In this document: positions 1 through 64,000 of the stretch, in pieces | Layout: each line of letters begins with the position of its first letter | Numbering within the stretch: the stretch's first letter is position 1 | Assembly: GCA_038496445.1 (NCBI GenBank) | Contig: JALMLS010000149.1 | Coordinates: 235,363-299,362, forward strand | Direction: 5' to 3' | From: Trichosphaerium sp. ATCC 40318 | Taxonomy: Eukaryota > Protista > Tubulinea | DNA: 64,000 nt | Notes under the pieces: model-generated | What the model saw: the letters and a program-made list of their open reading frames with translations, nothing else | What the model was told of the DNA's origin: nothing | The model's database searches: none | Position numbers and translations under genes: made by a program

Positions 1-635
1 TACCCTCGAACAAAGTTTGTCACCACGTGATAATAGAATATGATATTTTGACAAGCTCAAACAAAAAATGGAGGCAAAAAAAAGAGATAAATTCTAGGCA
101 AAAAAAACCCATCGTAAAAAAGACGACCAGCCTTTGCATAGAAGTTTTGTCAGAGTTTGAAGCTCGTTTTCGGCGCGTGTCAGTTAATTGGTAGTTGGAG
201 ACTGTATCATTTTTTACATACAGGTTGTTCGGTTGAGTTGCAGTGAATAGTTGAGAAAAGATGGATTTATTAGTATGGAAAAACTGGCTGCTATTTTTTG
301 ACTTCGAATAAATTACATTACAGCAGAATTTGAGAATACCCTTTGTGTATTCGATTGTACATCGAATATCATTGCGCGCAATTCCGGAGGTAACGGTCAA
401 TACATTCAAACAAAAGAAAGTGCAAGTGATCCAACACCACAATTAAAAATTCCTTCCAAGAATTTTGTTTAGAATCATCTAAGGTATTTTTATCAGCCCA
501 AGAGTTCTACTGAAAAAATCATAGGCAACAAATAATTTTCCGTACCAATTCAATTATAACGTAAAGATTGAAAGAACTTATTGAAGTGATGCAAAAAAAC
601 TATTCTTCCACAAAGTTGTTTACATTAATTTGTTT

Positions 636-1139
636 TTATTTTATCTTTTTTACATGTACAGTTTCGAGTGCGCTAGAAAGGGTTCGCGTAGTTGTGGATT
701 CGTTAAAGCACGCAGATACAAAGTTGAGGAGTGTGGTTGATGCTCGAGTTTTTTTCAAAGCAAGAAGTTGTTGGTGCCTGTCCAGTGTTTTTACGCAATC
801 AAATTCGCCTCCAAGGGTGAGCCAGGTAGCCAAGCATCCGAGTTGGTGAATATCGCTTCTTTGTTGCTCTTCAAGTCCCAGAGGGCTGTAGCCAGTGTTC
901 TTGTCGTCGTTGAGCGAACCAGTGAGCATTAGGCAGTGTTCTTTTCGGTGGACTTTTATGTTTTGTCCATCAATGTGCGTGTAAGCATATCCTGCTTGAT
1001 GTAACGCGCCAAGCTGTATCACCGTAGCTTTTAGAACCATGAGAACTGTTTTATGCTTTAATCCTTTACGCGCAAATTGCTCGAGGGTTTGGGAGGTAGG
1101 TTGTTTCGTCTTGTTGTTGAGGGATGATCGGATAGGCAT
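636..1139 (-). CDS. Intronless pseudokinase C-lobe-like protein, copy A (167 aa)
   Basis: LGALHQAGYAYTHIDGQNIKV resembles the kinase subdomain VI motif (YLH..G.VHRDIKP.NIL) with HRD lost. SDIHQLGCLATWLTLG resembles subdomain IX (SDIWSLG). The frame is conserved with copy B. Confidence 0.6.
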   Translation of the reverse strand: MPIRSSLNNKTKQPTSQTLEQFARKGLKHKTVLMVLKATVIQLGALHQAGYAYTHIDGQNIKVHRKEHCLMLTGSLNDDKNTGYSPLGLEEQQRSDIHQLGCLATWLTLGGEFDCVKTLDRHQQLLALKKTRASTTLLNFVSACFNESTTTRTLSSALETVHVKKIK

Positions 1140-2329
1140 TTTGAGTAGAAGAGTTGCGTGTTGTGTTTGTTGTAGATATTATTGGTGCGTACGCATATAC
1201 TGCGCAGTTTGCAGGCCGATAATGTAGAGTACTCGGAGAAACATTGTAACGCACTGAACAAATCCTTTTGAAGACATATGTCCTTGGTGGTTGGCGTAAC
1301 AGCGTGGTTAGAATCGAATTGATTTGCATTTTTAGTTTGTTTCCATCTTTGGGGAAAAAGGGAGAAACAAAGTCTGGGCAATATTTTACGAACCGTTACT
1401 CACTCAACAAACACTTAGATACGTTGAATAGGGTTCTTAATTCAACGTCACAGCGTTTCCGGCTTATTCAGGCGTATTTCGGTTGAGGAAACGTGATTTA
1501 ACCGAGATCGGTTTCAGGGTTATGAAACAACAAGTTCATGCCTTCTACGCTATATAATAGCGTCGTAGTGTTTTGTGAAAGGTACAATAGTGCTTTGTAC
1601 CTATTACTGTCTGCAAAATGTACTAAAAAAAGGAATGTAGAAAGCTGCACAGTAAAATGTTTGCCTGGCTCTGGTTTTCTCCGCAGAATGCTTTGGTAAT
1701 GATAATGCGTAATGCCATTATCCAGGTTAGATAGTGGTCGTGAATAATGTTGGGAATTCCCGAACGTTGGTCGATTGTGGTTAACATTTGCAATTTTTTA
1801 CAATCTTTTTTTTGTACAATTACAGACTATTTGTTAACTAAAATAGGACGATATAAAGCGATGTACCCTTTAAAAATCCCTACTACGCTAACATATGGCA
1901 TAGAACGCATGAATTTCTTTTGTTATCACCATTAAACTGATCTCGATTAAAATCACGTTTCGGCAACCGAAATACGCCTGAATAAGCCGGAAACGCTATG
2001 GCGTTGAATTGAGAACTATCTTCAATTGATTTAACATGTCGCTTGGGCAGTTAGCGTATTACTTCGTAAGTACTATGGACTTTGTTTTGTTGACTTTTGG
2101 GTTTTAGTTCTCCTCTTTTCTCCAGACTGAAAAAAACTAAAAGTGCAATTCAGTTGATTCTTAACATGCTGTCACACCAACATCAAAGGCTATCAGTCAT
2201 TACGATGGTATGGTTCGATATGTTTCTCCGAATACTCTACAATGTTAGTTATCGGCTTTAACTGCGCAGTATACGCGTGTACGCCAATAATATCTAACTA
2301 CTAATACCATCGCAACTCTTCCAAACAAA

Positions 2330-2854
2330 ATGCCAATCCTATCATTCCTCAAGAACAAGAAGAACCAACAACCGACCTCCCAAAGCCTCGAACAGATTGC
2401 ACGTAGAGGACTCAAACACAAAACAGTTCTGAAGGTGCTCAAATCGACGGTGATAGAACTGGATGTCCTACATCAAGCAGGATATGCTTACCAACGCATA
2501 AACGGACACAACATCAAAGTCCATCGCAAACAACACTGTTTGATGCTCACAGGTTCTCTCAGCAACAATGGCAACCCTCTAAACAGCTCTCTGGTACTTG
2601 AAATGCAACAAAAAAAGGATATTCACCAACTCGGATGCTTGGCAACCTGGCTCACCATCGGAGGCGATTTTGAGAACGTACAAACACTGGACAGGCACCA
2701 ACAACTTCTTGCTTTGAAAGATGCTCGAGCTTCGGCGACACTCATTAACTTTGTATCTGCGTGCTTTGGTAAAACCACAACTACGCGGTACCTTTTTTCC
2801 ACACTAGAAACTGTACATGTAAAACAGTTAAAAATAAAAAACAGATTTATGTAG
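2330..2854 (+). CDS. Intronless pseudokinase C-lobe-like protein, copy B (174 aa)
   Basis: Paralog of 636-1139 (LDVLHQAGYAYQRINGHNIKV, KDIHQLGCLATWLTIG). The ORF stays open despite many substitutions. Confidence 0.6.
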   Translation: MPILSFLKNKKNQQPTSQSLEQIARRGLKHKTVLKVLKSTVIELDVLHQAGYAYQRINGHNIKVHRKQHCLMLTGSLSNNGNPLNSSLVLEMQQKKDIHQLGCLATWLTIGGDFENVQTLDRHQQLLALKDARASATLINFVSACFGKTTTTRYLFSTLETVHVKQLKIKNRFM

Positions 2855-3077
2855 ACAACTTTTGTTACGAGTTCTAAGATTTCGCTTTACAAGTTTCTAC
2901 CGAGTTTTGACGCTAGATTCACGCGCGACGCTACTCAATTTCACGAGTAGAGGCAAACTAGTGCTTGATAGAAAAAGAGACCATTGCTCAATATTAATCT
3001 GCTCAAATATATTACGGCAGAGACTTGCCTAAGGCGGGCTACAATAATTTACAAAAAGAGGGCGCCAAAAAATTCAT

Positions 3078-4007
3078 CTATGAGTGTGTAGGTTGTATAT
3101 ACTCTTTAGGTTCTTCTAAGGAACCAAAAAGAATATCTGGTACAGTATCAACACACCCAAGCGCAAGATTTTTGAAGTATTTTCTGTGGTGCTGATAATG
3201 ACGTTGTTGTCTTACTTTCCACCATGTTGTATTTGCTAGCCATTTAGGTGGATTCTGCGTGTGGTATGACTACATCAATATTAGTTAGTTTGTGAGCAAA
3301 TACGTTTAATCACGTGATGACAGAAAGCAAAACAAAAAAAATCGAAAAAATAAAAATCTAGCGTTACAAACCGCAACAAACTCAACGGCGTCTTTTCGTT
3401 CGATTTTGTCGTAATAATTTTCAACCAAAAAAAAAAAACAAACAACGCTTAGTTTACCTGATGTAGCCGTTCAGATACCATTGCGAGTACCACGAGTTCA
3501 GTAATAATAAATAAACCTGTTTGTAGACCGACGAAGTAGCAAAGTGCAGGACAAAACCCAAGTGCAAAAACAGTATACCCAGGCGCTAATACCACGCGTG
3601 TTAGTTCTAGAATATGTACGGACACAACACTATCCGTTTTGTAAAAAAGAACTGTTTTATCGGCTTTTTTACAAAACGACGTTCAAGGCGCGTAAGTGTG
3701 ACAGCGTGTTTGCGTTGTGCAAGAATATCAGAATAGCTGGTTTCTCTGTGTTTCGTACCTTTCAACGGAAAGCTTGATCGCTCTTGATATGTTGGTGTGG
3801 TTAATCTACTAGGAGGATACTCTTTTATGTGGTGTTCTAAGTGCATATCGTGTACGGAGCGCGGACAGATGCGTGAGTGTACTACAGCTATTAGACACTT
3901 GATAACCAACAGTTATACCAATTTTACGTACTGAATCTGTGCAAACACCATCCGAGAATTGTGTACGCATAGTAAGTGATAATAGCTACAGATGCGATGT
4001 ATAGCAT
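3078..4007 (-). CDS. Fatty acid hydroxylase / sterol desaturase family membrane protein (spliced)
   Basis: The spliced translation gives His boxes LHRF|IH, HLEHH, LHQ|SYH and HYQHH plus C-terminal N..G....DILFGS. Introns are GT-AG. Confidence 0.85.
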
Positions 4008-4175
4008 AGCTAGTGTGGTAGTGGAAGGAGTGTGAAATAAAATGACGTTTATCGTCGAAATTACAAAAGAACCAACTTAAAACGATTAAGTGATGCTCGT
4101 ATGATCACGTGTAGTTCAACCAAAAAAAGACTAAAAACAATAGCGTTAAAAATTATTATTTACAAAGGCCATAGT

Positions 4176-5739
4176 TTAGCCAAAGGCAAAGAACATGCTG
4201 TACACATAGACAACCATACACAAAGCAACACCACCAACAATGATGACTGGTAGTACAATATCATTATCATGTTCCTCGTCTTCCTTTGTTTTAGTATTAA
4301 CTTCAGGCTTCTTCTCCTGTTCTTGTGTTTGTGTTACAGATGTCACAGCTGTAGTAGTTGTGGCAATCTTCTCAGTGGCAGGGTTATTATTGACAACCTC
4401 AGTTTGCTTTGCTGGTTTTTCTTCAATGGCAGATTTTTCTTGCCTTTTGCGCCTTCGCAAGAGACTTCGCTCTTCTCTTTCTCTATCTAGGCGTTCTACA
4501 TGTTTATCATCCCACTTATTAGTATCTTCTGTATTAGCAGAAGCGGCAGGTGCTACTATTTTTTCAACCCTTTCAGAAACTTCTGTCATTATTTCATCAA
4601 GTTCCATTATTTGAGTTGTAGGTGTTTCATTACTTATATCTCTTGGAGTAACTATAGTACTCTCTATATTCATTGGTGATGGTGTAGGTGTATTCTCTTC
4701 AGGCATTTCTTCAGTATCAGAATCCATATTAACTTCGACCTAGGTGAGTAAGTTAAAAGAGATGTTTTAGGTGACAGCTATATTGAAAAAAAAAGTACCA
4801 TTATAGTCGGTTCTTCCACTTCACTCGCTGATTTTACAGGTGCTGAAGCACTACGTAGAACAGATGATGCGTGTTTAACAGGAACAGATATACTCCTTTG
4901 AATATCCATCTGCTCAATAGCAGCTGTAGTAAACGAGTCCTTTAAAAAAAAACAGATAAGTAAGAAGATAAACTTCTTGAAGACTTTCTCAAGGTTTTTT
5001 TTTGGCAAACGTATATGTCGACTGAAAGGAGCTGGTACGTACGTCTTTTTTGACAGGTGTTTCTACTGGTTTAGGTTGCTCTTGGGCAGATACAAATTGA
5101 CGCAATTTAGCAAAGACCTTGTCATTGTTAGGCTTGGCAACCTTAGGTTTTGGAGGTGCATCTTCTCCGTGTGTGATGCCTCCAATACCCCATGATTTCG
5201 TGTTTTTAAACTCATGGTATACCTGTAGAAGTGTTTTTAGCGCAAAGAGCTTATGCAATGTCATTTTTTTTTTGTAGTTTTGGTAGTTCTTTTTAGTGTA
5301 CTGGGCAATATGGTTGGTTACGTACCATAGATAGATACGTCATAATAGAACGAGGTTCTGGGCGCGATAAAAGCATGTCTTCAGGTTCAAGAAGACTAAC
5401 AATACCCACACTCTCTGCTGCAGCAAACGCTAGCCGGTAGAGTGAGAAAAAGGAAAAAAAATCTTTAACGTTGAAGCTACGAATGATGTACCTTTTTCTA
5501 GGTTGCCCTGCGGGTCATCTGGGCTAAGATCGTCCATAGAAATGGCGTCAGGCCTATATTTATTCACAATCGCGGCAAACGCTGTCATACAATTATAAAC
5601 TGCATCATATGACACTGGTAGTACCATAACCATCTTTCCAAGATGTTGTGAAGTTTGTTATTTTAACATTACTGTACCCAGCGGTAGCAGCTTTACACCA
5701 AGCCAACAACCCGTCCTTTCCTGTCTTACGCTTCTTCAT
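4176..5739 (-). CDS. Calponin-homology (CH2-type) domain protein with C-terminal transmembrane anchor
   Basis: [40 protein letters not shown]...LLEPEDM...PRSIMTYL, followed by a low-complexity linker and the tail [27 protein letters not shown]. Confidence 0.85.
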
Positions 5740-5749
5740 ACGTGTTTAA

Positions 5750-5760
5750 ACAACTGAGAA
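5750..5760 (-). promoter_or_regulatory. Initiator-like TCAGTTG element (also at 9962-9974 and 44636-44647)
   Basis: (TT)YTCAGTTGT recurs about 10-50 nt upstream of the ATG of three minus-strand genes. Confidence 0.45.
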
Positions 5761-6016
5761 CTTAATTGCTTCCGCTTAAAGAAACTCGACTTCACAACCT
5801 CGTTTATTCGTTCCGATGACAAGAATGAAAACCATCACAATTGCAAACGATTACTGACTTAGCCATTCTCTCAGAGGTATTGTGATGCATCAGCAACCGT
5901 ATACGTAATAGGCCCTTACAATTTGACATCACATGCAGAAATCATCTTTTTTTTTAATCAACGTTTTGTATTTTACAGGTTAGTATACTAACTATTATTA
6001 TCTAAAGGAACACAGT

Positions 6017-8652
6017 CTACGACTGTGCGCTTTGGATACACGGATCATCTGTTTGTCCTTCGTCCGATTCTTCCTCGGATTCTTTGCTTGGTTGAACCAG
6101 TTCCTCTGGTTCTGATTCTTCTGATTCTTCTCCTGCTTCTTCTGGTTCTTTTGGTTCTTTTGGTTCTGGCTCTGGTTCTGGTCCTTGTGAATCGATACCA
6201 GAAGAGTCATTACGACGACTGTTTATGCCACTACTGCCGCCTGTAGCACTCGTCACAGTCATTGGTCTAGTAGACCTTTTTGTAGACCCAAAGCTCCTTT
6301 GCTGAGGAGTCAACCTCGCTGCTAGATCTAGAAATATTCGTTAATCATAGTTTAGTTCTTAATGTAAAAACTGCTTACTATGCCATCCAAAACGCTCTGA
6401 TAATTGCACAAGTGAAAGAAGCAACTCATTATAGAATACTTGTATCACTAAAACAAAGATGTCATCGTTAACAGCCACTTGGTTCTATCTTAGTAGTTAC
6501 CTAAACAAGCAACAGATAATATGGCTGAGCGACAGAATACATTGACTTGATTCCACACTGTTTGCCAGGCAGTTGGCACTAAGTTAAAGTCTACAACAAA
6601 GATAAGTCTCTGATTGTTTGCTCTTTTCTTTTAAAACCACGTACTACAAGTTCCAGGATTAGCTCTTTCACAATTTAACCAACTATAAAAGCCAGCTACA
6701 GCTTTATCATTAGGAATAAATATACGACGGAAAGCCAATGACATTGGAACACAGATGAAATACAAGTAGATCACAATCCAAACAACAAGTACTGCTTGAC
6801 TTCTCCAATAGTTTTTCTGAGTTTTATCCATTCCTCTACCTCTACGCTTACCAGCATATCGTCTCATTCTAGCGAACTCCTAAAAGAAAAAAATGAGAAT
6901 TAAATTCAGTTCAGTTGATGAATCATCGATTTCTCGCATACTTTACTTAGATAGAAACCAAAGGCTATAAGACCAACAACGCCAACACCTTGAGTGATGG
7001 CAAGGTTAGCCACTAGTACTTTATTTATCTTCGTGTTTTCCGTTTGTGCTGCAAAAATCATTGAGTTTAAGGTAGATTTTTACACGTATAAGTAACGTAC
7101 TGACACAGTTTGTAGAAACAAAGTGATTTGGACCAAAGTAATCACTAACTCCCAGGTATATATCAACGCAAATTTGTACTACCCATGGAGCAGCAACGAA
7201 AACAAAACTAAGGAAAAAAGATTAAATCCAACTTTGGTAAGCAGAGGTTGTTTTGGTCGCCGAAGCGTTTTACTGAAAACACGTACTGCCCAAACAATTT
7301 TGGCTTAGACTGTGCTATAAACATGTAAACCATGCCAGCAACCCATGAAACAAAAGCATAGTCCGAAAGAGTAAGAAAGTGGTACATCCATAACCCTGCA
7401 ATTAGTTAACAAAATTGAGGAATTGTTCCTTGTTATCGTGCCTTGGAATGTACAAAATGGCGAGTCCTGTCGTCTTACATAAACTGCTTCATTCTTGCAA
7501 AGCAGTTCTTCAGAATTAAGGAATAAACTAGGAAAGTAACCCAAGCTATTTAAGAATACATACCTAGATACAAGCAATTAACATTAAAATTTCGTAACCG
7601 TGTTTCTTTGTTCCTATGAACAAAAAAAAAAGGTATTGGATCCTTACCACATGATTAAACAATGGAGTGTCAAAGGAAATCCTCTCTTCAATGCTACTTT
7701 TGTAGATATAATAACAGCAATCAACCCCAATATAATTGAAGTGGGAACAAATACAAACATGAGCTGCGTTTTGAATAATCAGAAAAAAAGCAAGTGAAAA
7801 GGGTTCATCAGAAAAAAAAAGGTGCACTTACAATACGTTCTGTTCCGGAGGCATCGTTTATATAGCGCTTTGGACAACCGAGTGCGCACATTTCTACAAA
7901 GCCTTCTTCATGATCGGGGTTGTAAAGTGTAGGATATTGACAGTCTGATGGTTTTGGCGTCACAGTTTCATTGTTGCAATTTTCATCAGCGTAATCATCT
8001 ATGGTAGCTAAAGAGGCAAAGTATTAGAATAGAGATAGTTTCCTAATCTAGAAAGGTAAAACGGGATAAACCTAGTTTGTCTTGCAAAAAGTTTCCTAAA
8101 CTATATCGCACCGTCTCCAATACCAATAGAAGTGACTGATGAGCAATTTGGAGCTAAAGCAGCTGCTTGTTCACCAAATAATGTAAGGAGACAGTGTCGA
8201 AGGTCTAGGCACTCACTACGGCATGCAGCGACAGGAAAGACGAATGCGCCTAGAAGTTGGTTAAGAACACTAGACTTTGTAGCAAACCTAATAAGAGTTG
8301 TCGTACCGCTAGAACACTGGCGAAATAACTGTTTGCAAACCACCCGTTTAAATATTGTTGCGCATCTATTACCAAATTAATGTACGAAGCTTTCGCCAAG
8401 TATTAAAAAAAGACAATGCGATCATCTACTACAAGGTACATACTCTTTATTGGCCAAGTATAGATCAGAAATTGGTGAGCGTATTTGCGCGTCATAAATA
8501 TCTAGCAAGAAAGACGCGTTTTCGTTGGGTGGTACAATAAATGTATAATCATCTCTAAAACCGCAAGGGTTGCTCGTTGTATTTGCCATTACGCAACTCT
8601 GCGCATTTACAGCAATAATGGCGATTGCTATTAATGCTAGCGCGCGATACAT
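6017..8652 (-). CDS. Frizzled/Smoothened-like GPCR (family F; signal peptide, Cys-rich domain, 7TM)
   Basis: Signal peptide MYRALALIAIAIIAVNA. Cys-rich exons (CKQLFRQC...CRSECLDLRHC, CQYPTLY...CALGCP). FCTFQG before TM3, several hydrophobic exons and an acidic tail. Confidence 0.75.
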
Positions 8653-8878
8653 TGCCAAATAAACTATGTGCCCTATTTCGAGAAAATAGACAACATTTTT
8701 GGCTAAACGCACAAACTTGGACCGCAAATAAAAAACCCCAATGTACCCACGAAAACGTATTCTACGACTTCTAGACGCACCAAAAAAGAAAGTACTGCTT
8801 GTTTTGTGACGTGACGAAACAAATCAAACGTTAATCGTGACCAAATCGTTCTGTGTTGAAAAGGCAGTGCTTTTATTG

Positions 8879-9921
8879 TCATGTATCAACATCCATATCA
8901 TCAACAGGTTCAGCTTCTTCTTTCCCTGCTTCATTTGTTTCATTATCTTTATCTCCATTTTCAATTTCATTCTCGTCTTCTTTATGTTCTTCCTCTACTT
9001 CACCTGGTATTTTTGCACCTGGAGGCGCCCACCAAGTAAGTCTACCTAAACCAGACATATCAAAGGTTCCCTTTTTGTTGTCAAGGATTCATAAACAATC
9101 AAGTAAATACAAAAACCAAAACGTGTGGATACAAATACAAGCATTGGTGCTCGAACAAACCTAGACAAAATTTTAGCCTCAGGGTTTTTATAGGGTTCAA
9201 CGACTGGAACGTACTCTTCTTCTTTGTTTGAAGTAGGATCGTGTTTTGATACAGATGGAGGACTGAACTCGACACGTTCAACTCTTAATCTGACATACTT
9301 TCCCATCTCAATAGGTAACTCATGCTCATAACCATTATCAAAATATGACCACACCCATTGTCCTAATTTGGCATCGCTGAGCACGTGTTTTAGTCATCAG
9401 TGAGGTGAAATTTTTACAAAAAATGGAACGTACTACTTGCTGTTCTGCATCATGCTACCAGCTTGAATGTACACATTATCAAAAAAATTAAGTGATATTT
9501 GTATGCCCTCTTCTGAACAACCAATTGCTTTTCCCACTAATATTTGTCCTGCAAATGGACGAAATGTAATGAGTCTGTACGTTTGTAAGTGTTTGGAAGC
9601 ATTTAAAAGCTTGCCTACCTAAATCGTACTCTGACATGGCTACCACCGTCATTTGGATACACAAAGCCTTCTGTTATATCTAGAACATCGTACATGGAGA
9701 TGAAAAGCCCAACGCCTTGTGACACCTAAAAACCGCTTTTGCAAAGGCGCTATTGCTACTAATCGTACTGTATTCATGTATTTTTTATTAATTTCATACT
9801 CTATAGCCTCCAGCTGCGTGTCGAACTGAGAAGGCGGAATACGCACAATATCTTTGAGCGTTACCAAAATAAACTACATTGCGCGTAAGTAGACGTATAT
9901 GAGGTATTTTTGTACAGCCAT
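8879..9921 (-). CDS. POLR3H: RNA polymerase III subunit RPC8/Rpc25
   Basis: MAFILVTLKDIVRIPPSQF...EINKKY, FRPFAGQILVGK, WVWSY...VRLRVE, GLGRLTWW. Confidence 0.92.
9071..9132 (-). other. Probable U12-type GT-AG intron in RPC8
   Basis: Donor GTATCCAC, branch TCCTTGAC about 9 nt before the AG, no polypyrimidine tract. Removal restores PMLVF|GTFDMSGLG. Confidence 0.7.
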
Positions 9922-10212
9922 AATGTTTTTTGCTCAAATTGCAGCGCCAAATTCAGCGCAAACAACTGAGAAAATTCCCAGCAACGGCAAAGTGCTCTAC
10001 TTTGTAACGAATGGATGATTGGATCACTTAACCGCAAGTTACTAAGGTATTCGAACCAGACGTTATTTATTACTCAACTGGTTATTTTTACAGCGCACAA
10101 ATGCTGACAGCTAGTGTATGCTATCAGAGTACATTTCATTCCCATTGGAAAGTATGCTGCCTCATACAAAAAAAAGGTGCGCCTTGCTGAGGATAATAAT
10201 TAGGGGTTATGG

Positions 10213-11358
10213 TCATTGTATATGTCCCAACGCGGTTAATTCATCAACTGTCATTTTTCTCCAATGTCCCATCTTGACATTTTTCATTAGATTTTTTTTA
10301 AGCTACGTGTATGCGTACCTCTAAGTCTCCTAAGTGTATAGGTCCTACTGATACACGTTGAATTTCTTGTACGTGATTTCCTACAGCAGCTAACATACGA
10401 CGAACTTGATGGTATCGTCCTTCATATAATGTTATCCTACATTTTGTATCAGCCTTCAAAAAGAGAATCCAAAATGATGTACCGGCATAGTTGATTTTCT
10501 TTATCTACAATTTCGAACTCTGCAGGTTTACAAGCAATCTCTTCACTCTTTAAAAGTAATTTTCCTGTTGACAAGGGAGTGAGTGTAGAGTTCAAGGAGG
10601 TTTATTGGTAAATGTATAGTACCTGAAGCAAAAATTTCTGATTCTTTACCAGAAAATGGTTTTTGCAATTTCACTTGATACGTCTTTCCAAACGTGTGAT
10701 CTTTCTTTGTTGGCGTTGTAATATTTTTTACTAACTCCCCTAATATAAACCAGTTAACTTGGGAGATAAAAGACGTTGGTGAAAAAATAAAATAATAGGA
10801 AACTTGTTTGTTGTACCATCTTGACTGAGAATTAAAAGGCCTGAAGCCCATTTATCTAGCCTTCCTGCAACCGCTAATGTAGGCTGACGTTTGAGAAATT
10901 GCCTCTTATTATGTCATTAGTGGAGGGTTGCTGTTTCAATGAGAAACGCACTGGCAATAGATCATAAACAATTTGTTCCTCTTCGTGCTCTATTACGCGC
11001 GAACATACGTAATTGATTGGTTTGTGCATTACCAAGTGTAACCTGTGAGTACATTAACATGCAAAGTGTCGCAGACTTTTAATGTACTTTTCAATGTGCT
11101 CAAGGGGCTTTCCATTCATAGTTACGCGTTGTGGATCAATCCTTTCAGAGTAGTGAGCTCTTGTTGGGCTACGACCATCTACTTTCACTTTATTCTCTCT
11201 AACGAACCTCTATAGCGTGTGAGAGTTGCTGCGTGATAAACTGCTCATGAGTTTACAAAATACAGCTATAAGTGTATACATACGGGAACGTTTGATCGTG
11301 TGCAATGCCCAAGGTTGGAAATAAGCCTGTCAAATCGGTGTAGCTTGGAAGCTGCCAT
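10213..11358 (-). CDS. rsuA: RsuA/RluB-family pseudouridine synthase (bacterial-type)
   Basis: N-terminal HRFDRLISNLGHCTRS (S4-like), catalytic VAGRLDKWASGLLILSQDG, and EGRYHQVRRM. Confidence 0.88.
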
Positions 11359-11530
11359 TTTCCCTTAACAACAGCAAAATCGCTACCTATTCATCAATTC
11401 GAGCGTCGGAGGCGCTTGGTTGCTTGTTTTATGCCTGTTAGCACTGGTCAACAGTATTAAAAAAAAGTCAGTAGGCTTACACCCCACAATGCGTCAATGG
11501 AGTTAGGGGTCGCAGACGAGGAGCTCACAA

Positions 11531-12727
11531 ATGTCGTTGTTGCTGTCGACGACGATTCAGAGGCATAACTAGCAATTACGTACTTGTTTTTAATCTAACG
11601 CCTGTTAGGACGGCCTACTTCTTCAAAAACGAACGGACAAGAATTGCTACACAAAATACATTAAACCGTACTTAAACAAAGGTGCAACGAATTGTAGATG
11701 ATTTAATGCTAAAAATGATAACCAGGGCCTATAAGTAACGTAATTACGTTCTGTATTATGATTATTGGGTATGACACTCGTTAACGATTTTTTGACAGCT
11801 AATTAACTCGTATAGCGCTGTATTCGTTGCTGTCTTCCCAGACTGTACGTTCGTTAACCTAACACAACACTAAAATCAGTGCAGTCGTTGCAGTGCAGTT
11901 TATATTTTCGTTCGGATTGTTTGGCTTCGCAGGTAAACCCAACAAACTAAGAGCGTTATCTTACTTGATGATCAGGAGGAGTTACAAACTGGCTGGCTAT
12001 TAAAATGTTGTTTGACAGAATACCATTGATATATGGATCAGGAGTAATACAGAATAGATTTGTTCAAATTAGGAATACTGTCAAAAATGTAATGATGAGG
12101 ACTTTTTTTGATAAACAATTCCTCTCAAAGTACATGAGCGCCAAGATTGGACAATTTTTTGGATCACTGGATATTGGTAAGTTTTATAGCTAAGTTGCGC
12201 AAATTGACACTGTCGTTAGAATCAAAGATAACTGGTTTTCTTGAATCTGAGCAAGTAGAAGAAATAATTGACAATAAATTATCGGAATTATCAGCAAGAC
12301 CAGAAGGCATGTGGTTGTCAATGATGGGTATAGACCCAGCTAATTTAAAACCAATGATTAAACCGTTCATTGTTGGCATGGGTGCTGATATTGGGCCTAC
12401 AGTACGTTGTGGTATCCATCTAACATTAATTCGCTTTAGCTAATGACAAATATTGATCCTATGTCTTTTATAAATGTAGAGAAGATTAGGCAGGAGGTAG
12501 ATAATTTAATGGTTACTAAACTTCAGGAGCTTAACGCAGGAAGAGTAAAAAAACTAATGGAAGACGTCATTAGGAAGCATCTAGGGTAATAGAAGAAATT
12601 TGAAAAACTTACAAAAAAACCCACTTATTTATGTCGTAGATGGTTGATAGTGTGGGGAAACGTATTTGGTGGAATTCTCGGTCTCATCACAAAAGGTGTA
12701 GAGGTTGCTACTGGCGCTAATTTCTAA
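11531..12727 (+). CDS. DUF445-like membrane protein
   Basis: FGLFGFAGGVTNWLAIKMLFDRIPLIYGSGVI and C-terminal HLGWLIVWGNVFGGILG. The start codon is inferred through a GC-AG intron. Confidence 0.8.
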
Positions 12728-13028
12728 ATAGCCACCCATGTATTGAGCTTCAAAACAAAAAGAGAAGAATGTTTATTTGTAATTTAATTTAAGTTTCATT
12801 GTACAGCTAACCATCTTGGTTAACTATATACATAAAAACAATGTAAAAGCGAACGCAATTATGGGTTTGTAGTCAAGTGACACAAAAGTGACTTAAGAAA
12901 ACTGAGAAAAACGAACAAAATAGCAAAACTCTGCTAAACTCATCACTTCATTTTCGCTGCAACGCAATTGTTGTACACTGTACAGCTTATTTACACACGT
13001 TGGTATTTTTTAGCGTAGTGAAGCAACA

Positions 13029-14819
13029 ATGGCTTTCATATTTAAAGGACCAAGAGCGCAACGCGTAGTAAAGCATGCACTAAAAGAGCGAGGTATGTTT
13101 TACGTAATTTATGTAACAAATAACACCTCACAAGGCTGGAAGATGATACCACCAGAAAGCACGGAAGAATGTAACCTTATATGGAGTAGAGGCAAGATTA
13201 CAATGACAATCCTCAGTTTAGGCTCTATGCGACATGCCTACGCGTAGAGACGCTTTTAACGAGTAAAATAGGCAGATTCATGAACAAAGCACCACAAAGG
13301 AAACAAACTGTATACAATCACTTTAACAGCCCTCAAACTGGCAACATCACAAAGAAATCAACAATGATAAACTGGTTCAAGCACCTAAAGCTTAAATTCG
13401 GAGATCCATTTTCATTCTTTCCTCGCTCATTCATTTACACCTCAGAGCGCGCTGAAGTCGCCAATGAAGTTAATGATCGATTATGGATACTAAAGGTGCG
13501 TGCGATTTCATGCTAGTGCCAAAGTAACCCTCTTAAAAGCCTGCTGTCATGTCTGGAGGTCGTGGCATCAAAGTACTTGACAGGTTGCCAATCTTAAAAA
13601 AGCCAGATCTTTACAATTTCTGCTTGGATAAGACAGATACCTCTGATGTTAAGAATCCAGAATCTTTCAAAAAAGGATTGACATTTGTAGCTCAAGAATA
13701 TATACCTAACCCGTTACTGGTAAACGGCTACAAATTCGACTTACGTCTGTATCCTATTGACAAAAATATTTTGACATTCTTTCAATTTTTGCTTTTTCTT
13801 TTTCCTTGACATTCGAAAAGTTATGTTTTGGTAACGAATACCTCTCCTACACGCGCATACATTTACACTGATGGCTTTGTGCGTATGATCTCTAAAAAAT
13901 TGGTCTAACAGTACCTACTAGGCACGATTTTGTATAGAGGTATAGTAGCGCAATTATTAGTTAAAACCCTTAACATTGTTCAAGCCATACTCAAATGACA
14001 TACTCACAAACACACGTCATTTGACTAATCACAATTTACAAAGTCAAAATATTAAAAAAGCCAACAAAGAAATATTAGAAGCTTTTACAGAAGCTGTTGG
14101 TGGTGTTAATATTGATGGTGGATCTGCAAACCCAAAGAGAAGAGCAAAAGAATTATTTTTGTGGATGAGAGACCAAGGAATGGACTACAAGTTATGCTGG
14201 GAAAAGTGCGTAGTGATGAGTTTGTTTTTTTTTGAGCAAGTTGACGAACTATCACCAATAGGATGAAGGAAATTATTACACTTTCATTGATGCCTTTTGA
14301 TACATTCTTAAAGGACACTGAGCACCCTCATGCAAATCAATTTGAGATATTCGGTTATGATATCCTTCTCTTTTATTGTTTTGTTTCTCCACTTTTTTTC
14401 CTTCGGCAATAATACCCTTAACCAATGATACATTTTTTGATCGACGACAATTTTAAGCCATGGCTACTAGAAGTAAATTATGCGCCAAGTTTCGCTGTAG
14501 GCTCTCATCTTGACTATATTATAAAGGTAAAACGCATTAGATCCCTTTTTCTGCTTACACGTTCTAGCATTTTGTTGTTGATGATGCTATTAACTTGATG
14601 TTCGAAGAAGGTGTTCCTAGAGATTTTACTCAATGGGCAGATGAAAGCGTTAGGGGTGATTGGGAGCCTGTATTTGCTTCAAAAGATAGTATTAAAATCA
14701 AACAAGAGATACTAGAAGGGAAACATAATGAATATTTTGACGAACTTATGAAGAGTATTTATGAAACAAAATACAGCCTAGAAGCTAAGGCGAAAAAAGA
14801 GTCAGCTGCCAGCTCGTAA
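13029..14819 (+). CDS. Tubulin-tyrosine ligase-like (TTLL) protein
   Basis: WILK|PAVMSGGRGI, AQEYIPNPLLVNGYKFDLRL|YVLV, RHLTNHNLQ, FEIFGYD|FLIDDNFKPWLLEVNYAPS. Confidence 0.93.
13749..13820 (+). other. U12-type GT-AG intron in TTLL
   Basis: Donor GTATCCTA, branch TTTCCTTGAC 10 nt upstream of the AG end. Splicing restores FDLRLYVL. Confidence 0.85.
14360..14431 (+). other. U12-type AT-AC intron in TTLL
   Basis: Donor ATATCCTT, branch CCCTTAAC, acceptor TAC. Only this excision restores the conserved FGYDFLID motif. Confidence 0.92.
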
Positions 14820-15380
14820 AGCGAAATAATCGCATTTTTTCTTACGCTTACATAAGCGTTAAACGGGCAAAATAATACATTGAAGCCTTCAATAAACTAA
14901 AATACAAGTTTTGGTTATGAAGAAAAAAATGAACACGTTGTTATGAAAAATGTGAGTTTTCGTGTTTTTTTCTTACTATGCTCTCGTTTTTAGAGATAAA
15001 GAGGCATTTACATTAAATTATCTGCGCGACAAAGAGACGTTCTTAAAAAAAGCATTTTGTGAGTATGAAAATTGGTCGGAAAAAAACAAGTAAATGTCAA
15101 TAAATTTCTCACATTTTCGTAGTTTGGTAAAATATTTACTTCCCCTTTCCTCTTCTCCCTCGACCTTCCCCTTCAACGTTGTGTCCTCTACCACCAACTT
15201 TTTAAACAATACACACAAGTAATAAAAGCTCGAATTACGCAGCGGGTAAGAAAATAAAAAGAAAAGTGCCCACACGGCCCTATACGCTTTTTATTTAGAA
15301 CGAAATTCAATTTTATTATTTCCTTTCGCTTTTTTAAATGAATTTATTTATATAGACGTTGTCCTGCGTTTATAGTGCAA

Positions 15381-17265
15381 ATGACGGAATCAGTCGGCTT
15401 TAATAGAGTACTGGGTGAGCTTTCAATGGGCAAAAGGCCAATTCAACTTGCAACAGTTGTAGAATCGCCAGCAAAGCGTAGGCGCGTATCAAAATACCCA
15501 AAAGGTGGAGGATTTAAAAAAACAAACACTACTCCTTCGAAGAAGTCTGAAAATGAGGTACGAACACAAAAAAACTAAATTTGAAGCTACGGAACAAATA
15601 ATAGCGAGTAACGATTAAAATTTCTGTTGTTTTTTTTTCCAAATAGCGCCAACAGAATTCGAGACCTTTTTTCTTGCCTCACCCTCACTAAATCACTGCC
15701 TAGATCCAAAATCAACCAATGACCAATGTACCTCTATCTCCTGGGCAACACCTAACAGCTATGTCTGTACGTAGAAAGATATTAACCACATATTGTTAAA
15801 AACGAAACCACAACGCTATTTTCTCGCTTCGTAAACAAACTAACGAGTTCCCTAGAAGGACATTGATCCATCTACTATTTTCTTGTCTTTACCAAACAAT
15901 TATGCTCAATTGGGCGAAATACAAGAAGTGAAAGGTGCTAATATGCTTAACGACAAGCTTATGCTTCACGTTAAGTTTACAGGTAGTGAGCGACTTTAAA
16001 TATTACCTACCATTGCTCTAACGCGTACCTAGAAGCTGATGATTGGTGCTACGTCCCAGCCGAGTTTGCAAACAATCGGGCTCCCCAAGCCGTCATAAAG
16101 TTCTACCAAAGCCGACTGTGCTCTCCAAGCACAAGCGCTATTTTTACAGCGCCACCCGTCATGGCAACCGCAGCTTCGCCTTTGATTACCGTTGTACAGC
16201 AGCCACCAGCAAAGGCTGTTTACCAACGTCTGCTGAAGCCATTTCCAGCTGTTGCATTAGGTACGTGAACACTTTCAAGTAAAAGAAACTGCTTTACGGG
16301 TTCCAGTTTTTCGGTTTTTTTTCTCCTTTTACTTTATTCCTAAATGTCGTTTTTAGCTGGCATACCAGATAGATCCGAACAATTCTACGTTGAAGCCACT
16401 TTGTTACATAGTGGAACGAAGGCAGAATTAGACTTCTTGGTAGGTGGTAAAACATTAAACATTAATCCCGACTACCCAACCGGTACGCCACTTTTTTTGT
16501 GAACGTTAAAAAAATAGGAACCAACCCGTTTTTCTTTTGTAACCTGACCCTATTTTGTAGTCTTCAAAAAGCTGAAAATAACTACAACCTCTCAGCGCCA
16601 AGGGACGTTATTCCGTTTATGCTTTAAACTCAAGCGTTACGAAAATGAGCAGCTTGTAGATGTACCAGGTAACTACGCGCATTTCAATAATATTTTTTTT
16701 ATCCCTTCTTTGCCCTTCTAACTTTATAACTGTAGGCGGTACTATTACTACTGTGCCAATTGAAGTGTTTTCTCATACTACATACTTGAAGAAAGAGAGT
16801 AAGTTTCGATGACGCGTTTGTTCGATGTTTTACTTATTTCCCTCTGTAGAAACAGTTACGCATGTTTGCCCTAGCATTACAAGAATCATTCCGGATAATG
16901 GTACAAAGAATTTTTGCGAAGACTTTCCCCTTTTTTCTTTGCTTTTCTGTTCTTGTTACTAACTCATGCTCAAGGTCCTCTTGCTGGTGGTAATACGGTT
17001 GCTGTGCTTGGTACAGCTCTTGGTAGTGGGTCAGTGAGAGAACTGTGGTTTGGCTCTAAGAAAGTACGCTTTTAGGAAACTCGCGTTACCCGACCTGTTT
17101 ATTTATTGATTGTTTTTCAAGGTGTCTGTACAACTCCATGATGTAAGTACGCTCCTATGTACAGTGCCAAAAGGAATGGCAAAAGGAGAAATAGTGGCTG
17201 TGCGCTTGCACGATCCCAGAGAAGACTACGCCTCAGAAGGTGCTCTCTCATATCATTACTGTTAA
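15381..17265 (+). CDS. CudA/STAT-like transcription factor with N-terminal chromoshadow domain and C-terminal IPT/TIG domain
   Basis: CSD-like EVKGANMLNDKLMLHVKFTEADDWCYVPAEFANNRAPQAVIKFYQSRL. CudA-like QQPPAKAVYQRLLKPFP...FKKLKITTTSQRQGTLFRLCF...PIEVFSH. IPT-like PSITRIIPDNGPLAGGNTVAVLG...TLLCTVP. Confidence 0.85.
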
Positions 17266-17384
17266 AATTTATGTTTTGTGTTTCAATGCGTTAATAAAAT
17301 GTCCAAAAAAACAAAATGTCTTTGAGTGGTACAATGGTATTTTTCTTGTTTACTTGGGTGTCTCATACAAATATATGGGCAGCC

Positions 17385-17778
17385 TTATTTGTTTGCTGGA
17401 GGTTGTGCATCACGCAAAGATGTCATTACGTTTTTAACTTGGTGGAATTCTTCTTCTAGCGCTTTGTTTAGTGCTTCTTTGGTGAGTCTTCCAATTTCCT
17501 GGGGTTGTTCGTGTGCTAGCTCTGGGTCTACGATAATATCATCACAAATTGTAGTAAATTCTATACGAATGGTATTAGTAGGTAGCTGGAGCGTAGGGCA
17601 CGTACGTGACGACTTTGCTAGTTTGACAATAACCTTTCCGCCTAAACTCATGGTTAATTTTGCATTATAATGCGTCCATACAGTTAGATTTGCCAACGCA
17701 TTTGATTTGGCTGACTTTGTTTTGCATTTGGCTCATTTGAGGAGCAAACATCTTTTGTGCGAAATTGGCGAAGTTCAT
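17385..17778 (-). CDS. YbaB/EbfC-family nucleoid-associated protein homolog (2 introns)
   Basis: The spliced product AQKMFAPQMSQMQNKVSQIKCVGKSNCGKVIVKL...DIIVDPELAHEQPQEIGRLTKEALNKAL aligns by eye to the YbaB pattern (QQMQEKM...EVTGESGAGLVKV...IDPSLL..D.EMLEDLVAAAFNDA). Confidence 0.7.
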
Positions 17779-17857
17779 TGTGAAGTGGTATTGTTTGTAG
17801 GATCTTTACGAAAAATGTAAGGCTGGCTTAAAGTGGTTTGTCTTTTGTATTGCGAAG

Positions 17858-19982
17858 ATGAGCGCAGAGAAGCGACTATGCATCGCTATGATGTCTGATT
17901 TCTATTACCCAAAGATGGGAGGCGTCGAGCTGCACATTTTTCAACTGTCGCAATGTCTTATCGCTAGAGGTCACAAAGTAGCTAAATCACGCTTTACGTA
18001 CCTTTTTGTAACGTTCAGTAGGTTATTGTCGTTACACATGCTTATGGCGATCGAAAAGGCATTAGATACATGACAAATGGTCTGAAAGTATACTACGTAT
18101 CCCAAATGCCAATTTACAAAGGAACAAGCTATCCAACAGCAATTGTTTCAACATTATTCCCTGTAGTACGTAAAATATGGATACGAGAACGTGTAGATGT
18201 AGTTCACGCTCATCAGGTACAATTAGCTGACGTTGCAATTTTTTTTGATTGGCTTCAAATTCTGACACTTACAAGGCTTTCTCAGTAATAGGCCTAGAGA
18301 GTTTAATACTCGCTGGGTTATTGGGATATAGAACAATGTACCACATTCGCTTTTTTTTACTCTGAACGAAAAACAATGTCGACTTCTTTTTTATTTTCAG
18401 CTTTTTTTTACTCTTGTGTTTAGTTTCACAGACCATTCTCTATTTGGATTTGCAGATTCTTCTAGTATACTAGTAAATAAGGTATTAAAGTATTGTCTAA
18501 CGGATGTCAGTCATTGTATTTGCGTATCTCACACAAGGCACGCGAATTGATTTAAAAAAAAATACTTGTCTTTTTTTTTCGCTTTTATATCTAATGGCTA
18601 TTTAAAGCAAAGAAAATACAGTGTTACGTGCTGCCCTTGATCCATATGATGTATCAGTTATACCAAATGCAATAGACAACGCTAAATTCTCACCAGATCC
18701 CAGTAATATAAAAAATCCTGAAACCAGTGCGTGACAATTTTTTTTTTTGTAATCACAATTTCTAATGTTTTTGAAAGTAACAATATGCGTGTTGAGTCGG
18801 TTGGAGTATCGTAAAGGAATGGATTTACTAGTAGATGTGGTAACTCATAAAAATAGAATATATTCAAAACATGACTTACCATTATACTCAAGGTGCCTAT
18901 GATATGCGAAAAGTACCCACATATCAAATTTTGCATAGGTAAAAAAAAAAACTTTAACAAATAGAGCCATTAAGCAAGTTTGTTCATGAGTTATTGTAGG
19001 AGGGGATGGTGATAAGAGATTAGATATAGAAGAAATGATTGAACGTAATAGACTTGAAGATAAGGTATCAATGCTAGGAAGGATTCCCCATGCAAACGCA
19101 AAAAAGGTAAAAAAAAAAAATCTTCAATATATTACTAAGCACGTTAGTTTCTAACACAAGGGCATATTTTCCTTAATTGTTCCCTTACAGAAGCTTTTTG
19201 TATAGCTATTGTAGAAGCTGCTGCTTGTGGTCTTCTAGTTGTATCCACACGCGTTGGAGGAGTACCAGAAGTTCTACCACCGAGTATAATGAAGATGGCA
19301 AATCCAAGTGCAGACGGTACGCAGTTTATACAGTGGCATCATCACCAACTGTATGTTTGAAAGGCAATTGTGGAAATCCTATTTTTGTTATTGTAACTAC
19401 GTCATCTTGAGATGCACTTATGCTTCTTTTATACTGAAAAGTTTGCTCTTCTAATTTCTCAATCGCAGATATTTTTGTAAAACTATGTGAGGCTATAGAG
19501 GATGTTAAGGTTAATTTTGATCCACATAAGATACATGATGAAGTAAAGACAATGTATAATTGGTATTACACTGCTGAACGTACAGAGATGGTCTACAATA
19601 AAGTTTTAGAGGAGCCAACTGCTCCTTTGTTAGAAAGGTAAAAACACAAATCAAGAAAGATCCTCATCGATATCTCGTCTGAATCTTTCTTAGGATGAAA
19701 CGATACTATGGATGTGGCATATGGGCTGGTAAGACATTATTATCAGCTTTAAACCTTTGTTGTTTCAAAATCCTATCACGTGACACGTGGATAATGTCAC
19801 GATTTTGTTTTTTTTGGCTTGGGTTTTTTTAATGTGTTTTGTTAGGCAAGTTGTTTGTTTGTTTTACATTGATGATATATCTGTATTGTATATTATTAGA
19901 GTGGCTATCTCCAAAAAAAGATGTAGAGATTGCAAGGGACTTTCCTTCGAAGTTAACAAAGAAAAGCACAAAATGTGACTGA
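17858..19982 (+). CDS. PIGA: Phosphatidylinositol N-acetylglucosaminyltransferase subunit A (GPI3)
   Basis: [36 protein letters not shown]|[30 protein letters not shown]. Confidence 0.97.
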
Positions 19983-20663
19983 TGCGCGCCTTGTACAGTA
20001 GTAATGAGAAATAAAAATAACCTTTCTGGCGTTTGTAACTCAGGCGTTCAAGTCATTAATGGTACTACAAACTATCACTATCATATAGTAATAAGTAATG
20101 GAGCTCTTCAAGAGACGACAGTGCTCAGTTAAATGTTTGCTAATATCAATGTCCAATCAGCTTCTTCTCCAATCTGCTTTTGCTGTTTATCAGTGCCTGT
20201 TGTTTGACTGACATACCTAATGAGTAATTACTACGACTACATGCAAAAAGAATGAGAGGCTTTGGTATCTTTGTTAAGGAATTCACTCATGTAGACCCAC
20301 ATTGTTGGTAACAGCATTCTACAATGCCTGCTGCAATCAGAATTACTATTAAGAACTGAAATTTATGTACCCTAACGAAGGTAACAGCACAATGTGAGCA
20401 CGGCTCTAAAGGTCAACTAAGAGCGGCAACTACGACAGCCATGGGTTTGCGCATGACAGGCAGTTTTTAATTTGGCGGTGACCAACCCGCTGAGTGGTAG
20501 AAGAACCAAGCGCTCATCCTTTTGTACACGTACAAACATTAAAAAAATAAATTGTGGGATACACTTCACTGAAATATCCACCTAAAATACTCAAATATGG
20601 ATAATGCACATTTGAAAACGCTCACAAACCCTTTTGTAGCCAGTTTAATGTGTGATAATAGTA

Positions 20664-22019
20664 TTAGCGATGTTTTTGGTTCTCAAAACGTGCTAGTAAG
20701 CGATCACTTTGTGTTTTCCACTTGTACTCTTCAGGAATTCGTTTTCTTTACTGTATCGCACATCTTGGGTACAATGAATGGTTTGTATGTTCGTTTGGCA
20801 TTGCACAAAAGGAATTGTGTATAGATATTCGTTGCATGGTCGCCCAAGAAACGACGATACGAAACTTGTGAGCGAAGTGTTGTTTTTTCCTTTTTTGGGT
20901 GTTTTCATGTCGTTTCATTTGTACGTTGCTGTCAGTGTCCTTTCATTTCTAGCCACCAATGGTGCCTTTTAAAATGGAAATCCATCCTGTTGTGTAATAA
21001 TGAAGTGTAGCCTTTTTTGTCCTGTAATATGACTGCGCTGCATTCAAAGAGCTTGTCTCAAAGTAATCTGCTGAAAGAAAAGCAGCCAACTCTAGCACTT
21101 CACTTTGTGATACTTGTATTGGTTGCGTCCCAGTTTTAAATCCAATAACCAGATTAAAAGGGTACTAGAGATTATAATAAAAAAGTAAGAATGATCTACA
21201 ATGAAAAATCACAGCGAAGTTGGTAAAAAAAGGAAGTTGAAACTGTGGAGTGAAGAGGAATTTGTTTTTTCGTACTGTAAGGTTGTTGTCTACAATAGAA
21301 GCAATACGTTCAAACGACTTTTTGTCTTCGAGAAAAACAACAAGTGCTTGGCCATGATACCTCTTTCCTACTCCATAATTTCCAATATCGTCAAGAGGAG
21401 TCAAAATTCCAATATAAGCTGGCCTGATCCCTCCTCTTTTACCTCCACTTAAATCCATGGCCGAGGAGTGAGGGTACATAGAGGTATGTACTGATTCTTC
21501 AAGAACATCATTTTGGCTATTTTGAGGTTTATCAGGGTATTTAAGTGCAAAGAACTGCGAATTAAACTCTGAGTAAGAAGGGTGACATGTTTCAAACAAT
21601 TTAGCTGGTGATGATGATTCAAACGTTGAGTTTGATATCCTAATGAACATTTATCCGGCAAAATATAATCTTCAAGCTGGTAACGATCACGTGTTGTGGT
21701 TAAACGTTTAACCAAAACCAACAAGAAATAGCTTGACCTTATTTTCGAAGCACATATTTAGTTGAAACAGGCAGCTAAAAGTAGTTAATGTGGACACTTC
21801 AATTCAGTTGCTTACAATATCAAACAATGCTCGTTAAGTTCATATTATGTGTTATTAATAAAGAATCAAAACTGTTTGGTAGCTTTTTCACAGTCTAAAG
21901 TGTGTACTCCAGCCAATGCTTTAATACCGTCGTTTGTTACTACTGTCTTTGCTAAACCAATATCATACACTCAAGCAAATGCAATGAGACTCACAGAGCT
22001 CGAAAGACAAGTTGTTCAT
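20664..22019 (-). CDS. Divergent Ras-like (probably inactive) GTPase-fold protein; gene model uncertain
   Basis: ALVVFLEDKKSFERI and VSQSEVLELAAFLSADYFETSS resemble C-terminal small-GTPase elements. No intact P-loop was found and the exon chain is not fully resolved. Confidence 0.35.
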
Positions 22020-22047
22020 TACATTTTATTTAATATTTTAAGTTGTT

Positions 22048-25030
22048 TTATACACCCAAGCATTGTATGGCATCTGATAACATATCCACAAGATCGTTAC
22101 CACTCATTTCGAGTACAGAAATAAAGCGAATATCAATAGATCCTTTGTACGTATCAAGGTTAAGCATTGTGCATATTTCTTCTCTGATTTTGTTATGTGT
22201 TTTATTCCCAACAAGGTCTGAAAAACATTATTGTCAACGAACAGCAGCTAGTACAAAAAAAATGCCTCTTGGGTACGTACCGAGCATGTTTATCAATATA
22301 AGCAATGGCGGATATTGTTGACCAATGCCATAAGTATAAAAGGTTTTGAACGTCTGGTCCCAGAATTCTTGGCATTCTTTTTTATAAAATTCATCCATCA
22401 CTGCACTAAAGTATTTACAGTAATGAGTATCACGTGACCAAGATAAACACAAAGTGTAACAATAATTGTGAGTACATACCTGCACATACAAACTAGAAGA
22501 TCAGTGTTTGTGTAGTAATGTCTATAAAGCCTAGAGTGACAAGTAAGTTATTGTACAGAGGAATCAATTTGTTTTACGGCCAAAGTCGTTTGTTCCCTCC
22601 AATGTCCCATACTGTTGCATGAACATTTGATTCAAGTGGTATAGTTTCAACATTAAATCCTGCTGTAGGAACTGTATTAAAACAACCTACACGTGATATT
22701 AAATACGACAGGTAAGAAAACGAGTTTGTTCTTACCTTTTTTCCTCTCGTAGTAAGGTTTGTTTGTTATCCAGTAATGCATCTTGAGTAGAAATAATGTC
22801 TTTCCCACTATAAAATAAAATAAATTGAAAATGTCATCGTCCAGCCACATATCAACTTATTTTTGAGAAAATCCCCTTACCATGCTCTGTCCCTAGTGTG
22901 AGTACACGTATGTGTTTTATCTGTCTAAAGAATAAAAGATTTCTAAACCACCTTGATGATTGTTTTTGAATTGAATTCGAGTTATTTACAGGATCTTTTT
23001 CTAAGTTGCCCCAGAACCCACGACGAGCTCTTCAAAAATCCATCATTAGTTCACGTATCGTAGTAAATGGAAGTGTTTATGATTTTCTTACCTGAGTACA
23101 TAAATTTGAAGCCACGTGAGACGTTTTTGTTTAATCAAGAAATTGGAAATATCATCTTCAATTGAAGATGGTATTTTGAAATCTCTCCTTGTTATTGCCT
23201 CCCACATATTTTCATAACGCATTATTTCAGAGAAGTATTTACTAGCTGTTCCAAGAATTATAATATCTCTTCCAGATAGGTAACCGAATATATACAAAAG
23301 AAGCTCATTACAACAACATGAAAAGGCTCCCAAACCTAAACCAAAAAAAAAGTTAATAACATAAAATTAACAAAGAAAAACATTGAACACTTGTCATGCT
23401 GTACCAAACTCTGGATCGTGATCAAAATTAGTATCAGAAATAAAAGTAGAAGGTGATGGACTTATACAAACTAGTGTATGCATATAACCACACGCAATAG
23501 ATAAGACTCTACAATGTGGGATGCCCTAAATTCCATTTAGCCAAAAAAAAAGTGCACTTGAAGCTAAAGCTTGTTTTTACGTTTATGACACTTGGTTTAG
23601 ATATAACATCGCTCTCTTCAATTATGCCCAACTGGCCATGCAGATTAGAACCTAAATAGATTCCGTTAGATCCATCTAATACTTGAAACGCACCAAAACC
23701 ATAGAGCCCTTTATTTGTGCAAACAATTGAATGTGCACAATGTAAACCTCCGCTAGCTGCCACAAGCAGTGCTCGCTCTTCATCGTACGGAAATTGAACG
23801 AGTTCTGGTAAATATCTATCATGTGTATCACCTAGTCCTTTACAAAAGGTACTTAAGAAGAGAATGTGAAGTCTCTGTGACTTATACCTGTCTCGCCATA
23901 TTTACCACGCCCAAAACTATATAATTTGTCATCGGTTGTAACAACAAGTGTATGATAATCGCCGGCAGTAATAGAACCGACACGATCGTTAAAAGGTTTA
24001 AAATCTAGTGCTGAAGCAACTGGTAGACATAGCACTTCTCTTGTATCAAATCCAAGTTGACCAAAACGATTACTGCCCCTAGAGTAGTGTGATGAACAGT
24101 TCAAACTAATCTTCTGCAAAATCTGTTCTTACCACGTGAATAGCGTGCCTTCAGAGGATATTGCAACAGAGTGTAACCCTCCTGCAGCAACAGCTGTGAA
24201 TGTAGTACCATTACGACGCTTTCCAAAAGGATCACGTTTCCACTAAAATGAGTTAATACTGCAGGAATAAAACCGGAATATTAAGGATGTTCTATTGTAC
24301 CGTGTCAAATGTTGTAAGTTTTATAGGATTGGTTTCGTCTTTTCTGGACATTGGTACACCCAACTGACCATCAGAATTTATACCAAATGCGTATAAACTC
24401 CCTACAACAAAAGTATATCAGTCAGACGTGAGTCGTACATTAAACTAAAAAAAGCATTCCTAAAAACAGCTTTTTTCTATTTTTGTACCGTCTTTGCTTA
24501 AAATCAATGTATGAACACCACCACAAGATACAAACGTGACAAAACAGTTGGTATCAGGCATAGGAACTATTTTCGGCTTTGCATCAGACGCTGTGGTTTC
24601 TAAAACGAGTAAGTAAACCGGTATTATTTGAAAATCTTGTACTATGACAGCGTTTGGTCCAAGAGATCAATTTACCGCTTGTGGTCCAAGCTAGGGCTTG
24701 TGTTGCGCCAGCTGAAATGCCACAGACGTCAAAGGAACGCAAAGCCGTTATTTCGTTTGGAAAATTACCATACGCATCTCCCCACGCATAAACAGCGTGG
24801 TCTTGGGTTAAAGCGAGTGAAAAAGCGCCTTTTTAGCATTAACATTTTAAACAAGCGAACAACGAATGACCAGCACCTCCACAAGCAACTTTTACAACCT
24901 CTTTTGTATGAAAAAGTGGAATTGGAACTTTCTGCTGCACAATTACTTCGTTTTCATCATTTTCCATGCCAAGCTGACCATGACCTCCAAAACCGAATGA
25001 AAATACGCTCGCCGGTACATCTTGTTCCAT
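22048..25030 (-). CDS. RCC1-repeat + F-box + Arf-like GTPase fusion protein
   Basis: Multiple RCC1 repeats (FGFGGHGQLG, GSNRFGQLG, AGDYHT) spliced in frame to an F-box (NELLLYIFGYLSGRDII), then GTEHVGKT...TVPTAGFNVETI...WDIGGN...LYRHYY...LINMLD. Confidence 0.82.
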
Positions 25031-25325
25031 TGTGTTGTGTAACTAGCAGTAACTTCTCAAAAAAGAAACACGTGCGAGGTTGGATAGTCAACTGTATTAT
25101 TTAACGACGCTTTTGTAAAGTCTTTGCTATCAGAGGTATAATGAAGGTTTACACTGCCACTGTTTAAGTTTGGTTTTCACACCTTTTTAGAAAGATTAAG
25201 GCAAAATAAGATAACTGTCACCTTGTTGAAACCCTTTTTTAGCACCTAAACTTATAATGGCTTTAGCGGTCACATGAGGATTAACGTATATAGTATGAAC
25301 ACCAGCCAAAGTCTTACTACAATAT

Positions 25326-25533
25326 TGTCCGTATCATTCAAGTTTGCTAAACTTTTTGCTGTTTGTGACTTTTGGTTTTCGTGTTTAGTCAGATCTGACA
25401 GATCTTGCAACTTCTGTTAGTTCTTACAAGATCTTGTTAGTTCTTGCAAGATCTATCAGATCTGCTAGTTCTTGCAAGATCTTACACTTTGATACTTCTG
25501 CCAAACCTGTCGCAAACTTGAATGATACGGACA
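25326..25533. mobile_element. Non-autonomous TIR element (MITE-like), 208 bp, 22-bp perfect TIRs, putative ATAT target-site duplication
   Basis: tgtccgtatcattcaagtttgc (25326-25347) is the exact reverse complement of 25512-25533. ATAT flanks both ends, and there are internal ~19-bp repeats. Confidence 0.7.
25416..25482. repeat. Three ~19-bp direct repeats gYtagttcttRcaagatct inside the TIR element
   Basis: Copies start at 25416, 25436 and 25464. They contain the palindromes TCTTGCAAGA and AGATCT. Confidence 0.9.
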
Positions 25534-25759
25534 ATATCTGATATGACTTGCAAACTTGTATGTTCTGTGAAACAACTCTTTGTAGTTCTTCAAACCGACT
25601 TTTTTATCCGTAAAAGTTAGGCGTCACTGGTTAAAGTTGTTCGTACTAAAACTAACAGTTTGGTCTCTAACAATTATAAGCACATATCTAACTTTAAGTC
25701 ATCACTTAAGTCGCAGTTCCTTTCAAGGGAACTAAAACCATAGACAAGGCAAACCGACA

Positions 25760-28155
25760 ATGGGTACTACGTGGGCAAGCAGTGTTCGCACTCAAGAGTA
25801 TGATATCGTAATAGATATTGATGATGTGTCAAAAGGTAACGTTATGGTTTTTTTTTCTATTATCGTTAAAACTGTTTGAAGGGCACCTTGGATGGCCAAT
25901 ATTTGTTTCTAAACGAATATTTGAGAAGCAACGTCAAATAATAACGGCGGACAATCCAGAAGAAGGCACGCGCGCAAATACAGCGCTTACGCGTACTGGT
26001 CAAGTTTAGATTGATTAATACTGTTAACAGGTGGTGAACAGTTTCATGACGCGGTAGACCACATAGGCGAAGTATTAAAACAGTTAGAAGACTCATTAGG
26101 ATACCCTAACATGGTATGGATACTACGGTCGCGTACTGTGAACCACTACGCTAAAAAACGTGTACACTCTATTTAAGAGTATGGTGGGGATCTTACACGT
26201 GACGTTAAATTATATTTGTTGAACTGACGTGGCAGAAAAGGTTTCAGTTTCAGGACTCTTCAACAAAGGAAAAACGTTCCTTACGAACAAGCTCGCGCAA
26301 GCCGACTTACCAGCAGACAGGAAGGTAAATACAAAAGGCCTGAGCTTTGTTATTGGTAAAGGAAAGCTAAAAGACACTCTGTTCATTGATACTGCTGGAA
26401 CCAACTCGCCTTTACAAGACTGTACGGTTGTTATTTCAACAACTTTAAACAAAATCAATCAATCATTTATGTGAGTTTTAACTTTTTCTTAGTTGCGTCA
26501 TCCGATACTAAGCTTGTTAACAAGAAAGCCACTGAAATGTTTCTCAAAGACCTTGTCTTTTGTTTATCAGATGCTATAATGATCGTTGTAAACGAGCTAA
26601 CTTGGATGGAACAGCAACATATTGAATTAGTTTACCGTCACACAAGAATATCCGATTTGGTTGAAAAGCAGACAATGCCAATCTATGTAGTACATAATTA
26701 CGTAAATGTTGAGACAGAATCTGATCTATTGGTGATGTGGAAGGTAATTTCTATTTTCTGTAAAAAGAAAAAAAACTGAACACGTGATAAACAACAGTGT
26801 TCAGAAAAATGACCACCTACAAAATTCTATTCTATTTTTTTTTTGCATCTTTTTTCTAACACTTTCTAAGAGCTTGCTTCGCGCCTACGGACAGAATAAT
26901 ACAAGTATTTGTGAGTATCCAGTTGAAGGAAGGAAAACTCCACTTCACTATTTGACTACACATAACAAAGGCGTTACGCACGTTTTTCTTGCAAAGGAAG
27001 GATCTAAAGCAGGGGAATGGAATAGCCACGTTATAGAATTCCTTCGTAATAGATTAGAATCTGTAAAGAGAGATAAGAGAATGAAATTGATTGAGCAAAT
27101 AACAAAGTACACAGAAGTAACCCTTAGAACATTCTGCAAAAACGTACGCAATGAGCCTCCTATAAGCTTGTTTGCTCACCTTGGATAAACTAATTAAGTA
27201 CTAGGTATCAGGCGTAGACATTATTCCAAGACCAGATGCAATGAAGGACGAGTACAACAATAATCAAATAGTACAATAGTTTTTTAACCATCTTTTGACG
27301 AATCACACTTAACTCTTTGTTCAGGTGTCTCTTGCTAAAATCGCAAAAACGACAGATACAGAAGTAAATCCTGACGATTGGAAGACCTACCCTGAGACCA
27401 GTGAAGTAGAACAACAAGCACTCAGAAAGGTATGATTAATATCTTACTGGATGTGTATTGGTCATAACTAAACGTTCTTTAGAGTGCTAGCTTTCTATTG
27501 AAAGTCAAAAACGAACTTGAATTATCGTCTTACGAAATCAAATTCGATGGATACAATATCACCCTTGCAGAGGGACCATGGATTCCAAAGGTAGGAGAAA
27601 ACACCTATTTTACGGAAGTTCAATTTTATACAAATGTTGCTTCGTTCTGGTACTAACTTCGTTTCAGTGCACTGTTCTTCATGTCAATGGTGACACAACA
27701 ACTACAGAACAAGTTCAAGGTGTTCCTAAGCAAATGGTAGTAATATTGGATCTACCAGGTGTTTCACATTTAACAAAGCTAAACAGTGTGCAACGCGGAG
27801 GAACTATCGAAGCAAAGATAGAAGTACAAAGCTCCTTAACTACATCTGTACTTACTATGTTGATTAGCATAGAAACCATGGTCCTCAGCTTAAAATCACT
27901 GGCAGTCGCGTTCTAAACTTTCGAGGCCATGCATCGGAAGGTAAACTGTTCCCACCACGTGACTACAAATATACAGCAAAAGAAGAACGCGGCCAGTCCG
28001 AGTTTGAAAGAGTCTTTGATATTAACGGAGCTGAGTATACAACAAGCAAAGAGCCTTATGTTTATCAAAGTAACGGACTTGCTTATGTATGTATAATGGG
28101 AAGGGATCCAAGAGAATCTTCAAAAACAACACAACTCGTAGATGATGAGTTCTGA
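25760..28155 (+). CDS. P-loop (TRAFAC-like) GTPase with probable C-terminal Hsp20-like domain
   Basis: YDIVIDID, GLFNKGKTFL (G1), NTKGLSF (G2), FIDTAG (G3), VVHN, and C-terminal MVVILDLPGV. Confidence 0.7.
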
Positions 28156-28419
28156 AAAAACAAAACCAGCTACTTTGTTGGAAAAACAGCGACGGTCCAC
28201 CTCTAATTCGCGCTGTGTTATTGTGCAATAAATCATACTTTTGCAAAGCGTAAGCGTTTGTACAAAGTACACGTTAAGTGAATCCTACTACCAGTGTCAA
28301 AAAAGTTGTTCCTCAGAAAACTCGCTTTTTTTCACTTACCAAGACATTTACTTTTAAGTTCTCAAAATAGAAAACGATAACGCACACAACTGAGAAAAAG
28401 TTTCTCCTTACACAAAACA

Positions 28420-30759
28420 ATGATAAGCGTATTTTATCTGCTTGTCGCCTTTATGAGTGCGTAAAAAGGCTTAAAATTGTTTAATACGCCTACTAATCGC
28501 TTGTATAACGCTAACACTATCCGGTTAGGCGTTGCAAACGCGTTACTACCTCAACCGGTATACAACACAATGCACACTGTAGACCCTGGTACTTTCGATG
28601 GTATACCATTAATACAGGTTACAGAAGACGTACTACAGTACAATATTTTATCGGCAAAGTTTGATAATAAGCCTTACTACGTAATGGCCTTCAAATACGA
28701 GAATTCTTCTGCTAGCACCGAAATATTTGCTGCTGGAAAAGCTGAAGGTACGTGACTTTTGTAAAGTTGTACTAGTTTCAGACAAAACAGGTCGACATCT
28801 TTGTTATAGCATTATTGAAAACTTGCAGTATCTCGCTCTTACGTTACTTTTCGTACATCACGTGATATGTACTTGCTTGTTTGAGTTTAAAAAGAAAACA
28901 GTTGTGCAATCAGTATAAACAGCTTGAAAAGTTGTTTTGTTGGGCTAAGTAGTGTAGATATATCGATTGGAAATGCTACAGAATTTAGTGCCGATCAGGC
29001 TTCTAATTCAACCCGTATTATTACGGGTCTATTTGATGCCAATAATGATGTTGGGATATTTATTAGCGAGGGTCGAGCTGAATTATACTATTCTAGTTTG
29101 AAGCTAAACTCAACAACTAATGTATGTGTTTGTTGTTGTTTATACTGCTTTTCTATCAACTCTCTAACCTTTATTGCCAGAACCTTGAACTCTCCGAAAG
29201 TGTATATACAGGATATACAGGAGCTGACGTCTGGGAAATTCCCATTGGATACAATAATGGTAGGCATCAAAATGATGTCAACATCTTTTATCAAAACAAG
29301 TTTGAAGAACTTTTGCACATCCTCACTTGTGCTAACTTTGTCCATAGTTAATAATAAATACTGGTTTGTCCTCACAAACTCAACAGATCTAACCGCAGTT
29401 GAATACGATGGTGAAACCAATACTGGAGTTGATTTGGTTGCTTGTAAGTAAAAACAGTTTTGGTTTTTTTTTGGTTTATTGTCTACGTTCTAATGTATTT
29501 TAGGGACTCCAGAGAGTTTCCTTAGTAATTATGAGTTTGTTCAAGTGGGTGATACTTGTTTTGTTCTTGTTGGCATGGGGTGCATACTTTTATTTTTGAA
29601 ATCAGTAACATGTATTTAATCTATTCTCTTGTAGCCTAACTGAATTGGTGTATCGCGTAGTTCAGGAAGGCTCGGTAAGAACACCTTGCTTACCTAACCT
29701 CACTTAACAATTAATTAAAGGTCGGTGCAAGGATTGCTTTGAACACAACGATATTAGCTGACCAAAGAGATATATCAGTGGCATATGCTGAACCATATCT
29801 TTTTGTAGCTATAAGAAGTGCCACCAGGATTATAACATTCAGGGGTACTGTTTCAAACTGTGCAATTGCTTTTGATGAAGCAAACACAACAGTGTATGAG
29901 GCTGCCACTATTGGTGGTGAAATAAGATCCATGCAAGTTTCACATACTATTGGAGACAATTTTATTGTTTCTTATCGTACACCTGCAAAGCTGGGTATTA
30001 TTGGAACAGTAAGAGATTTTGTTTCTTTTTTTCTTGTACAAAGACATATCTGACATTATGTTATAGACCATCAATATGGCTGATTTGTTTGCAAACTTCA
30101 GGAATGGTTTTTCTGTTACTGTTGATAGGGATAATTGTCAACTCGGTGTATGATCTGTAATATTATCATAAAAACTAACAGGTGGTAGATCGCTGCAACA
30201 AGTATAAACGAAGGAGCATATGTTGGTTTTTTTGATCAAAACTTTGTCGGTTTTGGATGTTCAACAACGCCTACAGCACCTCCAACAACACTACCTCCTA
30301 CAACATTGCCTCCAACGACGCTACCTCCAACCACAGCCCCGCCAACTACGATACCTCCAACGACTGTTGCACCTACTGCTGCTCCTACAACGGTTACACC
30401 CACAACCGTAGCACCTCCAACTGCGCCAATTGATCCAATTTCTCCAGTTGCTCCTACAACGGTTACACCCACAACCGCAGCACCTCCAACTGCGCCAATT
30501 GGTCCAATCGCTCCAGTTACTCCAACTGGTCCAGTTGCTCCAATTACTCCGGTTGCTCCAACAACCGCTCCAGTTACTCCAACTGGTCCCATTATGCCAG
30601 TAGCTCCTACTTCTGGCTCTATTCAACATGGTATGTACATGTTTCACGTATTTGCGATCATGACAAAAAGAGTCTTGAAATTGTACACAATATTGTTTAC
30701 TAACTTTCTTTACAGTTGCTTGTATTTTGGCAATATGCTTAATCACTATCATGTTGTAA
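28420..30759 (+). CDS. Secreted/cell-surface protein with Pro/Thr-rich mucin-like stalk, possibly GPI-anchored
   Basis: Hydrophobic N-terminus MISVFYLLVAFM, a PTTLPPTT/PVAPT repeat exon, and a hydrophobic C-terminus VACILAICLITIML. Confidence 0.75.
30270..30612 (+). repeat. Coding Pro/Thr tandem repeats, including a 69-bp-period duplication
   Basis: 15-bp PPTTL units; gctcctacaacggttacacccacaaccg recurs at 30381 and 30450. Confidence 0.9.
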
Positions 30760-30881
30760 AAATGGAAAAAAGAAAAATAAATAAAGTTCATGCACACCTT
30801 TTTTATTTGTAGCGTTTTGTATGTGCAACTGTTTTTGATTACAATAAGATTATCAAATATTTGTTACTGCATATGCATGTT

Positions 30882-33800
30882 TTATAACGGTATGAATGCT
30901 TTCTTCGCACACTGTACAAGCTCTCTAGATACCAATAATTAAGAAAATTATGAGAAAATAAAAACGAACTAAATAGTTATTTTGATAGGTTGGTTACCTT
31001 TGTGTTGTTCTGTTCTTAGCTGTTGAGAACTTACTGAAGTCCCACGCAAAATTGGGATGTAACTCTGTTAATACAAATGGATAATATGCCAATACACCTC
31101 TTGCACCTCTATCTCCAAGTTGCTTTTGTGAAACACGATACCTATCTTTTATTAATGAAGTTGATTGCAATTATCTATCTTACCACATGGAAGGCTCTGT
31201 TATATTCAACTCATTCTCTACATCCTGTAGAAATTTAACAACATTAGATACAACACTCCACTTATTACTTTGTGCATCCCTTTGCCTTAGGAAGAAAGAA
31301 ACAGAAGTCAGAATAAAATGGGAATAAAGAAAGGAAGTGTACTGGAACAGAAACTTTGAAGAATCCCAAGAAAACTCTGGGTATGCAATCTTTAGCGCTT
31401 GTTCTAATCCACCGTGTCTGTAAAAATCACAACTTAATACCAAGCAACAGTATTGCTCATTGCGTACTTATTCATTATAGCTTGTCCACCCATTTTTCTT
31501 ACAGCAGAAGGTTGAACGTTGTACCAATTGTTAAGTTTTTCAACACCAAGTCGTGATCCAATTGTATCAAGTGTATTCCTCTCAGAAGCACTACCACTGC
31601 CACCACTATCCGGAGTTAAATAACAATACACTTACAATCACCAACAAGAACCTGAATTTATTCAGTCTCCATTCGTAGTCTGGATACGAAGATGTCAATG
31701 CCTCAACAAGAGAGTACTCATACCTAATTTAACGATTAAACCTAAAGGGACAAAAAACAACGTCACCTCTTTAGTATTGAAGAACCACCAAGCCATACGA
31801 TGTCTATCCAATTAACTGTATACCAGCTATCGAATGTACAAACGCGTAATAATTTGCCTATTTCTTCCAGCTTTTGATGATCACTTGAACACGAGGCTGA
31901 CCTATTTCTTCGAATTAACAAAACTCATGGATTTGTGTAATCCTATACGCACTCAAAACGACGCCGTATCCATAAATGTTGAGGATACAAAGAGCGCATA
32001 GTATTATACATAGATTTATCATACCTAAGAAGTGTATGAGGTTTACGAATAATAATCTAAACACGCACATTTTTAAAATTGGTTCGCCACCATACTTTAC
32101 AATATCAACATATTGAACATTCATCCAATCATCAAGCATTTTAATACCTAATTTACTAGATATAGACTCAAATTTCAATTTTTGATTTTCGACTGGTGTC
32201 CACATACTGCCGGGAACATCAACACTGAAATAAGGTTAAATTTTTTCACAAGATAAGCACGTGTTGACGTACTTGAACAACCAAGGTTTCCATGAATAAT
32301 CGGGGTACACACTAATAAGACCTATGTACATCGACGACTGGAAGTGTCTAGGATATTACTAGTAAGAAAGAAATACGAAAAGCAATATTGGTACTTTGAT
32401 AAGAACCTATCAGCATCAACAAGTTCTAAATCTTTTTTTGTTATCTTGTGCCAATCTTCCAATGAATAAACACAAAGACGGTATGCCATTTGGTCGAATA
32501 TTTTGGACGCATAGTATCTCTGTGGACCTCTTCTAGATAAGTACACGTAAGAATTCAATCATAATATTACACAAACCGTACTTGAATAACTCTTTGTTCC
32601 ACGTGTATTCAGGAAAAATATTTGTTAAAGTTTCATACAACGAACTCTTGTACCTTATTTACGCAAAGACATCAGAATTTGTGGTATTGGTTAACTATAT
32701 AACATTCAAAACGTACAAGTTTAATATAGTACCACCACCGTTTCTTCGTATATCATCTGTGGTAACATCATACCAACCAGAAAACTTTTCAATGCCAAGA
32801 ATTTTTGCAATGTACTCCATTTTATAGCGTTGGTTTGTTAATTTACTCCAACAACCAGTAGGAGCGTGTCTGTGATTATTTAGAAAGAAACGAATGCGTA
32901 TTATACAAATATACTCACTTAAATTTCCAAGGCAGCCACTCATAGTCAGTATAGATTGAAGACAATGCTGCGGACAATGAATTATATCTAGATACTTTGA
33001 GTTTTAATGAACTACGTTTTTGAAGCATTTGAGGTCACCTTGTAAGTACGCCAGCACCTCCTTTAGACACAACATGTTCTTGAGATATAGCATACCAGTC
33101 AGAAGGACATTGAATACCAAGTTCAACAGAAATCTCATCAAATTTCTCTCTTTGGTTTTTCAAGTCATCCCAAAAGTGGCGTGGGGCGGTCCTAAAGGCA
33201 TCAATAAGCTTAAATAGCCGTTGTACTGTACTTGAATTGTTTTATATCCCAAGAGACTTCAGGATAGATGTCTTGGACCATTTTGGAGACTGAGCCATTA
33301 TACCAATTTTTTACGTTAGAAATTGACATCTGTCCGTACATACTTACTGTGATAAAATAGAGCTACCCCCATGCTTGACAACAGCTGCTTGGGTTACATT
33401 ATACCACGCGTCAAGAGTTTTTAAGTGTAGGTTACTTTCAAGTTCGTTGAGGATATTCTTGGCGCCTAAATCGTACTTCCAGAACCCTTCAGGAGGTTTG
33501 CTACAATTGAATTTTTAGAACTTGTTCGTTTGGCGCTTTACTACCTGCGTTGCCATACCATCCACGAAAATGATGGAAATACAGCCTGTACAGCGTTTTT
33601 AATGTTGCCATATCTGAAAATGTTTAAAAATACGTAATTCGCTCTTCTTACGCACTCTTTGTGTATAAAATTCCCGCCGTTAGCCTTTAGCTGTTTTCTT
33701 GATACTTTGTACCAATCCTCAACTGACTTTACCCCTATACGCGACGCCAATCGGTTTAAAAATGTTTCATGGTATTTTGGTATAATACTGGACATAACTC

Positions 33801-33919
33801 ATCATTTGGTTTTAAAAGGCTCACAATTTATACCATTTGATCTATTCGCGCAATACACAACGTACTGGATCAAATAAGGTACCACAAAAGTCAAACGCCA
33901 AATGAGAAGAGTGCTTCAT
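30882..33919 (-). CDS. Protein of tandem ~70-aa 'DWY...GG..IL..Y..S...YPE..W..F' repeats (uncharacterised); 5' end approximate
   Basis: Roughly ten units, e.g. IGVKSVEDWYKVS...NGG, LGIEKFSGWYDVT...NGG, LGIKMLDDWMNV...YGG and LGVEKLNNWYNV...MGG, with introns at repeated positions. Confidence 0.8.
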
Positions 33920-34047
33920 TGAAACATTGTTTCGCCGTTTTTCTTTTAGGCCAAAACATCTAAACGAGCTAAAAAGCGTACGCAACAATGGAAGGGAACA
34001 CTCTTGCGTTCGAAAAAACCACAACTGCGCACAGCATAACTAAAACA

Positions 34048-34873
34048 ATGGCTGGAAGGAGTACGCAGCAGTAACACGACTACTGTTAATGAGGCATTAG
34101 GCTACATGCTTTTACCTCATCTAGAAACGCTCTCAAAGCTTCCACAGCTTAAAATACTGATTTTAGGCGTAAGAGTGATGTATAGAGTCTAAAATTAACT
34201 CCTTACTACTTAGGCCGGTTTAGATCTTGAAAAAAAGTTCGTACCAGAATTTACAGAGCTCAGCGCCATACTATGGAACACTACTACTGAGTTTCACATT
34301 GTAGACCATTCGCAAAAAGTATTAGATGTAAGCGTATTTGACAAGTTTTCAAAAAACTAACTTTTAAGGTTGTAGGTTTTGCTTAGTAACAAAAGCTATC
34401 ATCTACCAGAAAAGCAACAAAGGCTTACTAACGATGCAGAAGAGATGCAAGAAAGGTATCTCAAGTATGTGACAGACCTTGCAGTGAATACTGAAGGCTC
34501 AACATTAACAATCCCTTTTCCCAATCCGAAACACAACATTAAGACATTCAACTGCGATTTCACAGGTACCAAGACATGCAACTAGACTCTAAGTCATATA
34601 ACCGTTAACATTGACATAGCTTTCGAATATAACAACGAATCGTACGATGCTATAATAGCGTTGAACTCAGTATTCTACTTGTTCAATAACCCAAACTTTC
34701 ATCAAGAAAAAGAATTCTTCTTGACATTAGTTTCGACATTGAAAAAAGGAGCAGCTCTTTACTTTGATAAAATAACTTATGATATCATAAAACCAAATGT
34801 TCCAGCAAACGTTAAAGTTAAGAATCTTGGAGGATTTCCAAATTTCATATTCAGAATCGAACGCACAGAATAA
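34048..34873 (+). CDS. Class I SAM-dependent methyltransferase-like protein
   Basis: KILILG|AGLD (motif I), FHIVD, SYDAIIALNSVFYL, LKKGAALYFD. Confidence 0.55.
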
Positions 34874-35111
34874 ACAATTTCTTTCAAAGTTCTAACACCT
34901 TGTACCAAAATTGCTTCGCAACATACCCTTTTGTGACAAAGTAGAATAAGATGTCAACTCTCATGTAGCTCAGCTATGGTACATGACCGAATTTTAGAAG
35001 ACTGACATCGAGTGTGCATGTTGATAAGTCCAAAACTGTAGAAGGTTTTTTTTATTCTTTTGAAAAAAGTAATGCCAGATGATGTAGTTTATAAAGCTTC
35101 GTTTATTTACC

Positions 35112-37008
35112 TTACATATTTTTACCATCCCACACAGCAATAGCATTCTTGAGGAGTTCCATATCAGCACTTATTGATCCAGCAAGAGAAGTCAACTGCT
35201 CCTTTGTGTTGATAACCTCAACACGTTGCGTGTACGGATTGTACTTGACCTCAAAAGGTCTTTTAAGGGACTTAGCATACTCACGCAACTTCTTTTTGGC
35301 ATCCTAGGAACATACATCAGTACACCATAACAAAATAATAAAGTGTCGTATCAAAACGCACCTCAAATGATTTACAAACAAAGTATCGCTCTTGATACTC
35401 TGTTATAGGATATTTTGTTCCAGATACAGTTTGCGGATCAAAATCAACATGTTCTGGTTTATCGGAAAGACAGTACTACTCAAAATGTCAGAATACACAT
35501 TTGAAATAATAAAAAAATTGTTTAAAACTTACCTCTAACTCGCCAAACGAGGATAATAGGCCTGCTCCGTATGCTTTAACTTTATCGCCCTCACGGCATA
35601 GACCGAATTCTATTGTGAACCAGTACAACTAAACAGGATAAGGAGGAAAACCTCAACAAATCTAAAAAACTTGAGTGTATAAAAAAACGTACTGTGGCTA
35701 ATTTTTCAATATCTTCATCTGAAGCTCCAAGAGACGCTAATCCGATATATTGTGAAAAAGCAGCGAATTCAGGATCGCAGAACAATGGTACATGACCAAG
35801 CAGTTCATGACATACGTCACTAAGAGCGAAATGTTAGTAAGCGTCAACACTTCAAAAATTAATTAGCTTACGGTTCAGGTGTGTAGTAAGGTTTAGAGTG
35901 GTGACGAATGTATTGTGTTGAGTGGAAGACACGGAAGGCGAAAGCATTCAAAAAATCACGTGAGGAAAGGAGACCCATAACTGGACGTAATTGCCAACCG
36001 GTACAATCTTGAAGGAAGTTAGAAGGCAATAAACAAACAAAAAACAATTTTTTTTTTTGGAACTCTAAAAATGATCCAAAAAAAAAAGTGTTTGTACCTT
36101 GCAAGAACTCTGAGACTACAGCAAGCTGTGGAATAGAGTCTGGAGAATAACCGCAATTTTGCTCGAGCAATGGGAATACGTAGTTGTGTTGCTTACATGC
36201 GTGGGTCTTGTACAATGTCGTTAGCTTCCTATAAAACCGATTAGAAATGTGACGCAAAAAATAAAAAAAAGCGAAAGGTAGGCCGAGTTTAGTGGGTTGA
36301 AAAGAAACCAAACAATGCGTTCTCGTACTTGTACACAGTGCCCCAAGTCTTAATTTCCTCCTCAGTGTAGTCTACGTGAGGAAGCGGTTGGCCAGTACGG
36401 TATTTTTTAGCGGCCAAGGTGATAGCTTGACGGCGTTTGCGGTAAACTGGGTCTTTAAAACCAGGGTGGTCTGCGTCTAATTCTTCACCAAACTCAAGTA
36501 CCTTCTCTGCAAACGAATCGAGGTCGCGCATGCGTCGTGGAAACCATTTGTCTATTTAACGCCATTAACAAAAAACGTAATTTACCAAAACAGTGTTATA
36601 AAGTAGAGCTACGCTCTAATCGTTGTAGAAGAAGCGTAAAAGTTTCGTGTCTGCCACAAAAGAAAGTTGACCTCTAATGCGCGAGAATTGGGGCTTTCGT
36701 AGTGTGTCTAAGTATCAGGGCTACGTACGTTCGTTCTCGACCGCTTGGTTGGAAATAATATTAGCGAGTTTTTCCGTTTGAACCGCAGCAGTAAACGCCT
36801 TTACATTCTCTTCGTTTGCGTTCTCGAAGTCAATAGAAAAATCGTAGTCCCATTCGGTGTTGGTTGAGGGCCTGGACTCAATGTGGGTCATACTGAGCGA
36901 GTGCTTGGCCATGAGTTGAATTACTGCTTGTAACGAACCCACTTCATGGCGGAGGGAGAATATGAGCCTTTGCTTTCTGTTCATTTGATCTTCAATGTAA
37001 AATGACAT
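35112..37008 (-). CDS. PAH: Phenylalanine 4-hydroxylase (ACT domain + catalytic domain)
   Basis: ACT domain MTHIESRPS; [18 protein letters not shown]; [33 protein letters not shown]; [14 protein letters not shown]. Confidence 0.97.
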
Positions 37009-37106
37009 TTCGCTGTGCTGTACGTATTGTGATTCACTATTATAACTTCAAACTAAGGCAGGTGTAAATTTATAGCGCCTTAGCAATTGTTTTTGGCCTT
37101 GTTGTG

Positions 37107-38214
37107 ATGTCTACAGCAACGGAGGAGCGGTCACACATAGAGAATAGTATTTCTGTACTTAGGCGCTCTTTTTCTAGTGAGGTGATAGGACAAGAAAAAC
37201 TGGTCATCAGAGGGAGTGTACTTCCATTTAAACGCTTGAAGCCTGTTACTTTTTCATTTACAAGTGAAACTGATGTAGATGACCGCAAAGAGAAATGGTA
37301 CGCGTGGAGGTTACCCAGCGCCAAATGTTGAGCGTAATAACTAATTTATAACAAGGTACACAATGAATTTTACAGCAAACAGCCTGACGTTGCTTGAATA
37401 CTCAGAATCAGCTGAAAACAGTACGTTTTGTGATAATAATTGCTTCAAATCTAAAAAAGAGCAGGTGCAAAGACTCAAGTGTACCCAGAGGCCGTTGAAA
37501 AGGTTAAAAGCGCACTGGGATTTAAAAACATACGCGCTAAGGTGTTACTTGACACATTTTTACGAGAGTATGTAAAAAAAGAAGTCTTTTATTGGCACAA
37601 CAGTCACCTGGCCTATACTTATAAATTATTAATATAGAATGAACTACAAGAACGCAAACTATTGTAGAAAGGTACTCTCAACGAGACCCTGTGACATCTT
37701 TGTCACTGAATCTTATCTAGGCAAGCGAGTTTGTATACACAGAAGACGAATTTCGTGCGTATGAAAAAGAGGCTGTTGTAAAACAACAGAAAGCAGAGGT
37801 GAAGATCCTATCATGTGCTCAAAAATTTTTATTGACACTTTTTTTCAGAAAGCAGAAAAAAGACGTCAAGCAAGGCTTAAAGCTTCAGCTGCGGCTGGTA
37901 AAACAACGCGTTCGCGTAAGCGTAAAATAGGACACGACTACGACATGCAAGTATTAAAGAAGCGAAGGCTGTAAGTAGTAGTCTTTTTTTTTAAAACTGA
38001 TCACTCTCGCTCATTATTTTGCACGCTGCTGACGCATTGTTTTAGTAATAAAAAACCTGGTAGTCGCACTAAAAAAGCTTTCGAGTATTATGTAGAAATC
38101 AATAACCGGGGTACAATTGAATTTGAGTGGGTACCTGCAAAGAATGTAGAGAAGAGCAAGCTAGAAGAATTTAATAAGAATCCATATATTGTTCATGCAG
38201 CTCCATCAAAGTAG
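37107..38214 (+). CDS. Hypothetical protein with C-terminal chromodomain-like module
   Basis: The last exons read MQVLKKRR...FEYYVEINNRGTIEFEWVPAKNVEKSKLEEFNK. The middle exons are uncertain. Confidence 0.5.
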
Positions 38215-38453
38215 GAGCAAAAAACAAACCTAAAACAAAACGAACACAATGTATACGTATACGTATACATTATTATAACATGTACAAAAAAAAAGAAAAG
38301 AAATGACACAACACAATCGGGAAAAAGCGTCAAATTCAAGCGAAAACTATGGAATTTTCTCTTTTTGAAAGTTTTTAGTTTTCAAAACTGTGTAATTTAT
38401 AGATTTGACTGAAAACACAACGTTTTAACGTGTTCTGATAGTACGTTAAGATT

Positions 38454-41083
38454 ATGCAACGTCCTGCAGGTGGAGACAGTAAAAGCTCAGCTTTTACGGC
38501 TAAACCATGGACGGAACCTTTTAAACAGTATCAAGCACGCGTATTCTTGGCTACCAGGGAACGAAAACGTATATTTAGCCACCATGTACTACTACAGTTA
38601 GAAAAACTCTCAGGAGCCACGTACGCAATACCGGGTAATAGAATCTACTATCTAACGCATGTTTTTAGTATTTCTGGACCAAAATACAATCCACGCCCAG
38701 GAAAATATAAAGGAGCTCGTAGATTAGAAAAAAGAGCTTGTATACGAATTAAACGGTTCAAAGTCGCAAGCGGTAACAGAGTTTCCTAAAATGTTTTTTG
38801 TGTTTTTTTTTTCTTATCATTCATAGGCCTTTTCCATGTCTTACGACGTCTATCAAGGATGGCACCTTGTTGTCAAATAACAGTAGAATTACCATTTTTA
38901 TTTGAACGCATGCAAAATTCCAAATGTACGTTTGTACGACACGTGAATGTCAAAGACGGAAAAAAATCCGAATAGAATAAGAATACCAAAATGAGCTGAG
39001 ATGCTGACATTCTCTTTTTTCAATAGTGAAGGACGATCAAGTTAAATGGCTTCAAGAAAAGACTTTCACAGTACTAACGAAATGTAATCCACGTAACAAA
39101 CAGTCACTGAGTGTTAGTGGCTTTGCTTTTTCTGTAGAAAGGTAAAAACCATTTTTTTTTTTTTTTTTTGATAAACTTACCTCTACTTTTGTTTTCTTAT
39201 TGTTTCTGTTTATAGGGCAGTATCTCTATTGATACCACTTGCACTTACACGAAGTGCAAAAGAAGAAATTTTTTATATACCAACAAATGAAAGAGCACAG
39301 TGCGAGCATTTCCTTAAAGTCGTCCAAGATAAACAAGGTAAAGAACCAATGTTCCTTTGTTTTTGGATATAACTTATGGTAAAAAGGTTTATCGTACCTC
39401 AAGCAAGCCTGTCGAGTCAGAATTTGGCTACAAAAACCTGAAGACATTGATAATTATTTTCTTCATGAGATTGAAGATTACGTCGGCGAGAAGAAGACTG
39501 CATTCATTATAAGGTACAAGATAAACAGTATAAACTGAGATATTGCTGTTCCGTTTATACTTACAATCTTCCTTTAGTGGAGATAGACGCGGTGTCAACG
39601 TCACTATACTGTATTTATGCTACTTGGCACATATAACATCAACAGGGAGGTATGGTGATAAACCTGGAGCTCAGGCAGAGGAGCCAGAAAGTGACCAAGA
39701 TTCGGATAACATGTTTGGGCTTGTAGTACCTGAACCAGAGAAAGAGCCAGTTCAAGATACAATGAGTAATCTAGAGCTACAAGGCTCAGATGCATTTGTT
39801 CCTGTATTCAGTAGATGGGTAAACCAAGATGAAAGTATTGAACCAACTGCTGAATCAAGTGATGATGACACGAATTATAACATCTTTGGCTCTGATTCCG
39901 ATGATAAACTCGAAAGTGACTGGGGATCTGCAGGATGGGAAACAGAAGCTAAACCTGAAGCTAAGGTCGCAGAACCTGCTGCAGCTGAGTGGGATACTGG
40001 AGAAGGCGATTGGGGGACTCGGCCTGAAGCAAAGGCTGATGTAGAAATTTTACAGAAAAGAAAAATAGCAAAAGCTAGAGCAGCTGAACTGAGAAGACGC
40101 TTAGAAGAGAGGAAAATTAAAGCAGCACAGGATAAGGCTGTACTGAGACGACGCGTAGCACACATGGACACAATTTACAATCCAATTGAGCCTACTTGGC
40201 CAAGTGCTTCTTCTTTTGCACAAGAACTTATGGTACGTGTACAATGATTTCTTGAAGCAGGAAAAACTATCCACACTTATTTAACAACTAAGACTTAAAA
40301 CGTATTGTTTTTTTGGATTTTTTTGCAAGCCTCCACGCCATCTACCCCTTAATTTTTTTTGATTTCTCGCATTTGCTTATCTTGCACTACGTTTTGTAAG
40401 CACGTATGATAACAAGATTTTGTTATCGGGTGTTTTGAAATAACATGGGAAACCCGCCAACGAAAAAAGTATTGAGTTTTTGCTTGCTGAGTTCCTTGAC
40501 TAGTATTTTTCTTGTTTTTTTACTAATTGGTTTTTTTCTGTTGTAGATGCTAAACGATTCAGTTATTCCAGTTAGTGAACAGTTGAAAGTATCAAAGAAA
40601 CTTCTTAGTGTACAAACACGATTTGTTGAAAAAATTAGAAAACGTTTAAGAAAGAGATCAGAATCTAAACCGCTTCAAATTAAAGAAGGTGAATACATAT
40701 GTTTCTCAAGCGAAATGCCAAAATTTGGTTCTTACTACAAGCGTACGTCTGGCACATTCCTCATTTTTCAAGTGTTTGAAACAAGACTTACAAAGAATAA
40801 TCGAGAATTATCGAGATTGACCCTTACTTTAGCTTTTGTACCTTCGGGTGTTATACTCAATGGTGGCCGTGGTAGAGGACGAGGCAGAGGACGAGGCAGA
40901 GGCCGTGGAAGAGGCCGTGGAAGAGGCCGTGGAAGAGGTCTAATAATGCAAGAGATAGAACCTACACCCTCTAATATTAGCCGTGGCAGAGGACGAGGCA
41001 GAGGTCGTGGTAGAGGCCGTGGAAGAGGTAGAGGAAGAGGCAGGGGAAGCAAAGCTACTTCAGCTGTTATAACTATTGTTTAA
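38454..41083 (+). CDS. Hypothetical protein with acidic region and C-terminal RG dipeptide repeats
   Basis: Large exons at 39649-40232 and 40547-41083, with two (GR)n tracts. The 5' exon chain is uncertain. Confidence 0.55.
40865..41048 (+). repeat. Two coding (Gly-Arg)n tracts
   Basis: ggccgtggaaga / ggacgaggcaga 12-nt units using mixed synonymous codons. Confidence 0.9.
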
Positions 41084-41194
41084 AACTTCTCCTTGGTCCC
41101 CTCATGTAACAATAAACAAAACGATTCAAAATCATTTCACTGTATTTGATATCTTTTTCCAATGATTTTTTTTTGTTTCGTTTGGTTGATTTCT

Positions 41195-44100
41195 CTACTT
41201 GGTTCCGTAGTTATCCTTGGTTCTACCATCAGGAATCTTAACAAGAACAATAGGATCTGAATCATTCATAGAAGGCCTTTAAGAAGAAATCAGTAAAAAG
41301 TAATTCATACAATCCATTCATTTGACTAATGGTCAAAAAAAATGCAAAACAATTCAAAACAAGGATTGTCTTTCTCTTCTGAGGTTGTTAAAAATAAGAT
41401 ACGTACTTATCGCAAATGTAGTAACCACGACGTGTGAGTTGGCATCTATCACCTTTAGCCATTCTACGTAGATTTGGAGATCCCCAGCAATCTTGCTAAA
41501 AAAAGAAAATCAGAATTTGGTACTACAGCACATGTTTGGTGTTCTTACAGTCATTTTGCTGTTTTTGTTGATGTGGTTCTTCCAGTCATCATCTGGTTTA
41601 GCCTAGGTGTAGTGTGAACACAACAGTATTCAATAGAAGTATATAAACACGTACCTGAGTTACAAGTGGTCCATACTCTACCAATACGCAAGGAACGAGC
41701 TCGGAAGGAATATTTGCCAACCAAGTGAGCTTGTACTTTGTGCTCTACAATAAAAGTCACTTCAATCAATTTCTACTTTTTCTATCGTTTGTTTATATCT
41801 AAAACTAAAAGCATACCTTAACACTTCCATCAAGATGTAAGTTAGCATCAACGCTCTTGCTGCTGGCATCAAACTATTTGAAAAAAAAGTCAGTAAACAA
41901 AATTATCACTTAAAAGCGAAGAAACATGAGTATTCGAACAAATAAACACCCTGATCAGTTTCAAACTTAGGCATTAAACAAAATACTACGTACAGCTCCG
42001 AGTTGGATATTTCCCCAGTTCATAAATGTAGCCTTTGAAAAAAAAATTAGCCAAAAAAAAAAGTTCCGTTTCAGTAAAGTACGTACCTCCTCTCCCTCTG
42101 GATTAAGAGCAGCTGCGTCAGTAGCCTCAATAATGATCTTATTGTACTTGATTACAACCTTTGTTCCAACCTCCTTATTCTTTGGATGACTGTTGCAAGT
42201 AACATACTCTGGGTCCTCTGGACCATCAGCAATATTAACAACAACACTAAAGGAAAAAATTAGTAAGCATTAAGCACTTAAAAGGGTTGAGTTTTAAGTC
42301 ACGGTCGAATATCGTACCAGTCCTTAGAGATACAAGTGTATCTAGGAATAATAGGATCAATAACCTTCTTATTGATTGTCCATAGTTTTCCAATATCCAT
42401 AAAGTTTGAGTTTTTGGAACCACCTTGATCAAGGATAAACTGGAAGATACCCTCTTTTGTAAGACCACGTCTGAATAGACCTTGTACAGTAGGCATACGA
42501 GGATCATTCCAACCATCAACAAGGCGGTTATCAACAAATTGTTGTAATTTACGCTTAGAAATAAGGGTATAGGTGAAGTTGAGACGTGAGAAATCGTTAA
42601 TGCCGACTGTTCTCATTTGCATTTTATCAAGGAACTAAAAGAAGTATTAGGTCATGTTGGGTTTTTCGTTTTTTGAGTGCGTTACATACCCAGTTGTAGA
42701 GTGGGTTACGGTCATGGTACTCGTTAGATCTGAAAGCATGGGTTACACCCTCTTTACTGTCAACATACGGACAAGCAAAGTCGTAAAGTGGGTAGACCTT
42801 GAATTTACCCTCTAAAAAAAATTATAAGTATATCGTTTTATTTGAGAAAGATACTCACTTGTCTTAGCATGATGCATATCCAAGAATCGGTATATGTTCG
42901 GATCTCTCAAGCAACCTTTTTTGAGAATTTAGTACGCTGAAATAACCATATGGATCAAAGGAAAGAAAGGAACGAAAAAGAAAAACAAGAAACAAAATTT
43001 ATCAATACTGAAACTTTAGGTAGCTCGAGTAGATATAACTTACCATTGTTGCTCTGCATATCAATCTTTGCGCGAAGCACGCATTTTTTACCCTAAAAAG
43101 ATAGTGAGTATGAGGAGTTTTTTTTTTTGGATTATGTACATCCTCGGTTCCTGCTTGCATCTCTTTCCACAATGCCAAGTTATCAGCTACTGAAGCATCT
43201 CTGTACTTGGTAGCCTGCTTATTTCTACGCATAGTCTTGAGCTAGAGATAGGATACTGTTAATGACACTGATGGTAACAATAAATCATTTAAATACCTCC
43301 TCACTTGGGGTCATATCAACGTAAGCCAATCCTAATTAAGTGAGTATAAGGTTTTAATTGCATAATAACAATACATGAGACTCTCTAACAAGCAAAGAAC
43401 CAAAAAAATCATAGAAAAAGGCTAACTTGACTTTCAAGTGTGGACAACCAACAGAATAATAATTTGTTTTTTTTGTACCTTGTTTGATGAATTTTGTTGC
43501 CAAATCAAGGATTTCTTGAAAGTAATCGGACGTATGGGTTATACGATCAGCAGTAATACCAAGCGTTTTAAGATCGTTCTTGATGTTAGTCTCGAACTCA
43601 ACCTAGTTATTTGTTTTAGTATTTTTTCGTGTTTTTTTTTGCATATAATTTTTGTTTGTACCTTCTCCTTTTGAGGATTGGTGTCATCGAAACGCAAGAT
43701 GAGTTTACCACCGTATTGCTTGGCGTAAGTGGCGTTAAGGATAGCCGCTTTACAGTGACCAATATGAAGATAACCAGAAGGCTAAAATAAATCTGTTATT
43801 CTCGTCGATACATTGTCAAAAAACAAACAAACCTCTGGAGGAAACCGTGTAACAACTTTACCGACTTGAGCGTCAGCAAGCTTCTTGTAATCGCCGTGTT
43901 GCAGGTGAACCTTTCCCTCAGAAGCAGCAGCTAAATCCAAGTGCTTCTTGGCCTCCACAAGACAGTCTACGAAGGACTCCATGTAAATAAACCAACGGGT
44001 GACAGCCAAATATTTTTTGGACTTGTTTGATCCATAGATACTAGTCCAAGCAGGGTTTCCTTTATGTACTTGTAAGTGCAACAGCGTTGGCTATTAGCTT

Positions 44101-44613
44101 TCGTACCGTAGAGTTTAGTCCATACAGCAATATCAGCAATAGTGACAGAATAGCCAGCAAAGTAAGTGCGGACATGCAAGTGGTTTTGGAGGACGAGTAG
44201 CTCTGTCTCTAGTGAGCTTTGATCGCGGCATTTCGACAACACTGAGCTGGCGTATTGAAACCAAGTCTCAACCTGTAAATGCGTAAATTAGGCACAAATA
44301 CATTAGTTGTAGCGTACTTCGTGCGAGGCAAGAGCAGAAGTGCCGTACAAGCAAACATCTGGTACAAGTCTTGCTACAAATTTGGTAACAGCATCTACAC
44401 CAGTAATGACGTCCCTGGGTTGTGAATAAGCGTTCGAGAAACAAAAAAAAATTCGTACTTGGATGGGTATAGTCTCAAGACAACGTCCTTTGCTTTAGGG
44501 TCTTGTTTAAACTTGAGAACGTCTTTCTCCATAGCTTTACGTATAAACTCATTTGCCACAAGTAATACGAGTGGTGGATCACTTTTAGGATACGTTATGA
44601 TAGGTAACGCCAT
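41195..44613 (-). CDS. gluS: Cytosolic glutamyl-tRNA synthetase with N-terminal GST-like domain
   Basis: RFPPE|[27 protein letters not shown]...[28 protein letters not shown] full exon chain traces with GT-AG introns. Confidence 0.96.
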
Positions 44614-44731
44614 TGTTGGTTAATGGTTTCGACCGACAACTGAAAAATCTACTAAATTTCTGGTAACGCCACTTAGTGGTGTCACTAAGCGATCTGTGAA
44701 ATAACGGTACCTTCGCCTTTCGGGCGAGAAA

Positions 44732-46262
44732 ATGAAGCGCCATGCGCATACAAACAATAAAGTGACGCCATTGAAGGAATTTGATTACGCTAATGAAAAA
44801 GACAGACCTAAAGACGAATCGAAATCGGTGGTAATTGCTTTCTGTGGTTTACAGCTGTCCCAACGTGCACTATTGATATTAACGATTGTAATTATTTTCA
44901 TAACTGTACCAACTCTATTATATCTTACGAGAGTGTTCTCGACGCTATGTTTCTCGTATGCAGCATCTCTTAAGTATAATATACCAGTGGATAGACTTGA
45001 TATAGTTGAAACTGTAACGTCGAAACGTCTGTTTGAGTATTACAAACGCTACGGTACTTTTCATGTGATATAAAAATTCTGTAGCTGAAAAAACAAAGGA
45101 ATTCCACTCAAAATTACACACGGTATGAAAGGGTACCCGGCTGTTGGAAAATGGTCACCAGAATGGTTTGCGGTACCTCTACAATTAATGACATTTGAAA
45201 CACAATTTTATGTAACTGACATTTGGAAGCAAAAATTTGGACCTGAAAGTATTACTGTTGCATTCGGGAACACAGAACAGAGAAGGACGGTTCTTGAGGA
45301 TACAACAGTTCGTCAATTCGTAGACTTCTTTAAAACTGTAAACGACTCGAGCACCTATCTTCCGTACTGGGTAAGACATTTTATCATTTTTTTAATTTTT
45401 TGACATTGAAAATGTAGTCGGAGGATGGAGCTTTCTTGTATGAAAACGACCTCAGTGAAGACGTTCTGGAGTATGAAAAATGTTAAAAAGGTAGTTTTTA
45501 ATTATTTTAGCCTACCAATACTCTCTGAGTACCCGTCCGTTGTGGATGTTGAATTGTATTTATGGTTTGGTCCTATGGTAAATTTACACTTTTGTTTGAT
45601 TTTCTCATCATTTTCAGGGAACTGTTACAGGGGCACACATTGATTACGACCCACTGAAGTAAGTCAAACCAACTTCCAATGTACTTAAATATTCTAGTGT
45701 TCTTTTTCAGGTCTATGGAGAAAAGAGGGTTAGTGGAAGAAGTTTTTTTTAGTGTTCACAGTTATTTTTCTAGGTGTGGATGTTTCACCCAAAATACTTC
45801 AAGAATCTGTACCCCTCTGGCAAATTTGACCCAGGCGCAATTCTTAGTGAGGTACATAGTGGCTCAGAGTGACTTTCTAAGTTGTAATAGGTAGATATAC
45901 TGAAGCCAAATTATGAAAAGGTACTGATGTTTTTGTGCGATGTTTAATAACAAGCTTAGCATCCAAAATTTAAAGACGCTAAACCTATAGTTGTTGACAT
46001 AAAGGCTGGCGAGCAGTTATATATTCCCAGTGGATGGTTTCATGTTGCAGTAGCTAAAACACATTCTATATCCATCTCAGGTAGAGCTCTTACAGCTTGT
46101 GAGGTTATTGGGTATCAGTGGGTTGAGTTTAAGCTATTCCTACACAACTTAGGTACACATGCCTGTTCGTTGACTCCTTTTTTATTTGTATTTATCCCTG
46201 ACAATCAATAACGTAATTTAGGGTTGTATAAGCACAAAAATTGTGTTTGTCATACCAACTGA
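44732..46262 (+). CDS. JmjC (cupin_8) hydroxylase with N-terminal transmembrane segment
   Basis: LWFGPM|GTVTGAHIDYD...QVYGEKR...AGEQLYIPSGWFH with an intact HxD...H triad. TM segment LLILTIVIIFITVPTLLYL. Confidence 0.88.
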
Positions 46263-46526
46263 GAGATACCAACATGGATCTTCGTGTATAATTAACAAAT
46301 ATTTAAAACTGCGCTTAATATAAACAAGTTATTGTGTTTGTTTTCGACTTGTCGATCTTTATCACGTGATACCGTTATGAAAGTTATCACTTGAATTGGC
46401 CACTTTAATACTATCATACACGCAATACGTGTATGATATCTCACATTTGGTACAGCCGTCAAAAAAATTCTGTGACACATGGGAATAGCTTATTCACCGC
46501 CACAGATGCGATTAAATTAGCGCTCA

Positions 46527-49500
46527 ATGGCGTGGAGGCAAGTACAAAAGCAGAACAACACCCGTCATGGTAAAGTGGGTTCCTCCCGGCCGGTTTCCGC
46601 TCAAAGCGGCTCTATCGCGTCTAACCCATTTATGCTGGCAAACAAGACCCAAAAATCATCAAACACAGCACCCAAAAGACCTTCATCGAGCTATCGTCCC
46701 AAACCATCATCAAAATTGCCTAGTTTTGGTTTTAGATCTAAATCAACTCCAAATAACGCCAAAAGAGCCAGCCTTCCAAATTCTCCCAAACGATCACCAG
46801 TTCAACCGAAACGCGTAACGCCTGCGCCATCATCTTCATTTCGTTCAATGTTCAACCGTAATGGAAACGGAAACTCTGCCACAGCAAGACCAAAAACAAC
46901 AAACGTCACTAAAACTTCAAAGAACAAGTTCTCGCCTTTGAAGGCTATTAAGCAAGTGGCTACGCAATATAAAGGAAGTGCAGTGTACAAGGATGAGCCA
47001 AACATTGACAAGCAGCTTCTAACTCAAATTAACGATCTATACAAGTTTGTAACGAAAAACGACGGTACAAATGACACCTCCGAACCTCGCCCGTTAAATA
47101 AAAATTTATTACAGGTTCTTCTTTAAAGTTAGGTCAGAAATTAGAGGGTACGCATTATTATGTTATCGGCGTAAGTTACGTACGTGTTTTGTAGAGTTGT
47201 TTCAGTCCGAAGATGAAAAGGTATACAACAACACTATTTACTTTGGGAATACGCTTCTTTCAAAGTCACAAGGTACATTGTCCATGTTAAAACCCATTTC
47301 GCGTCAGAAAAAGTGTTCATTTTTTTTGACATTTTTCTACAGCTGCTCCTGTACTTGTTGGACTTCTACTGTCGCAAAACGACACGTGTGTAGATCGTGT
47401 ACTATATGCTATTACTAATTCCGCGCGACAAGGTACGCTCCGTGACATTTCATGTATTTTTTGTTATGTTTCACTTGTTAATCGGGTTACCCTTTTGTAA
47501 AGATTTTGTCGTTGGCGAAGTATTATCTCTTGGTTTGAGCAAAGTCTTGAGTAGAATTTCTTCCCTTCCTACAATAAATAGTACTATAAAGTTTATGGTA
47601 AATTTCTTGGCCAACGGCACGTGCCATTTGTTAACAAATCATCGCTACAATATTGTAATTGATTATTTCTAGAACGTGCTATCTCGGCTCTTTTGAAGCA
47701 GTCTGGATTTCAGCATTTTGTAACAATGTTCTCAAAGGTGTGTGCATCATACTTGTATGTAATTGGTTCATTAACATAAGAAACAATAAGGCCTCAGAGG
47801 ATGAAGAGGCTTTTATTTTGTCCATCAAAGTTTTGAACAATTTAGTAGTTTACAGCGCCAAAACTGGTACGCTTAGTTGGTTTACTATTGTTTTGTGTGT
47901 TGGTCTTACTTTCGCGAAAGGTGACTCCAAAAAGAACTTTAGTTCATTTGCTACAAAGAAATTTTATATGCAGGTAAAGTCTATTTTAAAAAATGCAAAC
48001 ACGATGGAGTCAGAAGATGTTGCTTCTTTCTTGGCATCAATAGCAAATCTTGCCACTAGTAGTATGTGCAATTATATACGTCTCCACCACGCTAAACATT
48101 TATAGTACCTAATAGAGATATGATTAGAGATACAGGAAACATAGATGAATTAATGCGTATAGCTAATGACTCTAAGCTTATGAGCTATCCTCGTACATGC
48201 GAATATGTTATTATGTCTCTTGGGCATCTATTGGAAGATGGTATGTTAATACTGTTTTGCTTTTTTGTTACGTACAGCCTTTGTAACAATAACATTGTAG
48301 TTGATTGTGCAAGTATCATTATTCGTCATGAAGGCTTGCGTGTGATTATCAAGAATCTTAAATCGCAGAACGAAGACATTTTATCTGCTGCACTTGCAGC
48401 TATCATTAACTATGCTACAAAAGGTACCTTACACGTGATATTTTTTTTCAAGCAATTATTGTTTGTAATTTATTTGTTGATTTTCCTTTTTTCTAGATGG
48501 CGTTGAGAATTCTCTTCAACGGGCGGTTACTAATTCTGATTGGATGTCGCGGACTCTACCAAGTTTATTAAAATCAAAAAACGAAAAGATACGATTGAGA
48601 AGTGCTTGGGCAATATGTAATTTAACTATACATGATTCTCTTCATGAGCCTTTTGATAAGTATGGCGGATTAACAGCTGTATGTTTTCTTCCAATTAATT
48701 CTTGGGTGACTTTGTTTGTAACTCTATTTTAAGGTATTGGACGCCGCTAAGAGTGGTGACGTATCGAGTGAGGCCAAAAAGAAGATTGTAACTACTATAT
48801 ACCATCTATCAATATTTCATGATTCAATGAGGAATAAAGTGCTTGCTAAAGGTATATTATTATTATACGTACTAGCATTCATCTATATCTTAGGCGGTGT
48901 CACTGCTTTGAAGAAGGCTTTAGAGAGCCCTGTACAAATGCTTAAAGAAGAGGCAGCAAAGGCAATGGTTAATTTAACTACAGCTGAAAATTCAGAGGTA
49001 AATAGTCTGATTGGTTATTGTATCTTAACTTACATTTGTAGGAATACTTTATTAAGGAGCGTGCCATTCCACCTCTGGTTGACCTACTCAAAGATAAAAA
49101 GGCATCTCCAATAGCACATGAAGTAGCAACAGCAGCGCTTGGCAACTTAGCACTATCGGGTATTATCCATTGGTAATTCTTTATGAAGTAACTGTTCTTT
49201 GTAGAGGTCGCTGGAGAGGAAATGAGAAAAGCTGGTGTTATGGATGCTGCCCTAAGTGTCTTGCAAGATACTAAGCAAGCCAATGTTCAACAACGCTCTG
49301 CTAACTTGCTTGCTCGCTTGGCATTCAACAGTACTATTTTATCTATCCATTGTCAATGTACTAAACAAACTTAGGTAAAACACGTGAGGAGTTCCAAAAA
49401 GGTGAAGGCGAAAAAATTTTACAGGGCATAATGAGCAAATGTACTAAGAATACTCACTTGACTCAAACTTTAAAGGTCGCTCTCAACAATATGGCAGTAC

Positions 49501-52008
49501 CACGTACGTTTCAACAGTAGACAAAAGAAAAAGTTAGTATCTGACACATGATTAGACTTTGAAAACGAGTCCAAAGCTCCTGTTGTTGATGAATTTGCTG
49601 AGTTCAAAGTAAGTCTTCGACTCGCCACCAACTGGTTTTATGCTGACACAAGTGTAGGATTACGACCTAGATAGTGACTCAGAAGAAGATCCACGTCCCG
49701 TACAACAGCAGGCTCCACCTACAAGACGTGAAGCCCCTCAACCACCAGCTCCTAGTTTCCGCAAAAAACCACCATTGCGTCCAAATTCTGGGGTACCTAA
49801 GCGTCGTCCAGCACCTCTACCACCTGGTAGGCCAAAAAAGAAGGTACATTTGCATAGTGAGTGTTTATGCTAACTATAGTCAGCCTATGCCTCCAAAGAA
49901 GCCTTCTGGTATGACACCAAAACTCAGGAAGAAGTTACCTCCAATACCACCAAAGAGACCACAGAGCACGCCTCTGGGGGTACGTACACCAAAAAAAAAA
50001 GCTAGAGCAAACGTACTAGAACATGAGTTTTGGGATTGCCTTCCTAACTCCTTATTTCAAGTCAAGAGTAGAAATTGAAGACCACGCTTTGAAGCCTGAG
50101 GAATATATGGTTATGGTAAGTACATATTGCAATGTTATTACCAATAATAATGGTAACAACTCAGGATGACAGCGGTGGTAGTAGGTTTAAGACAAGAAAG
50201 TACAGCATAAAGCGAAAAGCGGAAAAGTTACTTCACAAGGTTGGATTAAAAAAAGAAAAAGAAGTAAAACCACATCAGCCAGTGTATGTTTTTGACCGTT
50301 TTGTAATTTTAAATACCTGTATTTTAAATATTATCACGTGTGTTAACATAAATAAGATCGCGAATGGACTCCAATGCAAGTGAGGATAGTATGCTTCCAT
50401 TCATGAGAGATGATCCAGACGCAATAAGGAAACGGTCCAAATCAGGTACTCACCTCTCATATAAATATCTTTAAGTATTTAATAGATCCCGCTCTACGTC
50501 CCATATTTGTTGGAGGAGAATCAAGAACAAGAAAAGTTGGCGCAAAGCCAATTCCAGCTGATGTTGATAAAGCGAAGCTTGAACGAGGTTTGTTTTTGAA
50601 ATTTTTTTGTAGTCATGTTATTTATTTTGTATTTAGCGAAGAGGCATTTTAAGCGTACAAAGATAGCTCAAGAGCTATTAAAGACAGAAGGAAACTATGT
50701 CAAAGACTTGGATATAATAATCAAAGTAAGAAAAATGAATACTTTTAGCGCCAGTAATAATTTATTTAGAAATTCATGCAACCTTTACTGCAAGCGTCTA
50801 AGATGAGTAAAACGTTTGTCAATGATAAGGATATTAATAACATATTCTCTAATGTGGAAATATTGCACAGCTACAACATGATGTTATTAACAGGTCTCAA
50901 CAGTCGTATGTCACGTTGGACAACAACAACTAAAATAGGCGATATATTCCTTTATATGGTAAGTCAGACTTTGCAGCACGTGTCTTTTATAAAAACTTTA
51001 CTTTTAACACTGTTTATGTAGACCGACTTTCTGAAGGCCTATACCGTATATGTAAACAACTATGATCATAGCCAAAGAACGCTTGTTAAATGCGCTAGCA
51101 ATAACGCTAAATTTCAAAAATTCATGCTGGTAAAACCAAACACATTTGGTTCTATTGAGATCTCATTTACCCTTCTAGAATGTCAGTTCATCGAAAGTAG
51201 TTGCTAAAGGCAACCCTCCACCAGGAATAGGGATTGAGAATTACCTGATAACTCCCATTCAGAGACCACCTCGATACCAGTTATTACTTCAAGCACGTGC
51301 TCGTGTGGTTTTTGTTTTACTAACCTTTTTGTCCTAGACTTTGATTAAAAACACTGACCCTGATCACTCTGATTATGATAATCTCGTCAAAGCGTTAGGA
51401 AAAGTGAAAGAAGTGAACCAGTTCCTAAATAGTCAAAAAGAACATTTTACAGGCGTAGTACAAATCATTGAAGTTTTGAAGAATCTTGAAGGCAACATTG
51501 ATGTATGGCTTCTCCTCTGATCCTCTAAGGAGATTAGAACCTTCGGTTTACAACTAACACTATTTTAGTCTATACTTAGACCAGATAGAAGGCTCATAGG
51601 CACATGGAATGCTGGGTAAACACCAGAATCCTTTCCGCTTTTTAGTACTGATGGTTTTTTTAGATGGGTAGATAAGACATCATCTGTGCCTTCCACCGGT
51701 CGTGTTGTCCTTTTCAATGATAGTGTCATGTATACTAAGTTTTTAAGAAAAGAGAGAGAAAGGTTGGCAGGGTTGATACCTGTAAAGTACACCAGAAAAG
51801 TTGACATCTGTCCAACGAATGGTATGTTTTGTTGAAAAAAAAACCAAGAAAACGTGCAAGTGTTTCACTTGTTAACTTTCTCGTAGCCTCTGCAGTTATA
51901 GTTCAGAATACAATGGGATCCATTGATGTGACTTTTACGTTCCAGGACATTGCGACCAAGAATGAGTTTTATGATCGTGTTAAAAAAGGGTGGAAGAATA
52001 TGAGGTAG
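46527..52008 (+). CDS. Armadillo-repeat + Pro-rich + RhoGEF (DH-PH) protein, architecture like Dictyostelium GxcC
   Basis: ARM exons (LRSAWAICNL, EAAKAMVNL), PPIPPKRP, and DH motifs IAQELLKTEGNYVKDL, IFSNVE, YLITPIQRPPRYQLLL, NTDPDHSDY. Confidence 0.9.
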
Positions 52009-52385
52009 TTTAGTTTTGTACCCATTGTTCCTTATTGTACTTAAAAAATTCAAAAACGCAACACCAATTTGGGTTGATCCTTGTAAAATTAATGTAGAAA
52101 AAAAAAAATCAATCAAATACCATGCTATTCGTATCATTCCAATTTTACAGTGCGGTCAAAATGCATGTACTTATTTGTTTTCTGGCCCAAAAGTCAATAG
52201 TTAGCTTGAATGATACGTGCACTACTGTAAGTCTTTGTACAACCCTAGCCACTCAATGAACTAGTTTCTGCTACCATAACGCTAAAAACAAACGTTAAAG
52301 TAAAGCTACAGTCGCACAGGGTAAACAGAGTCTCGCGAGATAAAATCATACTACTAATTCCCAATCACTGTTGAATTACATTACA

Positions 52386-53466
52386 ATGCGTCCATACAAC
52401 CCCACCAGTACATTTTATTTTATCATATACTCGGAGATTCTAACAAAACAAACTAGAAGTGCCAACAACTCAAACAACGCCACCATGGCAACCTACATCT
52501 GTCCAACGTACTACGCACGTGTCAAAAGGTATAAATAGTTAATTTTTTTATAAGCCGCCAAAATAAACAATCCACGTGATAACACTATTTTCTTTAGATA
52601 AAACAAGAGCTCTTTGTTATTTTAACTTATTTGGTGGTTGTAAAAATGGTGTCACGTGTAAATTTGATCACGAACTACACTCAAATCATATAAGACCTTC
52701 TATAAACTTCGCGGAACTAACACATAAGCTTCTTGTCGTGACACAGAAACATTGCTTTTTTAACTTTCAAGGAAGATGTACAAACCCAAGCTGCCCTTAT
52801 ACACATATATTAAAGAAGGATATGCTATCTAGCCAAGAATTACAAAACTTTCAAAAGATACAACGCGGTAAGAAGCAGATAAAGGGAGGATGGCCTTATT
52901 TTGTTTCTCCTTTCCCACAACAGCAACCATACGCTACAGGACTACCACATGCCGCTAATACTGCTTCATCAGAAGCAGTTAGACAAGGTTATTACGCTTA
53001 TTACTACGGACAATCACAAGATGGCACTGCTTATTCTGCTACATCACCTACGTCCGCTTCTACGCAGAAGAGAACTTATCCTATCGGCCCATATCGTAAT
53101 TCGTATGTTGGTGTCTACAGGTACCAAGATTTCTCGATTTTTTTTTAGCACACGTGATTTTTTTTTCGCTGATAGTTTTTTGTCTCTAGTAGCTATTATG
53201 GTGTTCAAATGCAACCCTCTCCTGGGTATCCAAGTACTTATTATCCTACAACAGCTACAACATCAACTCAGGTGAAGGCAGTAGATACAAGCTTGCTTGA
53301 TAAAACGGGTGATAAAAAGGAAACTGAAGGAGTTAAGGAAGAGGCAACGCCTGTATGGAGGCCAGGAGTTAAATTAACAATGGAAGATGTGAAAAAACAT
53401 GCCAACACTTACAGTGCAGCTCAAAAAACTGAAGAGACAACAAAAAAAAAGCAACAAGCAGAATAA
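52386..53466 (+). CDS. Tandem CCCH zinc-finger protein
   Basis: CYFNLFGGCKNGVTCKFDH and CFFNFQGRCTNPSCPYTH, followed by a Tyr/Gln-rich region. Confidence 0.85.
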
Positions 53467-54035
53467 CTTTGTAATCATACAACGAAATGAAGAGGACCTC
53501 TTCAATAAAAACATTATGGAAAAATAATACAAAATTTGATTTTAGTCGACTACAGCTAATAAATCAACTTCACTACTGGAAAAGACCAACTAAATGAGGT
53601 CATCAATTATGGCATTTGGTTGAATTCGAACTTTCTTTGTTTTACAATTTACATTGTAGCTTTTATATACTTGTTGTGTACGCTGGTGGCAGCAACAATT
53701 GTACGTGGCTTGGTTGTAGAATGGATGAGTTGTAATTGTAACAAAATGCTTACTTTATTATGTTTGTCGGTGGCGCTCGTATTCTTATTTTGTTGTACGT
53801 ACTTGCAAAGGAACATAAGTTTTTTTGACAGTTGCACTCCAACTTTCGGTTGTGCCTGGCTTAAAGATTGTACATTAAGTGGCTGAAAATTCCACAGCTT
53901 TACATTTTAAAACAGTTCCAAAAGCAAGTAGAAACAGCCAAGCGCTCTTTCTCGATGATTTGTAGGCGACGGCACTGTTCACCATTGGAATTCTGAACAA
54001 AAAGCAAACTTCATTTTACAAACCTTTGATATACG

Positions 54036-57000
54036 ATGTCCTTGCGTAAACTATTTGATTCAGTAGGATTTACTGAAAAAGATGCTCTTCAGTATGTAGA
54101 ATTGTTCGAAGAGCACGATATCACCATTAATGAGTTGGATGAGCTTAATCACGAGTTACTGAAGGAGTTGGGGGTTAAGAAGATCGGTATTTACAGTTAA
54201 CAGTCCAATTAGTTACAAACCCTTTACTAGGCCACCGTATACGTATTCTGAAGATGGCGCCATCCAGAAATAAAGTACAACAGAATCAACCAGTCAGTAA
54301 CTCTGTACATCTCCCGCGTAGTATCACACAGCAGCTGGACCCTAATCTCGCGCTTCCTGTTACAAAGTCTCAAAGTGTATCAACCGACACCCAACCTGAG
54401 CCTGTTCTATCTCAAAATCTCATAAAAAAAGAGCCAGACAACACCTTACCACCCAAACTATCAAGCTTTCCTACAGGACAGGTAATAAGAACACCCTCCG
54501 GTCAAGCGCAAAAATTAACGCCGTTTAAGAGCGCTTCAATGCCTTGTAAAGCAGCCGTAACCGAATCACAGGTGTCCGTAAAGAAAGAAAAGCCTAGAAC
54601 ACCACTATGGTTCGAACGTTCCTCTGTCGACCCTCACCGTGTTCGTATTGTTTCGTTTTAATGCTAGAAGCGTTTATTTACTTAATTTCCCTTAGGACGT
54701 TACGCCAAGCCTTGTTACAAACTTGGGCGAGGACGCTGAGCAATACTTTATACTAGATCACAGAAAACTGAGCTGCGATGTCGTGGAACCAAAGGACGAT
54801 GAAGATAAAGCTTCAAAACCAAATCAAGGGCGTTCTTTGGAAGCATCTGATTCTTCTTCAGTTAGTTTCGATGATTCAGATGATGAGGATAGTGTTGAAG
54901 AAGTCACAGATGTACTTTGGTTTTTTTCTTGCTAAGTTTTTTTTTTGACCTTGTTCTTTCACTGTAGGCTATGGATGTCACTGATGTAGCCCAACTTCAA
55001 CTCAAAGCACCTCCGTCAAACCTCAGTAGTGGTACGTTGATTGGTTTCTTTGATAACAATTAATGACACGTGCGGTTTTTAGAGGAGGTTATTACTGTGA
55101 AGGATATTGACAAACTTGAAGAAAAAGTAAAGGCTAGCTTTAAGAATATTACACCCAGAAAACAACAATGGGAAACGGTATTCAGGCTCTTAGATGATGT
55201 TATGAAGCTACCTGGAGATAGAGTTAGCGATAAGGGTAACTACCTGATCCAACATGCAGCAGGCAAGCCAAGACAAACACGAACAACCATTAATTCTTAT
55301 TGTAGGTAGCGGAAAATCGATAACGATAGCATCTCTGGCTTATAATCTCTACCGGCTACAAGTATGTATAATTTCAAAAAACCACCGAGATATTATTGAT
55401 AATGTATTGGTTTAGACAGAGAGTGGTGAGAATATGTTCCACACAATCCTCATTCTTAATGACAGACGTCATTTGGACAAACAACTTAATACAGTTGTTA
55501 CTAGTTTCCTTCATATGCATAATGTATACGATGTTTCTCATGCAACAAATGCAAGACACTTACAACTCCTTTTAACCTCTGGATCATGGCGGTACTAACC
55601 CAGTTTTTTTTTCTAGTCAGTACTGTTTGTAACAGAACTCTATTTTTAACCTCTATGAATATTCTTTGACTTTTTTTTTTGTTTTAGTGTTGTTGTTACT
55701 ACTATTCAAAAATTTGGTCATTTGGCAATTCCTACCTTCTTCGATTCTAAGCACAGAATTGCTATCATTGCCGATGAGTGTCATAGAACGCATGTATGTA
55801 TTTTTTTGTGTTTTGTTTGGACATGTTGTTAAGTATAACAATGTTTAGGGGAAGATTGTTACAAGGCAATTACACAAGTTCCTTACTGGAGAAACACGGC
55901 AGTCTAAGCAGATCACTTACTTTAGTTTTACTTGTACACCTTCGCAAAACGCACTGGAGATGTTTGGTGTACCTGATAAAGGTCCAGAAAAGACTGTGTC
56001 TCCTTTTTACGTGTACTCAATGGAGGTAAGAGACAATTTTCCTTCAGAAAACATTTTGTTGTTGAACAACTCATGAACCTTATAGAATGCCATCAAAGAT
56101 GGCGTTATTCTGGATGTTCTATCGCATTATGCTACAGTTGGTTCTTTGACAAAATTAAAGCTAAAATCTGATGGTGAAGAGAGCAAGGTTTACAAGGCTG
56201 GTATGTTCTTTTGAAAATGCTTTTTGTTGTCCATCCATTTAACCATGATGCAAAGGTCTTGCTGCAACACGTGTATTATTAGCGCATACAAAACTTGACC
56301 AAGGCACTATCAACGCCAAGGCTTCATTTATGCTTGAGCATTATTTGGAGCAGTACACCAAACTGGCTACTCCTACGTTCATACCTAAAGCGATGGTTGT
56401 TACTGGTGGAAGAGCGCAGATTATTTTGTACAAAAAAGCGTTTGAGGACTTAATAGCAACACTACCAGAAGACCAGGTCCGTTCTTTAACGAAAACCTCC
56501 ACTGAGATCGCTTGTTTTCGTGCTTTGACTTTCTGATTTTTTTCTTATTTTAGAGATTCGGTATTGTTTGTGCCTTTACCCCATTTATTTACAAAGAAGA
56601 AGCACTATCCGAAAGAGATGTAAAGATAAATGGTTAGTACATATTTGAAGACTTTAATGTGATGGTGCGTCTTTATTTATTTTGTATTGTAGGTCCGTAT
56701 GCAAAGGATCCAGTTAGAGCCTTTAGAGCGTTACCCAATATTAAAATGGTCATTGTTGCAGAAAAGTTACGGACAGGTTTTGATGAGCCTTCATTAGCTT
56801 TTATGTACCTTGATAAGAAAATTACTGGATGTAGTGTTGTACAGACGCTTGGTAGGCTCAGCAGAGTTTGTCAGGTACTACTCAACGTCAGAAGTTGCCA
56901 TACTTTTTTTTTGCCTTCTAAACAAAATCTTTTAAGGGCAAACGACATGTTCATGTTGTTGATTTTGCAAACTCCAAATCTCAAATAGCAAGTACTTTCG

Positions 57001-60000
57001 CTAAATATTACGGTTCAACAACTCTCAAGTCCCTATGTGATGGTGAGGCCGAACCACAGATGCGACAGTTATTCCAGAAAATTATAGGTGTTCTAGGTAA
57101 TTACAAATTGGCATGTTTGGATTGGCGCTCGCCGTCCAGATTTCGCTTTTGTACTACTCCCCTTCTCACGTAATTATTAGGCGTCAAAGAAGAGAACATC
57201 CACCAGGTCATCGCTAATTTAGAACCTAGTAGTATGCGGAGATTGTTTAATCGCCTGTCTAAGTACTTTCAGTTCTGTAACAAGTAAGTATTTTCTTTTG
57301 AATTTCTCAACGGTTTTTTATTTAATTCAAGCCCTGTACTGATATCTATTTTTAGGTTACAGACTGAGATGGAAGGAGTAGATCATGCTTTCCTTCGTAA
57401 ACTACATCAGAGGATTCTAGTTGAACACGTGAAACGAAACTGTACGGATATCTTTTACCAAGCATTCCACAAAGCACTCATCTTTTTACAGTGCGAGCCA
57501 AGGCTATCTTAGATGAGATAACTGTTGATAATGTATCTGAACCAAAACTAATAAGCGAATACCCTTTATTGGATGATGTACTTGAAGTTGTGGCTAATTG
57601 CAAACACCTTCGCGTTAAAGCTAGCAAAAAAGGGGTACAAAACCAACTCAACAATTTCGTAACATATTTTCTCTTAGAGCATCATTACAATCAGGCAAGA
57701 TGACAAGGATCTTTCTCTTACACTCAAGGATATTGTACGTATTACGTGATTTACATTTCTTATTTATACTGGAGTAGGTGAGCATGGCAAATGCTTGGCA
57801 TGTTTCAACAGAACTTGATAGACATGAAGAGGATGGAGGAGATATTAAAAAAAAGCATCCTTCAACTACTCTCGAACAATTGCTCATCGCAGCAAAAGCC
57901 CTTAAGGCCAAGACAGAGACAGAGCCCACCAAAGCGCTGCCTTCTATGACTGTGCCTGATTTGAAAACATATATCGACCCTGGGGACATGCCTACGCTGG
58001 AAGACCTTAAAAATGTTTTTTCCAACCAACGCACAGAGTTGAAAAATACAATCGAAGTTTTGGCTTCTGATGTGCATGACAAGTCTGAAAAAGTACCTGA
58101 ACCTGATGCCATGGATGTAGGAGAGAATAACGTTGTTGAAGACGCTGTTGCTCCAAAAAGTATGGATAACGATCAAGTAATGACTGAAGCATTACCATCA
58201 AATGTTGAAAAGACAGGAGATGCGGATGCTAAAGATAAAGTCATGACAGACGTACTATCACTGCCTCCATCATCATTATCTCTACCTCTACCGCAACAAT
58301 CACGTCTGAAGAATATATCTGTACCTCAGCAGCCAAGTGTCACTAAAAAGCTTAACGACAGAACACCTATACATACCATACTTTCTGTACGTTCCTTTAC
58401 CCAGTAATTTTTTATTACCTTATTACATGTACCTCTTCTTCTTACACTTTCTTTAGCTCAAACGACCCAGTCACAGGATTGATAGAGAAACAGCAAAGAG
58501 AAAGTATGGTGATCACAGAACCGGTCCAATAATCCCGCCAAATTTGCCTCCTAAAAAAAAGGCTAAAGTGACTCCTCAGCCACAACCGCAACAACATATC
58601 AAAGTAGAACCTTCAGCAACAAACCCTAACTCGAGTAAACAAGCTAGAAAAGAACCAACAACACAGAACAGAAATAATACACATCTGTATCCAGCTGATG
58701 TACTAGAGATTGTAAGATCTTCAAAATGGGATGTAAGAAAAGAAGGCTTTCAGTATATTGCTGAGACTGATTGGGATAATTGGGTTCCTTTTGGTGAAGA
58801 TATTATAAGATACTTTAAAATATCACTTGAAAGCAAGGATAGCACACCAGAAGAGATAAATATGTGTTGTATGGCTATAGTATCTTTGTGTAAAGGTACG
58901 GTACATAATTTTTTAGTTCTACTTTTTTTTGAATTTTATGAGATACTTGCAACGTTCTATTATGCTTGAACTTGTTTCTATTTGCAATATTGCTCGTACT
59001 AATCGTGTATGTATTTCAATAGTCATGAGTGCATTCATGAAATTGAATTATACTGGTTGACTTTCGAGCTAACACAAAGTTGTTTTTGAAAACTGCTTTG
59101 ATCACGTGATTTTTGTTTGTTTTTTATCTACCTATGAATTTCTTTGTGCTTTCTTTCAACACATAACTAATTTGTTTTCTTTGTTTAGCTGGAATTTCGA
59201 GTAAGCATAAAGCAATGATACGTTCAGGAATGGTCCCAGCACTTTGTAGACATTTGGGAAGCATACCTTGTTCTGTTGCTGTTTTATTGGCACTGCTTCA
59301 AATTGAAACCTCCAGAACAGCAGCTACTAGACAAGTGAAGAATATAAGAGGTAAAAGATATTATAGATACAACTGTGCGCCGTTTTTGTTAACAATTGAA
59401 TGATTTTTGTTTGCTTGTGAAATGCTAAGTTGTTTAGATTCTCTTCATGTATCTTTACGTATTTGTGGTGGCTTGGAAAAACTTGTAGATATTGTAAAAC
59501 CAAATTCAAATCATCATAATGCAGCTAAAGTACATGGCATGGCGCTACTTCAGTACTCTGCCTTCAATCGTAAGTACAATCCCAGAATTATCTCAAAAAC
59601 TTTTTTATTTCTGTGTTGGTTGCTAAACAACCGTTCACCTTTAACTATTATTTGTTTCTGTTTGTATACTATCCTCTTGCTTCTTTCTCCATTATTTTTC
59701 TTTTTGACTAACGGTTATTAATAGAACAAAGTCAACCTTTGCTCGCAAGGCACTGGAAGATATGGTGTAGTTTTTTATCTTCACAAAACTTGGACAACGT
59801 AGAAAATGGATTGAGATTCTTATAAATATTGTTCGATCTATACAGAGATATATAAAGAGTAGTAGATCACGTGATCGTGGTAAAGAAGATATATTAAAGA
59901 GTATACAAGAGTATCCAAACTTGAAATCAAGGCTTAAGATATTATCTGATGCTGCACAGTTTTCAAAAAGAGCTGGTGTACTTATCAAGTTGGTTTATCC

Positions 60001-60118
60001 TAGTGGCTATATTGAACCTCCTAAGAGACTTGATCTTTGTTCTAATAAGTCAAGAAGGAGTGGTAGTTTAGATCTATTCTTACCTGTATGTTCTACTGTA
60101 CGAAAGAAAAAAAATTAA
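54036..60118 (+). CDS. SAM domain + Type I restriction HsdR-like SF2 ATPase/translocase + NLS + ARM-like C-terminal protein
   Basis: SAM: YVELFEEHDITINELDELNHELLKELGVKKIG|HRIRIL. HsdR motifs: NYLIQHAAG|SGKS, LNDRRHLDKQL, VTTIQKF, IADECHR, FTCTP, YSME|NAIKDGVILDVL, KAMVVT, IVAEKLRTGFDEP..MYLDK, VQTLGRLSR, VVDFAN. NLS PPKKKAKV. The exons join in frame to the stop. Confidence 0.88.
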
Positions 60119-60526
60119 AGAAATGTTATTAGCAAAGCGATGTACAAACACTTTACAAAAAAAAAAAGTCACAACAAGTTTACTCGTCTCGTTAGACAAT
60201 TCCAGCTGATTTTATGTTGTACTAGAGTAGTTGTTTGTGCATGTATGGACCATGTTGACTGCAATTGAAACGTATTATATACTAGCTAGTCCTTTAACAT
60301 TACAATCAATCACAAAAACCCCCTGTTCATACTATAATCTCAAGAGCCTATTTGCATCGGTACAAATAGTTTGGGTAGGGAAACTATTATCATTGCCATC
60401 ACTAAGAATAGTCGTAACAAGAAGTGATAGTTTTTATGTTCATGGAGGGACAAAACACGTGATTTTCTAAAATAACCATAGGTTCAGTGCAACCCACTTT
60501 GTGGAACTCTAAGTTTATTGTTTTGG

Positions 60527-63500
60527 TCAATCCGTCAGTTCGTTGACAAATGCCTTCAGGCGTGTCAATCCTTCCTTTAATGTTTCTTGGTTTGTTACAT
60601 ATGCAATACGAAACGCATTAGAGCAACCAAATCCAGTACCAGGTACTAATGCTACTTGATACGCTTGAAGAAAGGTGGAACAGAAATCCATATCAGAGTT
60701 AATCTTCCCTTGTATGACTTTCCCAAGAGGTCTACAAACAAAGTAAGATTGAATGAAATCACACTTAGAAACACTGTATCAAATATTATCGTCACGTGTA
60801 CACGTGCGACCGAAGTTCATTTCCGAACAAGAAAAAAACGTCGCCTTTGCGATTTTTAGGTACCTGTTATTGTAGGGAAAATGTAGAAGGCACCACGAGG
60901 TTCGTATAATCCTAGCCCAGGTATTGTTCGTAAAATACCCATCATTAGATTCTTTCTTGCTTTCATTTCTAGAACGTTTTCTTGAATCACCTGTAGAGTA
61001 GTAATCAAAAAAAAAGCCAAAGTGAGGGTATAAATGATATCTTACGTCGTATGGGAGTGCTAGTGCGTAAATTCCAGCATGTTGTGCAATACTTGAAGCA
61101 CATGAAGTAATCAATTGTTGGATCTTAAGGCACATTTTAACAATCTTTGCTGGTGCCGCCATGTAACTAATAAGAAACATTTAACGCAAGCATTATTTCA
61201 AAAATTACTAAAAGATGAAGGCTCAAACCAACTAATTACATACCCTAATCTTAGTCCAGTCATAGCATGCTTTACTGAAACCATTTATTGAAATGGTACG
61301 CTCCTTCATGCCTGTAGAGGTTATTAAAAACAATGCAAGTTTTATTGTTTACCTTTCAGTTTTGCAAATGAAACGTGCTTTGTGTCATCGAATAGAATGC
61401 GTTCATAAATCTCGTCACTATCATTACATTAATAAGAATAAAAGAACATGCGTACCTGACAACGTATATGTGTCGGTACTCAGGTCGCTCTAAAACTTCA
61501 GCTAGCGCTTCAAGATCTTCGCGAGAAAACACTGAAATAACAAAAAGTTAGTTTGACGCTTGTATTCCACCAACTTCACACTTCAAAACTTAACACTTAC
61601 CAGTGCCTAAACAAACCGTGAGTATTGGATTGGTATAAGTTTGTAAAAAACAAAGTGATAGTAAAGATGTAGCAGTGACATAGATGTACCTGTTGGATTG
61701 CAAGGGTTGCTGAACATTATAAGCTTTGTTTGACTGTTCAGTGCTTCTTCAATACCCTTGACTGGTAGGCTGTATCCTGATTCAACACTTGATTCAATAT
61801 AACGAGGAATACCCCTAGAGAAATGTATCATAGCAGGATAGCTAACCTAGGAATCCAATCAACAAATTGTTGTTAAACCAAATGTAAAAAAGTACTAACA
61901 TAGTATGGTTTTGGTATGACTACTTCATCTCCTGGACCTACAAGTGCCCTAACAGCTTCAAATAGTGCCTGCTTACCACCACTTGTTACAAGAATCTCAT
62001 TTGTTCCGTAATTCAACCCTTTTCTTTCGAGCAAGTGTTTTTGGATTGCATTGCGTAAATCCAAGGTACCAGCGCTCTAATCAAAATTAATTGTTGAGTT
62101 TTGAGGTTGGATTCTTACCTCAGTGTATAAAGTCTTTCCCTTTCCTACTGCTTCTACAACCGCTTCTTGTACTGCTTTTGGCATTGGGTAATCTGGTTCT
62201 CCAACATTGAACTTAATAATGGTTTGACCTGTTCGGAAAAAAATAAGAAAACCATTCTGTGTCAGTTATTTTCGACTTGCCTTGTTGTTCTAGCTCGATT
62301 CTTAGTTGGTTTACTGCCATTGTGGCTGAAGGTTGTATTGATGTTACATCATTACTAAACTCATGAACCAAGTCGTTTGTAGTTTCACGTTCTTTTGCAC
62401 GGAGTTGTGAATGAACAATTTCGACTGATTTTTTAAGGTTTTCAAGTACTTGGTGAGCATTTGGGTTGTACCTAGTTATGTCACTCAGGAACAATAGAAT
62501 GGAAAATAAACGCACTTGTAAAGACCAAAGTATAGATCGAAACTATCATGAATTGTATTCTCAACAAGACCAAGTAACATGTCAAAACCTTTTGTGTTTA
62601 TAGGCGTTTTCTCAACGTTCTACAACACGTGTCAAAAAATTCAATCTTCAATGAGTTAAACTTACCAATGCAGATAACATACGCCCTGTAGTGTGGGTAA
62701 TAAACTGGCTCTGAGCTCCCTACAAATGAAAGTTGTTAGATTGGTTTTGGTAGCTAGTTCTTTGTCATACAAATCTGTCGTGTTCTTCACAAGTCAATAC
62801 TTCCATCTTACAACCTTCTGAAGAGAACAAATCCAAAAAAGAGGAACATCTTGCGTCATTTGCAATACGGACTTTCTCATATACACATATGAGATCCTTC
62901 CTAGTGGAGGAGAAGTGTCAATCAAGAAAGTTATCAAGAAAATGTTATTTCTTACCAAGAATTCTTCCCTGAATCAGGACCGAACATGGGATGTGTGCAA
63001 AGTCTTTGTACCGCGTAAGATATTTTAAAGTATTATGGAAGCTTTGACGTACATATCAGCAGAAGAAGGAAGATGTTCTGTGAGGATCTCTGAAAAAGAA
63101 AACTGTAAGTGAATACTATATTTATAGCTATCAACAGCTAGTGCACGTGCCTTTAGGATGACATTTTACAGAAAGTACGTCGACCACTAACCGGTCTGCA
63201 AATTTATCCAAAGGGAGACTATAGACTAGTCGTTAGCGGCGTTTCCAGTGAACAGCTTCAAAGATCATTAAATGCCATACCTTAAGAGAACCGATTTAAA
63301 TGATAGAATACTGACAGCCAGTATGACGCAATCTATTTTCTAAGGAGAGGGTTTTGAGCGCATTTCGTAATTTGACATACGCGTACCTCTTCAAAGAACT
63401 TGTTTGCCTCATCGTAGCGATAATAGCGCTTAATACCACACTCCTAATCGTGTGTTAGCGTCATAACGTCGAGGGTTAAAATTACGTGTAAATGTAGTGA

Positions 63501-63652
63501 ATACGTCGTACCGCTGCCTTTTTGGTATAATCGCCTCTAGACATAGCGTACAGTGTTACATTACTACATTTTGAAAATCTTCTAGCCAAGAATTGTCCAA
63601 ATGTACCAAATCCAATTATACCAACGTTCAGAGTTGCGTTGGAACTTGACAT
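60527..63652 (-). CDS. Fused arogenate/prephenate dehydrogenase (TyrA) + class I (prephenate/aspartate) aminotransferase; apparent frameshift near 61270
   Basis: VGIIGFGTFGQFL, VDVLSVK, LCTHPMFGPDS and EEHD...SQFITH run in frame into IQPSATMAV...VGEPD, GGKQAL, SNPCNPTG, SDEIY, NGFSK. Confidence 0.88.
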
Positions 63653-63749
63653 TGTAAAAGAGAGTACAGTGTGTAAAAACAAAATCTATTTAAGGCACAT
63701 AAGACTTGGGGTGGCTTAAAGTGTACATAATTTACAAGCTTTATTCACA

Positions 63750-64000
63750 ACACAAAAGGAGCTCACTTCTGTTTTACCTTCAATCGTTTTCGTAGTGAGG
63801 CAATCTACAAGGAGTAAGTACAATACAGACAAAGGGTAGTACTTCTTCTAGGATAGAAGCATGGTCGTGAGCAGCATTATTTGATACATCGTTTATCTTT
63901 TGTTGCATTAATAGCAACTCATCAGTTTTAACATCAAGTAGATCCACTTTTTGTTGCATCTGCGTTCCTACGTTCTCTTCTTCCTCTTCTTCTGCTTCTA
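63750..64000 (-). CDS. Partial 3' end of a gene extending beyond the window
   Basis: Open acidic/coiled frame EAEEEEEENVGTQMQQKVDLL... The stop position was not resolved. Confidence 0.35.

Follow-up and report, generated by a model that had tools for sequence, protein, structure and literature searches.

Chromoshadow domains (CSDs) have been studied almost always as the C-terminal half of HP1, in which a chromodomain and a hinge lie upstream of the CSD and an acidic C-terminal tail lies downstream. HP1 paralogues heterodimerise through their CSDs, and a tryptophan that follows the CSD helix (W170 in HP1beta, W174 in HP1alpha) is said, in work by Thiru in 2004 and Lechner in 2005, to be required for the binding of PxVxL partners.

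Outside of HP1, the systems closest to the locus described here are DNA-binding proteins. The Rel homology region of NF-kB, NFAT, and TonEBP consists of an Ig-like N-terminal DNA-binding domain (DBD) that is directly followed by an IPT/TIG domain; fungal velvet proteins (VosA, VelB, and VeA) have no IPT/TIG domain after the velvet domain and dimerise via the velvet domain itself. Within the Amoebozoa, the CudA-like factors (cudA, spaA, and cdl1-3) possess a beta-rich core that was reported to be STAT-like (PMC8808424), and a census of Dictyostelium transcription factors lists RHR/RHD, COE/EBF, and CSL as absent (PMC6873476).

We analysed a gene in a 64,000-nucleotide stretch (the window) of contig JALMLS010000149.1 from Trichosphaerium sp. 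ATCC 40318, the product of which begins with a basic, disordered, NLS-like segment and continues with a CSD of HP1 type, a short linker, a beta-sandwich DBD, and an IPT/TIG domain. Trichosphaerium is a marine amoeba. Only two sequences have the CSD-DBD-TIG architecture, namely, the Trichosphaerium protein (P0001) and an environmental transcript (P0002). The combination of a CSD with a velvet/NF-kB-like DBD and an IPT/TIG domain is found elsewhere in one environmental sequence only and in none of the papers that we searched; literature searches on chromoshadow and Amoebozoa, velvet domain and Amoebozoa, and DG1062 and Dictyostelium returned nothing relevant. The reading that we favour, with a probability of roughly 0.55, is that the protein would act as a nuclear, sequence-specific DNA-binding factor, with its CSD serving mainly as a homodimerisation module.

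The gene and its transcripts

The coding sequence occupies positions 15381 to 17265 of the + strand and yields a 391-aa protein from 10 coding exons. The splice sites are GT..AG throughout, spliced contigs (four runs from four studies) show every junction, and a single spliced contig (X4 record 6) covers the whole coding sequence. The product is identical to P0001 (391 aa, MMETSP0405, from the transcriptome of Trichosphaerium sp. ATCC 40318): each of the ten exons, translated in frame, gives an exact substring of P0001, and in the same order, an exhaustive search with exon 4 led to the full-length protein, and this database entry served as the spliced product in protein-level analyses. An uninterrupted open reading frame in a cDNA (L006) also counts in favour of the architecture and its expression. 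The gene is real, spliced, transcribed, and intact.

There are 10 GT..AG introns, 9 in the coding region and 1 in the 5'UTR (15246 to 15355, with GT at 15246-7 and AG at 15354-5; the joint 15244->15355, cut +1, is found in contigs of three runs). Coding exon 1 (15381 to 15557, residues 1 to 59) opens with the ATG at 15381 and encodes a basic segment that is predicted to be disordered (pLDDT <50), within which KRRRVSKYPKGGGFKK (~15474 to 15521) is, from its composition, a putative NLS. The spliced contigs exposed not only the 5'UTR intron but also a further exon of 21 aa between coding exon 1 and the CSD exons; this coding exon 2 (15704 to 15766, residues 60 to 80) is not evident from the raw sequence, and its joints (15555->15702, cut +2, and 15766->15856) occur in all four runs. 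Coding exon 3 (15856 to 15982, residues 81 to 123, the last being a split codon) supplies the N-terminal half of the CSD with its beta strands, starting at ~15913. Coding exon 4 (16033 to 16260, residues 123 to 199) is read in one unbroken frame: it completes the CSD with its C-terminal half (to ~16118), continues through a linker of 20 residues, and enters the DBD (from ~16173), whose first strands it encodes. It also carries the motif VVQQPPAKAVYQRLLKPFPAVAL of the family to which the DBD and TIG domains belong. The CSD and DBD therefore share one exon in part, and both are spliced to the IPT/TIG domain in one mRNA.

Coding exons 5 to 8 (16357-16482, 16561-16668, 16736-16798, and 16850-16900) take the velvet/Rel-like DBD (residues ~170 to 300) to its end at ~16857 and open the TIG domain (~16870 to 17259), which continues through coding exons 9 and 10 (16975-17063 and 17122-17265, the latter with the stop codon). 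The 3'UTR (17266 to 17300) contains AATAAA at 17293-17298; transcript contigs stop at 17286-17300, and adaptor sequence follows position 17300 in one of them (X2). Trichosphaerium has been reported to contain many viral genes (PMC10521059); for the present gene, a giant-virus origin was rejected because of its ten host-type introns and the amoebozoan relatives of its DBD and TIG domains.

The chromoshadow domain

The peptide that the original prediction had read from the raw DNA as a CSD is matched exactly by the spliced product: EVKGANMLNDKLMLHVKFT closes exon 3, the split codon encodes E, and ADDWCYVPAEFANNRAPQAVIKFYQSRL opens exon 4. Its assignment also held in profile searches, with Pfam Chromo_shadow (PF01393) scoring above threshold in P0001 (envelope 110 to 151, E = 2.4e-9, 37.5 bits, cut-off 22.4) and in P0002 (E = 3.2e-13, 49.9 bits). 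When exons were scanned singly, exon 4 was the sole scorer (E = 5e-7, 30.1 bits, cut-off 22.4), the remaining exons being too short, and this exon alone matches CBX1, CBX3, and HP1 chromoshadow chains in the PDB. Residues 90 to 165 of P0001 match HP1-family chromoshadow chains only, the best being CBX1 (E = 2.5e-6 over 60 residues, gap-free), and P0002 aligns with the CSD of full-length CBX5 at 39.5 bits versus 4.9 bits for the chromodomain. The AF2 model has a predicted beta-beta-beta-alpha arrangement (strands 102-111, 114-121, and 127-131, helix 141-150; pLDDT ~80), and the Atlas model reaches a TM of 0.78 to HP1/CBX5 CSD clusters, with the ten best feature matches all being Chromo_shadow or related.

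In common with the CSDs of HP1/CBX1-3-5, then, the Trichosphaerium domain has the profile and pairwise match across its 60 residues, the beta-beta-beta-alpha order, and a ...VI.FY..RL helix. It differs from them in its surroundings: the CSD lies N-terminal to a DNA-binding module rather than at the C-terminus, it runs through a linker into the DBD where HP1 has its acidic tail, and the protein lacks both an HP1-type hinge and a chromodomain. That no chromodomain is evident had already been noted, and we concur, as Pfam Chromo (PF00385) has no match in P0001 at E <=1 and the model leaves the first ~95 residues disordered.

The HP1 dimer-helix residues Ile, Phe, Tyr, Arg, and Leu are retained in both P0001 and P0002, and the gap-free alignment sets AVIKFYQSRL of P0001 opposite VVISFYEERL of CBX1. 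Of these, the alpha-2 Ile, Tyr, and Leu (...VISFYEERL in HP1beta) are what we take to be the hydrophobic residues of the dimer interface, and, by analogy, the Trichosphaerium CSD would homodimerise via its conserved alpha-2 helix (VIKFYQSRL).

The same features could be read in another way: the CSD might heterodimerise with an amoeba HP1, as HP1 paralogues do with each other, or bind PxVxL chromatin partners, and thereby bring about sequence-specific heterochromatin formation or silencing without prior H3K9 methylation. The HP1 type of the domain and the conservation of its dimer helix suit this alternative, as does P0002, in which ...RILF places an aromatic Phe at the position of the HP1 Trp. 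However, where HP1 has ...RLTW, P0001 has ...SRLCS; HP1-like PxVxL binding by the Trichosphaerium CSD is doubtful because the Trp is a Ser, and plain dimerisation is therefore at least as likely as HP1 recruitment. Plain dimerisation is also the simpler explanation for the replacement of the family-typical N-terminal domain described below. We consider HP1 recruitment unlikely and continue to favour homodimerisation as the main role of the CSD.

The DNA-binding and IPT/TIG domains

As modelled, the DBD is a beta-sandwich domain of DNA-binding type that belongs to the velvet/Rel/Runt/STAT fold class. The DBD-only model (pLDDT 88) matches the velvet domain of VosA (Z 13.0; rmsd 2.6 over 116 residues, 21% identity), NF-kB p52 (Z 12.5, covering p52 residues 35-233), VeA (Z 12.3), p65 (Z 11.9), TonEBP (Z 10.6), Runt (Z 10.4), and Dictyostelium STAT (Z 10.2), with STAT DBDs at Z ~9-10. 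Velvet was also matched by Foldseek (E = 2e-5, TMq 0.7) and came first in the Atlas structure search. For the full-length model, the top Foldseek matches are RelA, NFAT1, EBF1, and p52; these matches, together with that of the DBD to the N-terminal Rel domain of p52, agree with the likeness to Rel/NF-kB noted in the original prediction. The Pfam IPT/TIG profile (PF01833) aligns in full (1-84/84) to residues 305 to 390 of P0001 (E = 1.5e-8, 34.9 bits, cut-off 20.9).

In sequence, the DBD stands apart from these families. The Pfam RHD, Velvet, STAT_bind, and Runt models have no match at E <=10 among 50 DBD sequences, the DBD matches no model in the Pfam set searched (which lacked the DG1062_N model), and a DBD profile (alignment A4) finds no sequence match among PDB chains, velvet chains included. 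Each likeness to a known system comes with differences. The velvet proteins are the closest single-domain fold match but leave the DBD without a match to Pfam Velvet (PF11754). The Rel homology region has the same domain order and a similar fold, but the Trichosphaerium DBD lacks a Pfam RHD match at E 10 and the RxxRYxCEG recognition loop, and identity to Rel proteins in structural alignments is 14-17%. The likeness to STAT is confined to the DBD fold, as P0001 has no Pfam STAT_alpha, STAT_bind, or SH2 matches.

Ig-like beta sandwiches are common, and below Z ~9 the fold list is filled by glycosidase, pilus-chaperone, and complement domains. On this basis, the middle domain might serve in contacts between proteins as an Ig-like module, which would make the protein an adaptor (chromatin or scaffold) and not a transcription factor; the lack of any sequence-level tie to a proven DNA-binding family (in Pfam and the PDB) would agree with this view. 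We regard this as very unlikely: 14 of the best 15 fold matches are transcription-factor DNA-binding domains (the other being a complex of p65 with a bacterial protease), and those at Z 10-13, almost all of this kind, rank above the generic Ig matches. Moreover, a DBD is followed by an IPT domain in Rel, NFAT, and EBF as well, conserved basic residues occur in FKKLK and in the motif KxVYQRxLKP at the start of the DBD, and the N-terminus of the protein is NLS-like. A DNA-binding factor remains the reading that we prefer.

The original prediction had the CSD in frame with a CudA-like domain and an IPT domain. Splicing into one mRNA and the IPT/TIG domain are borne out, and the CudA label is not supported: the hallmark motifs of the DBD (VFSHT, GTLFRL, YQRILKP, and EVFSH) are absent from both the full and the trimmed CudA-like alignments of Kin et al. 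2022 (PMC8808424), which take in Acanthamoeba and Physarum members. Both groups are amoebozoan, and a few short motifs are collinear by eye only (...LVYDSES... and ...PIRVVSKP... in CudA versus ...LLRSDSE... and ...PIEVFSHT... in the family of the DBD, and likewise, by eye only, ...ELRIKVLSSQxEDMLFRxKV... versus ...FKKLKILSTSQQQGTLFRLKF...); however, CudA-type proteins have a helical region after the core, where P0001 has its TIG domain. Judged by its motifs, the DBD is outside the published cudA/cdl/spaA set.

A mainly amoebozoan family and an exchanged N-terminus in two members

Sequence comparison places the DBD+TIG module in a mainly amoebozoan family that is annotated only as "IPT/TIG domain-containing protein" and is present in Dictyostelium, Acanthamoeba, Vermamoeba, and others (e.g., Dictyostelium discoideum XP_002649168/C7G006, Acanthamoeba castellanii XP_004337905, and Planoprotostelium PRP79773). 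Homology of the P0001 DBD and TIG domains to the family ranges from E 1e-30 to 1e-61, and P0001 shares with it the motifs QPPxKxVYQRxLKPFP, FKKLKIxxTSQxQGTLFRL, and PIEVFSHTxYL. The family probably corresponds to DG1062_N of Pfam 38 (PF28397, Pfam 38.1) plus TIG. Two members, P0078 and P0081, each have a precomputed PF28397 match, the P0001 DBD matches P0081 at E 2e-26 (a pairwise value), and DG1062_N clusters came first in the Atlas feature search (score 0.89, 183 shared features); the Pfam set that we searched was without the PF28397 model, and P0078 and P0081 therefore also show no such match there. Under no name did we find the family in the Dictyostelium transcription-factor census (PMC6873476), and for this reason it may be an overlooked family of transcription factors.

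In ordinary members of the family, the N-terminus is formed by a conserved helical domain (~230 aa) with no Pfam match. Among ~80 DBD+TIG relatives (alignment A1 plus searches), PF01393 occurs in P0001 and P0002 only, which form a clade (SH-aLRT 97), and from these alignments the CSD is seen to replace the helical domain in both. A wider search for CSD fusions in metagenome contigs recovered at least three loci, all with CSD-only matches, but not the contigs of P0002 itself; because the match is confined to the CSD, these loci probably represent ordinary genes of HP1 type.

Within the family, P0001 has diverged furthest (branch length 2.54 versus a median of 0.26). It retains 34 family-invariant residues in the DBD, and of the family-conserved positions it keeps 54/79 in the DBD versus 13/29 in the TIG domain; the better preservation of the DBD is consistent with a dimerising role that has shifted away from the TIG domain. 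Given the very long branch, part of the divergence could instead reflect relaxed constraint rather than a functional shift. Carried further, the long branch and the degraded TIG domain, along with there being just two known carriers, might suggest that the CSD contributes little, having been brought in by exon shuffling and now decaying as a passenger in a protein that acts via its DBD and TIG domains like other family members. We give this little credence: the CSD scores above the Pfam threshold in both carriers, has ~50% identity between two proteins whose overall identity is 40%, and keeps its structural core residues; moreover, four independent data sets show transcription of the gene, which is intact.

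Proposed function and its implications

Under the favoured reading of the CSD as a homodimerisation module, the protein would be nuclear, and the fold class and conservation of its DBD suggest sequence-specific binding to DNA. The paired CSDs would keep two DBDs together on dyad-type sites, a part played by the IPT domain in Rel/NFAT5 and by the velvet domain in VosA/VelB. A partner protein may also dock in the groove of the CSD dimer. That the N-terminal replacement swapped one dimeriser for another is conjecture on our part.

A more far-reaching proposal joins heterochromatin nucleation to deep ancestry: the CSD would pair with HP1, or its homodimer would dock partners from the HP1 pathway, to direct silencing to sites recognised by the Rel/velvet-like DBD, and the DBD+TIG module would be homologous to the Rel homology region and would have arisen before Amoebozoa diverged from animals and fungi. 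Taken jointly, these claims appear improbable to us, more so than HP1 recruitment alone, and homodimerisation on DNA stays our preferred account.

A natural protein with a CSD as its only HP1-type domain, tied to a DNA-binding module, would show that the CSD can have a role of its own as a portable dimeriser or partner dock. If contact with HP1 is true, the protein would be a simple, genetically encoded means of placing heterochromatin by DNA sequence. More broadly, the DBD+TIG family may bear on the origin of the Rel/NFAT and velvet regulators.

Gene structure and expression

This is a genuine gene, both intact and expressed. It lies in eukaryotic sequence with a G+C content of about 37 to 39% and short introns. 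A GT..AG model, built from three-frame translation of the + strand and running from an ATG at 15381 to a stop codon at 17263-17265, gives a CDS of 1176 nt (391 codons) in ten exons, each supported by translation and by spliced contigs: 15381-15557, 15704-15766, 15856-15982, 16033-16260, 16357-16482, 16561-16668, 16736-16798, 16850-16900, 16975-17063, and 17122-17265. Spliced contigs from four public runs, each from a different study, were mapped to 15200-17400: all junctions of the model are present, one contig (X4 record 6, 1297 nt) spans all coding exons, and the contigs reveal a further + strand intron in the 5′ untranslated region (15246-15355). An exhaustive protein search with exon 4 returned P0001, a 391-aa protein 100% identical to the query, from the MMETSP0405 transcriptome of Trichosphaerium sp. 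ATCC 40318 (taxid 498012), a marine amoebozoan. The in-frame translations of all ten exons occur letter for letter and in order within P0001, each split codon supplying one residue, and a one-residue variant (P0005; I311V) occurs as an uninterrupted open reading frame (ORF) on a 1368-nt cDNA contig.

The second coding exon (15704-15766; 63 bases, 21 aa, IQNQPMTNVPLSPGQHLTAMS), which stands between the first coding exon and those encoding the chromoshadow domain (CSD), is detectable from the spliced contigs only and falls in the disordered N-terminal region of the protein. Every coding intron is 50 to 146 nt long with a GTA-type donor, and none has a U12-type appearance; six consecutive introns between 15983 and 17121 are in phase 1, and the remaining coding introns are in phase 0. 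Downstream, a 103-aa ORF on the − strand (17388-17696), with no match in Pfam, overlaps at its 3′ end transcript contigs at 17329-17400, and from 17858 onward the + strand carries a gene that has a weak Glyco_transf_4 match and resembles PIG-A (GPI GlcNAc transferase).

A chromoshadow domain fused to a DNA-binding-type domain

The original prediction, that a CSD of the HP1 type is present and that no chromodomain accompanies it, is borne out. The peptide on which it was based corresponds to residues 103-151 of P0001; the Pfam Chromo_shadow profile, proposed there as a check, matches residues 110-151 (E 2.4e-9; 37.5 bits versus a threshold of 22.4) and passes the threshold even with exon 4 alone (30.1 bits), although that exon encodes no more than the final 28 residues of the domain. 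Against all PDB sequences, residues 90-165 match 16 chains, every one a CSD (CBX1, CBX3, CBX5, and Drosophila HP1), the best at E 2.5e-6 and gap-free over 60 residues. The AlphaFold model folds residues 102-150 into three strands and a helix (pLDDT about 80), the ESM Atlas model of the CSD residues aligns to HP1/CBX5 CSD clusters at TM 0.78, and the clusters nearest in language-model features (ESM Atlas) are all Chromo_shadow. P0002, an environmental protein that also carries the domain, scores 39.5 bits against the CSD of full-length CBX5 and 4.9 bits against its chromodomain, which identifies a shadow domain rather than a chromodomain. Pfam finds no Chromo match in P0001, whose residues 1-94 are modeled as disordered, have a high content of Lys, Arg, Ser, Thr, and Pro, and include a KRRR stretch resembling a nuclear localization signal.

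The CSD exons are joined to those of the middle, DNA-binding-type domain (DBD), as had been proposed. Exon 4 (16033-16260) is a single open frame that encodes the second half of the CSD, a linker of 20 residues, and then the first conserved DBD strands (VVQQPPAKAVYQRLLKPFPAVAL), so that the fusion is independent of splicing; exon 3 (15856-15982), encoding the first half of the CSD, is spliced to exon 4 in all four runs.

The dimer-interface helix of HP1 (VVISFYEERL) is conserved in P0001 (AVIKFYQSRL). The HP1 residue just after this helix, a Trp, is Ser in P0001 and Phe in P0002. This Trp is reportedly required for binding PxVxL partners and dispensable for dimerization. The idea that the CSD recruits HP1 or PxVxL partners is a possible but less likely reading: heterodimerization with HP1 through the conserved helix is possible, but the missing Trp weighs against classical PxVxL binding by the Trichosphaerium protein. 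That the CSD is a mere passenger is a smaller rival. The PxVxL motif is the classical CSD ligand, and a family-conserved strand of the DBD (KPFP[AST]V[MA]L; residues 194-198 of P0001, encoded at about 16245-16259, with the corresponding column in its relatives) fits it, as PAVAL, PTVLL, or PSVML; this fit is probably coincidental, since in the model the segment looks like a buried beta strand of a folded domain.

The chromoshadow domain in place of a conserved N-terminal domain

A word search with P0001, followed by a family profile, recovered about 80 relatives, including proteins of Acanthamoeba castellanii (XP_004337905), Dictyostelium discoideum (XP_002649168; UniProt C7G006, 771 aa), Tieghemostelium, Planoprotostelium, Vermamoeba, and Stereomyxa, and one of Balamuthia; most, if named, are merely “IPT/TIG domain-containing protein” or “hypothetical protein.” Common to them are a core of roughly 130 residues (QPPxKTVYQRILKPFP, FKKLKILSTSQQQGTLFRLKF, PIEVFSHTQYL) and, after it, an IPT/TIG domain (TIG); none of the 34 positions invariant in the first alignment has changed in P0001. 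Nearly all full-length relatives begin with a conserved, helix-rich domain of about 230 residues that has no Pfam match; in relatives P0006-P0045, residues about 1-230 contain the motifs ...LQLLHLxNNxIPPG..., ...TPLHxERQQLLQLEP..., and ...LIELLKLP.... P0001 and P0002 alone are without this domain, and a CSD occupies its position.

The arrangement is present in a second organism: P0002, a 414-aa protein, is encoded without interruption on two environmental contigs from JGI, and its identity with P0001 is 40% for the whole protein and about 50% for the CSD. On one contig (Ga0265459_10003020), the 414-aa gene is intronless and preceded by two extra same-strand ORFs, one with a BTB_2 domain; the upstream ORF of the other contig differs, so the pair may represent environmental transcripts or products of chimeric assembly. 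In a tree of the DBD and TIG region of 40 proteins, P0001 and P0002 form a clade apart from the other 38 (SH-aLRT 97); the end branch of P0001 is very long (2.54 versus a median of 0.26), such that its placement leans partly on the shared CSD. Family-conserved positions are retained at 54 of 79 sites in the DBD of P0001 and 60 of 79 in that of P0002, and at 13 and 20, respectively, of 29 sites in the TIG. In metagenome data, a scan for other family members with a CSD gave, among the matches listed, loci with the CSD only, a blank of little weight.

Some database relatives are joined to unrelated modules and look like mergers of gene models instead of true architectures: P0027 (Planoprotostelium), fused to a CGI-121 domain, and P0035/P0086/P0087 (Balamuthia), named “DNA repair protein rad10 domain-containing.”

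Identity and fold of the middle domain

Sequence searches of the DBD core gave no match among 50 members at E ≤ 10 in a Pfam set without the DG1062_N model and, with the family profile, no PDB match. In an Atlas feature search, the DBD is nearest to clusters with Pfam 38.1 PF28397 (DG1062_N; score 0.89, 183 shared features); two relatives in the family set, P0078 and P0081, have precomputed PF28397 matches, and the P0001 DBD matches P0081 at E 2e-26. These results point indirectly to DG1062_N as the probable identity of the DBD. Among Atlas neighbors with DG1062_N, Oomycota and Haptophyta are the most frequent sources, and the domain is thus probably not restricted to Amoebozoa. The same core occurs in an alternative architecture in P0074 and P0078, at the N terminus of 800- to 900-aa proteins with a C-terminal WWE domain (E about 1e-13) and no recognizable TIG.

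A DBD-only model from a 50-sequence alignment (pLDDT 88, pTM 0.81) was ranked by VIA-align Z: the VosA velvet domain comes first (Z 13.0; rmsd 2.6 over 116 residues), followed by the N-terminal Rel domain of NF-kB p52 (12.5), the VeA velvet domain (12.3), p65 (11.9), TonEBP (10.6), Runt (10.4), Dictyostelium STAT (10.2), MYRF (Ndt80-like; 10.0), STAT1 (9.1), and EBF1 (8.1). A non-DNA-binding Ig module is a smaller rival for this domain; generic Ig-like domains appear from below about Z 9. Foldseek likewise places the velvet domains of VosA, VelB, and VeA first (E 2e-5, TMq about 0.7), then STAT DNA-binding domains, Runt, and CP2; with the whole-protein model, its best matches are RelA, NFAT1, p52, and EBF1, across both domains. 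Based on these fold matches, the modeled module is an Ig-fold, transcription-factor-type DBD followed by an IPT/TIG domain, with the same domain order as the Rel homology region and EBF, and the predicted likeness to Rel/NF-kB holds. The N-terminal motif may also resemble that of Rel and velvet proteins.

The proposal that the middle domain is CudA-like did not hold at the family level. CudA-like factors (cudA, spaA, and cdl1-3) form a family confined to Amoebozoa (PMC8808424, PMC5923282), and the full and trimmed alignments of Kin et al. 2022, which include Acanthamoeba, Entamoeba, and Physarum members, contain none of the hallmark strings of the DBD-TIG family (PMC8808424). Moreover, CudA has a helical region after the core, where the P0001 family has a TIG. 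Four short blocks are, by eye, collinear between the families (among them ...YDSES..., ...IKVLSSQxxxxLFRxKV..., and ...PIRVVSKP... in CudA versus ...RSDSE..., ...LKILSTSQQQGTLFRLKF..., and ...PIEVFSHT...), making a distant relationship plausible, which the reported STAT-like fold of CudA would fit. The label “CudA-like” can serve at most as a guess at the superfamily level and assigns no family.

Possible function and significance

Our best reading, at a probability of roughly 0.55, is of a nuclear DNA-binding factor for which the CSD would supply homodimerization. The CSD would then take over whatever role the N-terminal domain plays in the rest of the family. The TIG of Rel, NFAT5, and EBF contributes to dimerization; the CSD may perhaps relieve the TIG of this task, which would fit the decay of the TIG in P0001.

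The component domains are all of known kinds; our literature search found no description of a protein linking a CSD with a DNA-binding domain, nor of this DBD-TIG family. A census of Dictyostelium transcription factors gives RHR/RHD, COE/EBF, and CSL as absent and makes no mention of the family (PMC6873476). The gene offers HP1 researchers a natural “CSD-only” fusion, and the family to which the gene belongs points to a possibly overlooked group of Rel/velvet-like factors in Amoebozoa.

What the first reader, a model, noticed from the sequence alone, without database searches (positions are those of the whole stretch)
54036..60118. Domesticated Type I restriction motor: SAM-HsdR translocase-ARM fusion in a eukaryote
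Seen: an intron-rich gene, with an intron even inside Walker A, encodes an N-terminal SAM domain and then an SF2 core carrying HsdR-specific signatures (YLIQHAAGSGKS, DR..LD.QL, TTIQKF, DECHR, AI.DG.ILDVL, TGFDEP..MYLDK, QT.GRL.R, VDFAN). An SV40-like NLS (PPKKKAKV) and ARM-like helices follow. The PD-(D/E)xK nuclease that precedes the motor in bacterial HsdR is absent and is replaced by SAM plus a low-complexity linker. No HsdM or HsdS is present in the window. Known: HsdR is the ATP-driven dsDNA translocase of bacterial anti-phage Type I restriction-modification systems, and SAM domains head the eukaryotic antiviral proteins SAMD9 and SAMHD1. Inference: a prokaryotic defence motor repurposed as a nuclear, possibly oligomerising, DNA-scanning factor, for example against giant viruses or in chromatin remodelling. 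I know of no characterised protein with this architecture.
Basis: partly seen in the sequence, partly recalled or inferred. Interest (0 to 1): 0.9.

Follow-up and report, generated by a model that had tools for sequence, protein, structure and literature searches.

The report
Nuclease-less restriction-enzyme motor gene in amoebae
This amoeba gene is real, spliced and transcribed, and it encodes only the DNA-pulling motor of a bacterial Type I restriction enzyme, joined to eukaryotic protein-binding modules; the same uncharacterised family occurs across amoebae.

Summary
Window 54036-60118 (+) is one 24-exon gene. Spliced RNA contigs confirm ten of its 23 introns, including a 43-nt GC-AG intron inside the Walker A codons.

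The protein has these parts, in order:
- a SAM domain;
- a disordered linker;
- a complete HsdR-type SF2 motor (Pfam PF18766 + PF22679);
- a helical region;
- a long linker with PPKKKAKV;
- a helical-repeat tail.

A profile of 16 eukaryotic relatives hits only EcoR124I HsdR in the PDB (E 1.6e-32). The nuclease domain and the bacterial C-terminal region are undetectable. No hsdM or hsdS lies in the window.

The gene is not a one-off. About 30 nuclease-less relatives form one clade against 47 bacterial HsdRs (support 100). They span the Amoebozoa, and a sister group fused to TFIIS domains is mostly from green algae. Echinamoeba has the same SAM+motor layout in one ORF.

The ARM assignment for this tail is weak: sub-threshold Pfam hits plus three intron positions shared with Balamuthia's ARM tail. 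The assembly lacks one base at 59809/59810 relative to a relative's transcript.

Most likely function: a nuclear, non-cutting dsDNA translocase loaded through protein partners. An antiviral role is unsupported. I found no paper on the family. The scan noted this gene type before (s1-383659).

The parts
54036..60118 (+). Whole gene: 24 exons and 23 short introns. It encodes about 1,457 aa when read with the extra T of transcript X1, and 1,359 aa as assembled (stop at 59823-59825).
   Evidence: Gene model. Ten splice joints seen in RNA contigs. The helicase exons give single unbroken BLAST HSPs to full-length homologues.
54036..54270 (+). SAM domain (about aa 1-64), split by a 44-nt intron at 54187-54230.
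   Evidence: Exon 1 alone scores SAM_2 E 1.6e-5, 25.4 bits, above the 20.5 cut-off. phmmer against the SAM ends of Echinamoeba P0157 and P0028 gives E 1e-11 and 1.6e-10; both carry Pfam SAM_1 and SAM_2.
54271..55153 (+). Low-complexity linker rich in S, V, D, P and K, occupying the place of the bacterial nuclease domain. It contains the RNA-supported 48-nt in-frame intron at 54482-54529.
   Evidence: No Pfam hit. Composition. An HMM of bacterial HsdR N-termini does not match (E 2.2), while bacterial controls score 1e-70 to 1e-112. Joint 54479>54528.
55154..56200 (+). Motor lobe 1 (RecA-like): Q-like PRKQQ at 55154, Walker A AAGSGKS at 55256-55319, DECH box at 55773-55787, motif III FTCTPS at 55927-55944.
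   Evidence: Pfam SWI2_SNF2 PF18766 and ResIII on exon pieces. Motif coordinates. Profile A1 aligns to EcoR124I HsdR residues 270-797.
55263..55305 (+). 43-nt GC-AG intron interrupting the glycine codon of Walker A (phase 1).
   Evidence: RNA contig from run X2 skips 43 nt here. The joint is reported as 55260>55304 with 3 ambiguous letters, which is the same as 55263-55305 with GC..AG ends. Sequence.
56256..56972 (+). Motor lobe 2: KAMVVTGGR at 56387, motif V TGFDEP at 56773-56790, motif VI QTLGRLSR at 56842-56865, VDFAN at 56958-56972.
   Evidence: Pfam T1R_D3-like PF22679 E 3.8e-9. NCBIfam hsdR TIGR00348 E 7e-10 and PADLOC REase_I E 2.5e-8 on the 60-aa exon.
56973..57734 (+). Post-motor helical region, conserved within the eukaryotic clade and not recognisably the bacterial MTase-docking region.
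   Evidence: Consensus continues past VDFVN in A1. The AlphaFold model of the orthologous Echinamoeba stretch is helical there. An HMM of the bacterial C-terminal 265 aa finds no eukaryotic member at E below 0.09.
57778..58681 (+). Long disordered linker with the SV40-like basic motif PPKKKAKV at 58547-58570.
   Evidence: No Pfam hit. All 6 substitutions against transcript X1 in 57819-58169 change the amino acid, and there is a 3-nt indel. Motif coordinates.
58682..60118 (+). C-terminal helical-repeat tail, ARM-like but unproven, in five exons.
   Evidence: Arm E 0.034 and ARM_ARMC5 E 0.17, both below cut-off. Three phase-1 introns fall in the same alignment columns as three introns of Balamuthia's Pfam-supported ARM tail. 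Six of 7 substitutions against X1 are synonymous.
59809..59810 (+). Frame break: one base is missing here relative to the X1 transcript (T after 59809). As assembled, the reading stops at 59823-59825.
   Evidence: 'put in behind T' at 59809 in an X1 contig of depth 26. The reading after the break aligns with the C-termini of the Balamuthia and dictyostelid homologues.

Best explanation
The locus is one nuclear, spliced, transcribed gene for a protein of about 1,450 aa. It keeps only the two-lobed ATP-driven dsDNA-translocase motor of a bacterial Type I restriction subunit (HsdR).

The N-terminal nuclease and the C-terminal region of the bacterial relatives are gone; in EcoR124I that C-terminal region docks the methyltransferase (my own knowledge). 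In their place are a SAM domain, two disordered linkers, a basic NLS-like motif and a helical-repeat tail.

The gene belongs to a single eukaryotic offshoot of HsdR that is old within Amoebozoa. A sister group of that offshoot is fused to TFIIS domains and is found mostly in green algae.

Shown here:
- gene structure and transcription;
- HsdR-type motor with every ATPase motif intact;
- loss of the nuclease across the whole clade;
- monophyly and taxonomic spread of the clade.

Inferred:
- The protein hydrolyses ATP to move along, or pull, duplex DNA in the nucleus without cutting it.
- Because no HsdM/HsdS can load it, it is brought to DNA by protein partners through its SAM and repeat modules.
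- Modules fused in relatives (TFIIS domains I and II, Surp, ARM repeats most like ARMC5) suggest the partner is the RNA polymerase II transcription or RNA-processing machinery.
- SAM self-association could pair two motors, as in a Type I complex.
For: Gene and RNA: ten spliced joints and tiling contigs covering 56935-57253 and 57576-60035. Neighbours are ordinary eukaryotic genes: a CCCH zinc-finger gene upstream and a class I/II aminotransferase downstream.

Motor identity:
- Pfam PF18766 and PF22679.
- TIGR00348 hsdR is the best NCBIfam hit of every relative tested, covering profile positions about 243-671 of 674.
- PADLOC's best hits are REase_I, covering positions about 285-700 of 1029.
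- Profile A1 hits only EcoR124I HsdR in the PDB, E 1.6e-32, residues 270-797.
- Foldseek ranks EcoR124I HsdR in its top 15 places, E 1e-16, for a pLDDT 86 model of the Echinamoeba orthologue.
- Motifs I, II, III, V and VI are intact and nearly invariant in the clade.

Losses: HMMs of the bacterial N-terminus and C-terminus hit none of the 29 eukaryote-type proteins (E above 0.09), while bacterial controls score 1e-56 to 1e-112.

Family:
- 29, then 31, eukaryote-type rows lie on one side of a branch with SH-aLRT 100, against 36, then 47, bacterial HsdRs.
- Members are Dictyostelia, Balamuthia, Thecamoeba, Echinamoeba, Pyxidicula, Pelomyxa, Mastigella and Entamoeba.
- An intron at model aa 344 (phase 0) is shared with Balamuthia.

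One gene: Echinamoeba P0157 aligns to model residues 3-881 in one HSP.

Functional hints: TFIIS N and M, Surp and ARM/ARM_ARMC5 are fused in relatives. ARMC5 targets Pol II (PMC10789052, PMC7617427).
Against: - No biochemical or localisation data exist for any member.
- As I recall, bacterial HsdR alone translocates poorly and needs the methyltransferase core to load it; a stand-alone motor may work differently or not at all.
- The Pol II link comes from relatives, not from this protein. The ARM_ARMC5 hits are far below Pfam's cut-off (36.6 against 79.9 bits).
- This protein's tail shows no significant sequence similarity to those tails.
- No RNA contig covers 55436-56835, and none joins the SAM exons to the motor exons in this organism.
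- This assembled copy carries a frame break in its last exon.
- Rigid-body structure comparison does not separate HsdR (Z 18.8) from RadD (Z 21.0), FANCM, Mfd or RIG-I.
Confidence: 0.6

Rival explanations
1. Antiviral or anti-foreign-DNA factor. The motor scans DNA of giant viruses or other invaders, and SAM-driven oligomerisation triggers a response.
For: The ancestor is a defence enzyme. Amoebae host giant viruses (general knowledge). The linker changes fast between close strains: 6 of 6 substitutions change the amino acid.
Against: The nuclease effector is lost in every member. No specificity or modification partner lies in the window. The motor is highly conserved across very distant amoebae. 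I saw at most two paralogues per species, in two dictyostelids; this was not surveyed systematically. Fusions in relatives are to housekeeping transcription and splicing modules. No relative was found in viral contigs. SAM is too common a domain to imply immunity.
Confidence: 0.15
2. RNA or RNP remodeller rather than a DNA motor. The Surp fusions in relatives, and SAM domains that bind RNA in some proteins (Vts1/Smaug; my own knowledge), suggest action on transcripts or R-loops.
For: Surp modules in the long dictyostelid paralogues and in two metagenomic members. The fold is also close to RIG-I-like and DEAD-box helicases by rigid alignment.
Against: Sequence profiles place the motor only with HsdR, a dsDNA translocase. 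The HsdR-specific motifs are retained.
Confidence: 0.1
3. This particular copy is a decaying or non-functional allele. The frame break at 59809/59810 removes the last ~100 residues.
For: One base is missing relative to the X1 transcript, giving a stop at 59823-59825. The region after the break is homologous to the C-termini of relatives.
Against: It is the only defect in 4.4 kb of coding sequence. The gene is transcribed and spliced in runs 99% or more identical to the window. The tail shows mostly synonymous differences, including one after the break.
Confidence: 0.1
4. Bacterial contamination or a very recent horizontal transfer.
For: The closest non-eukaryotic relatives are bona fide hsdR genes in hsdM-hsdS-hsdR operons.
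Against: There are 23 spliceosomal introns, ten confirmed in RNA. GC content matches the rest of the window. Flanking genes are eukaryotic. Identity is 38-43% to amoebozoan proteins and about 31% to bacterial ones. An intron position is shared with Balamuthia.
Confidence: 0.01

Closest known systems
HsdR, the restriction/translocase subunit of bacterial Type I restriction-modification enzymes (EcoR124I HsdR, PDB 2w00; TIGR00348)
   Same: Both RecA-like motor lobes carry the family's signature motifs. HsdR is the only PDB family hit by the clade profile (E 1.6e-32, residues 270-797) and the top Foldseek match. The best NCBIfam and PADLOC models are hsdR and REase_I.
   Different: There is no PD-(D/E)xK nuclease, no detectable bacterial C-terminal region, and no hsdM/hsdS nearby. 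Scores fall below the TIGR00348 cut-off. The gene is eukaryotic with introns, and SAM, linkers, an NLS-like motif and a repeat tail have been added.
Uncharacterised amoebozoan homologues: Echinamoeba exundans EP01122_P016117 (P0157), Balamuthia mandrillaris KAL6056802.1 (P0153), Tieghemostelium lacteum KYQ93880.1 (P0020)
   Same: They share the nuclease-less HsdR motor at 38-43% identity. P0157 also has SAM+motor+tail in one ORF. P0153 also has a C-terminal ARM tail and shares intron positions with this gene.
   Different: The accessory modules vary: Surp in the long dictyostelid forms, none detected by Pfam in the short forms and in Entamoeba. The window protein's tail has no significant sequence similarity to theirs.
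TFIIS-fused HsdR-type motors of green algae (Cymbomonas tetramitiformis KAK3262227.1; an ESM Atlas cluster of 53 eukaryotic members)
   Same: They form the sister clade of nuclease-less motors within the same eukaryotic branch.
   Different: They carry C-terminal TFIIS domains I and II instead of SAM and ARM.
Eukaryotic SWI2/SNF2 remodellers and MORC ATPases, the known cases of restriction-system ATPases recruited to chromatin (PMC3417536)
   Same: The evolutionary theme is the same: an ATPase from prokaryotic restriction systems reused in the nucleus without its nuclease.
   Different: This is a different SF2 family. The clade profile hits no Snf2 structure at E 0.001 or better, and Snf2 proteins rank well below HsdR in Foldseek.

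Membership tests
Type I restriction enzyme R subunit (HsdR) | SF2 motor with HsdR-type lobes (Pfam PF18766 + PF22679) | tested here: met
   Exon pieces score PF18766 E 9e-6 and PF22679 at 37.6 bits against a cut-off of 27. The clade profile hits only EcoR124I HsdR in the PDB.
Type I restriction enzyme R subunit (HsdR) | N-terminal PD-(D/E)xK nuclease domain (PF04313 HSDR_N) | tested here: not met
   No Pfam hit in aa 60-290. An HMM of bacterial N-termini scores E 2.2 on this protein and above 0.3 on all 29 clade members, against 1e-70 to 1e-112 for controls. PF04313 is absent from all the eukaryotic hits I identified and present in nearly all bacterial ones.
Type I restriction enzyme R subunit (HsdR) | C-terminal helical/CTD region that binds the HsdM2S methyltransferase | tested here: not met
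   An HMM of the bacterial C-terminal 265 aa finds no clade member at E below 0.09, while controls score 1e-56 to 1e-108. Fast-evolving helical domains could escape detection.
Type I restriction enzyme R subunit (HsdR) | Partner genes hsdM and hsdS | tested here: not met
   tblastn of a Campylobacter HsdM and HsdS against the 64-kb window gives E > 2. The rest of the genome was not searchable.
Type I restriction enzyme R subunit (HsdR) | Score above the curated TIGR00348 cut-off (284.55 bits) | tested here: not met
   Relatives score 130-185 bits and cover only profile positions about 243-671. The genuine bacterial P0159 also scores below the cut-off (215 bits) but covers positions 19-672.
SAM domain proteins | Match to SAM_1/SAM_2 above the Pfam cut-off | tested here: met
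   Exon 1 alone scores SAM_2 at 25.4 bits against a cut-off of 20.5. It is homologous to the SAM ends of P0157 and P0028.
Armadillo-repeat proteins | Arm repeats above the Pfam cut-off, or an ARM superhelix fold | tested here: inconclusive
   Arm scores 14.7 bits against a cut-off of 20.6, and ARM_ARMC5 scores E 0.17. phmmer, HMM and hhalign against homologues' ARM tails give nothing. Three intron positions are shared with Balamuthia's ARM tail. The fold was not predicted, because the spliced tail has no reference.
SWI2/SNF2 chromatin remodellers proper | Closest relationship to Snf2-family motors | tested here: not met
   No Snf2 chain is hit by the clade profile at E 0.001 or better. Foldseek gives Snf2 entries E of about 1e-10 against 1e-16 for HsdR.

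The most novel reading that the evidence does not exclude
A so-far undescribed, ancient eukaryotic family of dsDNA translocases derived from the Type I restriction motor. This would be a further, independent recruitment of a restriction-system ATPase to the nucleus, alongside SWI2/SNF2 and MORC. The motors would work with RNA polymerase II, tethered by TFIIS domains in green algae and by ARM, Surp or SAM modules in amoebae. They might clear or rescue stalled polymerase, or extrude DNA loops, with SAM pairing two motors as in a Type I complex.
Probability: 0.25. Interest if true: 0.8.

Novelty: new variant of a known kind. Interest (0 to 1): 0.6.

Why it matters
Type I restriction motors are among the best-studied dsDNA translocases, but I found no paper describing a eukaryotic branch of them. 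This gene and its relatives show that the bare motor, without nuclease and without methyltransferase docking, has been kept under selection across very distant amoebae and in green algae. In each lineage it is rewired with nuclear protein-interaction modules.

If the motor is active, it raises a clear mechanistic question: what loads an HsdR motor onto DNA when HsdM and HsdS are absent? It would also add an untested player to eukaryotic transcription or chromatin biology. The dictyostelids that carry the family may be a practical place to test this.

Tried and rejected
- Viral origin: a scan of IMG/VR viral contigs with the motif V-VI exon found no relative.
- Tail homology: phmmer of the tail and the middle linker against all fetched homologues found nothing. 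An HMM of four ARM tails against the window tail scored E 0.026 at -0.2 bits, which is meaningless. hhalign of three tail exons against alignment A3 gave probabilities under 1%.
- Rigid-body structural alignment (pdb_via) does not single out HsdR. RadD, FANCM, Mfd and RIG-I all reach Z 18-21, so fold alone cannot place the family.
- Single-exon phmmer against the PDB gave only E 0.17 to HsdR. The clade profile was needed.
- A findings look-up by sequence was blank.
- Six literature searches found no description of eukaryotic HsdR-derived proteins. The review PMC3417536 covers SWI2/SNF2 and MORC but not this family.
- My first model read through the 48-nt intron at 54482-54529. RNA corrected it.
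- I could not find a legitimate intron to bridge the frame change near 59810. The cause is a 1-nt difference from transcript X1.
- Not done: folding the window's own spliced protein or tail. 

Full report
1. What is in the sequence.
Window 54036-60118 (+) reads as a 24-exon gene. It has 23 introns of 43-293 nt (median 56). All are GT-AG except one GC-AG intron of 43 nt (55263-55305), which splits the glycine codon of the Walker A motif AAGSGKS.

GC content (about 0.38) matches the rest of the window. The neighbours are ordinary eukaryotic genes: a CCCH zinc-finger gene upstream (52576-53466) and a class I/II aminotransferase on the minus strand downstream (60527-62515).

2. Transcription.
Contigs of three public runs were laid on 54036-60035. 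Runs X2 and X4 are 99% or more identical to the window. Run X1 is about 1-2% diverged, so it is a close strain or relative.

They show ten spliced joints that match the model:
- 54482-54529, a 48-nt in-frame intron that I had first read through;
- the Walker A GC-AG intron;
- 57097-57180, 57635-57677, 57735-57777, 58387-58456, 58896-59188, 59351-59437 and 59570-59724;
- a tenth joint implied at 54640/54696.

The contigs tile 56935-57253 and 57576 to beyond 60035. The last motor exon, the linker, the NLS-like motif and the tail are therefore on connected RNA, apart from a 320-nt gap.

No contig covers 55436-56835, and none joins the SAM exons to the motor exons. These are contigs, so a hole proves nothing.

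3. A frame break.
An X1 contig of depth 26 has an extra T after 59809. Without it, as in the window, translation stops at 59823-59825 and ~100 residues are lost.

The reading after the break aligns with the C-termini of the Balamuthia and dictyostelid homologues. It also carries a synonymous difference to X1. The long frame is therefore the ancestral one. Whether the window has an assembly error or a real mutation cannot be told, because X2 does not reach that site.

4. Domains.
- Pfam on single exons gives SAM_2 (25.4 bits, cut-off 20.5), SWI2_SNF2 PF18766 (E 9e-6), ResIII, and T1R_D3-like PF22679 (37.6 bits, cut-off 27).
- NCBIfam and PADLOC give hsdR (TIGR00348) and REase_I for the motif V-VI exon.
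- The two linkers have no Pfam hit and are low-complexity.
- The tail gives only sub-threshold Arm (14.7 bits) and ARM_ARMC5 (E 0.17) hits.

5. Relatives.
A full-library phmmer search with the 60-aa motif V-VI exon found 1,163 proteins at E 0.001 or better. The best full-length ones align to model residues about 265-790 in single HSPs at 38-43% identity. This validates the helicase exons.

They come from Amoebozoa:
- Dictyostelia: Tieghemostelium, Polysphondylium, Dictyostelium purpureum, Cavenderia, Synstelium, Heterostelium, Acytostelium;
- Balamuthia;
- Thecamoeba;
- Echinamoeba;
- Pyxidicula;
- Pelomyxa;
- Mastigella;
- three Entamoeba species.

None of these eukaryotic hits carries PF04313 (HSDR_N), whereas nearly all bacterial hits do.

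Echinamoeba P0157 (a complete Trinity ORF of 1,347 aa) has SAM_1/SAM_2 plus the motor plus a tail. It aligns to model residues 3-881 in one HSP.

A Logan contig (L002) carries an intronless SAM+motor gene between eukaryotic genes. Its next ORF is the continuation of the same protein.

These two cases are the best evidence that SAM and motor belong to one protein here too.

6. It is HsdR-type, not another SF2 family.
- A profile of 16 eukaryotic cores (A1) hits only EcoR124I HsdR among 177,635 PDB sequences (E 1.6e-32, HsdR residues 270-797). That span is the two motor lobes and the start of the helical domain.
- An AlphaFold model of the Echinamoeba core (pLDDT 86.4, pTM 0.84) has EcoR124I HsdR as its 15 best Foldseek matches, at E 1e-16 to 8e-12. 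RadD, Type ISP LlaBIII and Snf2 enzymes follow at about 1e-11 to 1e-10.
- Rigid-body alignment does not discriminate: RadD reaches Z 21.0 and HsdR Z 18.8, though HsdR has the longest alignment, 411 residues.
The placement therefore rests on sequence profiles, not on fold.

7. What was lost.
- An HMM of the N-terminal region of 36 bacterial relatives scores 1e-70 to 1e-112 on held-out bacterial HsdRs. It scores E above 0.3 on all 29 eukaryote-type proteins, including the window's.
- An HMM of the bacterial C-terminal 265 residues behaves the same way: controls 1e-56 to 1e-108, eukaryotes above 0.09.
- TIGR00348 and PADLOC REase_I alignments cover only the middle of those models.
- The bacterial relatives are genuine. 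P0159 of Campylobacter coli lies in an hsdM-hsdS-orf-hsdR operon. Its HsdM and HsdS find nothing in the window, while its HsdR finds the gene's exons.

8. Phylogeny and age.
In maximum-likelihood trees of the motor (quick search, LG+C20), all eukaryote-type rows lie on one side of a branch with SH-aLRT 100:
- 29 rows against 36 bacterial HsdRs;
- 31 rows against 47 bacterial HsdRs from two independent searches.

Inside, an amoebozoan group is sister to a group fused to TFIIS domains I and II. That group includes Cymbomonas and EukProt and metagenomic sequences. An ESM Atlas cluster of 53 members, all eukaryotic and mostly Chlorophyta, has the same architecture.

The window protein sits in the amoebozoan group near Pyxidicula and a sequence from a Schistocerca scaffold. 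Its highest identity is 42%, to Balamuthia.

Caveats: the root is not inferred, several branches are long, and the bacterial sampling is limited to the best hits.

Intron positions add weight. The intron after model aa 343 (phase 0) lies in the same column and phase as a Balamuthia intron. Three phase-1 introns of the tail coincide with three Balamuthia introns that delimit its Pfam-supported Arm repeat (aa 1460-1500).

9. The tail.
Direct sequence tests of homology between this tail and the ARM tails of relatives all failed. Identity in the MAFFT alignment is 20%.

Against that:
- three intron positions coincide;
- the tail has the same C-terminal position;
- weak Arm hits fall on the exons that align with Balamuthia's repeats.

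I therefore call the tail ARM-like, probable but unproven. I could not fold it, because a spliced sequence has no reference.

10. Selection.
Against X1, the six substitutions in the linker (57819-58169) all change the amino acid, and there is a 3-nt indel. In the tail, six of seven are synonymous. The numbers are small. The pattern fits a free linker and a constrained tail.

11. Mechanism.
Shown: an intact ATPase motor of the dsDNA-translocase type, no nuclease, no detectable bacterial C-terminal (MTase-docking) region, a SAM domain, and a basic PPKKKAKV motif.

Inferred: a nuclear, non-cutting dsDNA translocase that is brought to DNA by protein partners.

The modules fused to the same motor in relatives are TFIIS N and M, Surp, and ARM repeats most like ARMC5. 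ARMC5 targets Pol II (PMC10789052, PMC7617427). These fusions point to the Pol II transcription or RNA-processing machinery, but this is guilt by association from other species. A defence role is not excluded, but no observation here supports it.

12. Novelty.
Six full-text searches found no description of eukaryotic HsdR-derived proteins. The review of restriction-system contributions to eukaryotic chromatin covers SWI2/SNF2 and MORC only (PMC3417536). Orthologues are in public databases as hypothetical or auto-named proteins.

The scan itself noted the same kind of gene on another piece of this genome and reached the same family-level reading (s1-383659). I re-derived that independently here.

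Noticed in passing
window 59809-59825: There is a one-base difference from a relative's transcript (extra T after 59809 in X1). It truncates the assembled ORF by ~100 residues. This is either an assembly error or a broken allele.
   Followed up: partly
window 54482-54529: A 48-nt in-frame intron with no stop codon. It is removed in an X2 RNA contig, and a plain ORF reading would keep it. It could be an alternatively retained intron.
   Followed up: partly
L004:10001-14711 (Schistocerca gregaria scaffold JAKZLS010000121.1): The locust assembly holds an amoebozoan-type nuclease-less HsdR motor gene (XP_049848085.1), the nearest row to the window protein by tree path. It lies among small, densely packed genes. 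This looks like a protist scaffold in the insect assembly rather than an insect gene.
   Followed up: partly
P0262, P0186, P0162, P0169, P0219; ESM Atlas cluster: The sister clade of nuclease-less HsdR motors carries C-terminal TFIIS domains I and II. It is found mostly in green algae (53-member Atlas cluster). This is an uncharacterised architecture that links the motor to RNA polymerase II.
   Followed up: partly
L002:8001-12142 (Logan SRR10663366): An intronless SAM+motor gene of an unidentified eukaryote is called as two ORFs overlapping by 4 nt. The second ORF aligns with the Echinamoeba post-motor region and tail, so there is a frameshift or a tiny intron at the VVDF motif.
   Followed up: partly
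window 57819-58169 versus 58525-59935: Against transcript X1, all six linker substitutions are non-synonymous and there is a 3-nt indel. Six of seven tail substitutions are synonymous.
   Followed up: yes
window 46527-49114 (+): A separate multi-exon gene has an Arm-repeat hit (E 5.8e-4, 20.3 bits, just under the cut-off) and a long S/P/K-rich N-terminal ORF. It was not studied.
   Followed up: no
L003:2991-10949 (Campylobacter coli): The bacterial relative lies in an hsdM-hsdS-hsdR operon with an extra 601-aa ORF that has no Pfam hit, between hsdS and hsdR.
   Followed up: no
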